In this document: positions 1 through 64,000 of the stretch, piece after piece
Position numbering within the stretch: the stretch's first letter is position 1
Layout: each line of letters begins with the position of its first letter
NCBI GenBank assembly: GCA_051294905.1
Contig: CM119372.1
Span: 35,466,001-35,530,000 of the forward strand
Source of the DNA: Botryllus schlosseri
Taxonomy: Eukaryota
Direction: 5' to 3'
DNA length: 64,000 nt
Position numbers and translations under genes: made by a program
Notes under the pieces: generated by a model
What the model saw: only the letters and a program-made list of their open reading frames with translations
Database searches by the model: none
What the model was told of the DNA's origin: nothing

Positions 1-186
1 CATCTACATCTACGGAATAAATTAAACGAGTTAAAACTGAAAATATTTGATGACTTGAAATCGACTCGAAATCGGAAAGTTTGAGATTACTCCTGGCTTG
101 ACTGGAAAACTTAACCCGGGATTAAATTTACATTGACTCGAAATGACTTGTAACTCGAAGAAAGGCAGTGACTTTATCCCAATATC
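1..186. mobile_element. Right end of a GACTT/GACTC-repeat MITE, cut by the window edge
   Basis: gacttg/gactcg motifs ending gtgactttatcccaatatc, resembling the end of 4101-5083; end approximate. Confidence 0.5.
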
Positions 187-715
187 TTGTGCACGCGGAT
201 TATTTACAACAGGGTGTTAGCGTTAATAACCTGAACAGAAACAACCTACGTGGCAATGCGAATTCAAACATAAATCACTTTTAGCTTTTGCGCCCTGTCT
301 GCATGGCATAGTCGGACTTGGGATCTTTTATCAGAGTATACGCTTGGTACCATTCGAAAAGTGCCATGCATAACGATGTGACCGCAGCGAAATCACTTAT
401 GATGAGTTGCTGTTACAATATTAATGGTTCAGCAGGGGTCGCCATCTGGATCTGTTTTCTACGTTATGATTATATTTATTTTGTGCTCGATTTCATATCT
501 GTATGGCTCCCAGTCCATCGCCTTACTGAGAAATTAAATAATGATGTTAAATGACTGTAGAATTCTGATATTTCACAAAAGTGTTCACGATGTAGAAGTT
601 TCCCAAGTCGGTTTGCGAATCTCTAAAGTATTCGCACCATCCCTTTGGCATGCTATACTAATCTAAATGTAGTAGAGAACTGAATAATTATTTTCAACTA
701 AATCGTACATTTCAG

Positions 716-817
716 GCGGGACTTGCTTATGCTCGATGGTTGCTTTATCAGTCGCACACTACATTATAATATGCAAGAGGGTACGAATGAAATTTTCGCA
801 AATGAGTGCTTTTGCAG
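716..817 (+). CDS. Divergent opsin-like GPCR copy A, exon equivalent to exon 3 (TM3-ICL2); upstream exons lie before the window
   Basis: ttcag|...|gtatgc, 102 bp, phase 1/1; GTCLCSMVALSVAHYIIICKRVRMKFSQMSAFA; same length and boundaries as 37355-37456. Confidence 0.88.
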
Positions 818-1007
818 GTATGCATTACCTGCAGTGAGTTTCGTTGTGGATTACATGTGATTTTCTAATTTTGTTAAGATTCATATGTAAGCATGCGTAA
901 TTTTGCCCACTCAAGTCCACCGCTCTCAATCTTATTTAATGATTTTCCCTGCGTGGAAGAGATCAAAATCAAAAAAATGGTAGTTAGATTTACTCAATTC
1001 TTTTCAG

Positions 1008-1225
1008 CTATCATCTTCACCTATATTTGGTCTGGGCTGTGGAACACTGTGTTGGTGATAAGCGATGGATACGGATCCGACAGATTGCATTCATTCTGCG
1101 TAATCGTCTGGAATTCACCTGACAAATACTTAGTTCAATATTACTTCTATATGATTTGCTGCTTCGCTGTGCCGTTAGCTGCAATGATCTTTTGCTACAG
1201 CTCAATTCTGATACGTGTTCGAAAA
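1008..1225 (+). CDS. Opsin-like GPCR copy A, exon 4 (TM4-ECL2-TM5)
   Basis: ttttcag|...|gtgagt, 218 bp; IIFTYIWSGLWNTVLVISDGYGSDRLHSFCVIVW...PLAAMIFCYSSILIRVRK; paralogous to 39263-39480. Confidence 0.92.
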
Positions 1226-1793
1226 GTGAGTTGTGTAAAAGCTAGGTGCTGTAGCCTATATATAAATACCTAAATTATAATTCTGTTCATTATCTGTCGT
1301 CCCACAGTCGGAAGAAGTTGAAAGACGTCATATTTCTTTCTTTCTTCCCCTCTCTGCCAAGCCCAGATAACATTCCGAATTCTTATGGTATCTGGAATTT
1401 TTTTTATCTTTGCGGTAACATGGCTGTTGTCATATCAATGCAAAAACGTGCCATGGCGTAGCAAACGTGGTATAGCTCATTCTTAATGGATCTAGTTTCG
1501 TGACTTCCAAAGATAGTAGTATCGGCGCTTTTCACCTGTACAATCAATTCCTTCATATCATTACACCACAACTTGGTACTATAACCTTTCGATGCCTATG
1601 AAATTTCCCTAATTTTAAATAGCAAGAACGGAATAAACTGCCTACAACTGATGAAATGGTAAATATGAATGGAGTGAATAAGTTATCTGGCAACTCCGCA
1701 GTTTGTCTATCGAATTTGCTGTCATTATTTAAAGCTGTTGAATGATGTTGGTGAGACACCGTGAACTTTATGCAGTTCTCTTCATATTCCAAG

Positions 1794-1940
1794 GATGCGA
1801 AGAAACCTTCTGACTCGAAAACACCAACAACGCTGTTACGGACGATGAAATCAGTTTTATCGATCATGCTAGCATTTGTTATTTGCTGGTTCCCGTATGC
1901 GATCATCGTCATATTGAAGATAATGATACAGGAAGATAAT
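1794..1940 (+). CDS. Opsin-like GPCR copy A, exon 5 (ICL3-TM6)
   Basis: ttccaag|...|gtaaga, 147 bp; DAKKPSDSKTPTTLLRTMKSVLSIMLAFVICWFPYAIIVILKIMIQEDN with CWxPY. An in-frame alternative acceptor (exon start 1776) is possible; 1794 was chosen by alignment to copy B. Confidence 0.88.
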
Positions 1941-1998
1941 GTAAGAAGTGTTGATTATTGCTGGCGAGTGACATGAAATTTAAAATCTGAATACTTAG

Positions 1999-2085
1999 GA
2001 TTCATACCCGGAAATGTTCGCTTTCCTGGCAGCAAAAACTTCGTACCTGTCATGCCCGATCATCTACGTCATGAAGAATCGCAAT
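1999..2085 (+). CDS. Opsin-like GPCR copy A, exon 6 (TM7 with Schiff-base Lys)
   Basis: cttag|...|gtaagc, 87 bp after a 58-bp intron; DSYPEMFAFLAAKTSYLSCPIIYVMKNRN aligns to rhodopsin [22 protein letters not shown]. Confidence 0.9.
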
Positions 2086-2186
2086 GTAAGCCTTGTACCA
2101 TCACACTAAGCGACTTTGAGACGAACCCCGAACCTCGAAACAACATGGAGTAGTCTTCGAGATCAGATACCCACTTTGACCTAGGC

Positions 2187-2482
2187 CAGTGGTTCTCAAC
2201 CTGGGGGGCGTGGAAGCTCTGAAGGGGGGCGCGAAGAAGCGGTCAACTGAGAAAATATTTCGCGCTTCGCGCGATTTACCTCCGATTCACGCGTGTTTCT
2301 CAATATATACACCGAATTTCATACTTCCTAATTATCTCATCAACAGTTATAACATTCCATGCCATCAAAAAGTCAGTTGGGGTTGCTAGCATCCCGGGAG
2401 GATTTTGTGATATGACGATGAGGGGCGCGAAATTTTTCACTATCATAAAGAGGGGTATCTAAAAAAAAGTTGAGAACCACTG
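2187..2482. mobile_element. hAT (Buster/Charlie-type) MITE in the last intron of opsin A
   Basis: TIR CAGTGGTTCTCAAC/GTTGAGAACCACTG; TSD acctaggc/gcctaggc; related copies at 8583, ~24254, ~31029. Confidence 0.88.
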
Positions 2483-2859
2483 GCCTAGGCGAAGTAAAGA
2501 AGAGGCATGCACACTAAATGAAAAGTAATGCAGAGAATATAAGACGCAAGCGACAAAATGCCCATGTCGCAGAAGGCAAGATCGATGTTAGGTCGTGGTC
2601 CGGTAATCCTGAAAGCTGACTAGTATTCATTTAGATAAAATTGCTTGTATTTCGAGGTGAATGCGGACATACTCAACGACTGTCGGATAACGGGTGAGAT
2701 GTTGTTCCACAATCGGGGTCCGGCATACTTGGTAGAGCAATGCCTTTTCTTGCATTCGTCATGATCATATGGTAGTTGTTCTTCGTTGACGCGCGTGTGC
2801 CGTACTTGTGCGCTTTTGACTCAATATTTGGTTGTATCAGCATCATTTGCTGACTACCT

Positions 2860-3233
2860 ACATGTACTGTATTTCGTTCTTGATCTTTTGTGATTGCGGG
2901 TCACGCTCACAGCAGAGAGCCACTAAATATTCAAAATAGGAAGGCTGAATATCTCGAGCAAACCTTTGTAACAAAGCAAGTAGGCTAAAACTCTTGAGAT
3001 TGGCAAGGTTTAGTGGTAATGTTGTTATGCGGCCAGTGCCTTGCATAGAGTGATCCGAAATTGAAATGCAAGGAATTTTAACCAAAGATGTTATATGGAC
3101 GTGAAAAATTTTTATACTCGAAAAAGGTTCACAGTGCATAACCCACCAAGGTTTGTTTGCGAACGAGAACCTCTTAATTTCTGCGGTTCACGCAAAGAAC
3201 GCGAACCCGAACCCTACGTTCATATCATTGCTA
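2860..3233. mobile_element. Partial copy of the TAGGGATGGTGTGAAC MITE family
   Basis: Similar to ~5970-6283 plus 9374-9413 and to the reverse complement of the 62334 end; left boundary approximate. Confidence 0.7.
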
Positions 3234-3316
3234 CTGTTTCAAGTACTAGGGATTTAAAGTAGGATCGTCTACATGTCATAACTTGAAAATACGGATATAT
3301 TCTTATTGCATTTCAG

Positions 3317-3415
3317 ATAAGAAAGGAAGTCAAGTCCGTGTTCAACCGCTGCACACGTGCACAGCCTGTCCGAAATCACGGAGGGCCAAATAGAAAGTTG
3401 CCAGAACTTTCATAG
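3317..3415 (+). CDS. Opsin-like GPCR copy A, terminal exon (helix 8 and C-tail)
   Basis: tttcag|ATA..TAG; IRKEVKSVFNRCTRAQPVRNHGGPNRKLPELS*; start matches copy B MRKEVLAVFNR. Confidence 0.82.
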   Translation: MRKEVKSVFNRCTRAQPVRNHGGPNRKLPELS

Positions 3416-4100
3416 AAATCAACCCTGTTCGATATTTTTACCTAAGGCAGTGGTTCCCAACCAGTGGTACGCGTACCATTAGCGGTACACGATGGTCTTC
3501 TAGGTGGTACGCGAGTAGATTTTGTTTTTTTGTCGACCGAAGGGAGTTTTTAGTTCTGGTGGGGTTGATTTTGAGTTATTTTGTAGCCATCGTCCGTCAC
3601 TATTCCCCAGCTGCTAATTTTCCCTTATACGTCGGAATGCGAGCAAGGATTTTCATCCCTGATGACTATCAAGTCGAAGAAACGAAACCGACTTGTTGCG
3701 CCCATACATGACTTTCGATGCGCTTTGAGCAAACGTATGTCACGTATTGACCAGCTAGTGGTAAATAAACAAATGCAGCCATGTCGCATTAAATAAATTG
3801 ACTTTTGTTGTGTGTTGTTATTTCATTATGTTGTTCTTCTTCCTGAGACTGGTGGTGAAAAAACAATTCCATGCACGTCATCAACCCTGGCTGATAATGC
3901 CTGGTTCAGGGGTGTCAAACTCAAATTGCAGCGCGGGCCGGATCCAAGTCATGAAATCGCTCGCAGGCAGGACAGTCAACGAAATCCGAAATGTTGCCTC
4001 GTGCCATTGCGTGTGAACGCGAACCTTTTTGAAAGGTTCTGTGTGAATGCAAACGTGAACCTCATGACGTCATTTTGCTAATTCAGACCCTACATTTTAG

Positions 4101-5083
4101 CAGTGTGGGGATGACTCGAGTCATGACTTGACTCGAGTCAGACTCGAGTCAAATTTTCATATGACTTGACTTGACTCGAGTCACTTTGGAAAAATGACTT
4201 GACTTGACTCGGAGCTTCAAAAATGTGCACTGACTCGTGACTCGGACCAAAATTTACGAGTCAATTTCAAGTCATCAAGTAAACGGTGTCGAATATATCA
4301 CTGTATCTTGTGTATGTTCGGACTGTTCGATGTACGTACGCAGGTGTTACTTGTGAGAGCAACCAGTAATTCATGATTCTACGTTACAGTGATCCTCCAT
4401 TGTTGGATCACAATTAAATTGACGGCAAACTAAACAAGCACAGCCTACGTTGTCGAAGTAGTAGTAGAAGATTGATCTAAATAGCAATGTGTTTCTCTTC
4501 CTTAGACGGCTCAATGCTCAACGTTGCGCACTGCTCACATTTACCAACCCTCTTGTATGATTTAAATTGAACAAATATAGTTTGTGCGTTTATATTCTCA
4601 CGGATGTGTAAATTGGTGTTGTAGGTTATTGTACCATATCAATTTGTTTCAACTTCTCGAAGCTTCGTATTATATCCTACATTTTGGCTGATAATTACTC
4701 ACTGTAGCATGTAGCTGTCCAGATACTCACGTAGTTTATTAGCAGTTCTACGTGTGCGAGAGGGATACAGCGTCTTTTTGCATGTAGATTTAACTAGATA
4801 TTCGTTATTAGATCAATTAATCTTTCTTTCACCCATCTAGCGTAATGTAACGACTCTGAATCATCATTCATACATCGAAAATTCAATTTGAATTGAAATG
4901 TGACTAGACTCGTGACTTGACTTGACTTGACTCGACTTGACTCGAGTCACCTCCAAAAAATGAGTGACTTGACTTGACTCGAGTCACCTTTGAAAATCGA
5001 TTGACTTGACTTGACTCGAGTCAAAATCTTCAATGACTCGAGATGACTCGTGACTCGAAGGTAGTGACTTGATCGCAACACCG
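4101..5083. mobile_element. hAT MITE with subterminal GACTT/GACTCGAGTC repeats
   Basis: Imperfect TIR CAGTGTGGGGAT/ATCGCAACACCG; TSD cattttag/cattgtag. Confidence 0.8.
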
Positions 5084-5556
5084 CATTGTAGTGAAGTGAT
5101 AGCGTATATTATTGTACACGATACCTAGCGACAACTCGGGCCCCATTATGCCACAATGCTGAAGTACATATTTGGGACAATCAAATGATATGATAATCCC
5201 ATCCGTCGCTTTGCCAACAATTTCTACAAGTGGGCCTACTTGCAAGGGAATATATGCTTAATTGCTTACGTCTTAACGGTCTAGGCCAGACTGGAGAATG
5301 TATTCGGCGTCTGAGTATTGCTACGTTGATATTGTGCAGAGTGTAAAACGGATTTCTATACTTGCTACAGATATTACCCCATTACCAAGTTATACAGCAG
5401 TAGCCAACACCCCAATTGCACGGATTTGGTTTTTATGATACAATACTAGACATATGAAGTGAAGATTGTCCCAGTACGCCCGCTAGATTTTTTACATCAG
5501 ACAACGATATCAATCTCATTGATTGCTTGAATAAGCATCATTCGCTGACAACCTAC

Positions 5557-5964
5557 CAGAGATGAGCGGATTTGAAATTTTTATGTCCTAATCCAATCCA
5601 AATCCGAACCTTCAAATCCAAATCCTAATCCATTACTTTTTCATATTCAAGTCCATGTCCAATCCTAATCTGATTACAACTGGAAATTCAGAAAAAATAC
5701 TAATTTATGCAATGGTGGGATTCGAAAATTTTCTTTCACACCAACGATTCACTTGATTCAAGATAACTTAGTAACAATAAGTACATTATTAACTGATCTG
5801 AATAAAGTTTGTCGCCATTCGCCACACGACATTTCAATCTCCCAAAAATAAGAAAATCCAATCCAAATCCTAATCCGTTCTGAAAAAAGTGTCTAATCCA
5901 AATCCGACAAAATTTCACAAATCCTGTTTTTTCAAAACCTAATCCTAATCCATGCTCATCTCTG
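5557..5964. mobile_element. hAT MITE with AATCC(A/T) repeats
   Basis: TIR CAGAGATGAGC/GCTCATCTCTG; TSD caacctac/ctacctac. Confidence 0.85.
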
Positions 5965-6572
5965 CTACCTACATGTAGTGTATTTCACTCATGATGATGT
6001 GTGATTGCGGGTGAAGCTCACAGCAGAGAGCTTGATATTTCGAGTAAACTTCTGTAACAAAGCAAGTAAAATTTTTGAGATTGTAAAGGTGCCTGCTCGT
6101 TTAGTGTTGATATTTTTATGCTGCCAGCGCCATTCGTAGAGTGACCTGCTGTTGAAATGCAATAAATTTAAACTAAAGATGTTATGATGAAGTGAAAATT
6201 GTAATATATGAAAAAGGTTGACAGTGCAGAACCTACCAAGGTTCGTTTGTGAACGTGAACCTCTAAATTTCCGAGGTTCACGCCAGGGCTGTGGAGTCGG
6301 AGTCGTAGTCGGTGGAGTCGGAGTCGGAGTCGGGATAATTTTCGCTTGATGGAGTCGGAGTCGGACTCGGAGTCGTGAAAACTATAATAGCTGGAGTCGG
6401 AGTCGGAGTCGGAGTCGGTGGGAAAATACTGGAGTCGGAGTCGGAGTTTATGAGAATGACTTCGACTCCGACTCCGACTCCAACTTCTCTATCATGAAAA
6501 CATTTGCTTTCAAATAATTTTCAATAGAATTTTGATGTACCACCAATCACCGTTTTTATTAACCATACAGAT

Positions 6573-7411
6573 CAGGTGCGGCCAGCCCAAGGCACATAGC
6601 CCAAATTTGGCACATGAGAATTTTAGATGTGGCCTGCGAGGTAATCCTCGAAATTAATTATGACGTCAGGTACAATTACAAGGCCAACCAAAATTTGATT
6701 AGCATGACCGCGAAATTTGATGATGACTAAAACAACAGATCTGACGCATTGACGTATCCAGGGGTCAGCCACATTTATCCCAGATTTTCGTATATGACCA
6801 TAAAGTAGAATATTTCATAGCAGATTTATTTGACTTGAAATTTTTCGCGGTACTTCGCATGATTCATGTCACTACATTTCTTACATTCAGTATTTTAGCC
6901 CCCTTCTGAAAATTATAAATACATATTATCCACAGAATTAAGTCTAACTATATTCGCAATTAGGAAATACGGCTTCGCTTGTCCACTTGCAGCGAGATCG
7001 TCGACAAAACGTTTGCACAAAATGATAGAGGCATGTTCACTGATAACGTCGATTTTGCTATGTCTAAACGTCGAATAATCCTGTCCTTGCCAAATGAGCC
7101 CAGTGGCATACCGATGCGACCCCCAATGTATGTTAGCGACACATTTATTGATATAGCTATAGCCTAATTCAGTCGTTATATTGCAGAAAAAATTCGCGCT
7201 TCGCGTGACCAGGGTCTAATTGCGCATCGGCACAGTTGCATGGCATATTGCTATCAATTTCAGAGCGTATCAATATAAGGCTTGTTTGCGATGTTACCTA
7301 ATTCGGTTCGCTCCTATCGACGATTAAAAAAGGTTATCAACATTCCAGTTGCCCGCGCAATGGTTCGTAAATCTCAAGTGTCCCTTTCGCCGAAAAAGTT
7401 GCCCACCCCTG
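6573..7411. mobile_element. Degenerate hAT MITE inside 6284-9365
   Basis: Ends caggtgcggccagc/gttgcccacccctg; TSD atacagat/ctatagat (6/8). Confidence 0.5.
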
Positions 7412-8253
7412 CTATAGATAAAATTAGACATTACTTGCAAATTACAACTCAGTTGCAGAAGGGAAGAAAATCGCAAGATGCGTTTTCGCGATGCAGTCAA
7501 AATTGATGCAATTTTTGTAATTATACCATGATACTGTGACAGAGAAAATGCATCGGCTGGTTTTGCAAAATTGTATAAATGATGTAAAGATGACCAAACT
7601 ATGCTTCCCACTTGACAAAATTAAAAATATTTGTAGTGTAGGTTAGCTGCTTGGGTCGCACTAATGATTAAGAAAGACTGCAAGTCCCAATCCTTGAATA
7701 CTTGATTAAGTACATGTAGACTAGACATAGGCTATGGTCTTTGACTACTTAACTAAATTCCCTTTATGATCAATGTCTTAAATTAGTAGTAAGAGTGTTT
7801 GTGCTTGTAATCAGGATAGTGTGCAATGACAAAATTAGTAAGTTCAATTTCTTTATTAGTTGCTGAGTCATACACAAGAGCTACAGTTGGATTTTTTATC
7901 TTCAGTTTTATTATACAGGATTGGATATCTGCCATAGTTGTATGATGCATACATTTCAGGATATTAGAGAGTCCATGTTATACAAACTTGAATAAGGAAG
8001 GATATTTAGCAAATCTTTATTTCATGTTAATTGCATAGTGGATAATTCGACCTGTGCCACAATGAAACAATTTAGCATGCCACATTTAATCATATGTTTG
8101 CATATGTTTAATGGTTGTATGATAGTCATTCAATCGACAATGTGGCATATAATTTTCGAAGTAAATTGGTAATACTGCTGGAGTCGGAGTCGGGAGTCGG
8201 AGTCGGAGTCAGTACGTTTAAAGACCCCGGAGTCGGAGTCGGTACGTTTAAAG

Positions 8254-9261
8254 CAGGGGTCACCAACACGCGGCCCGCGGGCCGCATGCGGCCCGCCATG
8301 TCATATTCTGCGGCCCGCGACCTGATTTGAAATTTAGGAAGAAACCTAAGAAAACCATTTTGAAATGCTGAAACTAACTTCAGTTTCAACATGCTGTTGT
8401 TGTTCCAAAATAAGCTATTCTCTTGTGCCCAACATCACTATTCGTCATTATAGCTAAAACGGCTGTGGTGATGGTAACAGCATTCCATCGAGGGAGAATC
8501 AGCTGATGTGAATGGGCATATTATATTGTCTTACCTTGCAATGGCCCAAACACTGCCAAGACCGAGACGCAAACGGCTTGGGCAGTGGTTCCCAAACTGG
8601 GAAGCGCGCGCCGCTTGTGGGGGCGCGAAAGCATCTGAAGGGTAGGCGGAGATGCGCTAAAAGGAAAAAAATTTTCGCGCTCGGCGCGATTTACCTCTAT
8701 TTCATAGTTAGCGCTGTGTGTATAGTCCGGAATTCATCTAATAGAATTATGTTATCAACAGCCATAACCTCTCATGCCATTAAACTAGCCGTTGGGATTT
8801 CTAGCATTCTGGTTGCATTTTGTGATATGACGATTTTTCAGTATCATAAAGGGGTGTGTGTCTAAAAAACTTTGAGAACCACTGGCTTAGGGCTTCCCCA
8901 CAAGATCATGCTTTACGTGGAGATGGTCTTTCAGCTAGTAACGTATCTCGCTAGTCCCAATATCGATTCCTTAGTCGCTGAAAAGCGTTTCCAGGTATCA
9001 TGCACAGCTCACAGTTTAAAATAAAATATAATTGGTGATAATGATTTTTTGTTGTATTTGTATTCCTTTATTGAAATAATATTTCTTTTGTGGTAAAATA
9101 TGCCCATCGCCTATGTTAGATAGCTTACCGTTGTACTGACGTAGAGATTTAGAGCGTGGTTGCATATTTTACATCGATATCGAATTCATGCGGCCCGCGG
9201 CCTCTACGAAATTTGAAAAGTGGCCCGTGGCCCGCGACCCGTTTTGAGTTGGCGACCCCTG
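8254..9261. mobile_element. hAT MITE with GCGGCCC subterminal motifs, nest level 5
   Basis: TIR CAGGGGTCACCAAC/GTTGGCGACCCCTG; perfect TSD gtttaaag; interrupts a GGAGTC array. Confidence 0.9.
8583..8884. mobile_element. hAT MITE, nest level 6 (same family as 2187-2482)
   Basis: TIR CAGTGGTTCCCAAA/TTTGAGAACCACTG; flanks gcttggg/gcttaggg. Confidence 0.82.
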
Positions 9262-10313
9262 GTTTAAAGACTCAGGAGTCGGAGTCGGAGTCGCTATATT
9301 GAAAATGTGTGGAGTCGGAGTCGGAGCCGGAGTCGGTGGTAAAATTTACCGACTCCACAGCCCTGGTTCACGCACAGAACGCGAACGTGAACCTCACGTT
9401 CACACCATCCCTATCACCAAGCATATATAGATAATATACGGATCGTAGGGGTTTCATTCTAGCGAGTCGGAACACCGTTATTTGCGAGCAATGAAATTGG
9501 CGAAGATACGATGATTGTCCAGTTGAATACAGTTAAGAACCACTAAAACAGCGGCATTACCGGCGATACAAGTTGACATAGTTCTGTGTTCCTTTGCTTC
9601 AGTCATAATCTGGCGTTAGCCCTGTGTATGCGTTGTGATGAATACAAGATATTTAACTTTTAACGCGGACGATGTAATTCGGTTTATTACTGTGGATGTG
9701 ATGGATAATATAATTTTTTTAAATCTCTTCAGAATTGCTATGCGGGCAGGATAAAATCATCTGGCGGGCCGTATGTTTGACACCCCTGGCCTAGTCTAAT
9801 AGCATTTGTTATTACACCTCGCATGGGTCAAATACGTGAGTATGACGTCATAAATGGTGAAAATGCGCTTTAATTATGTAGGTGGTACGCGAGCACTGCA
9901 TTAAACCTCGAAATGGTGCGTGGGTGGAAATAAGTTGGGAACCACTGACCTAAGGACTACAGCGCCGCACTTCAAAATCCAACAGCAATTCGATTATTTC
10001 GAGATCGTTCGTGACATATCAACTCTTTTAATATATTTCGAAGCAAGTTATAAGGGATTCTGCCAACATTTATTAGCCTACAGTTTCTTGTTCGGTACGT
10101 GAACTGTGTGAAATGTGAATGGTAATTTAGAAGCTTACATTCGTAAACGATCCTTGATAGATCTTACTCGCCTGTGACCAAAATTTTCCAGTGGCCTCAA
10201 CCTTAACGTCACGATCGAAATTCCCTTGATTGCAACTTGCGATCATTCGCTGTATGACGTAGGAAGCAAGAAGGAAATCAACACAGAACCATGAGGATCA
10301 TGACGTTCTAAAC

Positions 10314-12020
10314 CAGGGGTGGGCAATTATTTTTCCCCGCGGGCAAAATGAGAAGCATAAATATGTTGGCGGGCCGAGTAAGAAATTTTAGAATATCCAG
10401 CGTAATGATTTTATTTCTAAAATGGAAGCAGTGAAATGCACGAGTTGGTGCTCAGTGGATGTGTTGATATTGGGGAATGACAAAGTGACGGTTAATTACT
10501 CGAAAAAATATTTTTTTGCCGTCATATTTTGAAACAACGTTAAACATGATACATTTTGAACTCTCTTTAAACCCCTATCCGCGTTTTTCTATCAATAAAT
10601 TAAAATGTATTCGGAATGGCCGAAACAACCCGTTGTCTTCCCCTAAAACGTTGGTCTTGGCCCCCCCATAGAGTTCTAAACCAAGCTCCTGGCGGCTTCG
10701 CTCCCAGACCAGCCGCCATCGAGATGCACGATGCACGAGATGTCTTGTATACACTAATTGGCAACGTTTATGCCCTAATCGCGCTAAGCGCGGAATTTCT
10801 TCATAATTCAGGATTCAATCGGTCAATAATATAGGTAATTGCAAATATATTGCTATATTTTTCAACCTCTCTCAGCCCACGTCGTGGCCTATTCAGTTTC
10901 ACCGCTAGAGCTGAGTGAGGTACTGTCTTGAAAATGTTCGGGAGGGCCCGTTGGTATAATTACTTCGTTACATGTTGTTATTTAGTGACCTCCCGTCTGC
11001 TATGTGAAAATATATTGAAATCGCCAAAGCGTACCAAACTAAGAAGACGCTCCCGATTCCCGATTGGTATTTCTTTTCTGGCAAATATTGCCTATGAACA
11101 ATAGGTCTTCGTGGTTTTCGGTCAACATAAGGGCAGTCCTTTGCGGGCAAGGTTTTCTCGCTGTCGAGCTTTTTCCCCTTTACTTAGTTAATTTGATCAG
11201 CAGTTGCAATTGCAGTGCCTTCTCGGAATCCGGTGTTGACCTAAAGTTCATTTATCTTGGTGCGCCGTGGTACGGTAATGGTTAACGCCGAAATGTCCAA
11301 TTCTAAAAACCATTCTTCCCTAAATCGCGCGAAGCGCGAGAAAAATTTGAATGAAGTTGCATAAATTAAAAAAAAACACTATAATTTATGTTCATTCACG
11401 AAACAATTTCGGGCACCCATCGAGCTCGCCCCCCTATTGGGGGGTGCGGGGTGCGGGAGTTACAGTCCTGAAGATAATATATAGCTTATTGTCTTGGTAG
11501 CTGGTTTGCGAGAAGTGTGCAGCTTGCCGAAATGGCCTCGTTGTTTAGCCAAGGATGCAGTTATTAACCATCTTTGAATTTCAACTTTCGGCTTTTTTTA
11601 CCTTCTTTATGGATGGTGATATATTCATAGAAATCATGGGCATTGATTCACTTGTTTCATGAATTATGGATTTGGAAACACATCACGTGACAATTTGAAA
11701 CACAGACAGTGTAATGCGTAATGTGACAATGGCATCAAAGAAGGTTTGGTGACTTCTTGTGACTTCAATTCTAACGGCATAATTTGCTGCATTGACTTTA
11801 CTTTGAGTCTGGATAAGACTCGGGAGGGACGTATAGGCTGCGTAATCACGGTACGGTAATGAACAGGCTTGATAGTAAACGAATTTCCGGTTCAGTTTAT
11901 ACATCCTATGGCTTAATTCCAGGCTGCAACATTAAAAAGTAGGTTTGATATTTTAAATTTTAAGCAACCTTCCGCCTGCCGCACAGAATCGCTCGGCGGG
12001 CCGCACTTTGCCCAGGCCTG
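10314..12020. mobile_element. Non-autonomous hAT element with internal insertions
   Basis: Ends CAGGGGTGGGCAA/TTGCCCAGGCCTG; perfect TSD ttctaaac. Confidence 0.8.
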
Positions 12021-12420
12021 TTCTAAACGGTACTGAATTATGAGAGTTTTGCTTGACATATCAAGATGTCTTGATTGTGTATAATAAAATGACTTTTCTG
12101 CTTCACCGTAAGGAGCATAGTACATGGGCCATGTTCCCATTCAGTGACTAGGTTTTGCATGCCAGCTACGACCGGATATGGCATAATGTGGCACAAATAC
12201 AAGGTCCCTATATAGAGAAAGTAACCTTGGATCAGTTGTATTTAGCCGATGTTCACTGGAGCACTAGCGGTTCCGCGAGCCAGTATTCGGAGTTCCGTGG
12301 CGGTCACGACATACATTCAACGAATAGATATGATTGTGATGGTACGCCCGTCTTAAAAATAAATCAATGGTTGCAGGCAATTATAGGAGCGACCAGTAGC
12401 TGAATTGTAACTGTTATGGC

Positions 12421-12741
12421 TAGGGTTGTATTTAAAACAAAAATCACTTCAAAACAAACATGTTTAAGACAGGGCCCCTGTTCAAAACATGTTTTTCAAA
12501 GCCATGACGTCACGAATCTTCGATTTTGATGTAGTATTGGATTGACATTGGCGTTGGCTATACAGGGTGGTAAATGTTCGTAGGATCACACAAGATAATT
12601 TCAGGAAAGTATTTGCCCAGTTATGGTATAACTTTACAACTAAAAAACAACACATTTTTTAGGCCTTTGTTTTAAAACAGTGTTTAAAACATGTTTTAAA
12701 CAAAGTGCTTCAAACAACAATTTGTTTTAAAGGCATCCCTA
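12421..12741. mobile_element. Probable MITE with AAAACA/TGTTTT motifs
   Basis: Ends TAGGGTTGTATTTAAAAC/GTTTTAAAGGCATCCCTA; TSD poor (5/8). Confidence 0.55.
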
Positions 12742-13862
12742 GTTGAGGTGGTAGGCTACGTACTGGCGTACGGCGGGAAGGTTGGGGATCGAAATTGAAA
12801 CCCTTCCTTCTCAAATGATAACGCCAGCTCTAATATTTATAAGCACAATTTAGCAATTGGTGTCACGTTGCGGCGTTCCGACTGAACAATACGATGACAC
12901 TTTCATAGGTGCAGCCTTGCATTTCTGAACAGTATGTCAAATGGAACAGCAGAAGTGACACTGACTTCAATAAATATTCGTTATAATGTTACCCTTTTGT
13001 GTGAATATTATACTTTTGTAGTTTTGTTCCTTAACACAGTTTATTTTGTGCGCCAGTAATATTTAGTAATGTATGAGATGTGTAATTCGATTTGTGTATT
13101 GTGGCTCATCGGAAATTTGGGGTTTCGTGGATGCTTCTTGGTTAGCGTAACTGTTCCGTCGGTAAGTAAAGATGAAGAAGCATTGCCTTGGATCTCGTTG
13201 ATGCGAACCAGACATGGGGTAATCGTGATTAGTAATCGTAATAGATTACGACGATTACAGCATTTTGAAGTAATCGTAATCGCAATCGATTACAGTCGAA
13301 AAAAATCCGAAGTAATCGTAATCGTAATCGACTACTTCCCATATCTAATCAATTTCTTTGTGAAAGAACGATTACTTTTTATTTGTACAAAGACGATGAC
13401 ATAAACTGATCATTCGTGAAAAAGGAAGAGACATTATACCAGGTTAGTGATAGCACAAACGTCTGGTTTTCAAACGCCACTTCTCATTACACGTCAGAAG
13501 TAATAGCTTTGCTCGGCATTGCGTAAGAAGTATCTCTACACATGGTAAATAGATATTCGATGTATAACGTACATCGTAGTGTGATTGTAAGAACACCCAC
13601 CGTAGTGAACATCAGGTTATCGATTCAGTTCAGTCGCCACTATCTCGCAGCAGGGTAATAATCACCATTCTGCCTATCAGTTTCATATAGTGGCTTACGC
13701 GTATTGATGTTTGTTTGTGCTGCTTCGCGCGCAGTAGACCTATGTAGTACGTACGTAGGCCTACACCGGACAAAGATTTGAAATTTTGTACTCGTCAAAT
13801 AAAACATTACGGCTTCCACAACGAAGAATTCAAAATCAACATCCGCTGATATTTATCATTAC

Positions 13863-14201
13863 CGAGACGACCGATTTCGAATCGTTGGGCGAGGCCGTTC
13901 ACAATTCCATTTGTGTGCCTTGGAGTCGACTTTTATCAAAATACACCAACCAAAACTCTGTCAACAAAAGGAGTTCGTATACCACCTAAAAATAGTACAT
14001 TGAACGCTCCTTCATTCACGAAATTTCATGCTGGTGACGTCATATTTTGTGATACGATTGTTGATATACAATGTTCTTTCCATTTCTCTCCTAGTTGCTG
14101 ACGATTACCCCTGACGAGTGTCAGTCGAAAATATTCAGGTTTATTTCAATATGCATATACCATTGAATTGTATATTGAAGTTCTGTACCTCCAAGAAGCT
14201 C
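13863..14201 (+). mobile_element. Penelope-like retroelement 3' fragment (GIY-YIG C-terminus plus pLTR with hammerhead core)
   Basis: Near-identical to 34773-34975 plus 35601-35710; encodes ...FRIVGRGRSQFHLCALESTFIKIHQPKLCQQKEFVYHLK*. Confidence 0.75.
14107..14140 (+). ncRNA. Minimal type I hammerhead ribozyme-like motif in Penelope pLTR
   Basis: accc-CTGACGA-gtgtcagtc-GAAA-atat-TC-aggt; helix III reduced to palindromic AATATT; one stem I mismatch in this copy. Confidence 0.55.
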
Positions 14202-14859
14202 TGCAATCGTATCTGTGATTTGCCTCGTGCGCAAGATATTCTCGCTGGCCCGAATCATCGCGCCGCGGCCCTCGCAGGCTTTGGCTGCTATCTCTGCAAT
14301 CGTTTGGAGACAATGCCGTTGACGTTAAATGTATAATGATTAGCGATGGTTATGTCATGATTGTTCAACAGTGACATCGCAAAAAAAGAATGGCATCGAA
14401 TACTAAAACATAACCATTGCCAGTAACTTATCATATACGCGCAAGTTTGTCAACACGAGAAGCCTGTATAATCGGCATTTACGCATGTACTATTCATGTA
14501 CTGCGAATGCAGGGTGCGTACTGCGTACTATACACGGGTACAGGCTTTTCTTCAGAATCTACGCGCCATTTTCAGGGTGCGTATTATACATGGGGGCGTA
14601 CAATACATGGAAAATTACGGTAATTAAATCTATCAAAAATACACTATAATTAATGTTGGTTCACGAAATACTTTTGAGTTCTCTTCGAGCTCGCTCCGCA
14701 CCCTATTGGAGGGTTTGGGGTGTGGCAGTTACGGACCTGGCAAAAATGCAAATCGTTCGGTGCGATAAATCGTCCTCTATAAAATTGGGCAATGGGTACA
14801 TTATGACGTAACAAGCAAATGACGCGTCATTTATAATGAAACCTGTTATCTCACTAGGC

Positions 14860-15539
14860 CAGTGGTTCCCAACCGGGGGGGAATTTTGAAATTTTTAGGG
14901 GGGAATCTGGCTTTGGCATTGTATCGGTAGATACACTGGGTTCACAAGGTTTTTAGATTTTTATGGTATAGAACTGTTAAGTAGAAACTGGTTCTTTACA
15001 ATTGTATGTTTCTTTGGCGGATTTCAAGCTAGGTGTATATGTTTAAATGCCTTCCCTATATATTACACCCCCGGATAAAGTGAGGCTCGCGAGACGATTT
15101 CGTTGGGTCCGCGACAGCCTTTCGACCAAATTGCTACTAAGCAGGAAAACGTCAAACCGAATTCAGCACAAGGCCACTAGTGAAATTGTTTAACTTTTTG
15201 AGCCAACATATGAGCTGCCGTGAAAAACATACCGTACCAAATTCATCGATTCAACTCAAGTCCATAGCAAGCGGACTTGGTGATTTATTTTTGGTCAGCG
15301 GCAACCCGACCGGTAAAAAACATGTCAAATTTGACTATACTTTACCAAAGTTTGGTGCGGTCCGCATTCGCCATAGTTCGGACAGATCTGAATATGTTTG
15401 GCTATTGATTGCTCAGTCAACAAATGGTTACGCGTTAAAAAGCACATTTTTCAGTCACGGGCCACTTTTTCGTAGGGGGGAATTTTAGCTCAAATATCGG
15501 CCAAGGGGGGCACGAGACGAAAAAGGTTGGGAACCACTG
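14860..15539. mobile_element. hAT MITE
   Basis: TIR CAGTGGTTCCCAACC/GGTTGGGAACCACTG; TSD cactaggc/cactaaac. Confidence 0.8.
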
Positions 15540-15714
15540 CACTAAACTATTATTTTGAACTTCGCAAAACAAGTTTCCAAAAACATGTCAAAATCTGAAC
15601 AACCCCAATGGGCAGATTACCGCACTGCTGCCGAATTCTCTTTGCATAATAAAACTCTTGCTTGGTATGGTAGTATCACCTACAGCACATCAACAGAAAT
15701 TACTACATGATTTT

Positions 15715-16023
15715 GAGTCTCGTGTAATAACCTACTTTCTTATCCACAACAACATGACATGACCATCAACAATTGGGGTTCCCCATGAGCATGTGAAAGC
15801 TTATGGCGTTAATAATCATAGTTAGGGTTTGGGTATCCTACAATTTGGGTTTGGACTAGGATTAGGACGTTAGGTAACGGTTAAGTGACGCTATCTTGGT
15901 CTTGGGGGCAAGGATAATAAATGCTCATACGATACCGCAATCATGAATCAATAAAAACATGGGGAAGCCTGGTTTGTGATGGTCATGTTTTGGATGAGAA
16001 AGTAGGCCTATACACTAGACCTC
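15715..16023. repeat. Imperfect foldback element with central GGTTAG-like motifs
   Basis: cctactttcttatcca..atgaccatca..ttccccatg mirrored by catggggaa..tgatggtcat..tggatgagaaagtagg; ends approximate. Confidence 0.55.
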
Positions 16024-16508
16024 AGCTGGGCTCCCTCTACCCCTTTTCGTCATGGTGTCTAATAAATTGAATGGGGGCTTTGGTATCATACTACCTAACT
16101 GGATTGCTTGACCAAATCATGTCATGAAGAGTCCCGACTGATATTCAAATGCATACAAAATGTTTTGTTAATTTCATCGTTGAAATCGACGATGAAAAGA
16201 CTTAACAGGTTGGGTGTTTGTAAAATGCTTCAAATATTTGTACTATACGGCAGTTGAACAACACTGAGCAAAAAGTAATGTGACGACTGTTCCACAGTGA
16301 CAAGCATAACTATGCGACTTCATTCTAATTATATTGCAAATAATTTGCATTCCTCGATGATATGTCAACACCCAAAACTATAATACATGGCCAATTTGAC
16401 AATCTTGGTTCTCAATCAAAACAACAAGGATTGTAGTTCCTTTGATTCCCCGTTTAATTCAGAGTTACTAAGTGACGTGTTTGAATTGTAAATCTTGCAT
16501 TTTTGCAG

Positions 16509-16714
16509 ACAACTCGGAATCAGACAATACCTCTGCTGGGCTATATTCCTATCAGGCTGGACGTGGCTCAACCTTGAGATATAAAAAGACTACCGCTCTT
16601 AATGCCGATGAGAAGACTTATTTATCAAATATGCAGCGTAGAACAGAAAAATATGTCGAGGACCATCATCGAGTTGCCTGGGTTCTAGATCCCGGAGTTA
16701 GAGGTTTTGGCTAG
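16509..16714 (+). pseudogene. Possible decayed hAT transposase fragment
   Basis: YLSNMQRRTEKYVEDHHRVAWVLDPGVRGFG* resembles the H-x-x-A-x-x-LDP segment of hAT transposases; stops follow. Confidence 0.3.
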
Positions 16715-17032
16715 ATCATGACTGGCAAAAGGCTTGGACCTGCTACACAAATATTTCAAGCCATCTGTGTCAGCTCGGGAATGTTCTGCACAGATTGAGG
16801 ATGATGCTGTTTTCCACTAATGATATTGCCCTATTGACTTGAATGATGTAACAGTGCTGTCAAATACGTATATGGTACTTGATTGTAGTGGACGTTTGTC
16901 TATGCTAATTGTGGCTTCTTAAGTTTAATCCAACCAGGCAAGTTCTTGCAGATCGTGAAACTAGCTCTTCACAGGTGATACCAGTACTGTGATACCAGTA
17001 CGTGTTCCTGTGGTATTACTGGTGTTGTTGTA

Positions 17033-17570
17033 CAGGGTTGTAATGACCCGAGTCATGACTCGACTTGAGTCAGACTCGAGTCGCGATTTTCTGATGACTC
17101 GACTTGACTCGAGTCATTTTCTCAAAATACCGAAATGACTCGACTCGACTTGAGTCAATCTGTGTATTGACTCGGCTTGGACTCGAGTCATTGCGCATGA
17201 CTCGGACCAAGTCATATGACTCAAGACTCAGACGGCCAAGGCCGACGTTTCATGGTGATTACGAAGAAAAGTAAAGTGACCACACTATTGGGATTTCCTC
17301 TATCGGTACTGACATTTTAAAATGCGACCAAAAACTGCTATGAGGAGAACTAGTGTATTATAATTGCCAACCATTAGATATCACCAAACAGAGTTATAAA
17401 AAGTGGGTTTGGCAAGATTTTAACTGGAAGCGCAGCGGTCAACACAATGACTTGGACTCGGACTCGAGTCATAATACCATGACTCGGACTCGACCCCCTG
17501 TTCAATGACTTGGACTCAGACTTGACTCGGTGGGAAATTGAGATTGACTTGTGACTTGGTTACAACCCTG
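17033..17570. mobile_element. hAT MITE with GACTC/GACTT repeats
   Basis: TIR CAGGGTTGTAA/TTACAACCCTG; TSD ttgttgta/gtgttgaa (6/8). Confidence 0.8.
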
Positions 17571-20500
17571 GTGTTGAACCACATTGCTGCACATTTTGCT
17601 TTTATGCCTTATCATGCGACAAAATCTTCTTTGTAGAAAAAATCCAGCCCTTGGCTGAAATCTTAACGTGGTGTGTTGGCTTATCACCAATGTCAGCCGA
17701 CAGCTTTCTGTATTTATGTGGCCGATTTGGCTTGCAGTTGTCTTTGGTATACTATTATGTCATGCTACACCCTATAACTCTTCTAAATATTTTGTTCTCG
17801 ACACGCGCTATAGTTCTCTTGGGTCACTTGTATTCAAATATGACTAGTCGTTTATTGTACTTCGGCATGACATTATAATTATTTGATGTGCTGAAAGGTA
17901 ATCGTTTTAAAAGGAGCACTGAACAGTTACATCAAGATATAGGCTTACACGTAATGTAATACCGGAACAGTCTGTACCAGATGTACAACCATTTAAGTTT
18001 CGTTCACCGTTAGCAAAGAGAGGGCTCTGGGGTGGGGCTTCCCACAAGTTGCGATAATATAGATAAGGAGGGGCCCCTGGAAGTTTCACTTAGCTTCCCC
18101 CCAATCGTAAGGCCCCTACTGACCATGCGTAACGATGTCAAGATCATGTTAGCTTTGCGATGCACCAGAGCGATGAACCTGTATAGTCGGTTTTTATAGA
18201 CAATATCCCAACTGGCGTTGACAATATGAACTAGAGAAGAAAAAAAAGGTCAACTTGCTCGCTCAGCGCCCAAAATACAGTTTTTCTTTCACATTATCAG
18301 GTGGTTGACTAAAAGAAGAAAGAGGTCCACTTTCCGGCCCAACTCCCAAAATATCCGCCGGAGCGTTACTTCAGTAATGATTTACTGTATCTAAGTCTAT
18401 TCTGCCATAGATATACCCGAAGTTCTCAAAAACGAGGACAAATCTCAAAAAAGGGGGCATTTGGACGTCCTCCGAGGGCACTTTCAAAAAAGTCAAAAAA
18501 GAGGACAAATCCTCTCAAAAGGGAACGTATGATACAACCCTATTATAAACGGATCACGTAGTCTTGGTTAGCAGTAGAACTGGCTGTGCACCCAAATTTC
18601 TAATGAAAAGACGTGGTCAATAACTAGGTACTATTTACGAGGAAAACAAGTCAATAACTAGGTACTTTTCACTGGAAAGCAAACGCCCACTTCCTGTGTG
18701 AAGAGGTCAAAGGTTATCAAGAACCTTTCAAAGGTTTTGCCTACTTACTTCCATGATAATGTTCAAGAGTGCTTCCTTCCACCTTCACTTGGCACATTCG
18801 TTCCTCTTGTGAGGGAAATTGTTATGACCAGTCGACGGAAAGGCCTTGTATCACGATCACTGAAGAGGTTTCCGATAATTGCTCCTATTTGTATTGTCGT
18901 TGGTTATTCTACGTTACTGGAGAACATGTACAATGTACACTGTATTTAGTGAAGTGACCACCTCCGATTACCTGCTAAAATTGTGCGATATATATACCAA
19001 ATCTACGTTTTAAAACTAACAATTTAAGTACTTTTCTATCTAAATTTTCTGCTTCTGCTTGAGGCAGTTTCGACGTGTCTTTGAAATCGCTATTTGTACT
19101 TGTAATTAAGTAGAAATTCACGGCCTTGCTCAACTTCCTCTTGAATAGCAAGGCTGACTACAATGATCACGTGTGGCCTATGCGAAACGTGACAGTGCTG
19201 ACGTAATATGCTGTAGCGGATGACGGAGACGCTCAAGTATCAAATTCTCTGGAGGAGTTCATAAAAAAGCTTCTTGCGCACGGGTAGGCCTATTCTCCGT
19301 TAGTGTTCTGTCGGTTTTCGTGTTGACATTTCCTGGAGTGTTAAGTAAGAGACGTTTTGCTACCTGTCTACTGGATATAAAACTACATTTGGCTAATGCT
19401 AATTATAATATCGAAGCATATATGTAGTGCTAACAAATGACGTAAGACACCTTTGTCGAATACTTGCCGGAAACAGTTTAACAAGGTACTATAGGATGTA
19501 GATGTCTTTCATTTGTAAATACATGATTCGACGTGAGTATATTCCAACTCAATTAAGCGGTCATTCCATGAAAATCTAGGCCTGCGCTCGTTTAAGACGG
19601 CCGTGTCGTATATAAATCAGTACAAGCGCATAAATAATACCAGTTATTGTTTAACAACAGTGTAAAATGCGAAGAATACGGTGATATACACGCGTTGCTG
19701 GTTTGTTCAGTGAGAAGAGGTCCTACATTTTTCTTCATATTCAATCAAATCGCTTTGTCGTAAGATGAAGGACGAAGGCAATGCCGTTAGCCAGGTATAG
19801 GTCGTTACCTGTTCTTGATAACATACTCAATATGGGTTATTGACAATAACTTTTATGGTAACAGTGAAATACGTTCAATGCAGTGGTCTTAACCAGTGTT
19901 CCACGAAACACTAGGGATCCTCGAACCAGTTCTAGAGGTCCTGCGGTGTTCAAGAGACACAGTCAACTCATCCATATGATTTGTAATGATACGCCGGTCT
20001 TGGCCCTCATTGGTAGTAGGTAATTATGCCCGATCAATATAGTCAAATAGTGACTTTTGTGGTGGTACGTCATCAGCAATGCTGCATGCAAGGGAGCATG
20101 GGATTCGAAATCGAAACCCCGTCCTTCTGAAATCATAATTCGATCCCCAATATTTATATGTTCATTTATAATTAAGAAATGGGTGTCTCGCTATTGCTCT
20201 TCAGCCGAACAATACGACGACTGAAGAATTTGTTGATATGAATTGGCATATTGCCATAGAAAACGATTTCGGGATCCCCAAGAGATCAAGCTTTACAAGG
20301 AAATAGTTTTCGAGCAAATACCGTGTCTAGCTAACCGCAATATCGATTCTTTAGTCCACGGGTGGCCAATATGCAGCATCAGAAGAAAACATATGCGGCA
20401 GTAGACGTTAATTTCGATTAGGATGTTTTGCCGGCCGTAAATATGCAAATTGAATTTACGAACTGACTCCCTAAATAATGAGAGGTTTGAATTATTCTTG

Positions 20501-21421
20501 TCGTTTTCTTCACGCTATTCGCGGCTCGATGCGAGTTGATTTTCGATTTTAATAAAGTAGTGTCCTTTTTAATCGGAGCCCCGCAGTACAGATGCGAACA
20601 ACACAGGAAGATGATGCGCCCGATAAGAAAATGCCAATTTGTATTCGTGTTCTTCTCATCACGACGGAAATTTGTTTCTGTTAGGCCTACGTTTGGGCGA
20701 ATCCAATACCATTTCACTGTATCGACAATCCTGATGGGATATCAAGAAATAACAGCATGCATCAAAGGGGAATAACAACAATTGCCCCACCCAAGGACGC
20801 AGCACAGCATTAATTCTTACGTCCCTAAATTTTCAAAGACACCCCCTGCATCAACTCTACCGATAGGGCATGATGTAAGAGTTGCATGAATTGATTTTAT
20901 CATTGGATTGAATTGTGTGACATCGGAACTTCAGTACGTACAAGACATAGACCATGAGAATCATAATAAAAGTGCACCACAGGTAACTTGTTATGTTATA
21001 TGTGTATGTCGGGAACGCTCTTGACAATAGTCGCTATGCGCTTTGAAAGTGTAGAGTTCAGAAATAGCAAGACTAATCAATGAAACTTCATCACTGCTGA
21101 TGTGAAAAAATCGGACGACGTTTTGACGAAATCGGTGAACAAGGAGACGTAATGAAGTAAATGTCTTTGATCAATATCTTGCGACTATTGACTAGTATCT
21201 GTATCTTTAATCATCATACGAGGGCCCGATTTTATAAATCTCTCCGTTTGGCAGATTTGTGATAGATATTTATGGGTAGCATTGATGGATAGCCTATGTA
21301 GTACAGCTGAAGCAGCTAATGTTTAATACAACGTAGTATGCCGCTAACTCATCTTAGTGATTTTGTCGCGTAAATTTATCGTAAATATAAGATTCACATT
21401 CATGAATTACATGACTTGCAC

Positions 21422-23168
21422 CAGTGACGTGGGGTCTGGGGAGGAAAGTGACGCAGCGCCTCACCTGTCGCCAGGATGAGTAAATTAAAATTGTGAAAAC
21501 CTTCATTGGTTATTGATATTTACCGTCGATGTTCATGAATACCTAAATTTGAACATTTCGTCATCCAACATCATTTATTTCCATATTTAATGTTCAAAAA
21601 TACAGCGCGAATGGAGAGGCGAGGCCCAGGTGAGGCGCGGGCGGGTCGTGCCTCACCTGCGACAATGCAATTTATGAGAAACAGGTGAGAATTCGTAATA
21701 ACTTGTATCAATCAAATGCTAATATTACACAGATTTCGAAAATATGGATATTAACAGTCGTGGAGCAGTGGAACTCGTCAAAATTGTTTAGAAATGTGGA
21801 ATTTGGTTTTATTACATAGAATGGCAGCGCAGAGAAACAATAATCAGGCAGAGCACAATCAAATATGCCTCACTCACTGTTCGATTACAATCGGACAATC
21901 GTAGCACAGTGCAAAGCCTATCGATTTCGGAAACCGACAGTACGGTTCTGTATCAATGGTGTAGTAGATACCGCCAATACTTTATGCTGAGCAAATACAT
22001 TTCATTACTGATGTAGCTGTTATGTATTTTGTAACGCTTGTGTAACGCTTGACCGATTTCAGACCATCGATCAAGTTTCGCTTCAATTTAACCTGTAACA
22101 CTGCACCGCATGCCATTTAATACCACATTGAAATATAGGCCAATAGACTAGCTATTCAGAAAATCGAGTGCCAAATCCTAACTGTAATCCAAGATCTGTT
22201 TACACCTTTCCGAATTTTACATTTATAAGCCTGAATGCTGCAGATCTGAAATGAGCAGAAAATCGTCAAATTTTCAAAATGTCGTAGCTTTTGACCCCGG
22301 AGTTCAATTTTCCTCAAATAAACGTAATTGTGTCCGAAATTAACTGATCTATGCATGTACCAAATTTCAGAAGATTTGGGAATGTGGTGGTCCCAACTTT
22401 TGTTGTCCAGGTTGGGAATGGCCCCTACCTCAAATTGTGGTATGTGATAGCCACTCACATAGCCTGCGTTGTCGTAGTTTGTTGCCTTTACGGTGTTTTC
22501 AACCGCATTAGTCATTTACAATAGGTCGTTATCCCATGCTAAGAATCCATATCTGCCGAGTTGTAGCACGGCCCACTTCTAGGCTTTCGTAACACAACGC
22601 TTACGTGGGTCAGACAGCGAGGAGCAGCCTAGATAAAGCCGGTGTGTGAAGATGGCTAATGTGATAAGAAACAGGTCGCCAACTCAATCGGCCAACTTTG
22701 TAGATGTTACATATTTGCGAATCTTATTCTAAGGATATCTGGTTCTCCAAGCATGAATCCAACCCTGATTTTCCACAGTCTGAAAGATATTTTCAACAAT
22801 TTAAGTTCAATCTTAGTAGGTGACAAATTAAGTTTTGCTGATACAGTGTCCCTTTCAACCTTGTAAACAAGGGATTTGTCAGGCAAATGGCATTACAGAA
22901 CATAAACCCGTAATTAGAACCTTATCGATTTACCTTTCATCCTTTTCGTTGAGAAATCTGTAATAAATAACAGTAGATTTCGCGAACGGAAAAATTGTTG
23001 AATTGCAATAGTCAACAGGGTTCGGAGAAAACGGTCTCGCTTACGCGCTTTCTCGTGATGCTGTTGTTATTCTCTTCTCTGTGTATCATCATTATCAGGT
23101 ACTTCGCATGTTTTGCGTTGTTGGGGGGTCAGTGCTTCACCAGCAATGAACCTCACCGCACGTCACTG
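21422..23168. mobile_element. Non-autonomous hAT-like element with CCTCAC/GTGAGG motifs, carrying a SINE fragment
   Basis: TIR CAGTGACGTG/CACGTCACTG; TSD acttgcac/ccttgcac; second partial copy at ~51020-51975. Confidence 0.82.
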
Positions 23169-24082
23169 CCTTGCACTATCGCGCGCCACTTCATTGCAAT
23201 TTCAGATGTGATTGTTCATTTGTAGGAGATTATGGTTAAAAAACAATAATTGGATGTTTCAAACAAGAACATGTTTTCAATATTTTTGCTTTGAATTGAT
23301 TTTTGCTTCAAATCCAACCGTAATACCATCACACTTTCATCGTTTTCGTTGTACGTACATGCGTTTGAAGGAGTCCACATAACTTGCGGCTAATATGTGC
23401 CACCGAATATTTAGTCAATCGATTGTTTGATTGATTGTTTGGTTGGTTAGTTAAAATATCGATGTTGCATAACAAGGATCATTTGCATATAGCGTTGGTG
23501 ACGACGCAACTTTGATATTGAAGACCCAAGCCAAAATGCGCATGATCATATGTCCAATGCTACAATGACCAAGTTTGTTGTTCTTTTTGTTAATATCGTA
23601 GTCTAATGTTGATAGTGTGTTGAGTCATTTTACTGCACTTAATGCAGGATTTTTTTCATATGGATCCAGACCTGTCGACTTATTGTATGATATCTCTTAT
23701 TGCAGTTTTAAGACATCGCATATTTATTGGGATAGGATGGCAAAGAGAAGCCTTCAAGCATTGCAAGAGTTTGTGTGTAATATTAGAAAATAATATGTCA
23801 ATAAATCGTTTCGATCGCAGCAGTGATTGAGTACCTGGGTTATACTTAATTGTACGGTATCCGAGCTGATTGCGTGGCTCAACTTCAATCAAAGCCTTGG
23901 TATAGACACCGAAAACGCGGAACAGATGGCGAGAATAAGCAACAAAAAGCTGTGAATACTTGGGTAGTAATTCTGGAGTCGAACCCGGTTGGCTCAGTAT
24001 AACGCTAACTCATTGGTTATGCAACGATGAAGCGGGCAATGGCAGTAATCGCTACCGTTGGCAATATTTTGAGTGGCTATTA

Positions 24083-24947
24083 CAGGGGTGGGCAAACTAC
24101 GGCCCGCGGGCCGCATGCGGCCCGCAACGCCGTTCTGTGCGGCCCGCAAGAGTCTAAAGAAACTTAATAAAAATATTGATAAAATGCGCACTAAAAATCG
24201 AATTAATCGAATTAAACTTTTTCTTAGTATATTTCACCATGATAATTCTAAGTCAGTGGGTTTCAACCTGGGGGACGCGTGCCCCTTGGGGTCATGAAAG
24301 CATCTGAAGGGGATCGCGAAGCTGAGCTCAACTGAAAATTTTTTCGCGCTTCGCGTGATTTTCTTGCACTTCCTGATTAGTGCTCTGTATTTAGTATGAA
24401 TTTCATACTTCAAAATCTCTCATCAATAGTTGTAACCTCCCATGCCACCGAACAATCCGTTGGGTTTGCTATAGCATCCTGATTGCGGTTTTTGATATGA
24501 CGATAAGGGGGCGTGAAATCTACACATATAGTAGAAGCGTGTTTGAAGCTAACATGGTTATGATGCTGTCAGCATTGTGTGTCCTGGAACTGAACCCAAA
24601 GCGGAATTAGTAAATCTATGAACTGATCACTGCTCACAGATTTAAATTTCAATCCTGTTCTAAGAATCGGGACAACAGACTTTCATCTCTATAGTTTTGA
24701 CAAATTGGTTATTGAGGTCGACCAGCCTATGAAATCTCACCATTGTGTCTGGCGCGTGTACGATATCATCATAGCAATGTTTGGTTTGTTTCAAATAAGC
24801 ATATATATTATCTCCATGTCCTCACTATATAATCAAATACCAGCAATATTGCGTTTTGGTTTATGATCCCAATTTTATATAGTGCGGCCCGCGAATGGAT
24901 TCAGATGTTGAATGCGGCCCGCGAGCTCAAAAGTTTGCCCACCCCTG
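24083..24947. mobile_element. hAT MITE containing a partial 2187-family MITE
   Basis: TIR CAGGGGTGGGCAAACT/AGTTTGCCCACCCCTG; perfect TSD ggctatta. Confidence 0.9.
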
Positions 24948-25000
24948 GGCTATTAGCATTCATTCCGTTATCAAAATCGCTAGATAACTATAATTATTAC

Positions 25001-25515
25001 TAGGGCTGGGCAAAATCGAGTACCTGGGTGATTCGATTCTGAATCACGTAATATGCTTCGAGTCGAGTCGAGTATCGAGTATCACCCATTATGATGTCAT
25101 AACACAATGTAATACGTCAAACTTCAAATATGTACTGTTTATGCCACCACAAAGAATATAATGCCTGTTATCAATCTCATAAATGATACTATGGTATTTT
25201 TGGACCATACCGATTTCATTCCACTTAATGACAATGTTGCGGGATAATCATGACTTTGGAAATGTGCGACGTCCAGTAACCTTCGTAGCTTTGTACTATA
25301 TGTTTCGTATGCTACAATACCGTCAACCAAGGTTTAAAGGCCTCAACAGTGAAAATTAGTATCGCAACTATAATTCTCGTTGATAAATTAACTTTCAGTG
25401 GAGAGAAGCGTATAATTTCAGTACTCGGAAAAATCGTCTTTTACTACTCGACTCGAATCATTAAAATTAATACTCGAATCAGATTCGAGTACTCGAATCA
25501 TTATGCCCAGCCCTA
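25001..25515. mobile_element. hAT (Ac-type) MITE with TCGAGT/ACTCGA motifs
   Basis: TIR TAGGGCTGGGCA/TGCCCAGCCCTA; perfect TSD attattac. Confidence 0.88.
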
Positions 25516-27849
25516 ATTATTACCGAAACGACACATGCCGTTATTTCGTGGTGTACTGTTTTTAGACTTGCTGTTTACCACGTTTAAATGGCTTAACCGA
25601 AGCGACGCATTGCAATAATTATGTCATTATCCACCACACGTCCGGTCGTTCATGATCCACCATAAACAGGCAATTTCGTTACCGTGTGATATCCGCTATT
25701 GAATAATATTGCATTATGTAACAATAGAATGGGGGTTTATTCACCATCGACGTGGCATACTAATAGCGTATATCTGTACGGTCTGCGACGTATAGTGCGT
25801 CGGTATTTGAGAGCGTATGCAATATAAGATTGAAATTACGAAAAAGTCGTGGTGAGGAGTCACTCAGAAATATATATATAAATTGGAGTTATTGGCCTAC
25901 CCAATGCCATTGTTATGGTGCAACTGCACCAATGTGGAAAACTAATATTCTAATTGACGTGCAAAATTGCAAGATTATCATATACAATAAAGTTATGGGA
26001 AATTCGGTACTTGCCTCCTGAAAATGCTGGAACCCGGACATGATACAGTCGAAATCACATGCCATACAATAATCGTAACCTTCTTAGTACATTATTGAAC
26101 GCTTAGCCCTATTAATATTCAGTATCAAATCAATACCGAACTCTCATTTCATCAGTACAGAAGTACAGCATTAGTATAACAATCGCAATATCAATCATTG
26201 TCGAGTCGATTATGTTCTTCTTGAGGAGTATTAATTCGCTGTTCGGGTACGTGTGTCGTTTCAGTTTACTGCGCAGGAGCAAGGTGATGAGCAGATGAGA
26301 GTATTGATGAGATATAAACCGAAGTAGGATGATAAATAGGGTTTTTGAGTCAACACTTTGCATCGAGAAATCAAGCTTTTCTGCAAGAATGTAGCTTTGA
26401 GAGCTAAAATGCACACTATATTTGCCCGTTTCATTCAAATAGAGCCCTAAAGGAGTATTCGTCCCATTCATCGTCACACCGTTACAATGAGACTGCTCGT
26501 TGTAGACGAGCCGAGCCTATCACCTATATTTCAGGAACAATGTCATCATGCTGCGTTAATCGCGACATATTGTCTACTTTTCGGAACTTGAGTAATTTGA
26601 AGACCGTTTGTGCTCCCAATTTTACCTGATTCGGCTCCGACTAATCTACCTCTAGATTTGAGTGAGCTAAACGTTAGCGAGATTTTAGTTACCACTGCCA
26701 TAATAGATATCCTATCCCCGAGAAACATCAGAAAATATTCTAAGGCTGTAAAACGCTGATTTTTGTAAAATCCAAGCCGGCATTTCTCAGAATCGAGTAA
26801 TAGTGCGCATTGTGGATTTAGTACATATTTGAAAAACCTTTAGCCATATTCACAAATACTCCAGCATACGCAAAGACGTGTAATATCGTAATAGCAGAAG
26901 TTCTAACATGTATTTTGATGCGTTCGCAAACATAAATCTTATCTGGTTTAGTATGGTCGTCGAATGTGCTCAGCCTTCAAGACAAAATGTGAGCAGGTCA
27001 AACCAAATCAATATCAACTTATCCATGGGAACAGTCGGTCTCGAATGTCATCAATAATTTCCCGCCGGTCTCAGATATGCATCTTGTAATTTCGAATGTA
27101 AGTCCTCCGATTAACGGCCGAATACTGCTGTCTTTCCGACGTGATTTGCTACTTAAAACTAGTTACTGGACACTTTTCACAATATGCATTTTGTATTCCC
27201 GCTGATTAGAAATTGCTATTGTTACTTGATATTCAGAATAAATTAGCGACAATACTTTTAATTCTGATTAGGTGGCATTGCTGACCACTTTCAACACCTA
27301 TGTTCTAAACCGAATCCCAGCTAACAAAGATCCCAACCCCAGCTCTCACCTATTATGATTATTCTTATCAATTTTAAAAGTGAGACAATGGGGAGATAAT
27401 CCCTTTATCGTCAGCTATAAACGATGACTCGCGTGTTGTCCTGCGACGTCCAATGAAATGTAACTATTTGTGTTGATATATGACAGTGTTTCCCGAACAG
27501 ATGAAAACAGCCCCTGATCTATAGCAATAGATTATGAAACTGCGGATAGATGCCACACACGTTATTCCATGATTGGTCATCTGAATACGACCAGCAGTTT
27601 TTGGTCACTTTCTAAGTAGGTGGTGAGGCAATCTTCAATCTGGCGACTGGGAAGATTTTCAAAAAAAAACAGTCCCACACAAAAGCTACTGTCGCTCTGA
27701 ATCCGGAAATATAAATTACATGGTGATTAGGGCACGGCAGACCCCGAATTCACTGTTAAACTCGGAAATTGGAATTGTTTCGAACAATCGAAACGCTAAA
27801 CAGACATTGTGACTTCACTGAGAGTCTTGTCGAAGCGCCGCTCCGATTA

Positions 27850-29440
27850 CACTGGTCAACACAATTTTTGTTGATTTCGATCTGACAGTTGTTTTGACTA
27901 ACTTTTGGACGCTGAGTTCAAAAATGACTTGGTTCTTCTCTATCACGTCAAGTTTTTGGGTTAGGCACCTATCACATACGCTCATAACCCACATAAAAGT
28001 ACTACTTCTAGTATTTTGTATTTCTTTTATAAAACGTTTCCAAAACTACGAGCAGTCGAAAGTAGATCAATAGACTCCACATAAACATTTACACTGCTTT
28101 ATTTGGTTGATTTAACATGATATTGCGTCTGCAGGACTAATAAAGTTCGAGTTTCAGGGTCCAAATTTACGCTAAAAACTCATAATTCTATGGGTTGTCC
28201 CGACCAATAGTCAGCCAACATATCGAAGCTACAATCTACTCTGGCATCTTACCCTCATCATTTTCAGATATTAGGGGAGGGGTAGGCTACTTTCTCTTTG
28301 ACTCTCGCAGACTATGCCAAGGTTTACTGGTAAATTATTTAAATACTTTAGCTTTTTTGAATGTCAGCTGTCCGACATAAACATATGACAGTGGCACATT
28401 TCTATCAGGGTTAGCCTACATGTGCATACTTATTGTCGGACCATTAAGAAACACAGTATTTCAAAGCTGATACATATGATCCAGTCGCGCTTGTGATATT
28501 GCAAAATTCAATGTATCATACTTAATGTTTCTGTATCATTCAGGATGACTGAGTGTGCTATTGGTAATGCACCTAATATATTGCCATTTTGGTGAATACC
28601 ACACTATGGGATCATTTTTTAGTTACCAATAGACATTTGCCATTCTGCTGAGTTGTAGATCTGGATTTCCAACTCCTCCAGCAACCCATCGTAACAGTAT
28701 TATACCATTGCCAGTGTCACGGCAATACACAAAGCTATACCGAAAGCAGCCCCCACGATGAAAACGCCGTTTCTCGTGATCGAAAGTGAGATATCGTCTC
28801 TCTCTTGCCAAGTAATCTTTTCTCAATTCGCAAGGATGCTAAAAGTTCCGAATATTTCTCTTCCACATCCCAAAGCTTATGTTTTATCATTTAACCTGTG
28901 TTGATAGATTACTCTACGTTCAGAATCATCTTCGATTTCAAAATTTTCACCCTTATCCGTAAGATATTCATCTTGATCCCAATTATCGAGCATGGAGGAG
29001 GTTCAAGTTACACTGGGTAAGCTGAATATGGGCATTGGACCTATAGCTGATAGTAAATGTAATGCTTATTTTTCTTTCCGTATCCTGCAGTTTGCATCAA
29101 ATATGTGTCTAAAATGTCCTCGGATGATTGCATCTTCTAACCAAAAATGGATGGAAGCATCGGCCTAGATCGATACCAGTACCCTTTTTCCTAGTAATTC
29201 AATTGACCCCTTTGATATATAACTTATTCTACGATAAAAATGTGGATTTCTATATGGTATGAAAAATTATTATGGATTAATTCGTGAAAATTTGCATATT
29301 TTGGGCATATGTCGTAGAGCAAACAATTGACGTGATAGGAGAAAACCGAGCGCATTTTTGAAATCAGCACACCGAAATTAACCAGAATCAAATGTCAAAT
29401 CGAAATCAACAGAAATTTGTTTCAAAATTGTTGGCCAGTG
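27850..29440 (-). mobile_element. Chapaev3-like DNA transposon relic with decayed, internally deleted transposase
   Basis: Termini CACTGGTCAACA/TGTTGGCCAGTG with ~100-bp imperfect TIRs; 3-bp TSD tta/tta; minus-strand remnants ELLASLRIEKRLL, YNSAEW, NGNILGALPIAHS, DWIIC, MLADYW. Confidence 0.72.
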
Positions 29441-30676
29441 TTATGCGTCACAGCGTTTCTTAAGAAATGAGCATGCTGATCTATTTCGAGTCGAATATGT
29501 GCTTCCTGGAGGCTTCTGGCGTACCGTACGGCAGGGACGGGCAACATACGGCCCGCGACGGCATTTTGAGCGCCCGCAGTCTTAGCGAAAAGAGTTGTTA
29601 TACACACCCCAAAAGGTGGTACGCGAAAAAAGAACTTACGTAACCCTGCGGTTGTATATGACCAGAATTCACCCCATTCCTTGCGGTGTACAAGGGATAT
29701 TTCTCCCTACCCATTAGAATTGATAAGGGTGTAATTTCAATATAAACCCGACTTGAAATCCTGAATATCTTCCTCCAAATGGCACACTATTGCAAATAAA
29801 CAGTCTTGATTGCATACATTCGATATCCATTGAACCATAATAACATAAAATGGAAACATATTTCGTGAAATAACAAAGACAGAGATCCCAGCGACGAATT
29901 CACTGAAAACACTGCTCGAATAATATTGCCCATGTAATATTGGAAAGCCGTCTCCTCCAGGTTTCCGCAAAACACTCTTGTAAGGCGAAGGTTGAGTCAC
30001 TATCTTCAGCAAGAACTTGTGGCATCAGCCTGAAATCAAAATGCATATTCACAACCCAATTAACAGGCACATATGCTAACATGCATAAACTAGAAGATTG
30101 ATAACTTAACGAAAGACCACAAAAATAGAAGCCATTACGACGTATACATATTTTCACAAAGTACTTAGAAAAAATCAGATTCTTCACTTGCTAAGGCATT
30201 GCAGCACAGACTGTGGCCCGATAGGGTGAACTTACCGCTATATGAAACATATTCACACACGATCACTGTATGTGTGGGCAATTAGGCATCGACACTATGG
30301 AAAGTTATGCATAGTTTTCATGAAAACCACATGTAACAGGCAGACTTGGACAGCCAGAAAACGTTCCCTTTTTCCGAATTAGATTGGAATTTAATTACAA
30401 CTACAAGTTTTTTTCGAATTAGAGTAGAATTAAAATTATAGCTACACAGTTTACAATTAGATTAAAATTATAATTCTAGCTAACAGTTTTTTTTAAATTA
30501 CATTAGAATTGGAATTACTGAAATCGCGAAAAGTTGAATCAAACTCCGTTAATATCAAATCATAGTTCATCTTATGAGCATGAGAATAGCAAATGTCTAC
30601 TGTACAGTAGTGGTGTTCAAAAATGACTTTTTCTATCAAATTCTACTGGCTACTTGATATTATTGTTAGGTTACCT

Positions 30677-31481
30677 AAGGGGTCGCCAACTCAAAATGGG
30701 TCGCGCGCCACTTTTCAAATTTCGTAGCGGCCGCGGGCTGCATGAATTCAATATCGATATAAAGTAGGCAACCACGTTTTAAAACTCTTCTGTCAGTACA
30801 ACGCTGTGCTACCTCACATAGGCAATGGGCATAGTGATCACAAAAGAAGTAACATTTTATTAAAGGAATAAAAATAGAACAGAATATCACCGTCATCATT
30901 TTAATCTTATTTTGAATTCTGAGCTGTGCACGATACCTTGAAACGCTTTTTGGGGCTAGCGAGATACGTTACTAGATGAAAGACCATCTCCATAACGGAA
31001 AGCTTGATCTTGTGAAGAAGCCCCAAGCCAGTGGTTCTCAAACCTTTTTAGACATGTCCCGCTTTATAATACTGAAAATTGTCGTCCCCCCTTATTGTCG
31101 CATCACAAAATGCATCCATAAAGCTAGCAATCCGAACGGATAGTTTAATGGCATGAATGGTTATGAATGTTGATGAGAGAATTCTATAATAGGAATTCGG
31201 GACTGTACACAGAACAATAACTACAAGTATGAGCTCGAGGTAAATCGCGCGCAGCGCGAAAAAGTTTTCGGTTGATAGCAGCTCCGCACCCCCTTCAGAT
31301 GCTTTCACGCCCCCACAAGGGGACGCGCCCTCTTGGCAGTATTTCGGCCATTGCAGGTCAATTTCAGCATTTGCAAAATGTTTTCTTAGCTTTCTCCCGA
31401 AATCTCAAATCAAGTCGCGGGCCGCAAAATATGACCTCGGGGGCCGCATGCGGCCCGCGGGTCGCGTGTTGGTGACCCCTG
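30677..31481. mobile_element. Second copy (inverted) of the 8254-9261 composite MITE
   Basis: Ends AAGGGGTCGCCAAC/GTTGGTGACCCCTG; TSD ggttacct/gattacct; same inner MITE at the same junction (~31029). Confidence 0.85.
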
Positions 31482-33382
31482 GATTACCTAATTGAAGCCT
31501 GCACACCAAATTTGGTTCGATTCCAACCAGTAGCCGCATTGCTACAGGAGAAGAAAGATTTTTATTTATTATATAAAAATGAATAGAAAAAGATTTAAAA
31601 TTTTCTGTTCACCCCATTAAATTGTTAGGTTGTCTATAGAAACAATGCTCAACCGATTTGCCTCAATTTCAACCAGTGGAAGCGGAGTTATTGCCGTCGC
31701 AAAATTCTGGATTTTAATAGAATAGTATTTACGGTAACCGATTCTTCAATCATTTATTACTGAACAATGCAACATTGCCTAAGCCCACTCAAGAAGCCTT
31801 AAAGACACGGTCAACAATAAACACGCATTTCAGTGGATAATTCAACCCCAAAGAGAATCTGTCCTAAACGACCAACAGCTAGACACAGCAGAGAAGTTCT
31901 CAAGTGCCCATGCAGTGATCAGTACAGTGATTCGACTGAATTTTTAACAAGAATGCAGACTTGCCGCACGCTTGCCTGTTTAACCAGACTTCTGACCGAC
32001 ACAGACTTAAAACTTCAACAGTCAAGTTTTGGGGAAGTGGTTAGCGCGGATTGAATCCCAAACTTCATATTTGTCTGACAAAAGGTGTAATCGCTAACAA
32101 TTCATCCCAAATGCCAATACCTATGGGGTGTGTATTTTATTATATGTGTGTATAGGGGTGTATTTGGCTTATTCCCACCACTTGGTTAGGTGTAAATGAC
32201 AAATTTAGTACCCAAGCGGTGTGATGACTCACAACACACCGTACGTTAGGGTATGAATTGCAAAAACACACCATTTTCGTTTGCAGTGCGGGGAGAGTTT
32301 CCACCCTGAAAGTGAAATTCTATTCTGAAAGTATTGACAATTTTTTTTCGCGTCTCAGAATGAATCCAAGATTGCCAACCTGAGAAAAAAGGTCGTAAGG
32401 CTACTTGTTTTGTTCGGGTTGATATACATTTGCGAGGAAATATTTTCGATCATGGACAATACCAAGACAAGACTGTGTTCCAATACAACTGATGTTCACG
32501 TGCAGTGCTAACAAATAGTTTTTACATACGACATGGATCCAGAAAACTTGCTGAAAATTTTGATCGACCACAGATGTCTGATTGACTTCAACATCTATTG
32601 AAGTACATTGGGGTAATAATTTCATTAAATACTGTTTTTGGTATCTATGAAGTTTACATTGAATACGATATACTCCTTGTATATGTGAATAAATGCGCGA
32701 TTCATGTAACAATTATGAAACCCGGCCCGTCAAGTAGGCTACTTTATTTCCCCATGTAAGGGCCGCCGACCGGAGACGATGCCCACCAATGTCGTACGGG
32801 GATGAGAATCGTTTTAGGTTGCGAGTAGCAGACGTGATATAGATGAAGGCTTGATTGGGATTTGTAAGTTGGATGGGGTTTGGAAGTGTTTTCAGGAAGC
32901 AATACCGCGCGAATGTAACTTTGAGCGCTTAGATAAACGACTATTACCTGTTTCATGGGGATGATATGATAGTAGCTGACTACAGCAATATCGAGTTTGC
33001 GAGGTTTCAGAAAAAACCACGTCAGGGCAAATGTTATGCAGTCGGTAGCGTGTAGGCAATGACGTGTAGTTAACCTGACAAATCCGTGCATTGCTTATTT
33101 CTATTGATAGATCTTGATTTTCGAGTATCAAAGTGAAAATCCTAAACATGTTCATTTCTTAAAAAGGGTTGAGTAATAATTTCGTTTGCGATAGTAGCAT
33201 CTAGATTCTAGAATGTCCCGAAAATCTCCACAGGAACACTGTATAGTGCGAATTAATCACGGAGTCAGCACTTCACGAGTTGCAAAATTAGGTCAGAGCA
33301 CAATTATGATCGCAGCCTTTTCTATTCGGTGATGTCCTGTCTTGGCTGTTCATCGCGAATTATATTTGGTTTTACGCCGCAG

Positions 33383-33547
33383 ATGAATTACACTACAAAT
33401 CCATCTTCTTTTAATCCTACTGATGCTGTCACTGATGGTGCACCGTCTTGGAAAAGACACGCCCTGATAACCTACTTGCTGTTCGTTTCAGTTCCAGGAA
33501 TCGTTTTGAATGGAACAATCGTGTTCGCTCACATGAGGAAATACGAC
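33383..33547 (+). CDS. Divergent opsin-like GPCR copy B, first identified coding exon (N-terminus, TM1)
   Basis: cgcag|ATG...GAC|gtgggt, 165 bp; MNYTTNPSSF...HALITYLLFVSVPGIVLNGTIVFAHMRKYD; N-glycosylation sequon NYT and TM1 Asn. Confidence 0.85.
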
Positions 33548-34301
33548 GTGGGTATCATAATGTATTGTCGATTACTCGAGTAATCGTCAGTGCTCGGATT
33601 CGCCCGGTTCGAATCTACAGTACTCTATCACTAAATATTACGAGATGAGCGAACCGGTTCTATGCGATAAAACCGAGACACGAAAATATTGAATTCAACC
33701 TCTGGCAACCGTTACGCGACGGTACAGTTTGTGTTGACATGTTTTGATAAGGGAGGTGTTTTCGTTACCTTTAAAAATGAGCATTTTCACCCTTTTAAGG
33801 GGTCCAATAACCAGCGATATCCTGTGCATGGGACGTCAAAGAAGTACGGACTAGAATCGGACGGAAGTATTGTATTGCATCAATAAAATAACAGCAGCAT
33901 GCCAATAACAAATTGAACAAATTGATAACTCGATCTCAAGGGCGTTTAGAAGTAATATTCTTTCTTAACATGGTCATTCAGTCTCAAAGAGTAGATATTT
34001 TGTCTTTAGTTGAGGTAAAAATATGAGAATTAGAGAGTTACTCATTCGCAGGCATTTCGCCAAGGTACAACAAAATGCGAAAGAAATTCAGATCAACTGG
34101 CCCTTCAGATTCCGGTAGATCTCGTGATTAGGCCTACATTGTTGTTTGTACATGAAATGCAAATCACATTTGGAGATATACTCACACAATAGAAAATGAA
34201 CATTGGAACGTAACCGAACAATGTTCGAATATTCATATTTATATTCAGGTTAAGCATAAGCCTCACTTACGTGACGACGTTTTTTTACAATATATTTTCA
34301 G

Positions 34302-34470
34302 CCAACCAGTCGGAACAAAAAACCTATGACGTTGCTTATCATCAATCTCTGCATTGCCAACTTACTCAGTGCCATGGTGAGCGTCATCATGATTGTGCCC
34401 ATCAACACGGGAACTTTCGAGACGTCTGATCTCACCTGTCAAATTTTCGTCCTTATTCAAGGCGTCCTAG
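34302..34470 (+). CDS. Opsin-like GPCR copy B, exon 2 (ICL1-TM2-ECL1-start of TM3)
   Basis: ttttcag|...|gtaggt, 169 bp, phase 0/1; PTSRNKKPMTLLIINLCIANLLSAMVSVIMIVPINTGTFETSDLTCQIFVLIQGVL. Confidence 0.9.
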
Positions 34471-34507
34471 GTAGGTTGGCCGAATGCTGACTTTGTTTTC
34501 TGAATAC

Positions 34508-35710
34508 TTGAAGAGCTTCTTGGAGGTACAGAACTTCAATATACAATTGAACGATGTATTCATATTGAAATGAACCCGAATATTTTCGGCTGACACTCGT
34601 CGCAGGAACGCATAAACCAACATGTCCCCAGATTCATCAGAACACGTGCATCTCGCTCAGTGAAAAGCTCACCCTTAACTCATCCGCTTGAGATTGATGC
34701 AGATCGATCAAAGGCCATTAATTCTGCCATCGGCAAACATCTGTTGAATAATACGATGTGCGCGAATATTTATCGAGACGACCGATTTCGAATCGTTGGG
34801 CGAGGCCGTTCACAATTCCATTTGTGTGCCTTGGAGTCGACTTTCATCCAAATACACCCACCAAAACTCTGTCAACAAAAGGAGTTCGTGTACCACCTAA
34901 AATAGTACATTGAACGCTCTCTCATTCACGAAATTTCATGCTGGTGACGTCATATTTTGTGATACGATTGTTGAATGTTGATTAGGGCGGTTCAAAAATA
35001 ACCTTTTTTCCTTAATCTTGCGGGCTACGTGATTAAATCGTTAGGTTGCCTTAAAAAACGACGCACACCAAATTTGAATTCATTCCAACCAATATTCGCG
35101 GTTTACGTAGAGTTTGAAAATTTTGAATTTGCCCAGAAACGCAAAAAATTTTTTTTTTCAAATTTTTCTGCCAACCCCATGAAAATGTTGGGCTGTCTTC
35201 AAAAACTATGCAAAACAAATTTGACTCAATTCCAAGCCGTAGAAGTGGAGTTATATCAGTTTTTCCTTGATAATTCTGGGATTATCCTTGATCGGTGGAT
35301 AATCCAATAATTTTCATCGAAAAACTGGAATAACTCCGCTTCTACGGCTTGGAATTGAGTAAAATTTGTTTTGCATAGTCTTTGAAGACAGCCGAACAAT
35401 TTCATGGAGTTGGCAGAAAAATTTGAAAATTTTTTTTTTTGCGTTTCTGGGCAAATTCAAAATTTTCAAACTCTACGTAAACCGCGAATATTGGTTGGAA
35501 TGAATTCAAATTTGGTGTGCGTCGTTTTTTAAGGCAACCTAACGATTTAATCACGTAGCCCGCAAGATTAAGGAAAAAAGGTTATTTTTGAACCGCCCTA
35601 ATGTTGATATACAATGTTCTTTCCAATTCTCTACTAGTTGCTGACGATTACCCCTGACGAGTGTCAGCCAAAAATATTCGTGTTCATTTCAATATGAATA
35701 TACTGTTCAA
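34508..35710 (+). mobile_element. 5'-truncated Penelope-like element with inverted partial pLTR, in intron 2 of opsin B
   Basis: ERINQH...SAIGKHLLNNTMCANIY..FRIV..LESTFI..PKLCQQKEF resembles a GIY-YIG C-terminus; 34508-34601 is an inverted pLTR piece; flanking duplication ttttctgaatac/ttttctgaatgc. Confidence 0.78.
34983..35600. mobile_element. 618-bp near-perfect palindromic (foldback) MITE inserted in the Penelope-like element
   Basis: TAGGGCGGTTCAAAAATAACC...GGTTATTTTTGAACCGCCCTA, arms ~300 bp; perfect TSD atgttgat; empty site visible near 14055-14070. Confidence 0.93.
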
Positions 35711-37354
35711 TTTTCTGAATGCCCAATAATTCCCAGGTCGATAAGCATTCAATATTGGGAAATGATAACGTATTAAGCCAAAATCAATTTGAAGGCATTC
35801 ACTGTTACCAACATGCTTCTTGTATTTCTCTCTTACCAGAAATAGCTCTGATTTCTACGCAGAGAGCAACGAAGTACTATACATTTTCGAGATAAAACGT
35901 TCCTACGTAGATATGTCCATGTATGTACATTATATATTATGGAGTATGGCACTCATCGGCAATGGCCTTGTGCACCAATACTGGCCGCTCTGAGTCTCTA
36001 TTTTGGATTGATCCATTATAGCGGCCTGTCCGTTAGCAATAAGTATTCACTTGCTGTTAGACCATAGATAGGGATACTATGTCTAAGGGCACATTAGTCC
36101 GTTGTGCTATATTCTACAAATAGTACCGCAGTTAGTTTTGACTTGTTTACTTCTAAACGGGAAGGTCAGTAACAAAGTATACTGCCTACTTGAGTCGGTT
36201 TTTTATGCTTGCAATACTTAGGCTACATGGTTATGTTGTTGTAGTACTTCAACTTCTATACTCGAACTTTTTCTAGGAATTCTTACGTAATTTTTTTACA
36301 TTTCGAGTGTTACGAAGTAGACATCAGTTTCGGATGGGTTAGCACCCCCGAAATAGCTAAAACTTGTCAATATAGAACCGTTTGAAATTGACACTGTAGC
36401 GCCGTAACTGACTGAATATCTTCTCTAACACTGTACCTAATTAGAACAAATAAAGTAATCAGTTATCTGTGGTAGTCACGAGAATACATGTTTAATTTTA
36501 AACCAACTTATGACTACCTATCGAAGTAGCCTTCAAACATTTGATTGTCTGCTTACATGTGACGTAGTTTTGAAATGTCTTGGAAATGGACACTGCTAGT
36601 TACAAATCAGTTGTTTTCGACAACGCTGGTTTTATTTTAGTTTTCAGTTGGATTTCTTCTCTTGCTCTCATCGTGATAGGAAATTCCAATTCAACGTATT
36701 TGGACAGGGCATGTTAAGAATAGAATAAAAGTCTGCTATTCCGCGAAACTTTTCACAATGTAGAACTAAGATTCGGAACTGAGGCTTAAAAAACCGCATA
36801 CACCCCAAATGTAGCTTACTTGCATTTCTCACTCATGCAATTATCTCGAAGCGAAGATACGCCAGTCTATTCTGATGAAATTTAGGATGAGAGCAATTTT
36901 TGATAGAATGAACAGGCCGAAAATTGAAATGAAAATCGTTAGGCTGATGGAAACCTCACGCAGCTACGGCTTACTGCATCCTCTACAATTTTCCCTCGTT
37001 TTTACGAGCTTTCTGGGGCTCAAAGCGAACGGACAGTGGAACAATAAATTGATTTGGAGGATTTTTCATGTTACTGTTGCTATTTGTTGGAGCACGCTTT
37101 CATGTTTAGAATCTCTCTTACGAACAATTGAGTATTCTAATGTGGCTCGATATGGACTCGGAAGCTTTTTTGTTCACACAACACAAAAGTTTGCGAACCA
37201 CTGATGTCGAACTTTTTAAGGTTAATTCGTGAAAAATATTGAGATGCCGAAAACGAAAGTGTACACGATTCCTACATGGCATGCCCTGATTGTTTAATAT
37301 TCGAAATGATTCGAATTACTGAATCATTTTGCCCACCCATATCGTATATTCCAG

Positions 37355-37456
37355 GTGGGACTTGCTTATTCTCGATGGTTACATTGTCTGTCGCACACTA
37401 CATCATTATATGCAGGAATATGCAGATTGAATTTTCACAAATGAGTGCTTTTGCAG
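37355..37456 (+). CDS. Opsin-like GPCR copy B, exon 3
   Basis: ttccag|...|gtatgc, 102 bp; GTCLFSMVTLSVAHYIIICRNMQIEFSQMSAFA. Confidence 0.9.
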
Positions 37457-37780
37457 GTATGCATTCACAGCATGGTAAATTTGTGGTTCTTATTCGAAGA
37501 AAATGTAGGGTCCATAAAAGTGTATGTCAAATATATTTTGTGTCAGCTTCCCAGCATCCAAGCTTCATGCAGGTTTAGCAATATCTGAATCGCTATTGCC
37601 TTCCTCAAACTCGTTCTTAGTGGGGACAATCTGAAATAGAGCAGAATTCATTTCGTAAAACAACAATCAGTAGGATATGTTTCAACAGTTTTGTAACATA
37701 TTTTTTCGCACTTCGTATCACTGCAGTTCTTGAAGCAAATACTGCAATCCATACGTCCAGACAAAGGATATCACACTAGG

Positions 37781-38059
37781 GTTTGTTTATTTGTGCATGT
37801 TATTTATGGTGTTTGTCGACTACTATGGCCATTTACACCAGGCCGATATTATTCATTATTTTCCGAAACTGCCAACTTATAGCACGGCCCACCTCTAGGC
37901 TTTTTGTAAGACACCGCTGATGTGGATGTGGTGTCGAGGAGGAGCCTAGGTAAACCTCCGACACTGAGGCATCGGAATTCTGAAGTCGATCTCGGTCGGA
38001 CTCGAACCCGCACCCATTGGTGTTGCAGCCGCGAATTATACCACTGCGCTATCCCGCCA
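37781..38059 (-). mobile_element. tRNA-derived SINE
   Basis: Minus strand has A box TAGCGCAGTGG and B box GGTTCGAGTCC, a body shared with ~22460-22640, ~40885-41000, ~51660-51810, ~58415-58530, and an AAAC-rich tail; other heads at ~50880-50960 and ~61040-61110. Confidence 0.8.
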
Positions 38060-38067
38060 CATTATAC

Positions 38068-38477
38068 TAGAGATACCATACGTCCTCTTTTAAGAGGATT
38101 TGTCCTCTTTTGTGACTTTTTTTAAGTGTCTCGGAAGACCAAATGTCCTCTTTTTGAAATTTTGTCCTGTTTTTTGAGAATTTTTGTCAAATTGACGCCC
38201 AAATTCGACTGAGATGCCGTAAATCAGCACCGAAGTAACGCCCCGGCGGGTATTTCGGGCGCTGAGCCGGGAAGTCGACCTTATTTAGTCTACCACCTGA
38301 TAATGTGAAGGAGAAACTGTATTTCGGGCACTTAGCGAGAAAGTTGATCTTTGTTTAGTAAACCGAACACGAAGTGAGAACAATTTACCAATTTTTCAGG
38401 ATTTTTCTCCGGTTTTGCAAGTCTGAAAATTCTGAAAAAGTATCCTATTTTCCGATTTCCAAAATATGGTAACCCTA
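38068..38477. mobile_element. hAT-like MITE, TAGGGTTACCATA family
   Basis: Ends TAGAGATACCATA/TATGGTAACCCTA; TSD cattatac/tattatac; GTCCTC motifs; partial copies near 18240-18542 and 48400-48767. Confidence 0.82.
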
Positions 38478-39262
38478 TATTATACGAGGAAAAAGATGAA
38501 AATTTTGCATAGTTAGCAGGAATAAGTTCAACCTGTCTAGAAATTGTGATACATCGGTATATGGCAATATAGTGCAGTGTTAGACCGTTTATATCTGTTG
38601 AGCTGCTTTAGTGTAGGAGAGTGAGGCTTTCAGGTGTGGAATTATTGGGCAACGAAAATATTTCGGCGACCGATTACGCTCCGGTGCACACCACGGCCTG
38701 AGAGGATTCCGTTAACATGCAACTGCGCAGAGACCGGTGTCCAAAATCCGGCGCCTACAAAACCAAATAATGCCGACGCATGTTGATCGAAACATTCACT
38801 TCCGGTCTCTTAAAACTACTTAGCGGTCACCCAAACCAAACTTTAAAAAAACTGGAGCTCCTTAATCACTTCCTGCATGATAACATATGGATTCATGTTT
38901 AATTCTCCGAGCTGACTCCTACCGCCCATCAACTTATTGATGATCACTCGTTGTGGTTGGTACCTATACACGAGTTGTGAGGTGACCTCAAAATTGATCC
39001 AACAAGTACGGTCGAATTACGTCCTATTTATTGAAAAAAGAGGACAAACCCTCCTAAAAAAGGACGTACGATAACCCTCATTAAAGCCTCTCATGAGTTG
39101 TGTTGATCACAATTAAGAGATACGACTGCCGTTTTATTACGGCGAAGGGATGATGAAGTGTTGCGTTTGCGTTACTCAATCATGTAGATAGCCTTTTGCT
39201 ATGGCCTTTACAGACAAAACTAGTGCCATGAATAAGAGTAATCGTGACAAGATTATTTCCAG

Positions 39263-39480
39263 CTATCATTTCTACCTGGATTTGGGCTGGGGTGTGGAAC
39301 ACTGTGTTGGTGATCAGCGACGGATACGGCCCCGATAGATTGCATTCGTATTGCGGTATCGTATGGAATTCACCTGACAAATATTTCGTTCAATATTGCC
39401 TCTACTTGACCTGCTGCTTTGCAGCGCCGTTATCTGTATTGGTCTTCTGCTACAGCGCGATCCTACTACATGTTCGAAAC
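39263..39480 (+). CDS. Opsin-like GPCR copy B, exon 4
   Basis: tttccag|...|gtaagt, 218 bp; IISTWIWAGVWNTVLVISDGYGPDRLHSYCGIVW...PLSVLVFCYSAILLHVRN. Confidence 0.92.
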
Positions 39481-39930
39481 GTAAGTTATATTTAGCAGAT
39501 TTTATGCTTTTAGTCTGCATATATGACTGTATAGAAATAATGATGTTCATGATCCGCTGCCTCACACGTGGAAGAAAACGAATAGAACTCTCTATCAAAA
39601 CGAATATATATTATCTCCATAAAAGCTGAGGAATGAGTTTGTTTTTGGCATTTGATATTTGAAATTACGAGGCACAATCGACGCACCGCGTAGCTGAGAG
39701 GTTTAGCTAATATTTAGGAATCTCCTTAAGTGAAGGTTAGCCGTCGAAATATTTGCTCCTTTTCTTTGTATTATCAATTAAAGCATACCCGTTTAACCCG
39801 TTCGTGAGGTAATTCTTCTGATTTGAGAACCCTGATGGTGACGGCAGATCCTAAACTCTAAATTGCAACATCTGAATCAACTGCATTTCATTTAGGAAAT
39901 TTGAATTGAATTAGTAGCGGTTATCTAACA

Positions 39931-41602
39931 CAGTGGTTCTCAACCTTTTTGACCTCGCGGCACACTTTGAAAATTAAAAATAGTTCGCGGCACACTAGCA
40001 CAGTGGTTCCGAACTCATTTGGCTTACGGCACAGGCAAACTACCAGAATGCGTATAGCAGCAACCATAGTTTTACAGAGGTGGTCTGCTGGTCAATGACG
40101 AAATACTGCTACCTTTTCGGAGCACTCAAGTAGGCGTTTCTCTGCTTTTATCTCTGCGGACATCTCACAAATACGTCTACTAATGGTATCATTTGACATG
40201 GGAATCGTTTTTAATTCTTTCGAAACATTTTTTACAATTTTATTGCAGGCCGGAAGAATAGCTTTCTCCGTTTCCGTGTGAGGTTTTGAATTATCAGCTA
40301 TTACCTCTGTTACCACATAACTGGCCCGCTGAGATCTCGTTTAAACTTCATGTTCAGCTAAATTTCGTAAGAATGACTTGACAATAAAGTCTGCCCACTA
40401 CCGCATTGTCGATGTAATTAACCGTCGCATCGAAGAGTCGATCACGATTGCCACTAACAAATACAGAGGTGTATTATACAATGTGCATAGATGCCAAACG
40501 CATTTCCACGCAGATCGTGTAATAGCACCTGTTAGGATAGCATACCTCAATAGTCTTAGTGGCAGCCACCCGCAGTTCAATTGTAGTTCCAACAAATCGG
40601 GATAATAAACTTCAGTGGCGGGGAAATTTGCAACTGATATAATTTGATCAACTTTACTTCTCAATTCTCGAATTTCTCACCTGCAACATAACATTGCACA
40701 CTGAGCCTACATTTTACCTGCAGTGCTGGCGCGCTACCTAACAATCGCAATGTGAATGGCTATGTTGGCAATTCTAATTTTTAAACGTGAACATCACTTT
40801 CAAATAAGTTCATTTCTCGATGGTGAGAATGCCTTCCTAGGTGTTGGAGGTTTATGTAAGCTCCTACTCGTCCTCCAATCTGCAAAAGCAGTGTCTTACA
40901 AAAAGTGGGCCTTGCTATAAGTTGCCATCTCAGGAATTAAAATATGAAACATCGGCATGGTGTGAAATGATCATCGATGACGAAGACATGGCAAGAATAC
41001 GACTACAAACAGAAAAATAAAAGGTCATCAACCTGGGTCATATCCCTGTTCTGCCTACGGTTCTGATGCGAGACACTTGAACACGTGAACACTTCGGCCA
41101 CACCTCAATATCACGATCCAATTACCTGAGTTTAGTTATCACCGTCCTAAATGCTACTGATGCTACTATGTGGGCAAACTAGCATATCACACCGATTGAC
41201 GCTGGAGGCCCCAGTTTGATTCATGGCAGTGCAGTAGCAAGTTACAAAGCGTTGCAGAGTTATTAGATTATCCGCCCCTATACGTTGCTGTGCTCAGAGC
41301 GTCTTTACAATAAAAAGCCCAGAGAAGGACCCAATCCATGACCTAATGGGGATGCCAGATTGAAATTATTGATTGAGATACCGTAGCTACGGTCGCCTCG
41401 GCATCCTTATATCTGTTCACTGCATCGGTTTGGGCATCGCTTGTCTTGATCGGGTAAATTCAATAGAAAAACCAACTATGATACACTCAAAATTGGGATT
41501 TTTTGTTATAGTTCCGCATAGTTTACCACATTTGCTCGCGGCACACCTGAGCAGTCCAATTGGTACACTAGTGTGCCGCGGCACACCGGTTGAGTACCAC
41601 TG
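39931..41602 (-). mobile_element. Buster/Charlie-type hAT deletion derivative with transposase remnant, intron 4 of opsin B
   Basis: TIR CAGTGGTTCTCAACC/GGTTGAGTACCACTG; TSD atctaaca/atctagca; 40092-40316(-) KPHTETEKAILPAC..PMSNDTISRRICEMS resembles Charlie/ZBED5-type transposases. Confidence 0.85.
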
Positions 41603-41779
41603 ATCTAGCATCTCGACTGTTGTGATTCAGTTTTTAGACGAATTTGCTGCTATTCAGTTTCAAACAATAGTGGAAGAAGTTACATGCTTTGATATTCATA
41701 TTTTACCTTCGCACGGGCCATGTTGCAGTGTCGTAGCCCAGACATTGGGACTTTCATTCCATTCCTTTAATGTTTTCAG

Positions 41780-41926
41780 CAGGCGAAGAGACCTTCCGAC
41801 TCGAAAACACCCTCAGCACTGTTACGGACGATGAAATCAGTTTTTGCGATCATGCTGGCATTTGTTATTTGCTGGTTTCCGTATGCTGTCATCGCGATAT
41901 TAAAGATAATGACACGACTCGACAAT
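41780..41926 (+). CDS. Opsin-like GPCR copy B, exon 5
   Basis: ttttcag|CAG (NAGNAG)...AAT|gtgcga, 147 bp; QAKRPSDSKTPSALLRTMKSVFAIMLAFVICWFPYAVIAILKIMTRLDN. Confidence 0.9.
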
Positions 41927-41984
41927 GTGCGACTCATTGGTTAATTCTGACAAATAGCATACAATTAAAAATCGAAATATTTAG

Positions 41985-42071
41985 AATTCATACCCGGACA
42001 TGTTCGCTTTCCTGGCGGCCAAAACCTCGTACCTTTCATGCCCGATGATCTACGTCATGCAAAATCGCAAT
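41985..42071 (+). CDS. Opsin-like GPCR copy B, exon 6 (TM7 with Schiff-base Lys)
   Basis: tttag|...|gtaagc, 87 bp after a 58-bp intron; NSYPDMFAFLAAKTSYLSCPMIYVMQNRN. Confidence 0.9.
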
Positions 42072-42282
42072 GTAAGCCTGGCACCATTACACTATGCATC
42101 TTTGAGGCGAACCCCGATTGCTACGGATTGGAATGAGGAGTTTATATACATCGTGTAGTCTACTTATCCAATTTATTTATTAGTTTATGTTCGTATGTAA
42201 TCCGTCACTAAACAAAATATTTGAAATAAAATCTCAATAATAGACTACCTAAAGCGGTAATGGTTAAAATCGTCGTTTCGAG

Positions 42283-44367
42283 CAGTGGTTCTCAACTTGT
42301 TTCACTTCGCGGACCGTAAAACTTCAAAAAATATCTGGCGGACCGGTGGACCATCAAAAATTGATATCAACCCAAAATGTCAAGTATTAAACCGTTTTTG
42401 GCTAGTATGGTACTAGAGAGTGACGATTTGAGAGTTTTGTTCGTAATTAAATATGTTCACGATGGTATAAAAGTGATTTTACGGTAGTTAGTCTGCTAAG
42501 TGGAAGTAAAATTCTTTGGCCAAGATAAACATGCTAGCGCCGAGACTAGATAATAGTCTTTCGCGTCGAATTCCGAAGGCACTGTGCCATTTCGAATAAC
42601 ATTCTTCTCTTCTATAATAAGTAGAAAAGACGCGTTTCGGAGTGAAACCAAGCACTGTGTCGTGCTACCTTGCTCATTTTCCACTACAACATGACGTACT
42701 GTGAATCCAATACGCGTCAAGAATACACATGGCAACAGTGACACGGGGTCATTCACAAAATGAATGTATCGGAAACGAACGAACGATCCAAGATCGTGCA
42801 AACTGCGTGGTTAAGCGAGTCAGCTCGTACTTGTCGCTCATATGTAGTTGACGATTTAAACTTCAAATTAAATCCGGCGGGCAAATATTTTTGTAGGCGT
42901 GCGTACTGCGAAGATAAATTAGGTTTGCGGGCCGGGCCAAAAAGGTCCAATCTATATTCCGCGGCGTATTTTATTCTAAATAATGAAGAAAAAACAGTGA
43001 ATTGCATTGTTAACACAATCTGCTAGCAAAGTGGATGTGGTACATTTGGGATATGAGAAAGTCGGGGTTAATTTACAAAATATTGTATTGATTAATTCAG
43101 TGACAATATTCTAAACAATGCGAAACACGAAACAATCCTAATTCATTAAAATCACTTTTACCAATACCCATTTTTCTATGGTGGCGTCAAAATGTATTTG
43201 GGATATCACGAAGCCGGTCTTGGTCTCGAGCTGTGTGTAGCGTGGCATTTAGCTTCGTTGTTTTGAGAGTTCAGCTGGTAAATGACCTGAAGTCCACGAT
43301 CTCTTGGCCTCGGTCAGCCGACGGATGTTAGTATTTCACTGCGTTTTCTCATATTGCCCATTCAAAATATATCTCCGAACACGGCAACCCGCTCACCACA
43401 AAGAAAGTGGCGTGTTTCCCTCTCACACAAGTGAACAAATATTGAGTGCTCGAAATCTTTAAATGTCTGCCTCGAGCCTCTTATGTTTTACCATGCCTGT
43501 TCATCGTATTTGGGAGACCGGTGCTCACGTCCACTGATTGACTTGTTTGACGCATTATGGATTGCAAACGCATGACATCACAATTTAAATCACAGATCGG
43601 GTAATTCGCAAAGTAACATTGGCAACATACCATTTTAAACCATCTGGAAACAGTTACTTTTGACTTTAATTGTTACGGTATACTTTGCTATATTTACAGT
43701 ATTTTGAATCCAGATTATGCGACCTATACGTAGTCTGTGTACTCAATGACAAATTCGTTCAGCACCGTTTTTCAGACAACCGAACAATGCCATGGGGTAG
43801 CCAGTAATTTTTTTTTCTAAATTTTAATTTTATTTGTTAAATAAATCCAAAACTCTTTCTTTTATAGCAATGCCACTGTACGTTGGAATCGCACTAAAAT
43901 TGTAGTACAGCGTTTTTTTGTAACCTAACAATTTTACGAAGTAGCCAGTACAATTTGTGAAACAAAAATCATTTTGGAACACCCCTAGTGTACACAGATG
44001 AAGAAAAAGGCTTAAAAGTAAACGAATTCTGGTTCAGTTTATGCAGTCTTTGGCTTTATTTCACACTTAGGATACAAAAGTTGGTTTTCTGTTCGAAGTT
44101 CCAGGTAAATGTTCATGGAAAAGTCAGAGTCGAGTAGCATGCTGCATTTGGCCCGCTTGTCGCACTTTGCCAAGGTTTGGGTTAAATCGAACATGATTTG
44201 CAGGCCTAATGTTACCACGCGAAGTTTCGAATATCTTTAAATTTGATCTTTTATTTCACCAATTGACAAGCCTTCAACATTTTGCAACTTGAAATAAAAA
44301 TATAAAATTTTAAAATACCTGACGGACCGGCACCGGTCCGCCGTCCTCCGGCGGTTGAAAACCACAG
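42283..44367. mobile_element. hAT MITE with nested fragments, last intron of opsin B
   Basis: Ends CAGTGGTTCTCAAC/GTTGAAAACCACAG; TSD gtttcgag/gtttctag; CGGACC motifs at both ends. Confidence 0.78.
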
Positions 44368-44589
44368 GTTTCTAGTACTTGAGTCGAGGTAAAAGTAATG
44401 TTGTCAATTTTGAGTTATTCACGAGTAAAAATGGATATTCATGAGCGATGCCAAATTCCAAACGAAAAGTATTCGATGAAATGGGGCCTAAGGGGGGAAA
44501 TAGTGGACGTTTACCACAGAAAGTGCTTGGGATTAAACCCAATGATATAATTATCGTATACAATCCTAAGTATTCCCACTTCCTTTCAG

Positions 44590-44697
44590 ATGAGGAAGGA
44601 AGTACTGGCAGTATTCAACCGATTCACAGTTTGTTTCAGACCAAAGCAGGACAAGAAGGCCGAAGCTATTACGGTCATGGAAAACACCGCCATTTGA
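44590..44697 (+). CDS. Opsin-like GPCR copy B, terminal exon
   Basis: cctttcag|ATG..TGA; MRKEVLAVFNRFTVCFRPKQDKKAEAITVMENTAI*; the seven exons join into an open 996-nt frame (331 aa). Confidence 0.85.
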   Translation: MRKEVLAVFNRFTVCFRPKQDKKAEAITVMENTAI

Positions 44698-46121
44698 CAT
44701 AGCTACTGAGTTGACCTCCACATTTCATCACATTTGACAATGGCTTGATTAGTTACTGTGGGATGTAAGCCTACCGTTATTGATGTGGAAACTCTTGTAA
44801 TATATTTCATGATTATCTTATATTGTTGAATACAAGTAACACTATGATGTTGATCATTATCAATCTATTTTTTAAATCCTTTCTCACGCATTGCTTCTGG
44901 TATCAAAAACCGGTCGACAGCTTGAAACGTAGATATATTGTGTATGGTATTGAATTTTTCACCACTCATAGTACTGCATGTACCTGATCTAAATTTATAT
45001 TACCCCAATGAAAAATATTTGCCGTCTTACTGTGTTGGCATTTTTTGTGCTTCCCCCGTATCCACCGATTGCTTTCTACAAAATAAGCGTCGGACACCAG
45101 AGGTGTCCTAATTACGGATTACAACAATCACTACCGTTTTTATTTGCTCCCAGCAAATTATGTTTGATGCATTTTAGCAACGGATGTGGGTATGGGGACT
45201 CGGGATGGTCTGCGTCCTAAGCGCGGTCAATTTCACCATAGATAATTGTGTTTTTATTCATTTATCTTTCTTTGAGCAACTGTATGGACTTACAGCTGTT
45301 GTGTGTTTATGCACCATGAAATCCGTCCGGACTAGAGCGAACCTGATGACTATCCGCTTTGATGTTGTCCCATCGACCGAGTTATTGTTTTTGATTTTAA
45401 TTCATATTTATGTCCAATAAATAAATGCACATGTCTGTATGAAATGAAATGAGTCAATTGACCTTGAGTCACAACAAATACCAAATTGTATGGCATCTTG
45501 CCGAAACGAAGAAAGTTTTTCTATGTTTTATGACAGGACATTAAAGTGCAAATACATTGGTGGTTGCCAAGCGTTTTATGGCTGCGGCCCAATTTCCAAT
45601 TTGGAAATGTGGCGAAAAACCACCTCCTTAATTTGTTTGATTGGCTACCAAAAATGTCAGCACCGTCGCCCGAAATCTACTTCGATATTTGTAAGGCTGA
45701 ATACTAAAAACATCAAAGTTCGGGACCTCCGCTATCCGGGGGTTGAAAATATCTTCCGTATACCAGATAAGCTTTTGCGCGCTGAAAACAACGTCGTGGA
45801 TCAGTATGGTGTGTCGTTGCATATATATTGAGAACCTTTACGGCAAATGAACGAATTATATTTGATAACATAACCAACATTGGCATAGCAGAGAAGGGCT
45901 GATCTATACAACTTTCCTTCATTGTGGAATTGTGAAAAGGTTATTTACCGCAAACTCATACCCGATTTGTGACGTCAAGTAATTGTCTACTTTTTCACCT
46001 ACCCTAAACTGCGACTTCTCATCCGACATCTCCATCTGAACATGTTTTTGCAATGGGAACCATGTGACATCAGTAAGCCGACAGTGCATGACACCAAAAG
46101 TACATGCCAAGCATACTAATT

Positions 46122-47406
46122 GATTTTGTTGTTGTTGTTTATTAAAAGCAAAATTTGGCGCTTATCACCTGTTGGTCTTTTGCACCACGGTCAATAATAG
46201 CGTACGAAATATAAACAGCCAATGATGGCGTAGGTATTGGATAGACATAATATTTAAAAAATAGCATTTCAGTGAAACCACAGAATATCAAGGCCAGAAA
46301 AATTGAAATTTCAGAGCAGTGGAAATGAAACATTCACGGCCATTCACAAATTACGGTTGCAGGATAACACAAATTCAATTGTGAAAGGGATGATTTCATC
46401 TTCGGTGAGGAGAATTGCATGGCGGAAATAAACAATAAATTCAGCACATTTAGCAATGGGGAAAGTACGCTGTAAAGAGAGGTCAACGTGTGACTGGGGC
46501 AGAAACCAAGGTAGAATAGATGGAAGTGGTCCAATATCATGCCGTCAAACAACGACAAGTTTGTGAGCGTATTAAACGTTCGAAAGTTCGGTCTCGTTAG
46601 ACTGTAGATCTCATGCCAGCTGTCTTGAATGATATGTTGGAATAATTCATTTCCAGGCTCTTGATTCAAAATATGACATCGACATTTCATCGAGATAGAA
46701 GGTGTTGTAGATCAAGGTACTGGTCATTGCATTGGTACAGATCCGAAGGGCTTTATTCTCGATGGATTTGAGCTTCTTGAGATGGGTGACAGGCACAAAT
46801 AAGTATGCAGGCAAACCATGGGCCATATTATATCTTAAATGTGAACGGTAAACGCGCAAAAGGGTTCCCTTGTTGGCTCACCAGCTCGTGCAACTCAATA
46901 TTCGCAGTACTTTTAGCCTCTTACGACACTTGGACGAGATATATTCAATGTCAGGTTTGTATGAGAGTCTTCTGTCAAAAACAACGCCAAGGTACTTGAA
47001 TGTTTCCACCAACGGGATTTCCGAACCGTCAAGATGCTGTGAGATGGGGGGAATTTTGTGCTCACGTGTAAAGTACCTTGCTACATTTTTTTCCGTGGAT
47101 AATATCAGGCCCCACTGATTACACCAATGCTGTAAGTAAGACGTAAAACTTTGTACCGTGTGGACACGATTGGATGTGGACAAATCGCTGCCCAAGATCA
47201 GAAGATCATCAGCGAATAGTGCGTGGGAGCAATCGGCCATTGGTGGAAGATCAGACACGATTACCGCATGGAGAAGCGGACTTATGACACTGTCTTAGGG
47301 GAGACCATTTTCCAGATAGTGTGTGTTAGAAAGGATATTCCCGTCCTGGAAAGAACGCGTTGACTAAAAGTTGTTGATCCAAACTAGCATTTGACCTTTG
47401 ACCCCA
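46122..47406 (-). mobile_element. 5'-truncated, decayed non-LTR retrotransposon (RT C-terminal half; I-group-like by inference)
   Basis: GLP*DSVISPLL, LFADD, WCNQWGL, KYLGVVFD, LRILSCTSW; AATAAA plus (CAA)n tail; perfect 13-bp TSD aagcatactaatt (46109-46121, 47407-47419). Confidence 0.9.
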
Positions 47407-47468
47407 AAGCATACTAATTAACAATAAACCTATCCCCTGGATTATTGAAGTCGATTTCGCGTGACTAG

Positions 47469-47717
47469 ATAATAGTAGACTCCAACACTTTCAAATGAAA
47501 CAAAGATCTGCCACGCGCAATGACAGTGAACATAAGGTCATTATAGTGCTGTGTACAGACTGTTATGACGATTACCCAGCATATGCTTCATCAATTGGTC
47601 AGCATTTCAGCGAAAATCTCGCCCGTGCACAACACTATAAAGACAATATAATATGTTCATTGTCATTGCGCGTGGCAGATCTTTGTTTCATTTAAAAGTG
47701 TTGGAGTCTACTATTAT
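47469..47717. mobile_element. Foldback MITE
   Basis: ataatagtagactccaacacttt..gatctgccacgcgcaatgaca mirrored by tgtcattgcgcgtggcagatc..aaagtgttggagtctactattat. Confidence 0.78.
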
Positions 47718-47839
47718 TCAGTTGAACAAACTAATTTTATATAGACATAAAGATTTCCTATATAACCTACAAATTTCTCATTAGTTCGTGTTGTTTTGTG
47801 AGTGTAACTGTTTATTTACAAATTGCGCTGCTACTATAG

Positions 47840-47971
47840 ACGGTCTTATCGATCATTCCTATCTAATACCGAATACTGTGCAAGCATATTTTCTGTACCA
47901 CCATTCACGGTCTTATCGATCATTCCTATCTAATACCGAATACTGTGCAAGCATATTTTCTGTACCACCAT
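47840..47971. repeat. Tandem duplication, 67-bp period, two copies
   Basis: acggtcttatcgatcattcc...ctgtaccaccat at 47840 and 47907. Confidence 0.92.
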
Positions 47972-48173
47972 CACTGCCGTGTGTTATGTATTTTGGTTGG
48001 ATGAAAATAAAGAGTCTCTCTCTCTCTCTCTCTAGTACCTTATGCCCGTATAATTCAAAGTTTGTTTTTGTTGCCATTGTTACAATGCATATTTCATGGT
48101 CTGTGATTTTGATTGTTTCGTAATACTCTGCTTTTTTAGTTTTGCTTTTAAATCTGTTTAAATCCCTTCAGTC

Positions 48174-50169
48174 CAGTGATTCCCAAGCGCGGCCCCCAGA
48201 TAGCCTTCTTGCGGCCCCCAAAATATATTAAGAAATCGATTTATGACAAAAAATAAAATTTATATTGATAAAATAGTCTTGCTTGGCTTGGCCTCTGCAG
48301 ATTTTCATTATAGAATTGCTGGAAAGTTGTGAGTATAGACTGCTCACGTAACGTCACTGCTGTTTCAATCCAATGTGCCCTATCTTTCCAGTTGAACGAG
48401 CAGTACCTATAGATATAAATAGGTATTGATAACTTTCAAAACCGGAGGAAAATCCGCAAAAATGGTAAATTTTTCCCACTTCGTGGTCGCTTGACCAAAA
48501 AAGAAAAAGAGGACCAACTCCCGGAAAATACAGTTCTTCTTTTACATTAACAGGTGGTTGACTGACAAAATAGGTCAACTTTTCGGTCGAGCTCCCAAAA
48601 TAGCCGCCGTAGCGTTCCTACAGTACTGACATAATGTATATCAGTCGAATTTGGCCCATATGTAACCAAAATCTCAAATAGGAGACATCTGGGCGTCCTC
48701 CGAGGACACTTTAAAAAAATCAAAAAAGATGACAAATCATCTTAAAAGAGGACGTATGGTAACCCTATGATAACTAGATGTGCAACACGTGACTCACGGT
48801 TGAATACGCCGAGATGCATACTGCTTAGCCGGCTAAAAGCAGCATAATAGGTAGTCCTATAGTCAGGGCCGTAACTGCAGCACCCCAAACCGCCCCATTG
48901 AGGGGACCGAGCTCGAAGGTGGCCCTAAATTATTTCGTGAATTAGCATAAATTATAGAGTATTTTTTAAAATTTATGCAACTCTTTCAAACATTCTTCGC
49001 GCTGGCCGCGATTTCAATTCGCCACATATCTTGATTATTGGGTACTCTTCCCCAAGTAAAAATACGGAAGATTTATAGAAATGGGCATATCAGCGTTGGC
49101 CATGACCGCACCACAACGCACCAAGACATATAAAGTTTTAGGTCATGTAACATGTGACTCCGAGAAGTGTGTCAGAACGATCGGCAGCGAGAAAGCCTTG
49201 GCCGTAAAGGACTGCTATAATGCTGACCAAAAACTTCAAAATACAAAAAACTTCGTTATATTTACAAAATACAGATAGGTTTAATTGCCCGTAGAGGCGC
49301 CTAAATGACTGGCGCCGAATGTTCTTGTCTTGGCAATCTAAACCTCACAAGACAAATACCATCCCGCAGGAAAGAAAATTATATGGCAGTGAAGAAATAT
49401 CAATCTGAAATCGTGTGATCTTTCAGTTTAGTGTAGGTTTGGGCAATTCTACATTTTTTGATGTATCAGACAGGAGGTCACAAAATAACATCATGTAAAG
49501 AAATCATACCTAGGGGTCCGCCCGCCCTAAGATGTTTAATTTTACGGGGTCTGCAGTTTCAAAGACACCTCTCACTCAGCTCTGCCGATAAATCTGATTA
49601 CGTGGGCAAAGAGGACAACCATGCAATTCCCGATCTTATTCACCAATTTTATCATGAATTATCAAAATATTCGCGTGTCGCGCTGTCTCACTAAACAGTA
49701 CAACTTTAATTTCGTGGCGAAAGCGAACAACGTGGTGCGAGGTAGTTTATCACCCTATGGGATCCCGGGGTCCTGACAAAGTTCTGTTACGTTCCTGCCA
49801 ACGGGTATACCCCGGAGATGTTTAATTACTATTGAGGCGGCCCATACCGGTAAATCAGATTACGTGAACAAAGACAAGATACATGCAATTCCCGATTATA
49901 TTGACCGATTCAGTCATGAAACTAATGAAATTTCTCGCGCCTCGCGCGTTTAAGCGAGAAAAGCTGATTCCCTCAATGGACACCCAATGCAGCAGATAAA
50001 TAGCGGTAAACAGTGTACACTGTACAGTTTTGAAATCTCGCCAGGGCAATAAAACTACTCCGAAATAGACTGTTTGGGTCCGTTTCATAGCCGTAGTATT
50101 CGTGAGGCCCCGACCGTACTCTGAAATTATAAATTTGGCCCTCACACCGAAAAGGTTTGGGAACCACTG
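48174..50169. mobile_element. hAT MITE with nested fragments
   Basis: Ends CAGTGATTCCCAA/TTGGGAACCACTG; TSD cttcagtc/ctttagtc. Confidence 0.75.
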
Positions 50170-51019
50170 CTTTAGTCTGTTTAGTGTGCCGTTAAGTCTT
50201 GAAAAGAGGCACCCGAAAAGTCTTCGAGCTCAATAAATATTCTTTTACAATGGATGTTGTATTGAAAGACATGTTTATGCTGTCACGAGAATAATTATCA
50301 TGCTGGCCGTTACGAAGCTGTATACCAACAAGTTGCTGCAATATTGACATATTGAGCCGAAAATTTAAAGAAATGTCAAAGAGCCATATCTTATACCCAA
50401 GAGAGCCATGTATGGCTCGCGAGTCATAGGTTCCCGACCACTGGACTAAAGCATCCCAACAGTCTCCGAGAAACCGATGTCGGACAAATCTTATCATGAA
50501 TTCCTGTCAAATTGTGTAAGACAAAGGTCGGTGCATTTTCATGATCGAGCCATATTTTAATATTGAATTCATTATGGATCTCGCTTATCGGCGATAATAA
50601 TCATTGCAGTGACGTCGGATATGTACAAAATTTCCACAGGAAACTGCAAGAATTGCAAGAAATTCAGCAAATATTACATATATAGGCCTACATGTTTGAA
50701 GATATCTCTGGTGTCACCGCGACCTGAAATTATACCCTTGACGACCTATGTTTGGGTCACGACCCTACGATCACATTGCGAAATTGTAACATAAAAGCGT
50801 CACTATTTACTTAGCACAATGGTTCTCAACCTTTTTGACCTTACGGCACCCACTGAAAGGGTAAATAGCTGGCGAAACTTGAGTGGCGAGTAAGGTAGTT
50901 GCGCCGCTGCAACACCGATTGGTCCCGGGTTCGAGTCCAGCCGAGCTCGACTGCAGAAATCCTTCTTAAATGTTGGAGATTTATCTGGACTACTCATCGC
51001 CATCCGATATGCGTAAGCG

Positions 51020-51975
51020 ACATTGACGTGCGGTCAAATGAGGCAAGTAAGACAGTGCCTCACCTGTCGCCAGGGTTAGTAAGAGAAAATTGTGAAAACC
51101 CTCGATTATTATTGATATTTTCCATCGATGATCATAAATAGTTAAATTTGAAAATTTTTTTCATCAAACATCATCAATTTTCATAATTATTATTCAAATA
51201 TACAGCGCGAAAGGAGATGTGAGGCACAGGTGAGGCACGGGCGCGTCGTTGTCACCTGCGACATTGCAATTCATCATAAACAGCTCGTAATTCATAATAA
51301 TTGGTATCAATCAAATGCTATCGTTGCATTGATTCTGAGAATTCTAATATCAACGGTGTCAGAGCACCAGAACCCCCTCACAATCGCCAGGGAATGTGAC
51401 ACTTGGCATTATGACAGATAATGCCATCGCAGAGAAACAATAGCAAGGTGTGGCACAAACGTATCTGCCCACTGCACTATTCGCTAACAATCGGACAATC
51501 GCAGCACAGTGAAACGCGCTATCGATTTCGGAAACCAACAGTCGTGTAGGTAGTCTTGTAGTAGTGACGGCCAATACGTAATGCGAAGCAAATACATTCC
51601 ATCGATAGCTACGTTAAATCGTGGTATGAGATAGCTCCTTACATATAGCCTTAGTTGTAGTTGTTTGTGGTCTTTATGGTGTTGTCGGCTGCAATAGTCA
51701 TTTACACCAGGCCGATATTATATGTTTGATTCCATATCTGCCGACTTGTAGCACGTCACACTTCCAGGTTTTTGTAAGACACCGCTTACATGGAACAGAT
51801 GACAAGGAGTGGCCTGTAGATAGCCTGCGTCTGAAGATCGCTAATGTGATAAGAAACAGGACGCCAATTCAATCAGCTAGCCTTGTAGGTTTTATACAGT
51901 ATATTTGCCAATCTTAATCCATAGAAATCGGCGTCCCCAATCAAAATCACGAATCTAACCCTGGTTTTCCACTGT
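51020..51975. mobile_element. Partial second copy of the 21422-23168 family, including the SINE fragment
   Basis: Starts cattgacgtgcgg; colinear with 21422-22780 apart from a ~420-bp segment; end approximate. Confidence 0.75.
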
Positions 51976-52792
51976 AAAAAAAAACTTTGGAGCTTAAGTG
52001 GGCCCTGCTGGAAGTGGGCATTCGGTAATCATAATAACCAATATCGGTCTGGTGTAAAATGACTGTCGATGTCCAAATACTATGAATACTGAAAATCAAC
52101 CACATCCTCGAATTTTTACGTATGGCAAGAAGATGACTAAAAAGAAATAGTACAAAGATAACCAACCTACGTCAAATCACCGTTCAGCGACGGAAATGAA
52201 TTACATCAGCAATTCAGCATACTTGTGTCTTATCGTTATCTTGAAGTAGCCTACATAGAAATATAAGACAGCGGGTCACTTTTTATGCTGCCTATTGCCT
52301 TATGCAACAGCCGGTTGTTAGTGCTACTATCATTCACCATTTAGGCTAATAGATTTAGAGCAGAGAATGGACCGGGGCCGGAATGGATATCCGGTCGGAT
52401 CTCATTTCTGCTCGGAGCCGGATTACCATTTTTACTGGTACTGTCGGTGTAGGATTGAAGCCGAATTCGACCATTTTTGATACGGTCAAAATCACAAACG
52501 GGGCTATTAATAGGCATGACTTGAAGTGATGCCACTAAGTGAGTAGGCCTACATATATTGAAAAAATTTGCTTCGTTTATCTTCATTTCACTTTTGTTAT
52601 ACAATGGCGGACTGCCACGATTTAACTTGACGACCATACGCATAGAAAAAGGAATCCGAGCTATATTTATACGATCCACCTGTATAGCAGTCGTTCCCAA
52701 CCGGTGGGGAATTCCCCACTGGTGGGCAAATCAATGATTTCTGTCGGGGAATAGACGCATTTGTTAAACATTGTATACAGGACACTATACAT

Positions 52793-54722
52793 CAGGGGTG
52801 GCCAACCTTTTTGAGCAAAGGGCCACATGAAATTGACGAACCAGCGCGCGGGCCACTAGCCACGCCAGGCGCGAAAATTTTTCAATGTTTATTGGTTAAT
52901 AATATTGTTACTTGAGTATATTGCGGGTCTGCTGTTTAGCGCTGCGCTAAGGTCGCAAGGATTTGACTATTGGGTGCTTGGGCCAACTCGCGTCAATCAA
53001 TTTATGCCTATAGGTTTCATCGTCGACGATCTTTCTGCGAGCGCAAACGTAACGTCCATGTTGAACGACATTTTCTCTCGTAATTGAGACTATAGTTACA
53101 CTCGAACTGGTACATTATGCGTTCTTTCATTTTCAGGGGAAGTGTAACAATATACTAAAAGCCAAGAATCTAGTGACATCATATTGCGGGAAGCGGGAAT
53201 AAAGTTTTACTCTAGATCAGAGGTCTCGAACACGAGGCCCGCGGGCCGGATGCGGCCCGCTAGAGCATTTTGTGCGGCCCGCAACGACATTTTAGATTTT
53301 TACTAATTTGACAATATATAAGTGTCACATATATCTTTACAGGTTATAAAGTGAAAATGCCCTCTTAAATTACTCCGAAAGCCTCAAACTATTCATCAAA
53401 CTTCACTATCACATCAATTGCAAACGCTACCATGCAGTGGAAGATTCACTATTTCGCCAAATTGCCAATTCATTATGACAAATCGTGATCCTTTGACGAT
53501 TCGTGACTGAAATTTGTGAGTTGGACTTAGGCGCGACCTTTCCTAAATTACTCAAGACTCGGGCTAACTCGATGGCAAAATGAAAATGAATCGAGTGGAC
53601 TTGGAGTGACTCGGAATGCCGTGAATTTGTTAGAACCATGGACGCAACAAACTAATCGCGTATCAGGGGAGTAATAGATCAGAAGGTCGCAGCTTGGTAT
53701 TTCGCTAACTAAGCAAGTTATTATGGCAACCATAGGCAATCTGTTAGTTACATCTCTGGTCGCTAAACCGTGTTATCAAGGCCACTTAAAGGTATCGAGT
53801 ACCGTAGTGAGACGCTCCAACGATGTAACAGCAATGGGCCGTTCGGCGTTCCGACATTTCAATCAGTAGGACACATTCATTAATATATTTTCATTTTATT
53901 TATATTTTTTTCTGCTCCTATATTTGAAGATATGTGGCCATGAGATTAATAGCCTACTTATCAGAAGTATACCCGAATCATGGATTGGAATTACAATGCT
54001 CAAATTAAAAATGTTTTGATATCAGATCAGTCTCTATTATCCATCTGTTAAATTCAAAATATTCATAGTAGCTGAAAAATAATAACCCGATAGCTTTTAT
54101 GATGGTATCATACATTTGTCCGCCATACGGTGTCTATATCTAATTATTATATATATATATATCAAGTACGACAGCAATTCTATTCAAATAGTTATAAATG
54201 TGAGGATTCTATTCGTGCCAGGCTTAAATTGATACAAGAGTACATCACATTTTGACGATCTGTGTTCACTGTCAGTCTGTTGGATCGGCTCACTTTCAAT
54301 AGGACAATCCATTCCCGCAAAATAAGGCCTACTTGGAAAGATACAGAATACCCCCATAAATGCTGCGGCCCGCGACGTCGTCAAAACTGGAAAACTGGCC
54401 CGCGAGCACATTTGAGTTTGAGACCTCTGCTCTAGATAAATCTACCGCAGAATATCCTGCTTTATTGTGATGTACAAATATCTACCAAAATGCGACTGGC
54501 TTATGGATCTGCCAAGTGCCAATGCGTCGGAACTGATATTTTAGTCGTCACATCCCAAGTGTTGCGGCCAGACTAACCAAATATTTGGTTAGTCTTGCAA
54601 GTTCCCAATCTAGGCAAATCCATTTTTGATAATATTGCTAATTTCAAAAATTACCTCACGAGCCACTCAAAACCTTCTCACGGGTCAAATGTGGGCCGCG
54701 GGCCCCTGGTTGGCCGGCCCTG
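52793..54722. mobile_element. hAT MITE, level 2 of second nest
   Basis: Ends CAGGGGTGGCCAACC/GGTTGGCCGGCCCTG; perfect TSD ctatacat. Confidence 0.85.
53218..54429. mobile_element. hAT MITE, level 3 of second nest
   Basis: TIR CAGAGGTCTCGAAC/GTTTGAGACCTCTG; perfect TSD ctctagat. Confidence 0.9.
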
Positions 54723-54918
54723 CTATACATATTCACGGATACACAGGCGCAATTACCGTTACATGTTAACTGCTCTGGAATATATGTATCGAAAATTATA
54801 TTGCGTGTTGTTCACAAAATCACATTTTTTAAACTCTGGATAACCAATGATGGCGTCTCAAACGCATCCAACACGACCAGAATGACGTGAAATAACGCTT
54901 TCCCTATAAGTTTTGAGG

Positions 54919-55380
54919 CAGGGTCGGAAAAATTATCCAGTCGGTGGGCCGGATAGGGGGAAAATAAAGTATTCGGCGGCCGGATTCCTGAATTGATACA
55001 TTAATCGCGTACATATTCACCTATAATATAAACTGTAAGTTCAAAGCATAGATAACAAAACCAGTAGTCAATGAATTTATTAACGTAATGTACTTCGATG
55101 CCTGTTGAAGTCAATAAGACATCTGTGTGGTCGATCAAAGTTTTTCAAATAGTTCTATAGCTGCATGTTGGACTACAAACCCGTAGTAACGACTTTACGC
55201 GAACATCAGTTTGATTGGAACGCTGATTTGTCATGTTTATGTTTATGTTTGCTCTCAAATGCATGCAGACCCGGGACACGGGTCACATTATCATGTAAAA
55301 CTGAAAACAGTCCTGCGGGCCGCTCAAAATCCCGTCGCGGGCCGGATCCGAGGACCCGCGCACCGTGTTTTCCGTCCCTG
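54919..55380. mobile_element. hAT MITE inside 52688-55583
   Basis: TIR CAGGGTCGGAAAA/TTTTCCGTCCCTG; TSD ttttgagg/ttttgaga. Confidence 0.8.
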
Positions 55381-56199
55381 TTTTGAGAGTTACCGGTATC
55401 GGCTCACAATACGTTTTATATTGCAGTTATAGGCGATTGTTTTGCGTACTGGGTGGTTGTGATTCTGATGTACCCAAACAAGCAAATATCTGCCCCTTAC
55501 TGACAAAAGTTTTCGGAAGTGGGCAATGAAGGCTCGGAATAAATCTGAAGTGGGGAATGAAGAAAAAAGGTAGGGAACCACTGATCTATAGACTAATTAG
55601 GGCTTGCTTGAACTGCTGAGACTCAATAATCTTCATTCATATGGATATTTTGAATAATAAAGAACAATTGTAACTATTTCATACACCTTGGCAGTTATTT
55701 ACGGAACATTTGGCATCCAGAGTCTTCCAATAGTTGGCAGCACTGATGCTCACCACTGATAACGGTATATAGTAATCATTTGGGCTGGCTAGTCTTACAA
55801 ATACAGTTCTTTGACAACCAATTAGGACTTTACTCGGATATCAAAGTAAATGTTGACTAACTTACAGCTCCGTTACCGAGAAAGAAACAAAATATTATTC
55901 GTTCCAATAGACATATTGCCATCATGGATGCGAACAGCTGTCGTCGCAGGATTTAATAAATATGCCGTCTCAAGTAGCCTAAGTCATCTAATCATTTCTT
56001 GAGTTTTCATCTACGGAATCTACATTTTTAACTTTGATTTCAGCGCAGCATGCAGCAGATTCGAAGTTCCTCATTATCAAATGTGATATGCAAGCGAAAG
56101 TGCCAGTATACCATTTCCACATAGTTATCACCAGAGTTTGTATTTCAAAGCAACCAACACAAAATACTTAGAGGTCCTTGTTAACTGACATGCATAGAT

Positions 56200-56601
56200 T
56201 AGGGTAACCAAACGTCCTCTTTTAAGAGGATTTGTCCTTGAAAGTGTCCTCGGAGGACGCCCAAATGCCCTCTTTTTTTGAGATATTGTTCTCTTTCTTG
56301 AGACTTTTGTTCAAATGTAGGGTATAATGCGAGTGATATACAGTGAATCAGAACTGAAGAAACGCTCCGGCGGCTATATCGGGAGCTGAGCCAGAAAGAT
56401 GACGATTTTTCAGTCAACCAACCGATAATGTGGAATTAAAACTGTATTTCGGGAGTTGAGCCGGAAAGTTGACCTTCTTTAGTCAACCGGCCACGAAGAG
56501 GGAGAAGTTTTACCATTTATTCAGGATTTTCTTCCGATATTGCAAGACGGAAAACTTTTAAAAGGTGTCCTTTTTCACATTTCCAAAATATAGTAACCCT
56601 A
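56200..56601. mobile_element. hAT-like MITE, TAGGGTTACCATA family
   Basis: Ends TAGGGTAACCA/TAGTAACCCTA; perfect TSD gcatagat. Confidence 0.88.
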
Positions 56602-57121
56602 GCATAGATGGTTATACTGTAAAGCTCATCAAACCTCATTTACACTGAAAATGTTTGTTCAGTCATATTTAGTAATAGGTTTGCGTTGGTGATAACGACT
56701 ATTGCTTCATCAATCTCGTACACGAATAAACTTGAACCGTTCGTTCAAGTTCGGTAGGCTACGCACTTTTCAGTAAAGTAATGCCCTCTGATGATATATG
56801 AATAAATGAATACACTGTGCATAAATTATAATATTTATGAGCCCTAAGCGAGTTACGGGACTCACTCCGATTGGAAAAGGTATTACTTATGGCATTCTTC
56901 AAGTGGCAGTACAGGATGTAGTTACATTTAATTGGGATGCAATCAATAAGACATGACGTAATAATTGCATTTTGCCAAGACAATATTTCCAAGGTTCGTC
57001 CATTTACATCTACAACTGTCAACATCAAGGAAAATATTAACAACGGAAGAGTATATCAGCGTAGCAAAATTATTCGAAATTACAAGTATTAAATTAAGTA
57101 AATAGCGTACTAATAGTGATA

Positions 57122-57287
57122 TGAAGAGCTTCTTGCAGGTACAGAACTTCGGTATACAATTGAATAGTATATATTCATTTTGAAATGGACCCAAATATTT
57201 TGGGCTGACACTCCTCAGGGGCATAGTCAGCAGCTAGTAGAGAATTGGAGAGATCATTGTATATCAACAATCTTACCACAAATATGA
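57122..57287 (-). mobile_element. Solo Penelope-like pLTR fragment with degenerate hammerhead core
   Basis: Reverse complement matches ~14040-14201. Confidence 0.7.
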
Positions 57288-60200
57288 ATACTTTGTCGCG
57301 CCGATAGCAAAAGATATACAATACAGTGTAACCTAAATAGTTTCACGAGCTTTAGTTATATTCATACAAGTTGACGGTAGATAGGTTGTGGAAGCTACCA
57401 AGGTCTTACGTTTTTTACATTTTCAGGCAACATCCTATATACTTATAATTTGTGTAGTATGATGTTTTGGGCTGTCTAATTGAATTTTATATTGTAAATT
57501 ATTAAACTTTTCTCAATTTTTCAAGCAAGTTTTGATTGCAACTTTTAGCAAGTATTACGCAGAATCTGAATTAGGAATTTAAAAATCCTGCTATAAAACT
57601 ATTTTAGTATGGCTCTACTCTCTTCCATTTGCTTAAGAAAAAACTTTGTGATTAATTAGTTGCATCTTAACGTTATCTATGACGCAAGTTCAACAACTCC
57701 AGCCAAGCACGATAGTGCCAGAACTAAATTAGAAGTAGAAGTATGACTTGACTTCTGGCGAAACCCGTATATGAACGGAATTAGGTTGTGGGGTCAAGTT
57801 TATTGATAGCTTAGTTAGTTCGAGTGTTTGTTTATAAACGTTATTTTGGTGGGTTTATTGACTGTTGAGATACTGACTACATCCCCCCCCCCCCCACTAC
57901 ATACGTAAGGTACCTGATGTGAATAACAAAAGCAGCCAGAAAAAGAAAGCAGGTGGGCGAAAGCATTTTTTTGCACACTGTTTAGTTGTTGCGCTTTTAA
58001 ATTTTACAATGGGTATTTCATTTTTCTCGTTTAGTGAAATATTCAATTAATTTGATTGATTGGATACAGATTGCATAATGAAGAGGATATAAAGAAAACA
58101 AACAATATTTTAATTAGGGTTCCTAATTCGGTTTTTTATTTTCTATTTTCCTTTTTTCGTCTAATCTCATTTTTAAGAAATTTCAAATTGACACTAAGCA
58201 AAACTAAATATGCCAATCACTAACATCAAACTTAGATGGTTGAAGACATCATTCAGACTGTGAAATACCACGCTTATATTCATTATCGGGAATGAATATT
58301 CCTTTGGAATAAGATTCGCAAATATCTAAAACCCATACGGTTAGCGGAATGAGTTACATTAGCCATCTTTGAACGCTGGCTATCCAATCTCCTTCTCGCT
58401 ATGGATCCTCGTATGCGGTGTCTTACGAAGCCAAGAAGTTGGCCGTGCTACAAGTTGACATATATGAAATGATACAATGTTAAACATCGGCCATTGCAGT
58501 CGAAAAACATCATAAATCCCCATGCAACAACAACAAGGCATGCCATGTAAGTATAGGTTTACCATATTTTTGTGTCTCGATTTCCGGACACTCATTGTCG
58601 CCTACTGATGGGTCTTACAATGAGGTATGATCCCATTGTAAGTCAATATGACGTCACACTAGCTAGGCTTTGCCAATCAACTGTATAGAGCTGTTCAAAA
58701 ACTTTTTTTTCAAATTTCATTGGCTTAGCTGAAAAATCGTCTGGTTACCTAAAATATACGTTGCAGACCAAATTTGACTCAATTCCAACCAGTAAATGCC
58801 GATGCCAGCCAATTCAAAATTCCGGTAATTTTGGGAATAAAAGTAATAAAATTTCGTCATCCCGACATAATGAAAAATCGTGTTCCATGCATGCCTGAAG
58901 GTGTTGGGTGATTTTCCATGCGTTTCAATCTTGACGAGGGCCTATGGTAGAGTTTGGATGAAGATATCTCCAGTTACGAATAAAAGATATGACACGGATT
59001 AGCTGAAAATTAGTCGACTTCATTGAAATAGTCACGTTCAAATGATGGTGATATGATTTGAAAATAAAGTACTTTCACACTAGAACTACCGACCACGAAA
59101 ACGAAATAAACTGACAAGCATGCAAAACACCTGTAAATATATTTCTCAAGTTATGTTCAATATCTATATTGTTTGTCGATCTAATGTAAGTTTCACGAAG
59201 TCTTAACGAAGCTTGTGACCGTATTCTTCACAAATACAATTTGATATTATGTTATCGTATCATTTGCTCTTCAGCGCTCCTCCATTACTCTCTCAGGCGA
59301 ATTGAGACTAATGGGCACTGTTTTGGACTTTCAGTAGAGACACAATATCGTTCATTTATTCATGAGTATATGAACTCGGCTCATGTACCGATAGAATGCT
59401 CGAGAATGATCACCGAAGTTGATAATATTCGTGACATATCTTCTTCCTATCAAAGGTTATCGTCCTATCTGCACGTCATTCTCCATATTCGGTGAACACC
59501 ATTTAATTGTCTTCATTTATCACGGTAGAACACCAATACTTTTTATTATTATGTGTCGTTATATCTTATGAGTAAGAATGTATTTTGGGATATGCTTGTA
59601 ATGAACCTTTTGAGGAAAATCGAAATGGCAAGTAGACGAAGGAGCTCTTGTATTAAAATAGAAAATGAAGGCGCGAAAGGTTTCAGTTAATCGAAGGTGA
59701 GCGCTTTACCAGTAAAGACACTACGAACATATGGGGACAATTATTCAGTCACCGTGCGAATAGGTTTTGGCATGTCTTTGAAATTGCTATTTGCCCTTCC
59801 CTTTGAGTAGACATTTAGACTGTTGCTTCGACGTCACCCTGAGTATTAAGGCTGACTACTTTGATGACCTCTGCACTCACGCAATATGTTGTAGCGGGTG
59901 ATGGAACGCCGCAAGTATCAAATACTGAGGAGCGCATTAAATTCGTATTGCACACAGGTAAACTTCGTTTGTGCTCACTTGGTTTTCGTGGTGACTCTAC
60001 CCGGAGTGTTGAGTAAGAGAGGTAATGCAACCTGTCAACTGATATGAAATTACGTTTGACTAATGCTAATCTTGGTAAAAAAAATATATATGAACTGTTA
60101 GCCAAAGACGTAACTCACTTGTAACGAAGGCTTGCCAGAAACCATTTAACACTGAGGTAATATAAGATGCGGATGACTTTCATTTGCACTTACTTAGTAC

Positions 60201-60524
60201 GCCGTGAGTTTATTCCCACTCAATTTGGCAGCGATGTCACGCAATTCTAATCCGGCAATATGTCGTATGTATATATATATATATATCAGTACAAGTCCGT
60301 AAATAATATCAGTTGTTTGGAACTACTTTGAAATGTGAATGCTGAGGAAGCGTTTTGAATCATTGTTATTTTGTTTAATGAAAAAATATCCAAAATTTTA
60401 TACATAATCATATCTTTGGGTCGTGAGATAGAGAAGCGGGCGAAAAACTCTTTGGTAGATGGCATGATTTAAGAAATCAGACACCTACCGAGGCATATGG
60501 GATGTAAAGAAGAGGCATGTACAC

Positions 60525-60985
60525 TAGGGCTGTTCAAAAATAAACTTCTTTTCAGATTTCACTGGCAACTTGATAAAATTGTTAGGTTGCTGAAAACAAC
60601 GCTACACACCAACTCTGGCTCAATTCTAACCAGTAGAGCGATTTTCTTGCAGTAGAAGGTTTTGAATTTATCATTTAAAAACAAAAACAAATTTTTTCTG
60701 TCAACCCCATAAAATCGTTAGGCTGTCAGTAGATATGATGCACACTAAATTTGGAACAATTCCAACCACTAGAAGCGAAGGTATTGCAGTAGAAAAATTT
60801 CCAATTCCATGATTTTAAAATAGGTACTTGAATACTATTTTACTCAAATCCCAGTTTTGATACTGCAATAACTTCGCTTCTACTAGTTGGAGTTGAGCCA
60901 AAATTGGTGTGCAGCGTGGTTTTCACCAACCTAACAATTTTATCAAGTAGCCAGTGAAATCTGCAGAAAAATGTTTTTTTTTTAC
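60525..60985. mobile_element. Older foldback MITE related to 34983-35600
   Basis: Starts TAGGGCTGTTCAAAAATAA; 60550-60640 mirrored at 60870-60965; right TIR lost; related fragments at ~58686 and ~31490. Confidence 0.7.
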
Positions 60986-61770
60986 TTGGAAATGGATTAC
61001 TAGATTACTAAATACTTGATACTTAGGAATGGATTGTGGAGTCAACCTCGGTCGGACAGAACCCGTAACTCATTGGTGTTGCAGCGGTGCATCATACCAT
61101 GACGCTAATCACCACTCTGGGTATCCGAAGTGCGATAGGGTACCCCGAGGTTGAAAAGGTTGAGAACCACTGATCCACACTCAAACAATTGATTAGACGT
61201 AAAATAAATGAAACAGAATCTTGGTCTAAAAACAATTTACTTGGCACTACGTACAACGCACAGTGAGTTGATGAAACACTCTCCAAACAACATCGCCCCA
61301 TACAACTCAGACAAAATGAGAATTTGAGAAGTTGAAAAGAAACAGTCACAACAAGTGACAAACATAGATGCTTATAATGAACAGTGGCTAAAAACTTTTA
61401 CAGTCTACCGTGCTCTTGTTGAAATGTTGGTTCAGTCATCTGTCGTCGTGATTTCGCGTTCGTGTTCTCAACAATCGCTTTCACAATCACGTACGCGCAT
61501 GTCAACCTTCCTAGGTTTGGCACACACTTTCCAGTAAAATATTCCATTATTATGATATTTTGGATATTCTTTGGACAAATTAGAATATTTATTATTCATA
61601 TGCGACTTACTTGACGAGCTCAAATTTGAAAATGCCTTTACTTTTGGAATTCTTAAAGTGGCAGTACAGGATGTAGTTACGTTTCATTTGGATGCAATTA
61701 ATGCGCCTCAACGCAATGATTGCATCATCAAGGTAAAGAATAATACTAGAGACGGAAAGTTTGAATACCA

Positions 61771-62108
61771 TAGGGTTACCATACGTCCCCCGTCAGGAGG
61801 ACTTTTCCTCATATTTCTTATTTTTGAATATGTCTTCCGATGACGCCTTAATGTCCTTATTTTTGGCAATTCGTCCTCCTTAATGGCTTTTACAGCTAAA
61901 ATAAGGGACAGATTCGAGTGAAAATGGGCATAAATGACGCAAAATAGCAAAGACGGACGTGCAAGCGTGAAATTCCTGGTTCGATCGCAGGTGACGACCT
62001 TTTTTTTAGTCAAAACCACTAACTTCAAGTAAAAGGTGTGTAAAACACTAGTCAGACGAAGGTGGTAAAAATGTCCTCCTTTCCCCGTTCCTAAATATGG
62101 TAACCCTA
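61771..62108. mobile_element. MITE, TAGGGTTACCATA family
   Basis: Perfect TIR TAGGGTTACCATA/TATGGTAACCCTA; TSD degenerate. Confidence 0.8.
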
Positions 62109-62333
62109 AATAACAGCTTTATACATGTTCCTAATCAGAACAACAGGTTACATCGACACCATTACATGCATATAAACGTTATATGTCAAAAACATACTAC
62201 TACGACTTTGAATTTATCCGCAACAACTGCATTTATATGATTCTGTTCATATATTTATTCAAAGTATGTCGCACTATCATCTTAGGGTAGGCATGTGAAC
62301 CGAAGGCACCACAGCGACAATAATATTAGATAC

Positions 62334-63320
62334 TAGGGATGGTGTGAACGTGAGGTTCACGTTCGCGTTCTGTATGTGAACCTCGGAAATTTATAGGTTC
62401 GCGTTCACAACAGAACCTTGGTAGGTTCTGCACTGTGAACCTTTTTCATATATTACAATTTTCACTTCAATTTCACTTCACTTCACTTCAATTCAATTTT
62501 CATTTCAATTCAACATCTTTCGTTCGAATTTACTGCATTTAAACTGCGGGCCACTCTATGCATGATGCTGGTAGCATCAAAAATCAACACAAAACGAGCA
62601 TGCCCATTGACAATCTCAAAAACGTTACTTGCTTTGTTACAAAAGTTTGCTTGAAATATCCAGCCTTCCGGTTGTGAAAATTTAGTGACTCTCTGCTGCG
62701 ATATTAGCCGCATTTACACGACATCAAGAGCGAAATACACTACATGTAGTCAAACGAATGATGCTTACCCGACCAACAAATGAGATTGATATTGTTTTCT
62801 GATGTAACAAATATAGCAGGTTTACTTTATCATTGGAACCATATCCGTGTGATTGAGGTGTTGGTTACAGCTGTATAACTTGTACTAAAATTTCAAGAGG
62901 GAGTAGAAAAACCTATTTTACACTCTGCTCAATATCAATGTAGCAATAATCAGACACCGAAAGCATTGTCCGGTCTGGCCTAAACTTTTAAATCGTAAGC
63001 TTATATTCCCTGGCATGTCCTCGTCGAAATTGTCGGCAAAGCGTCGGAAGATATTTAATTTATGGGATTAATATATAATTTAATTGCCTCAGTTGATGCA
63101 TTTGGCGAAGTTTAAAACGCTGTATTGTGGAATTATGTGGCCCGAGTCGTCGCTAGGTATCGTGTACAAAGCCTATCACTTCATGAAAAGATAGGACTGG
63201 AATTTTAGAAATATGACGTCATGTGACGTCATAAGGTTCACGTTCGTGTTCACACAGAACCTTTCATAAAGGTTCGCGTTCACACGAATCTGAACCTTTC
63301 AGAGGTTCACACCATCCCTA
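62334..63320. mobile_element. Full-length hAT (Ac-type) MITE with GTGAAC/GTTCAC motifs
   Basis: TIR TAGGGATGGTGTGAAC/GTTCACACCATCCCTA; TSD ttagatac/ttacatac. Confidence 0.9.
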
Positions 63321-64000
63321 TTACATACTCGCTATTGTTCCCGGATACATATAAATATATATATATAATTAATATGTGTGTATGTGGTGGGTCGCCAAAG
63401 TGTGAATGAAGCAAGTCCTTACATGGCGTCTTGTCTGGTGTGAGATTAATGGAAATTATTATAGCCGCTGGATTCATGCTAATTATATTTTTGAAAAATA
63501 CCGTGTTCCCGAATAGTAATGTCTATAATTCTTTACGAGGAGTCATGTAACAAAGGCGTCTGAACAAAGTCAACATGGGCAGATTTATTTAGCACTTTTA
63601 AGTCATTTTGTGCATCTTGACTGAGTTTTCTTGACGTTTATTGAAATCGCTTCCATACTACTGGGCTACTTTCTCGGAATATTCAGCGATTGCTTAACAA
63701 CTTGTAGCTGCATGCATGCAATCCAATGCACAGTTATCCAGAAAGGAGTTGTGTTAGGCTTACCACATTTAGAATAACTCATTTGGAATTTTTAATATGA
63801 CAAGATGAAATCCTCTTGACAAAAGTTGGTATACTTTACGGAGGTGTCACATTTATTCTAGGCCAGGTTCGTTTGATAGTGGAAAAGTTTTTTTTCCGCA
63901 TTGAAAATACGATATTCACATGATTATATGAGCAAAATTTCTTCACAATTATACTGTAACAAATATAGTAACAGTTCAGTAAATGGTCAGATTAAACGCT

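Follow-up and report, generated by a model that had tools for sequence, protein, structure and literature searches.

The gene at positions 33383-44697 of the window (the whole 64,000-nucleotide stretch of DNA analysed here) encodes an intact opsin-family protein, as a sequence-only reading had claimed: the open 331-residue model, a lysine at the bovine K296 place and the alignment with fish opsins agree on this. On balance, we lean toward the view that this protein, copy B, belongs to a lineage-specific tunicate tandem family derived from c-opsins, whose members would bind retinal and would have lost or rerouted G-protein coupling. Judged from the residues of copy B, its handling of light or retinal is probably unusual.

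The gene model has seven exons on the + strand, with GT-AG sites at all introns and a coding sequence of 996 nt (331 amino acids plus stop). Exon 1 (33383-33547) supplies TM1 (N55) and the N-terminus before it, which bears an N-Y-T sequon. Its ATG at 33383 lies immediately 3' of an AG acceptor, the N-terminal start MNYTT is common to four paralogues, and contig pieces stop at 33547. Exon 2 (34302-34470) covers ICL1, TM2 (N83), ECL1 and the start of TM3 (C110, F113), and ends in phase 1 within the codon aligned to G121. The remainder of TM3, with A134-H135-Y136, and ICL2 are in exon 3 (37355-37456), where a contig piece at 37353-37453 is flanked by unaligned sequence that extends beyond it. Exon 4 (39263-39480) encodes TM4 (W161), ECL2 (Y178, P180, D181, C187, G188) and TM5 (P215, Y223) and ends in phase 0 at the 232/233 place. 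It is followed by exon 5 (41780-41926, with contig pieces at these positions), which carries ICL3 (L247) and TM6 (F261, W265, P267, Y268), and, after a 58-nt intron, by exon 6 (41985-42071), which carries TM7 with K296, C302-P-M-I-Y306 and N-R-N and ends in phase 0 at the 312/313 place. Exon 7 (44590-44697) contributes helix 8 and a short tail, with the stop at 44695-44697; the 3' UTR extends to at least 44852, judged from the contig of a twin gene described below.

For exon 4 the acceptor at 39263 was adopted because the site is strong, gives no insertion and coincides with a contig piece starting at 39260 (three bases are ambiguous); with it, the seven GT-AG exons and open 331-residue frame proposed earlier were reproduced. 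The weak acceptor at 39239 (339 residues) was rejected, as it introduces a seven-residue insertion at the exon 3/4 joint relative to fish opsins. Intron 2 harbors an unstranded nested repeat element (34545-35712) with 57-nt outer inverted ends and a near-perfect inner palindrome (34981-35602), which lies outside the gene product. In each of the four runs examined, reads covered this element very deeply and 'skip' joints appeared within it.

A protein search with the spliced product, suggested as a check on the opsin assignment, returned opsins as the best library matches: fish parietopsins align over residues 26-314, with about 24% of positions identical (E about 1e-24). Together with a dN/dS of 0.26 over 294 codons between copy B and the neighboring copy A (initial estimate 0.28, bootstrap 0.17-0.44), this alignment indicates that the similarity is not due to chance. 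At the level of single exons, the only PDB match of exon 6 was the bovine rhodopsin TM7 peptide 1FDF, with the lysine on K296 and the cysteine on N302, and all 11 PDB matches of exon 4 were cone opsins or rhodopsin (best 26 bits). Exon 5, encoding TM6, scored higher with the GnRH receptor (24.9 bits) than with rhodopsin (18.2 bits), peptide receptors being ahead. Pfam 7tm_1 gave partial matches for exons 2, 4 and 5, each a single exon under the whole-protein cut-off. A hydropathy scan with a 19-residue window revealed six clear hydrophobic stretches and a weaker TM7 under the 1.4 cut-off, which, with the end-to-end alignment to fish opsins, agrees with a class-A 7TM fold.

Site calls were made from a MAFFT alignment of copy B with 16 fish c-opsins and an accompanying site table. 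The residues reported as retained are indeed present (N55, C110, C187, P215, Y223, W265, P267, Y268, K296, P303 and Y306), and the reported alterations also hold: D83 is Asn, E134-R135-Y136 is A-H-Y, E247 is Leu, N302 is Cys within CPMIY, and NKQ is NRN. Two sites had escaped the sequence-only reading, namely Asp at position 181, a possible counterion, and Phe at position 113. The array to which copy B belongs has Phe or Tyr at 113; the C110-C187 pair is accompanied by an acidic candidate counterion at 181, of the two places considered, and this is Asp, not Glu. The NKQ tripeptide and E/DRY motif of c-opsins are replaced in the array by NRN, NSQ or NT- and by A-H-[Y/F], and NPxxY appears in the derived forms CPMIY, CPIIY, SPIIY and SPVIY, a likeness to the NAxxY, VPxxY or YPxxY of RGR and retinochrome that is a resemblance only. 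The motif combination of the array was absent from the literature and opsin sets searched.

The array occupies about 0.45 Mb of the same contig and consists of seven genes that appear intact, a lone exon and two copies that are partial or broken. A search of the genome with exon 4 gave 15 matches, nine of which lie at C2:35.10-35.56 Mb, all on the + strand. Copy A is partly in the window, with exons 3-7 on the + strand at 716-817, 1008-1225, 1794-1940, 1999-2085 and 3317-3415 (including the stop) and exons 1-2 just upstream; its splice places are identical to those of copy B. It shares AHY, L247, CPIIY and NRN, as had been noted, and also D181 and K296. The substitutions extend through the array: N83 occurs in 7/7 copies with exon 2, A-H-[Y/F] in 8/8 with exon 3, and C or S at 302 in 9/9, while D181 and the TM7 lysine at the K296 place are found in all nine members and Y306 in eight. 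Among intact copies K296, D181, C187, W265 and Y268 are invariant. Among four full-length copies TM7 is the most conserved segment (17 of 18 positions invariant); ICL3 shows no variation at 15 of its 21 positions, and ICL1 is likewise conserved. In a tree limited to six fish c-opsins, two canonical relatives and nine array members, the array was monophyletic (support 100/100) on a stem branch of 1.31 substitutions per site.

These data bear on whether the family is decaying or is an artefact of gene prediction, an explanation we consider very improbable. Two members are damaged, g35436 by an in-frame TGA and the change Y306C and g35225 by its lack of exons 1-2, and expression is very low in the runs examined, with almost no exon depth in the one true RNA run among them (6% of the run read). 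Against this, seven copies have an open frame in every exon found and conserved GT-AG sites, all ten pairs among five subgroup-1 copies give dN/dS values of 0.23-0.39, and spliced contigs exist. These contigs join 33547 to 34302 (X20 record 17) and 41926 to 41985 and 42071 to 44590 (X20 record 21) at the predicted bases. They belong to a twin gene at C2:35.107 Mb that is 97-98% identical to copy B: where the twin departs from copy B, at 3 bases in exon 5, 2 in exon 6 and 6 in exon 7, the contigs carry exactly the bases of the twin. The junctions seen in this way, between exons 1 and 2 and between exons 5, 6 and 7, come from spliced contigs of the twin and not of copy B. The earlier proposal of a maintained state rather than decay stands: a monophyletic array, whose seven apparently intact members are under purifying selection, has the same substitutions fixed throughout.

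On another contig lie two relatives in which D83 and SRY are preserved and whose introns, where visible, fall at the places seen in the array. One of them (c16a) has D83, E113, SRY, E181, E247, K296 and NPIIY; the other (c16b) has D83, SRY, E181 and L247, and its exon 6 was not found in the search of the genome. Since c16b is a canonical relative and also lacks E247, loss of this residue is not specific to the array. Three introns of the array family fall at c-opsin places, at residue 121 (phase 1), 232/233 (phase 0) and 312/313 (phase 0). We take the RHO boundaries c.361/362 and c.696/697 to be two of the rhodopsin intron places; the third, c.936/937, agrees with variant names in RHO paper listings. 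Fish c-opsin ORF fragments run into 'V' (GT) just past the 232 place. Three conserved introns are shared by c-opsins (PMC5648526), the available text of that source giving no positions. The intron places, the best matches and the tree, in which fish c-opsins are the only outside references, suggest that the array family derived from ordinary c-opsin-type genes.

By its gene structure, with c-opsin introns and closest canonical relatives that are c-opsin-like, copy B does not appear to be a relative of RGR or retinochrome. The intron places and best matches argue against membership of the tetraopsins (chromopsins) in a comparison made without reference sequences of that clade. A photoisomerase role would, with such a gene structure and such relatives, be convergent.

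The host itself has the marks of a tunicate: the genome contains let-7-type hairpins, and on a 27.9-Mb contig a GH6 domain and a cellulose-synthase domain are encoded on the same strand with 3.3 kb between them. One hairpin has a 22-nt stretch that we take to be identical to mature let-7. The same features are at odds with a cnidarian (anthozoan) host. The Atlas cluster closest for histone H1 was labeled 'commonest Cnidaria', a weak contrary lead on the host.

To explain the pattern of residues, we propose that on the family stem new residues took over at the cytoplasmic activation switches and became fixed, with D2.50 becoming Asn, E/D-R-Y becoming A-H-[Y/F] and N7.49 becoming Cys or Ser. The chromophore side would have been kept through K296, the C110-C187 bridge, W265/Y268 and an acidic residue, Asp, at 181. 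Retinal may be bound in a protonated Schiff base whose counterion would be D181. If K296 were structural only, the scaffold could have been re-used as a light-independent chemo-, thermo- or mechanosensor or as a scavenger. The long stem branch and rapid tandem expansion, typical of chemoreceptor families, and the TM6 that is closer to peptide receptors than to rhodopsin would fit this, but the invariant chromophore-side residues and the conservation of TM7 are hard to explain without a chromophore, and we regard such a re-use as quite unlikely.

On the cytoplasmic side, R3.50 touches the Gα C-terminus, and its substitution in rhodopsin abolishes transducin activation. In the V2 vasopressin receptor mutant R137H and in rhodopsin R135 mutants, G-protein signaling is lost and arrestin is bound constitutively. 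Because R3.50 is missing, copy B would not be expected to switch on heterotrimeric G proteins by the canonical route. It may instead be a light- or retinal-handling protein with an altered output, through arrestin or another partner or through photoisomerization or retinal buffering. A retained cytoplasmic partner is favored over a pure isomerase since ICL3 is about as conserved as the helices.

It is possible, though in our judgment not probable, that copy B is an ordinary G-protein-signaling photopigment in which His135 (possibly protonated), Y223 and Y306 suffice and the changes tune kinetics, G-protein choice or pH dependence. Y223, Y306, P303, W265/P267 and N55 are all retained, and conserved ICL3 and ICL1 are expected if a cytoplasmic partner is still bound. 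Furthermore, signaling receptors with non-canonical NPxxY or E/DRY exist, and neither alteration alone proves loss of signaling (PMC9368030, PMC10512536): MT2 signals despite NAxxY, bovine P303A has 141% activity (PMC9368030), and the full E/DRY is kept in only 2 of 29 Nematostella opsins (PMC10512536). On the other hand, three linked switches changed on one stem branch, with Arg3.50 replaced in 8/8 copies and D2.50 in 7/7, in addition to N7.49, and the loss of transducin activation in rhodopsin mutants mentioned above also speaks against ordinary coupling.

A dedicated photoisomerase or retinal store of the RGR/retinochrome kind, binding all-trans retinal, returning the 11-cis form to canonical opsins and having no signaling output, appears unlikely. 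K296 and acidic 181 are retained, and the change at 7.49 with P7.50 and Y7.53 kept parallels the VPxxY and YPxxY of retinochromes (PMC9368030). Yet the c-opsin intron places separate the array from RGR and retinochrome, and one would not expect seven-fold amplification or conserved cytoplasmic loops in a simple isomerase; duplications of RGR, retinochrome and molluscan peropsin are rare (PMC10733189).

Returning to a c-opsin-derived family with lost or rerouted coupling, we tentatively suggest, from the residues, a tunicate-specific 'atypical opsin' clade with His3.50, Asn2.50 and Cys/Ser7.49 as wild-type, which might sense light without heterotrimeric G proteins, via arrestin or another partner, or act as a convergent photoisomerase. 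If true, it would be the first such family in the chordate c-opsin lineage ancestral to vertebrate visual pigments. The array amounts to a natural experiment on activation switches, the chromophore site being kept, three linked switches replaced and the new state held under selection. It bears on whether opsins can work without Arg3.50 and on the repeated origin of photoisomerase-like or arrestin-biased opsins, and His3.50 opsins might serve as useful starting points for biased optogenetic tools. Should the proteins prove to signal normally, this would mean that opsins follow the E/DRY, D2.50 and NPxxY rules less strictly than textbooks hold.

Among known systems, the anthozoan ASO-II opsins likewise form a lineage-specific, tandemly expanded, intron-bearing group, and in some members position 83 is Asn, E/DRY is degenerate and NPxxY diverges, as in the array (PMC10512536); however, NvASOII-4 lacks K296, which the array keeps, and ASO-II is cnidarian, whereas the present host has let-7 and the cellulose-synthase/GH6 pair. 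With RGR and retinochrome the array shares K296 and a derived NPxxY, altered at 7.49 only in retinochromes (VPxxY/YPxxY; PMC9368030) as well as here (CPxxY/SPxxY), but the array is a multi-gene tandem family (rare duplication in retinochrome and molluscan peropsin: PMC10733189). In the literature passages searched, no RGR/retinochrome counterpart of the combined loss of R3.50 and D2.50 was found. RGR and retinochrome are tetraopsins/chromopsins, whereas the array has a c-opsin-like gene structure.

Tunicate and vertebrate c-type opsins, as well as encephalopsin/TMT, share with the array the introns at 121 (phase 1), 232/233 and 312/313. These opsins further share the ECL2 pattern Y178-x-P180-[E/D]181...C187-G188 and the TM7 motif A-K-T-S, and c-opsins are the best PDB and library matches of copy B. 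The array differs from them in lacking E113, in having H at 3.50, N at 2.50, C/S at 7.49 and NRN for NKQ, in three extra introns (ICL1, about residue 155 and ECL3) and in an identity of only about 24% to fish c-opsins. Among opsins from outside the vertebrates, the c-type opsins of tunicates, the vertebrates' sister group, are most closely related to our visual pigments. To our knowledge, 'vertebrate visual and non-visual opsins' have been reported only from vertebrates and tunicates, e.g., Ci-opsin1, which reportedly pairs E113 with E181, as c16a does. In receptors with altered R3.50, such as V2 R137H, rhodopsin R135 mutants and atypical chemokine receptors, the fold is kept, G proteins are uncoupled and arrestin is engaged. 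Those systems are single mutants or non-opsin decoys, whereas the array is a whole clade of opsins with His3.50 fixed as wild type.

The exon-intron structure of copy B, the seven-exon opsin gene at 33383..44697, depends on the choice of the exon 4 acceptor. The + strand reading frames can be joined via seven GT-AG exons, and two acceptors were considered. Use of position 39239, which gives a protein of 339 amino acids, was rejected, as alignment with 16 fish c-opsins then shows an insertion of seven residues right where exons 3 and 4 meet. The acceptor at 39263, located 24 nt downstream, is in phase and has a good pyrimidine tract, and a contig piece from a public sequencing run begins at 39260, with three bases that could belong either to the exon 3 end or to the intron end. 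Because of the alignment insertion and the start of this piece, 39263 is preferred, and the resulting product of 331 amino acids has the length that was also obtained in the sequence-only reading.

The predicted junctions were compared with one raw RNA run (X23, of which 6% was read) and with three others that are presumed to be RNA. Contigs of one run, X20, join 33547 to 34302, 41926 to 41985 and 42071 to 44590, and other pieces end at predicted exon ends. At every base by which its twin gene 398 kb upstream differs from copy B, these spliced contigs agree with the twin: one base in exon 2, two in the exon 4 piece, and three, two and six in exons 5, 6 and 7, respectively. What the contigs prove is therefore the exon-intron structure of a paralogue 97-98% identical to copy B, and not that of copy B itself. 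Raw RNA run X23, in the 6% read, showed next to no depth over the copy B exons. Thus, splicing at the predicted bases is supported by contigs, but these stem from the twin gene.

Apart from the two opsin genes, copy B and copy A (exons 3-7, 716-3415), the 64-kb window contains no recognisable gene. Rfam and tRNA scans of it gave no matches, and the sole Pfam match among 101 other ORFs of at least 75 amino acids was an RVT_1 fragment at 46881-47294 (-) (E 2.7e-07). Intron 2 of copy B harbors a nested repeat (34545-35712) with outer 57-nt inverted ends at 34545-34601 and 35656-35712 that are 91% complementary, enclosing a near-perfect palindrome with arms at 34981-35166/35417-35602 (96%) and 35155-35287/35297-35429 (90%). 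Copies of this element are extremely common in each of the four runs compared, and many reads skip from 34968 to 35602, so copies lacking the inner palindrome exist elsewhere. Introns 3 and 4 (37501-38282 and 39847-41800) hold more high-depth repeat segments, which differ from the window at fixed bases and are dispersed repeat families inside opsin introns.

Every residue that had been assigned by eye was confirmed, both in an alignment with fish c-opsins and in a site table from a second alignment (bovine rhodopsin numbering). Copy B retains N55, C110, W161, C187, P215, Y223, W265, P267, Y268, K296, P303, Y306 and N310. The altered positions are D83, replaced by Asn, the E134-R135-Y136 triad, which reads A-H-Y, E247 (Leu), N302 (Cys), and K311-Q312, which became R-N. 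Two further sites, absent from the sequence-only reading, are Phe at position 113 and Asp at position 181; the latter means that a candidate acidic counterion is kept at the invertebrate/non-visual place. Searches against the PDB gave opsins in 11 of 11 matches for exon 4 (TM4-ECL2-TM5), with cone opsins at the top (26 bits), whereas exon 5 (TM6) behaved generically, matching the GnRH receptor with 24.9 bits versus 18.2 for rhodopsin. The sole PDB match of exon 6 was a bovine rhodopsin TM7 peptide, with Lys falling on K296 and Cys on N302, and exon 2 gave nothing useful against the PDB. The spliced protein aligned with fish parietopsins over residues 26-314 at ~24% identity (E ~1e-24). In the ESM Atlas, exon 4 found unnamed clusters on top, followed by generic GPCR/rhodopsin fragments scoring <0.9, which was uninformative. 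Copy B is very probably a real opsin-family gene with a product predicted to bind retinal.

Copy B is one of a series of tandem genes. In the genome to which the window belongs (495.5 Mb, 219 contigs), exon 4 matches 15 places, 9 of which lie within C2:35.10-35.56 Mb, all on the + strand. The exons of this array were located by tblastn and ORF reading in 20 kb per place, complemented by genome-wide searches with exons 2 and 6. Copy B, its twin g35107, g35254 and copy A form subgroup 1 and have exons 1-6 open in all four cases, with copy A exons 1-2 situated just upstream of the window; of g35225, also in subgroup 1, only exons 3-7 were found. For subgroup 2 (g35183, g35537 and g35559) exons 1-6 were found and exon 7 was not located. 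Member g35436 looks broken, with an in-frame TGA in exon 4 as well as S178, F268 and C306. A lone exon 2 of the subgroup-2 type at C2:35,201,676 scores equally with exon 2 of g35559.

The altered motifs are shared throughout this array. In the site table, Asn at position 83 is present in all seven copies with exon 2 and A134-H135 in all eight with exon 3, followed by Tyr in six and Phe in two, while D181 and K296 occur in 9 of 9. Position 302 is Cys in six copies and Ser in three, P303 is found in nine of nine and Y306 in eight of nine. In a maximum-likelihood tree of the nine members, two C16 relatives and six fish c-opsins as the sole other references, which has several long branches, the array is one clade (100/100) whose stem branch measures 1.31 changes per site. 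The dN/dS ratio was 0.23-0.39 in all ten pairs of the five subgroup-1 copies, at dS values of 0.05-0.58; an earlier bootstrap estimate for copies A and B was 0.28 (0.17-0.44). Conservation among the four full-length copies was high in TM7 (17 of 18 positions invariant), TM2 (23 of 27) and ICL3 (15 of 21). The proposal that the motif changes are a maintained state rather than decay of a single gene thus holds for copies A and B and extends to their paralogues. The array is an intact, selected and tandemly amplified family with the opsin fold that keeps the lysine for the chromophore as well as the disulfide, and has an acidic residue at 181.

Some array members are close pairs: copy B and g35107 differ by a dS of 0.05, copy A and g35225 by 0.11, and g35183 and g35537 are nearly identical. 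This pairing points to a recent segmental duplication of a three-gene block, followed by rearrangement.

Two relatives on contig C16, for which splice boundaries, as for subgroup 2, were read from ORFs and alignments, bear on the origin of the array. Both are canonical. One of them, c16a, shows D83, C110, E113, S-R-Y, E181, E247, CWTPY, K296, NPIIY and NGK; the pairing of E113 with E181 is the state of Ci-opsin1. The other, c16b, shows D83, Y113, SRY and E181 but L247, and its exon 6 was not found. Wherever visible, the exons of both stop where those of the array do: each has one exon end on the codon that aligns with G121 and a second at 232/233, and in c16a a short intron separates TM6 from TM7 and a further exon end lies at 312/313. 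The array introns at 121 (phase 1), 232/233 and 312/313 are at vertebrate rhodopsin intron places. Names of RHO splice variants fit the c.936/937 boundary, and the other two RHO boundaries match the 121 (phase 1) and 232/233 places. An excerpt of PMC5648526 describes, without coordinates, three introns whose position and phase are conserved in every c-opsin subgroup, and fish c-opsin ORF fragments continue into 'V' directly past the 232 place. Because of the canonical C16 relatives with matching exon ends and the rhodopsin intron places, we read the array as a putative derived offshoot of c-type opsins. The vertebrate visual/non-visual opsin superfamily has, according to an excerpt of PMC11893379, been reported outside vertebrates only from tunicates.

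Exon 4-like opsin exons also occur at at least ten further loci (C16:14.39-14.47 Mb, C2:37.13-37.22 Mb, C8:19.05 Mb, C6:13.59 Mb and C14:11.52-11.54 Mb). Where read (C16 and C2:37 Mb), these loci have the ECL2 pattern Y-D-L-E-G...C, and c16a has E113 and E181. Since Ciona has few opsins, B. schlosseri would be an opsin-rich tunicate by comparison.

A cnidarian identity, namely anthozoan-specific opsins II, was considered on the grounds of an expanded intron-bearing family, weak fish TMT exon matches (best 46.6 bits), an Atlas H1 cluster that was 'commonest Cnidaria', and PMC10512536. It was dropped in view of let-7 and GH6/cellulose synthase. Searches for GFP and for mollusc haemocyanin were silent, as were their controls, and thus carry no weight, and three H1 proteins had no exact counterpart in the protein collection. 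The genome has three let-7-type hairpins, one at C11:13146872-13146939 (+) and a tandem pair at C9:17372761-17372974 (-), 56 nt apart and with diverged mature arms; they score 46.3, 43.1 and 42.6 bits, all below the Rfam gathering score of 53.5. One looks canonical despite its sub-threshold score, and one hairpin includes 22 nt identical to mature let-7. On the 27.9-Mb contig C9, at 15,025,585-15,068,854 (-), two GH6 domains lie 43 kb apart with a cellulose-synthase domain 3.3 kb from one of them, which suggests two tandem cellulose-synthase-type genes. Among animals, tunicates alone are known to have a fused cellulose-synthase/GH6 gene. An amphioxus identity, raised by apparent 5% differences that proved to be paralogue differences, was not supported, and the cellulose-synthase/GH6 pair speaks against it. 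Identical linker-histone genes form tandem arrays at C8:28.36-28.42 Mb, where spacing alternates between ~5.8 and 10.9-11.7 kb, and at C1:6.16-6.19 Mb; on C6, a core histone H4 gene adjoins an H1 gene.

Close homologs of the array were scarce in databases. A word-based protein search with exon 4 gave 67 candidates, none with E<=0.001. With phmmer, exon 4 matched 4 of 1.84 billion representatives, all fragments of 28-38% identity with nothing closer: two fish c-opsin pieces and two sequences near the C16 genes (P0001, 89% identical to c16b, and P0003, by eye). A first profile gave 604 matches, of which the 120 listed were teleost c-opsins by name or inspection because fish fragments sat in the profile. 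After removal of these fragments, none of 7886 candidates had E<=0.1.

Mechanistically, the retained residues would allow formation of a retinal Schiff base with D181 as its counterion. With Arg3.50 gone and the polar network of D2.50 and N7.49 altered, light might not be able to drive the canonical G-protein-binding conformation. Conservation of ICL1 and ICL3 suggests that some cytoplasmic partner may still be bound. The R3.50H variant of the V2 receptor and rhodopsin R135 mutants bind arrestin constitutively, which makes an arrestin-type output one candidate. Another candidate output would be a convergent photoisomerase or retinal buffer, of which the photoisomerase specifically seems improbable. 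Going by the motifs, we lean toward the prediction that canonical G-protein activation is lost or strongly altered. The main rival, ordinary signalling with unusual motifs, appears rather unlikely; it is kept alive by literature caveats on altered NPxxY and E/DRY in excerpts of PMC9368030 and PMC10512536.

Full-text literature searches gave nothing for CPIIY, CPMIY or CPxxY and nothing relevant for AHY together with opsin and DRY. Eight array and five C16 motifs had no match in the portion covered of the PMC9368030 FASTA supplement (~5000 opsins, in 60-letter lines), in which 'YDLEG' occurs 10 times, the two shown being salmonid opsins. The anthozoan opsin supplements searched for PMC10512536 and PMC8097283 likewise contained no motif match, and other files (e.g., Dryad) may bear on this. 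Derived NPxxY motifs are known from RGR (NAxxY), retinochromes (VPxxY, YPxxY) and gluopsins, as described in part of PMC9368030, and degenerate E/DRY and NPxxY are noted for Nematostella opsins in part of PMC10512536. Within the sequences and literature searched, the combination of fixed His3.50, Asn2.50 and Cys/Ser7.49 in a K296-bearing clade of putative c-opsin type is new.

Follow-up and report, generated by a model that had tools for sequence, protein, structure and literature searches.

Gene B of Botryllus schlosseri descends from a tunicate ciliary opsin (c-opsin), as indicated by its intron positions, by trees that include its paralogues and by topology tests. The probability that it originated from such an opsin, one of vertebrate-visual/non-visual type, is put at roughly 95 %. 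The gene was analysed within a window of 64 000 nucleotides, which is the whole stretch of DNA studied.

Gene model and intron positions

Gene B was modelled with seven exons (window positions 33383-44697, + strand) encoding 331 aa in an open frame with K296 kept; all six introns have GT-AG borders, with phases 0, 1, 1, 0, 0 and 0. The original prediction had located the gene at 34302..44697, a span that leaves out exon 1 (33383-33547). Features of the window are as follows:

716..3420, + strand: tandem paralogue A, exons 3-7 (72 % amino-acid identity, introns as in gene B; its exons 1-2 are located before the window starts)
33383..33547, + strand: exon 1, start codon, N-terminus and TM1 (model and spliced contig piece 33401-33547)
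33548..34301, + strand: intron 1, ICL1, phase 0 (aligned to RHO 63-64, and to 66 in paralogues that have diverged less; also in canonical Opsin1-like genes)
34302..34470, + strand: exon 2, TM2, ECL1, C110, F113 and N83
34471..37354, + strand: intron 2, codon G121, phase 1 (position of c-opsin/RHO intron 1; GT..AG joint in X7 and X10)
37355..37456, + strand: exon 3, end of TM3 with AHY instead of ERY, ICL2
37457..39262, + strand: intron 3, codon 156 (TM4 start), phase 1 (present in 16/16 modelled opsin genes of the genome)
39263..39480, + strand: exon 4, TM4, ECL2 (D181, C187) and TM5 (Y223), without an intron at 177
39481..41779, + strand: intron 4, after residue 232, phase 0 (position of c-opsin/RHO intron 3)
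41780..41926, + strand: exon 5, ICL3 and TM6 (L247, M251, W265, P267, Y268)
41927..41984, + strand: intron 5, ECL3, phase 0, 58 nt (RHO 281-283; only in-frame option; also in canonical genes)
41985..42071, + strand: exon 6, TM7 (F292, K296, CPxxY instead of NPxxY, NRN at 310-312)
42072..44589, + strand: intron 6, after residue 312, phase 0 (position of c-opsin/RHO intron 4)
44590..44697, + strand: exon 7, helix 8, R314, C-tail and stop

In an intron-blind test with a mixed-family opsin profile, the modelled junction ranked first at 6/6 junctions against 1-10 in-frame alternatives each. Contig pieces with introns skipped joined 33547 to 34302 (X7), 34470 to 37355 (GT..AG, X7 and X10) and 37456 to 39263 (X7 and X10); X7 and X10 are runs without a recorded type, whose RNA origin we infer from the skipped introns. 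One X7 contig left the window sequence at 39480 and another, with 84 letters preceding, entered it at 44590, by which an ORF-like stretch near 43700 was rejected as the last exon. An alternative exon-5 donor at 41940 was discarded as out of frame, and no piece spanning the 58-nt ECL3 intron was found among the contig rows listed. The acceptor of intron 4 is a NAGNAG with an alternative start at 41783. PF00001 was matched by three exons, below its curated cut-off (3/7 exons scanned). A single-sequence fold of exon 4 (pLDDT 56) was set aside, and the 7tm_1/opsin leads from the ESM Atlas were weak.

Rhodopsin numbering was set by HMMER alignment of the Ciona opsin P0161 to PDB 1f88. The introns fell at 63-64 (phase 0), 121 (1), 156 (1), 232 (0), 281-283 (0) and 312 (0), and none lay at codon 177, in 4/4 MAFFT modes. 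The original prediction had placed introns at 121 (phase 1), 232 (0) and 312 (0) and had noted the missing RHO codon-177 intron; on the formal alignments the three positions did not shift, the spliced contigs agreed, and the absence at 177 was confirmed. Two further RHO introns, which we take to be at c.361 and c.696, accompany those after c.530 and c.936. These last, after codon 177 and after residue 312, respectively, are given in PMC12915326. By chance, three of six introns would fall on the three c-opsin sites with a probability of about 2e-7, or of about 2e-4 with a tenfold site bias. Position 232 is supported as a c-opsin site because vertebrate fragments read into an intron there: read-through with Val at 233 was seen in public vertebrate gene fragments that were TMT-like (47/52), parapinopsin-like (17/18, one of these being a tunicate fragment), parietopsin-like (7/7) and OPN3-like (9/10). 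In two published gene-structure surveys, c-opsins and peropsins are reported to have separate intron patterns, and three conserved c-opsin introns occur in vertebrate opsins too (PMC5648526; PMC4898813).

The three introns that had been regarded as extra (ICL1, TM4 start, ECL3) are present but not unique to gene B; they are carried by the canonical Opsin1-like genes, which ties gene B specifically to tunicate c-opsins. All six of its introns are common to the canonical c-opsin of the genome (four exact, two in loops), and the layout is shared across 16 modelled opsin genes.

Phylogenetic placement and relatives

In the tree with paralogues, c-opsins were recovered at 99/97, the vertebrate and tunicate c-opsin clade at 100/98, and the gene B lineage as sister to the SRY paralogue C16:14.47 at 99/92; the stems are very long, at 1.17 and 1.45 changes per site. 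Under LG+G4 and without its paralogues, gene B was placed outside the vertebrate/tunicate c-opsin clade, so the earlier warning that sequence phylogeny by itself might misplace it through long-branch effects holds; in a C20 quick tree of gene B alone the c-opsin placement was regained (SH-aLRT 98). Intron map and trees agree once paralogues are added, because these break the long branch. In the free mixture-model tree the gene B lineage was not itself joined to Opsin1/2.

Four trees were compared by AU test under LG+F+G4 by using 42/57 rows (15 near-duplicate or redundant rows dropped). Monophyly of all tunicate c-opsins was best (p=0.70). Grouping of gene B and its motif-poor relatives (the odd genes) with group-4-like rows was rejected (p=0.003), these being six Go-opsin-like and neuropsin-like rows, with RGR, RRH and retinochrome having no row in any tree; a position of the odd genes outside c-opsins was also rejected (p=0.017). 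The "free" heuristic tree scored 3.3 log units worse than the best constrained one, which marks the tree searches as shallow. The predicted c-opsin descent is thus upheld by introns, paralogue-rich trees and the AU test.

The closest relatives are the tunicate ciliary opsins of Ciona intestinalis (P0161, Opsin1-like), Styela clava (P0167) and Clavelina lepadiformis (P0015), together with the paralogues; P0015 was the highest-scoring full-length relative (BLASTP E 7e-26). Identity is 26 % to P0161 and 19-26 % to c-opsins; between the Styela protein and the genome's own Opsin1-like genes it is 58 %. Vertebrate visual and non-visual opsins (parapinopsin, VA, parietopsin, pinopsin, RHO) and OPN3/TMT share the three introns, and gene B is nested in their clade; unlike the vertebrate opsins, it has three more introns, lacks the codon-177 intron and has its activation motifs replaced. 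Exon 4 matched cone opsins first in PDB, and Asp181 is found in mammalian OPN3 and in the OPN3 reference P0296 as well. Chromopsins (RGR, retinochrome, peropsin, Ci-opsin3) resemble gene B in a derived NPxxY (CPxxY/SPxxY in the family) with K296 kept, but differ from it in ancestry by introns and tree, as compared with Go-opsin-like and neuropsin-like rows only. The TM3 arginine is kept in RGR, whereas it is lost in gene B. The replacement at N7.49 is similar in kind to the YPxxY/VPxxY of retinochromes described in PMC9368030, but the convergence with group-4 photoisomerases put forward in the original prediction stays conjectural.

When longer proteins homologous to exon 4 were sought, two candidates came up, neither significant. 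No full-length orthologue of the odd group was found among the best 150 of 492 exon-4 profile matches, of which the top two were fragments matching the genome's own C16 loci; other tunicates could still have the group. No group-4 opsin was found in the genome with the weak queries P0107, P0133 and P0290, and the 381 proteins retrieved included no RGR, RRH or retinochrome, so the intron comparison with chromopsins is indirect. Loci L040-L043, L052 (presumably GPR161-like) and L062 were rejected as group-4 candidates, being other GPCRs.

Paralogue series and motif replacement

About 20 loci form a graded series from ERY through SRY to AHY, from NPxxY through SPxxY to CPxxY, and from E181 to D181, as against the three opsin genes reported for Ciona (PMC8450388); C2:35.55 is one of the SPxxY copies. 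Canonical C14a/C14b, whose introns match those of gene B, keep ERY, NPxxY, E113 and E181. The series substantiates the claim that signalling motifs were lost inside the c-opsin lineage.

Gene B has AHY, CPxxY, L247 and N83 in place of the activation motifs E/DRY, NPxxY, E247 and D83, and its counterion sites hold F113 and, at 181, Asp, not Glu. It is like tunicate c-opsins in K296, C110-C187 and W265, and unlike them in AHY for ERY, CPxxY for NPxxY, E113F, E181D, D83N, E247L and A292F. Wherever an odd model covers the site, it retains K296, C110, C187, W265, P267, Y223 and Y306, and position 181 is Asp in 8/8 odd models. The ionic lock is altered at its two ends at once (134/135 and 247/251). 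Purifying selection acts on the series, with dN/dS near 0.2-0.3 (0.21-0.31 between gene B and its four closest copies).

Descent, proposed function and alternatives

Very probably, a single ancestral gene with six introns, three general to c-opsins and three known to date from the tunicate opsins of this genome alone, duplicated repeatedly. One branch lost its activation motifs stepwise (E134 first, then R135, N302, E247/T251 and D83) and afterwards grew into a tandem array.

With the retinal-binding site kept and the G-protein-switch residues lost, the product may handle light unusually. There is about an even chance that it folds as a 7TM opsin, binds retinal at K296 and is light-reactive, with weak or no canonical G-protein coupling and an output in retinoid handling or of arrestin type. 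Since position 113 holds Phe or Tyr, D181 would probably serve as the counterion; the pocket for retinal might be crowded or altered by F292 and F113. Most likely the protein would isomerise retinal in light, or store it, for the genome's many signalling opsins, the alternative being G-protein-independent, arrestin-type signalling. Scarce RNA reads (almost no exon reads on the gene in two raw RNA runs) fit poorly with an abundant isomerase, although the reads come from an unspecified tissue and stage. It is rather doubtful that a retinal photoisomerase arose anew in an ascidian lineage out of a ciliary opsin of vertebrate type, through a K296/D181 pigment that shed its G-protein switch stepwise, as living paralogues would still show, and that would now regenerate chromophore for other opsins. 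The gene family could then substitute for the Opsin3/RGR gene that was not found with the weak queries, and non-signalling opsins would have originated twice independently, here and in the vertebrate lineage.

Possible, at somewhat long odds, is that on the same c-opsin descent the product has remained a photoreceptor that couples to G proteins, its switch being rewired (changed kinetics, activity that is constitutive or occurs in the dark, or a different G protein). Y223, P303, Y306, N310 and R314 are kept and ICL3 is of normal length, so signalling may persist; purifying selection is consistent with this, and SRY intermediates with intact NPxxY indicate that the lineage tolerates loss of E134. 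PMC9368030 reports opsins that signal despite an altered NPxxY and disputes that such a change abolishes signalling. Against rewiring, R135 is replaced by His in 8/8 odd models, with N302, E247 and D83 also replaced where covered, whereas all 27 outside reference opsins of the site table keep R135.

Chemoreceptor families undergo birth-and-death evolution with tandem expansion. The tandem expansion and the long stems of the odd genes resemble this, and the pocket changes F113, F292 and I189 would also suit a non-photic receptor or scavenger derived from a c-opsin, its ligand being a chemical, a lipid or a retinoid, with K296 historical or otherwise retained. Chemosensory roles of some opsins are mentioned in PMC9368030. 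Such a role is nevertheless unlikely here, as copies only 38-41 % identical to gene B all retain K296, an acid at 181, W265, Y268 and both cysteines of the disulfide.

Plain degeneration of a decaying, near-neutral duplicate is very improbable: broken copies exist (stops in L009 and L015) and raw RNA coverage is scant, but frame and splice sites are intact, spliced contigs were found, dN/dS is low, and the same replacements are held between copies at dS 0.45 or more. Least probable, and largely refuted, is that gene B belongs to the group-4 opsins (with RGR, peropsin, retinochrome or Ci-opsin3) and matches c-opsin introns by coincidence or parallel gain; the altered NPxxY, a feature also of RGR and retinochromes (PMC9368030), the low identity to c-opsins, the LG+G4 placement and trees sampled without true RGR/RRH sequences favour it, but it is opposed by the 6/6 introns common to the canonical c-opsin, the continuous paralogue series, the AU rejection against the six group-4-like rows and the separate intron patterns of the surveys.

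Opsin placement by introns is an established method and tunicate c-opsins were already known, so the c-opsin placement is itself solid but modest, though such genes can be misfiled when judged by sequence alone. What is new is a vertebrate-type ciliary opsin family that has grown to about 20 loci in the vertebrates' sister group and whose living members grade from intact ERY/NPxxY to AHY/CPxxY with K296 constant. The series makes it directly testable which motif losses turn a G-protein photoreceptor opsin into a non-signalling retinal handler.

Structure and intron positions of gene B

Gene B, the opsin gene under study, comprises seven exons on the + strand. The stretch flagged by the original prediction corresponds to exons 2-7; the remaining exon lies outside it:

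33383-33547, + strand: exon 1 of gene B

Each of the six introns has GT-AG ends, and an open frame of 331 codons runs through the spliced exons. All in-frame donor/acceptor pairs were scored, blind to the introns, against a profile of 29 mixed-family opsins; the modelled junction was top-ranked at each of the six introns. Splicing of the transcript was observed in contigs from X7 and X10, runs of unrecorded type. One X7 contig (707 nt) carries exons 1-4 spliced together and departs from the window sequence at 39480, a second enters the window sequence at 44590, and X10 contigs also contain the 34470/37355 and 37456/39263 joins. Almost no reads from two raw RNA runs fell on the exons. Pfam 7tm_1 was matched by three of the seven exons, each under the cut-off, and the top PDB matches of exon 4 were cone opsins (E 1.8e-4).

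A foldback element in intron 2 (34975-35604), a near-perfect inverted repeat of 630 bp, is skipped by many reads from elsewhere; introns 3, 4 and 6 hold further, short inverted-repeat elements. By eye, open frames in intron 4 (40095-40676, - strand) resemble a hAT-type transposase-derived protein, and pieces at 46650-47294 (- strand) a non-LTR retrotransposon reverse transcriptase.

Rhodopsin numbering was transferred by HMMER alignment of Ciona intestinalis opsin P0161 to bovine rhodopsin 1f88. The introns of gene B were placed at 63-64(0), 121(1), 156(1), 232(0), 281-283(0) and 312(0) (residue, with phase in brackets) in all four MAFFT modes, with none at 177; the sites predicted by eye at 121, 232 and 312, and the missing 177 intron, were therefore unmoved by formal alignment. 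A triple match to the c-opsin sites has a chance of ∼2e-7. RHO is interrupted at c.361 and c.696. Further RHO introns follow c.530 and c.936 (PMC12915326), and the three introns common to c-opsins are rhodopsin introns 1, 3 and 4, according to PMC5648526 and PMC4898813. Site 232 was checked independently in public vertebrate gene fragments reading on into the intron, where Val at 233 represents the GT codon. Val was found at 233 in 47/52 TMT-like, 17/18 parapinopsin-like, 7/7 parietopsin-like and 9/10 OPN3-like fragments; the xenopsin-like fragments had Val at 230 in four of five and at 233 in none.

Opsin loci and shared introns

The window is part of contig C2 of a 495.5 Mb assembly, in which exon searches located ∼20 opsin loci; 16 were modelled.

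Opsin loci in the assembly
C2:35.10-35.56 Mb: nine loci with exon 4 and one partial copy
C2:37.1-37.2 Mb: three loci
C16: four or five loci
C8: one locus
C14: two loci
C6: one locus

Two blocks of C2, at 35.09-35.21 and at 35.48-35.56 Mb, share 86-98 % identity, intergenic DNA included (dS ∼0.05), so up to three opsin copies may be alleles duplicated in the assembly. The repeated block of ∼100 kb with three opsin genes (pieces L016-L021 versus window 19000-64000 and L033-L035) reflects either a segmental duplication of recent date or a haplotype left uncollapsed. Apparently broken copies have stop codons in exon 4 (L009, L015) or a disrupted exon 4 frame (L050). Compared with the near-copy at C2:35.23 Mb, the last exon of the tandem paralogue A (3317-3420) contains a small insertion that puts only the C-terminal tail in another frame. 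Another divergent exon 4, with Glu at 181, lies at C16:14.508 Mb (L049).

The canonical Opsin1-like genes C14a and C14b, which retain NPxxY, E113 and E181, have introns at 66(0), 121(1), 156(1), 232(0), 282(0) and 312(0). Introns 156(1), 281-283(0) and 312(0) occur in 16/16 modelled genes (the last judged from the donor alone in models without a retrieved exon 7), 121(1) in 15/15 and the ICL1 intron in 9/9 covering the site, and 232(0) in 15/16 models as printed; the sixteenth, C16:14.42, agrees with its profile-best donor. Eleven paralogue junctions, none of gene B, were picked on splice-site score instead of profile score, and exon 6 of C16:14.47, 14 kb downstream, was assumed to belong to that gene. 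The three introns predicted as extra do exist in gene B but, being present in canonical and other modelled genes too, are shared characters of the modelled c-opsins of this genome. An apparent additional upstream intron (phase 1 acceptor) in the N-terminal extension of canonical Opsin1-like genes (L036:855-870, L038:220-235) is absent from gene B. The introns of tunicate and group-4 opsins are not treated in the available parts of PMC2781857, PMC3826523 and PMC13170672.

Intronless GPCR genes of the rhodopsin family, well over 100 in number, are clustered on many contigs, which suggests a second large receptor expansion. Clustered peptide-receptor-like GPCRs with introns on C9, C13 and C16 (L040, L041, L042, L043) are not opsins.

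Phylogenetic placement

Vertebrate-type tunicate opsins are already known (PMC11893379), and three opsin genes have been reported in Ciona, Ci-opsin3 being a presumed photoisomerase (PMC8450388 and PMC2781864). Among the full-text matches listed, mostly from outside subscription journals, none described an ascidian c-opsin family that is both expanded and motif-degenerate.

In the main tree (57 rows, LG+C20+F+G4), the eight odd genes (AHY/AHF with CPxxY/SPxxY, gene B included) form one clade (100/100) with C16:14.47 as sister (99/92). They are nested within a lineage of the genome's own genes (97/93), the vertebrate/tunicate clade (100/98) and the c-opsins (99/97); this tree did not unite their lineage with Opsin1/2. 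The canonical opsin clusters with a Styela clava protein (96/100; 58 % identity), which makes an ascidian the most likely source of the DNA. In AU tests (LG+F+G4, 42 of the 57 rows), the best topology was the one in which the tunicate c-opsins are all monophyletic (p=0.70); placement of the odd genes outside c-opsins (p=0.017) or with group-4-like rows (p=0.003) was rejected. The latter were Go-opsin-like and neuropsin-like, the trees being without RGR, peropsin and retinochrome; two rows initially labelled group 4 clustered with xenopsins and were excluded from the AU test. Gene B thus descends from c-opsins.

Without its paralogues, gene B (LG+G4; branch 2.1) was excluded from the vertebrate/tunicate clade (99/99) and had no firm place; a C20 quick tree returned it to the base of c-opsins. 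This bears out the warning of long-branch effects. In no tree did gene B group with the Go-opsin-like or neuropsin-like rows.

Motif replacement and predicted function

Motifs are replaced stepwise: ERY is found in C14a, C14b and the C6 gene, SRY in C16:14.42, C16:14.47, the C8 gene and both C2:37 genes, and AHF or AHY in all eight odd genes, three of which have SPxxY in place of NPxxY and the other five CPxxY. D181 and L247 occur in 8/8 odd genes, N83 and Tyr/Phe at 113 in 7/7 covering these sites, and F292 in the five CPxxY genes; Y113 and L247 are already present in C16:14.47. K296, C187, Y223, W265, P267, P303 and Y306 are retained throughout. The family is under constraint, with dN/dS of 0.21-0.31 between gene B and its four closest copies (Nei-Gojobori, 143-192 codons) and 0.53 for one other gene pair. 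Elsewhere, Glu90 occurs together with Gln113 in two paralogues (L053, L055; C2:37.15-37.22 Mb), and a long-branched Opsin1-type gene (L037; C6:13.59 Mb) has ERY, HPxxY, Gln113 and Pro292.

K296 would bind retinal, D181 serving as its counterion, and canonical G-protein coupling would be weak, because R135, E134, E247 and N302 are all replaced. G-protein signalling that is retained but rewired is a less likely alternative. A non-photic receptor is improbable; decay is very unlikely in a family under constraint, and a group-4 origin, given the AU rejection against Go-opsin-like and neuropsin-like rows, still more so.

RGR has NAxxY and retinochromes have YPxxY/VPxxY (PMC9368030); the odd genes have CPxxY/SPxxY. 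The predicted convergence with group-4 photoisomerases is real for one motif and putative in function, since an altered NPxxY is by itself no proof of signalling loss, as argued in that paper. The gene B product may be, with a probability of about one half, a light-reactive protein with non-canonical output, either retinoid handling or arrestin-type.
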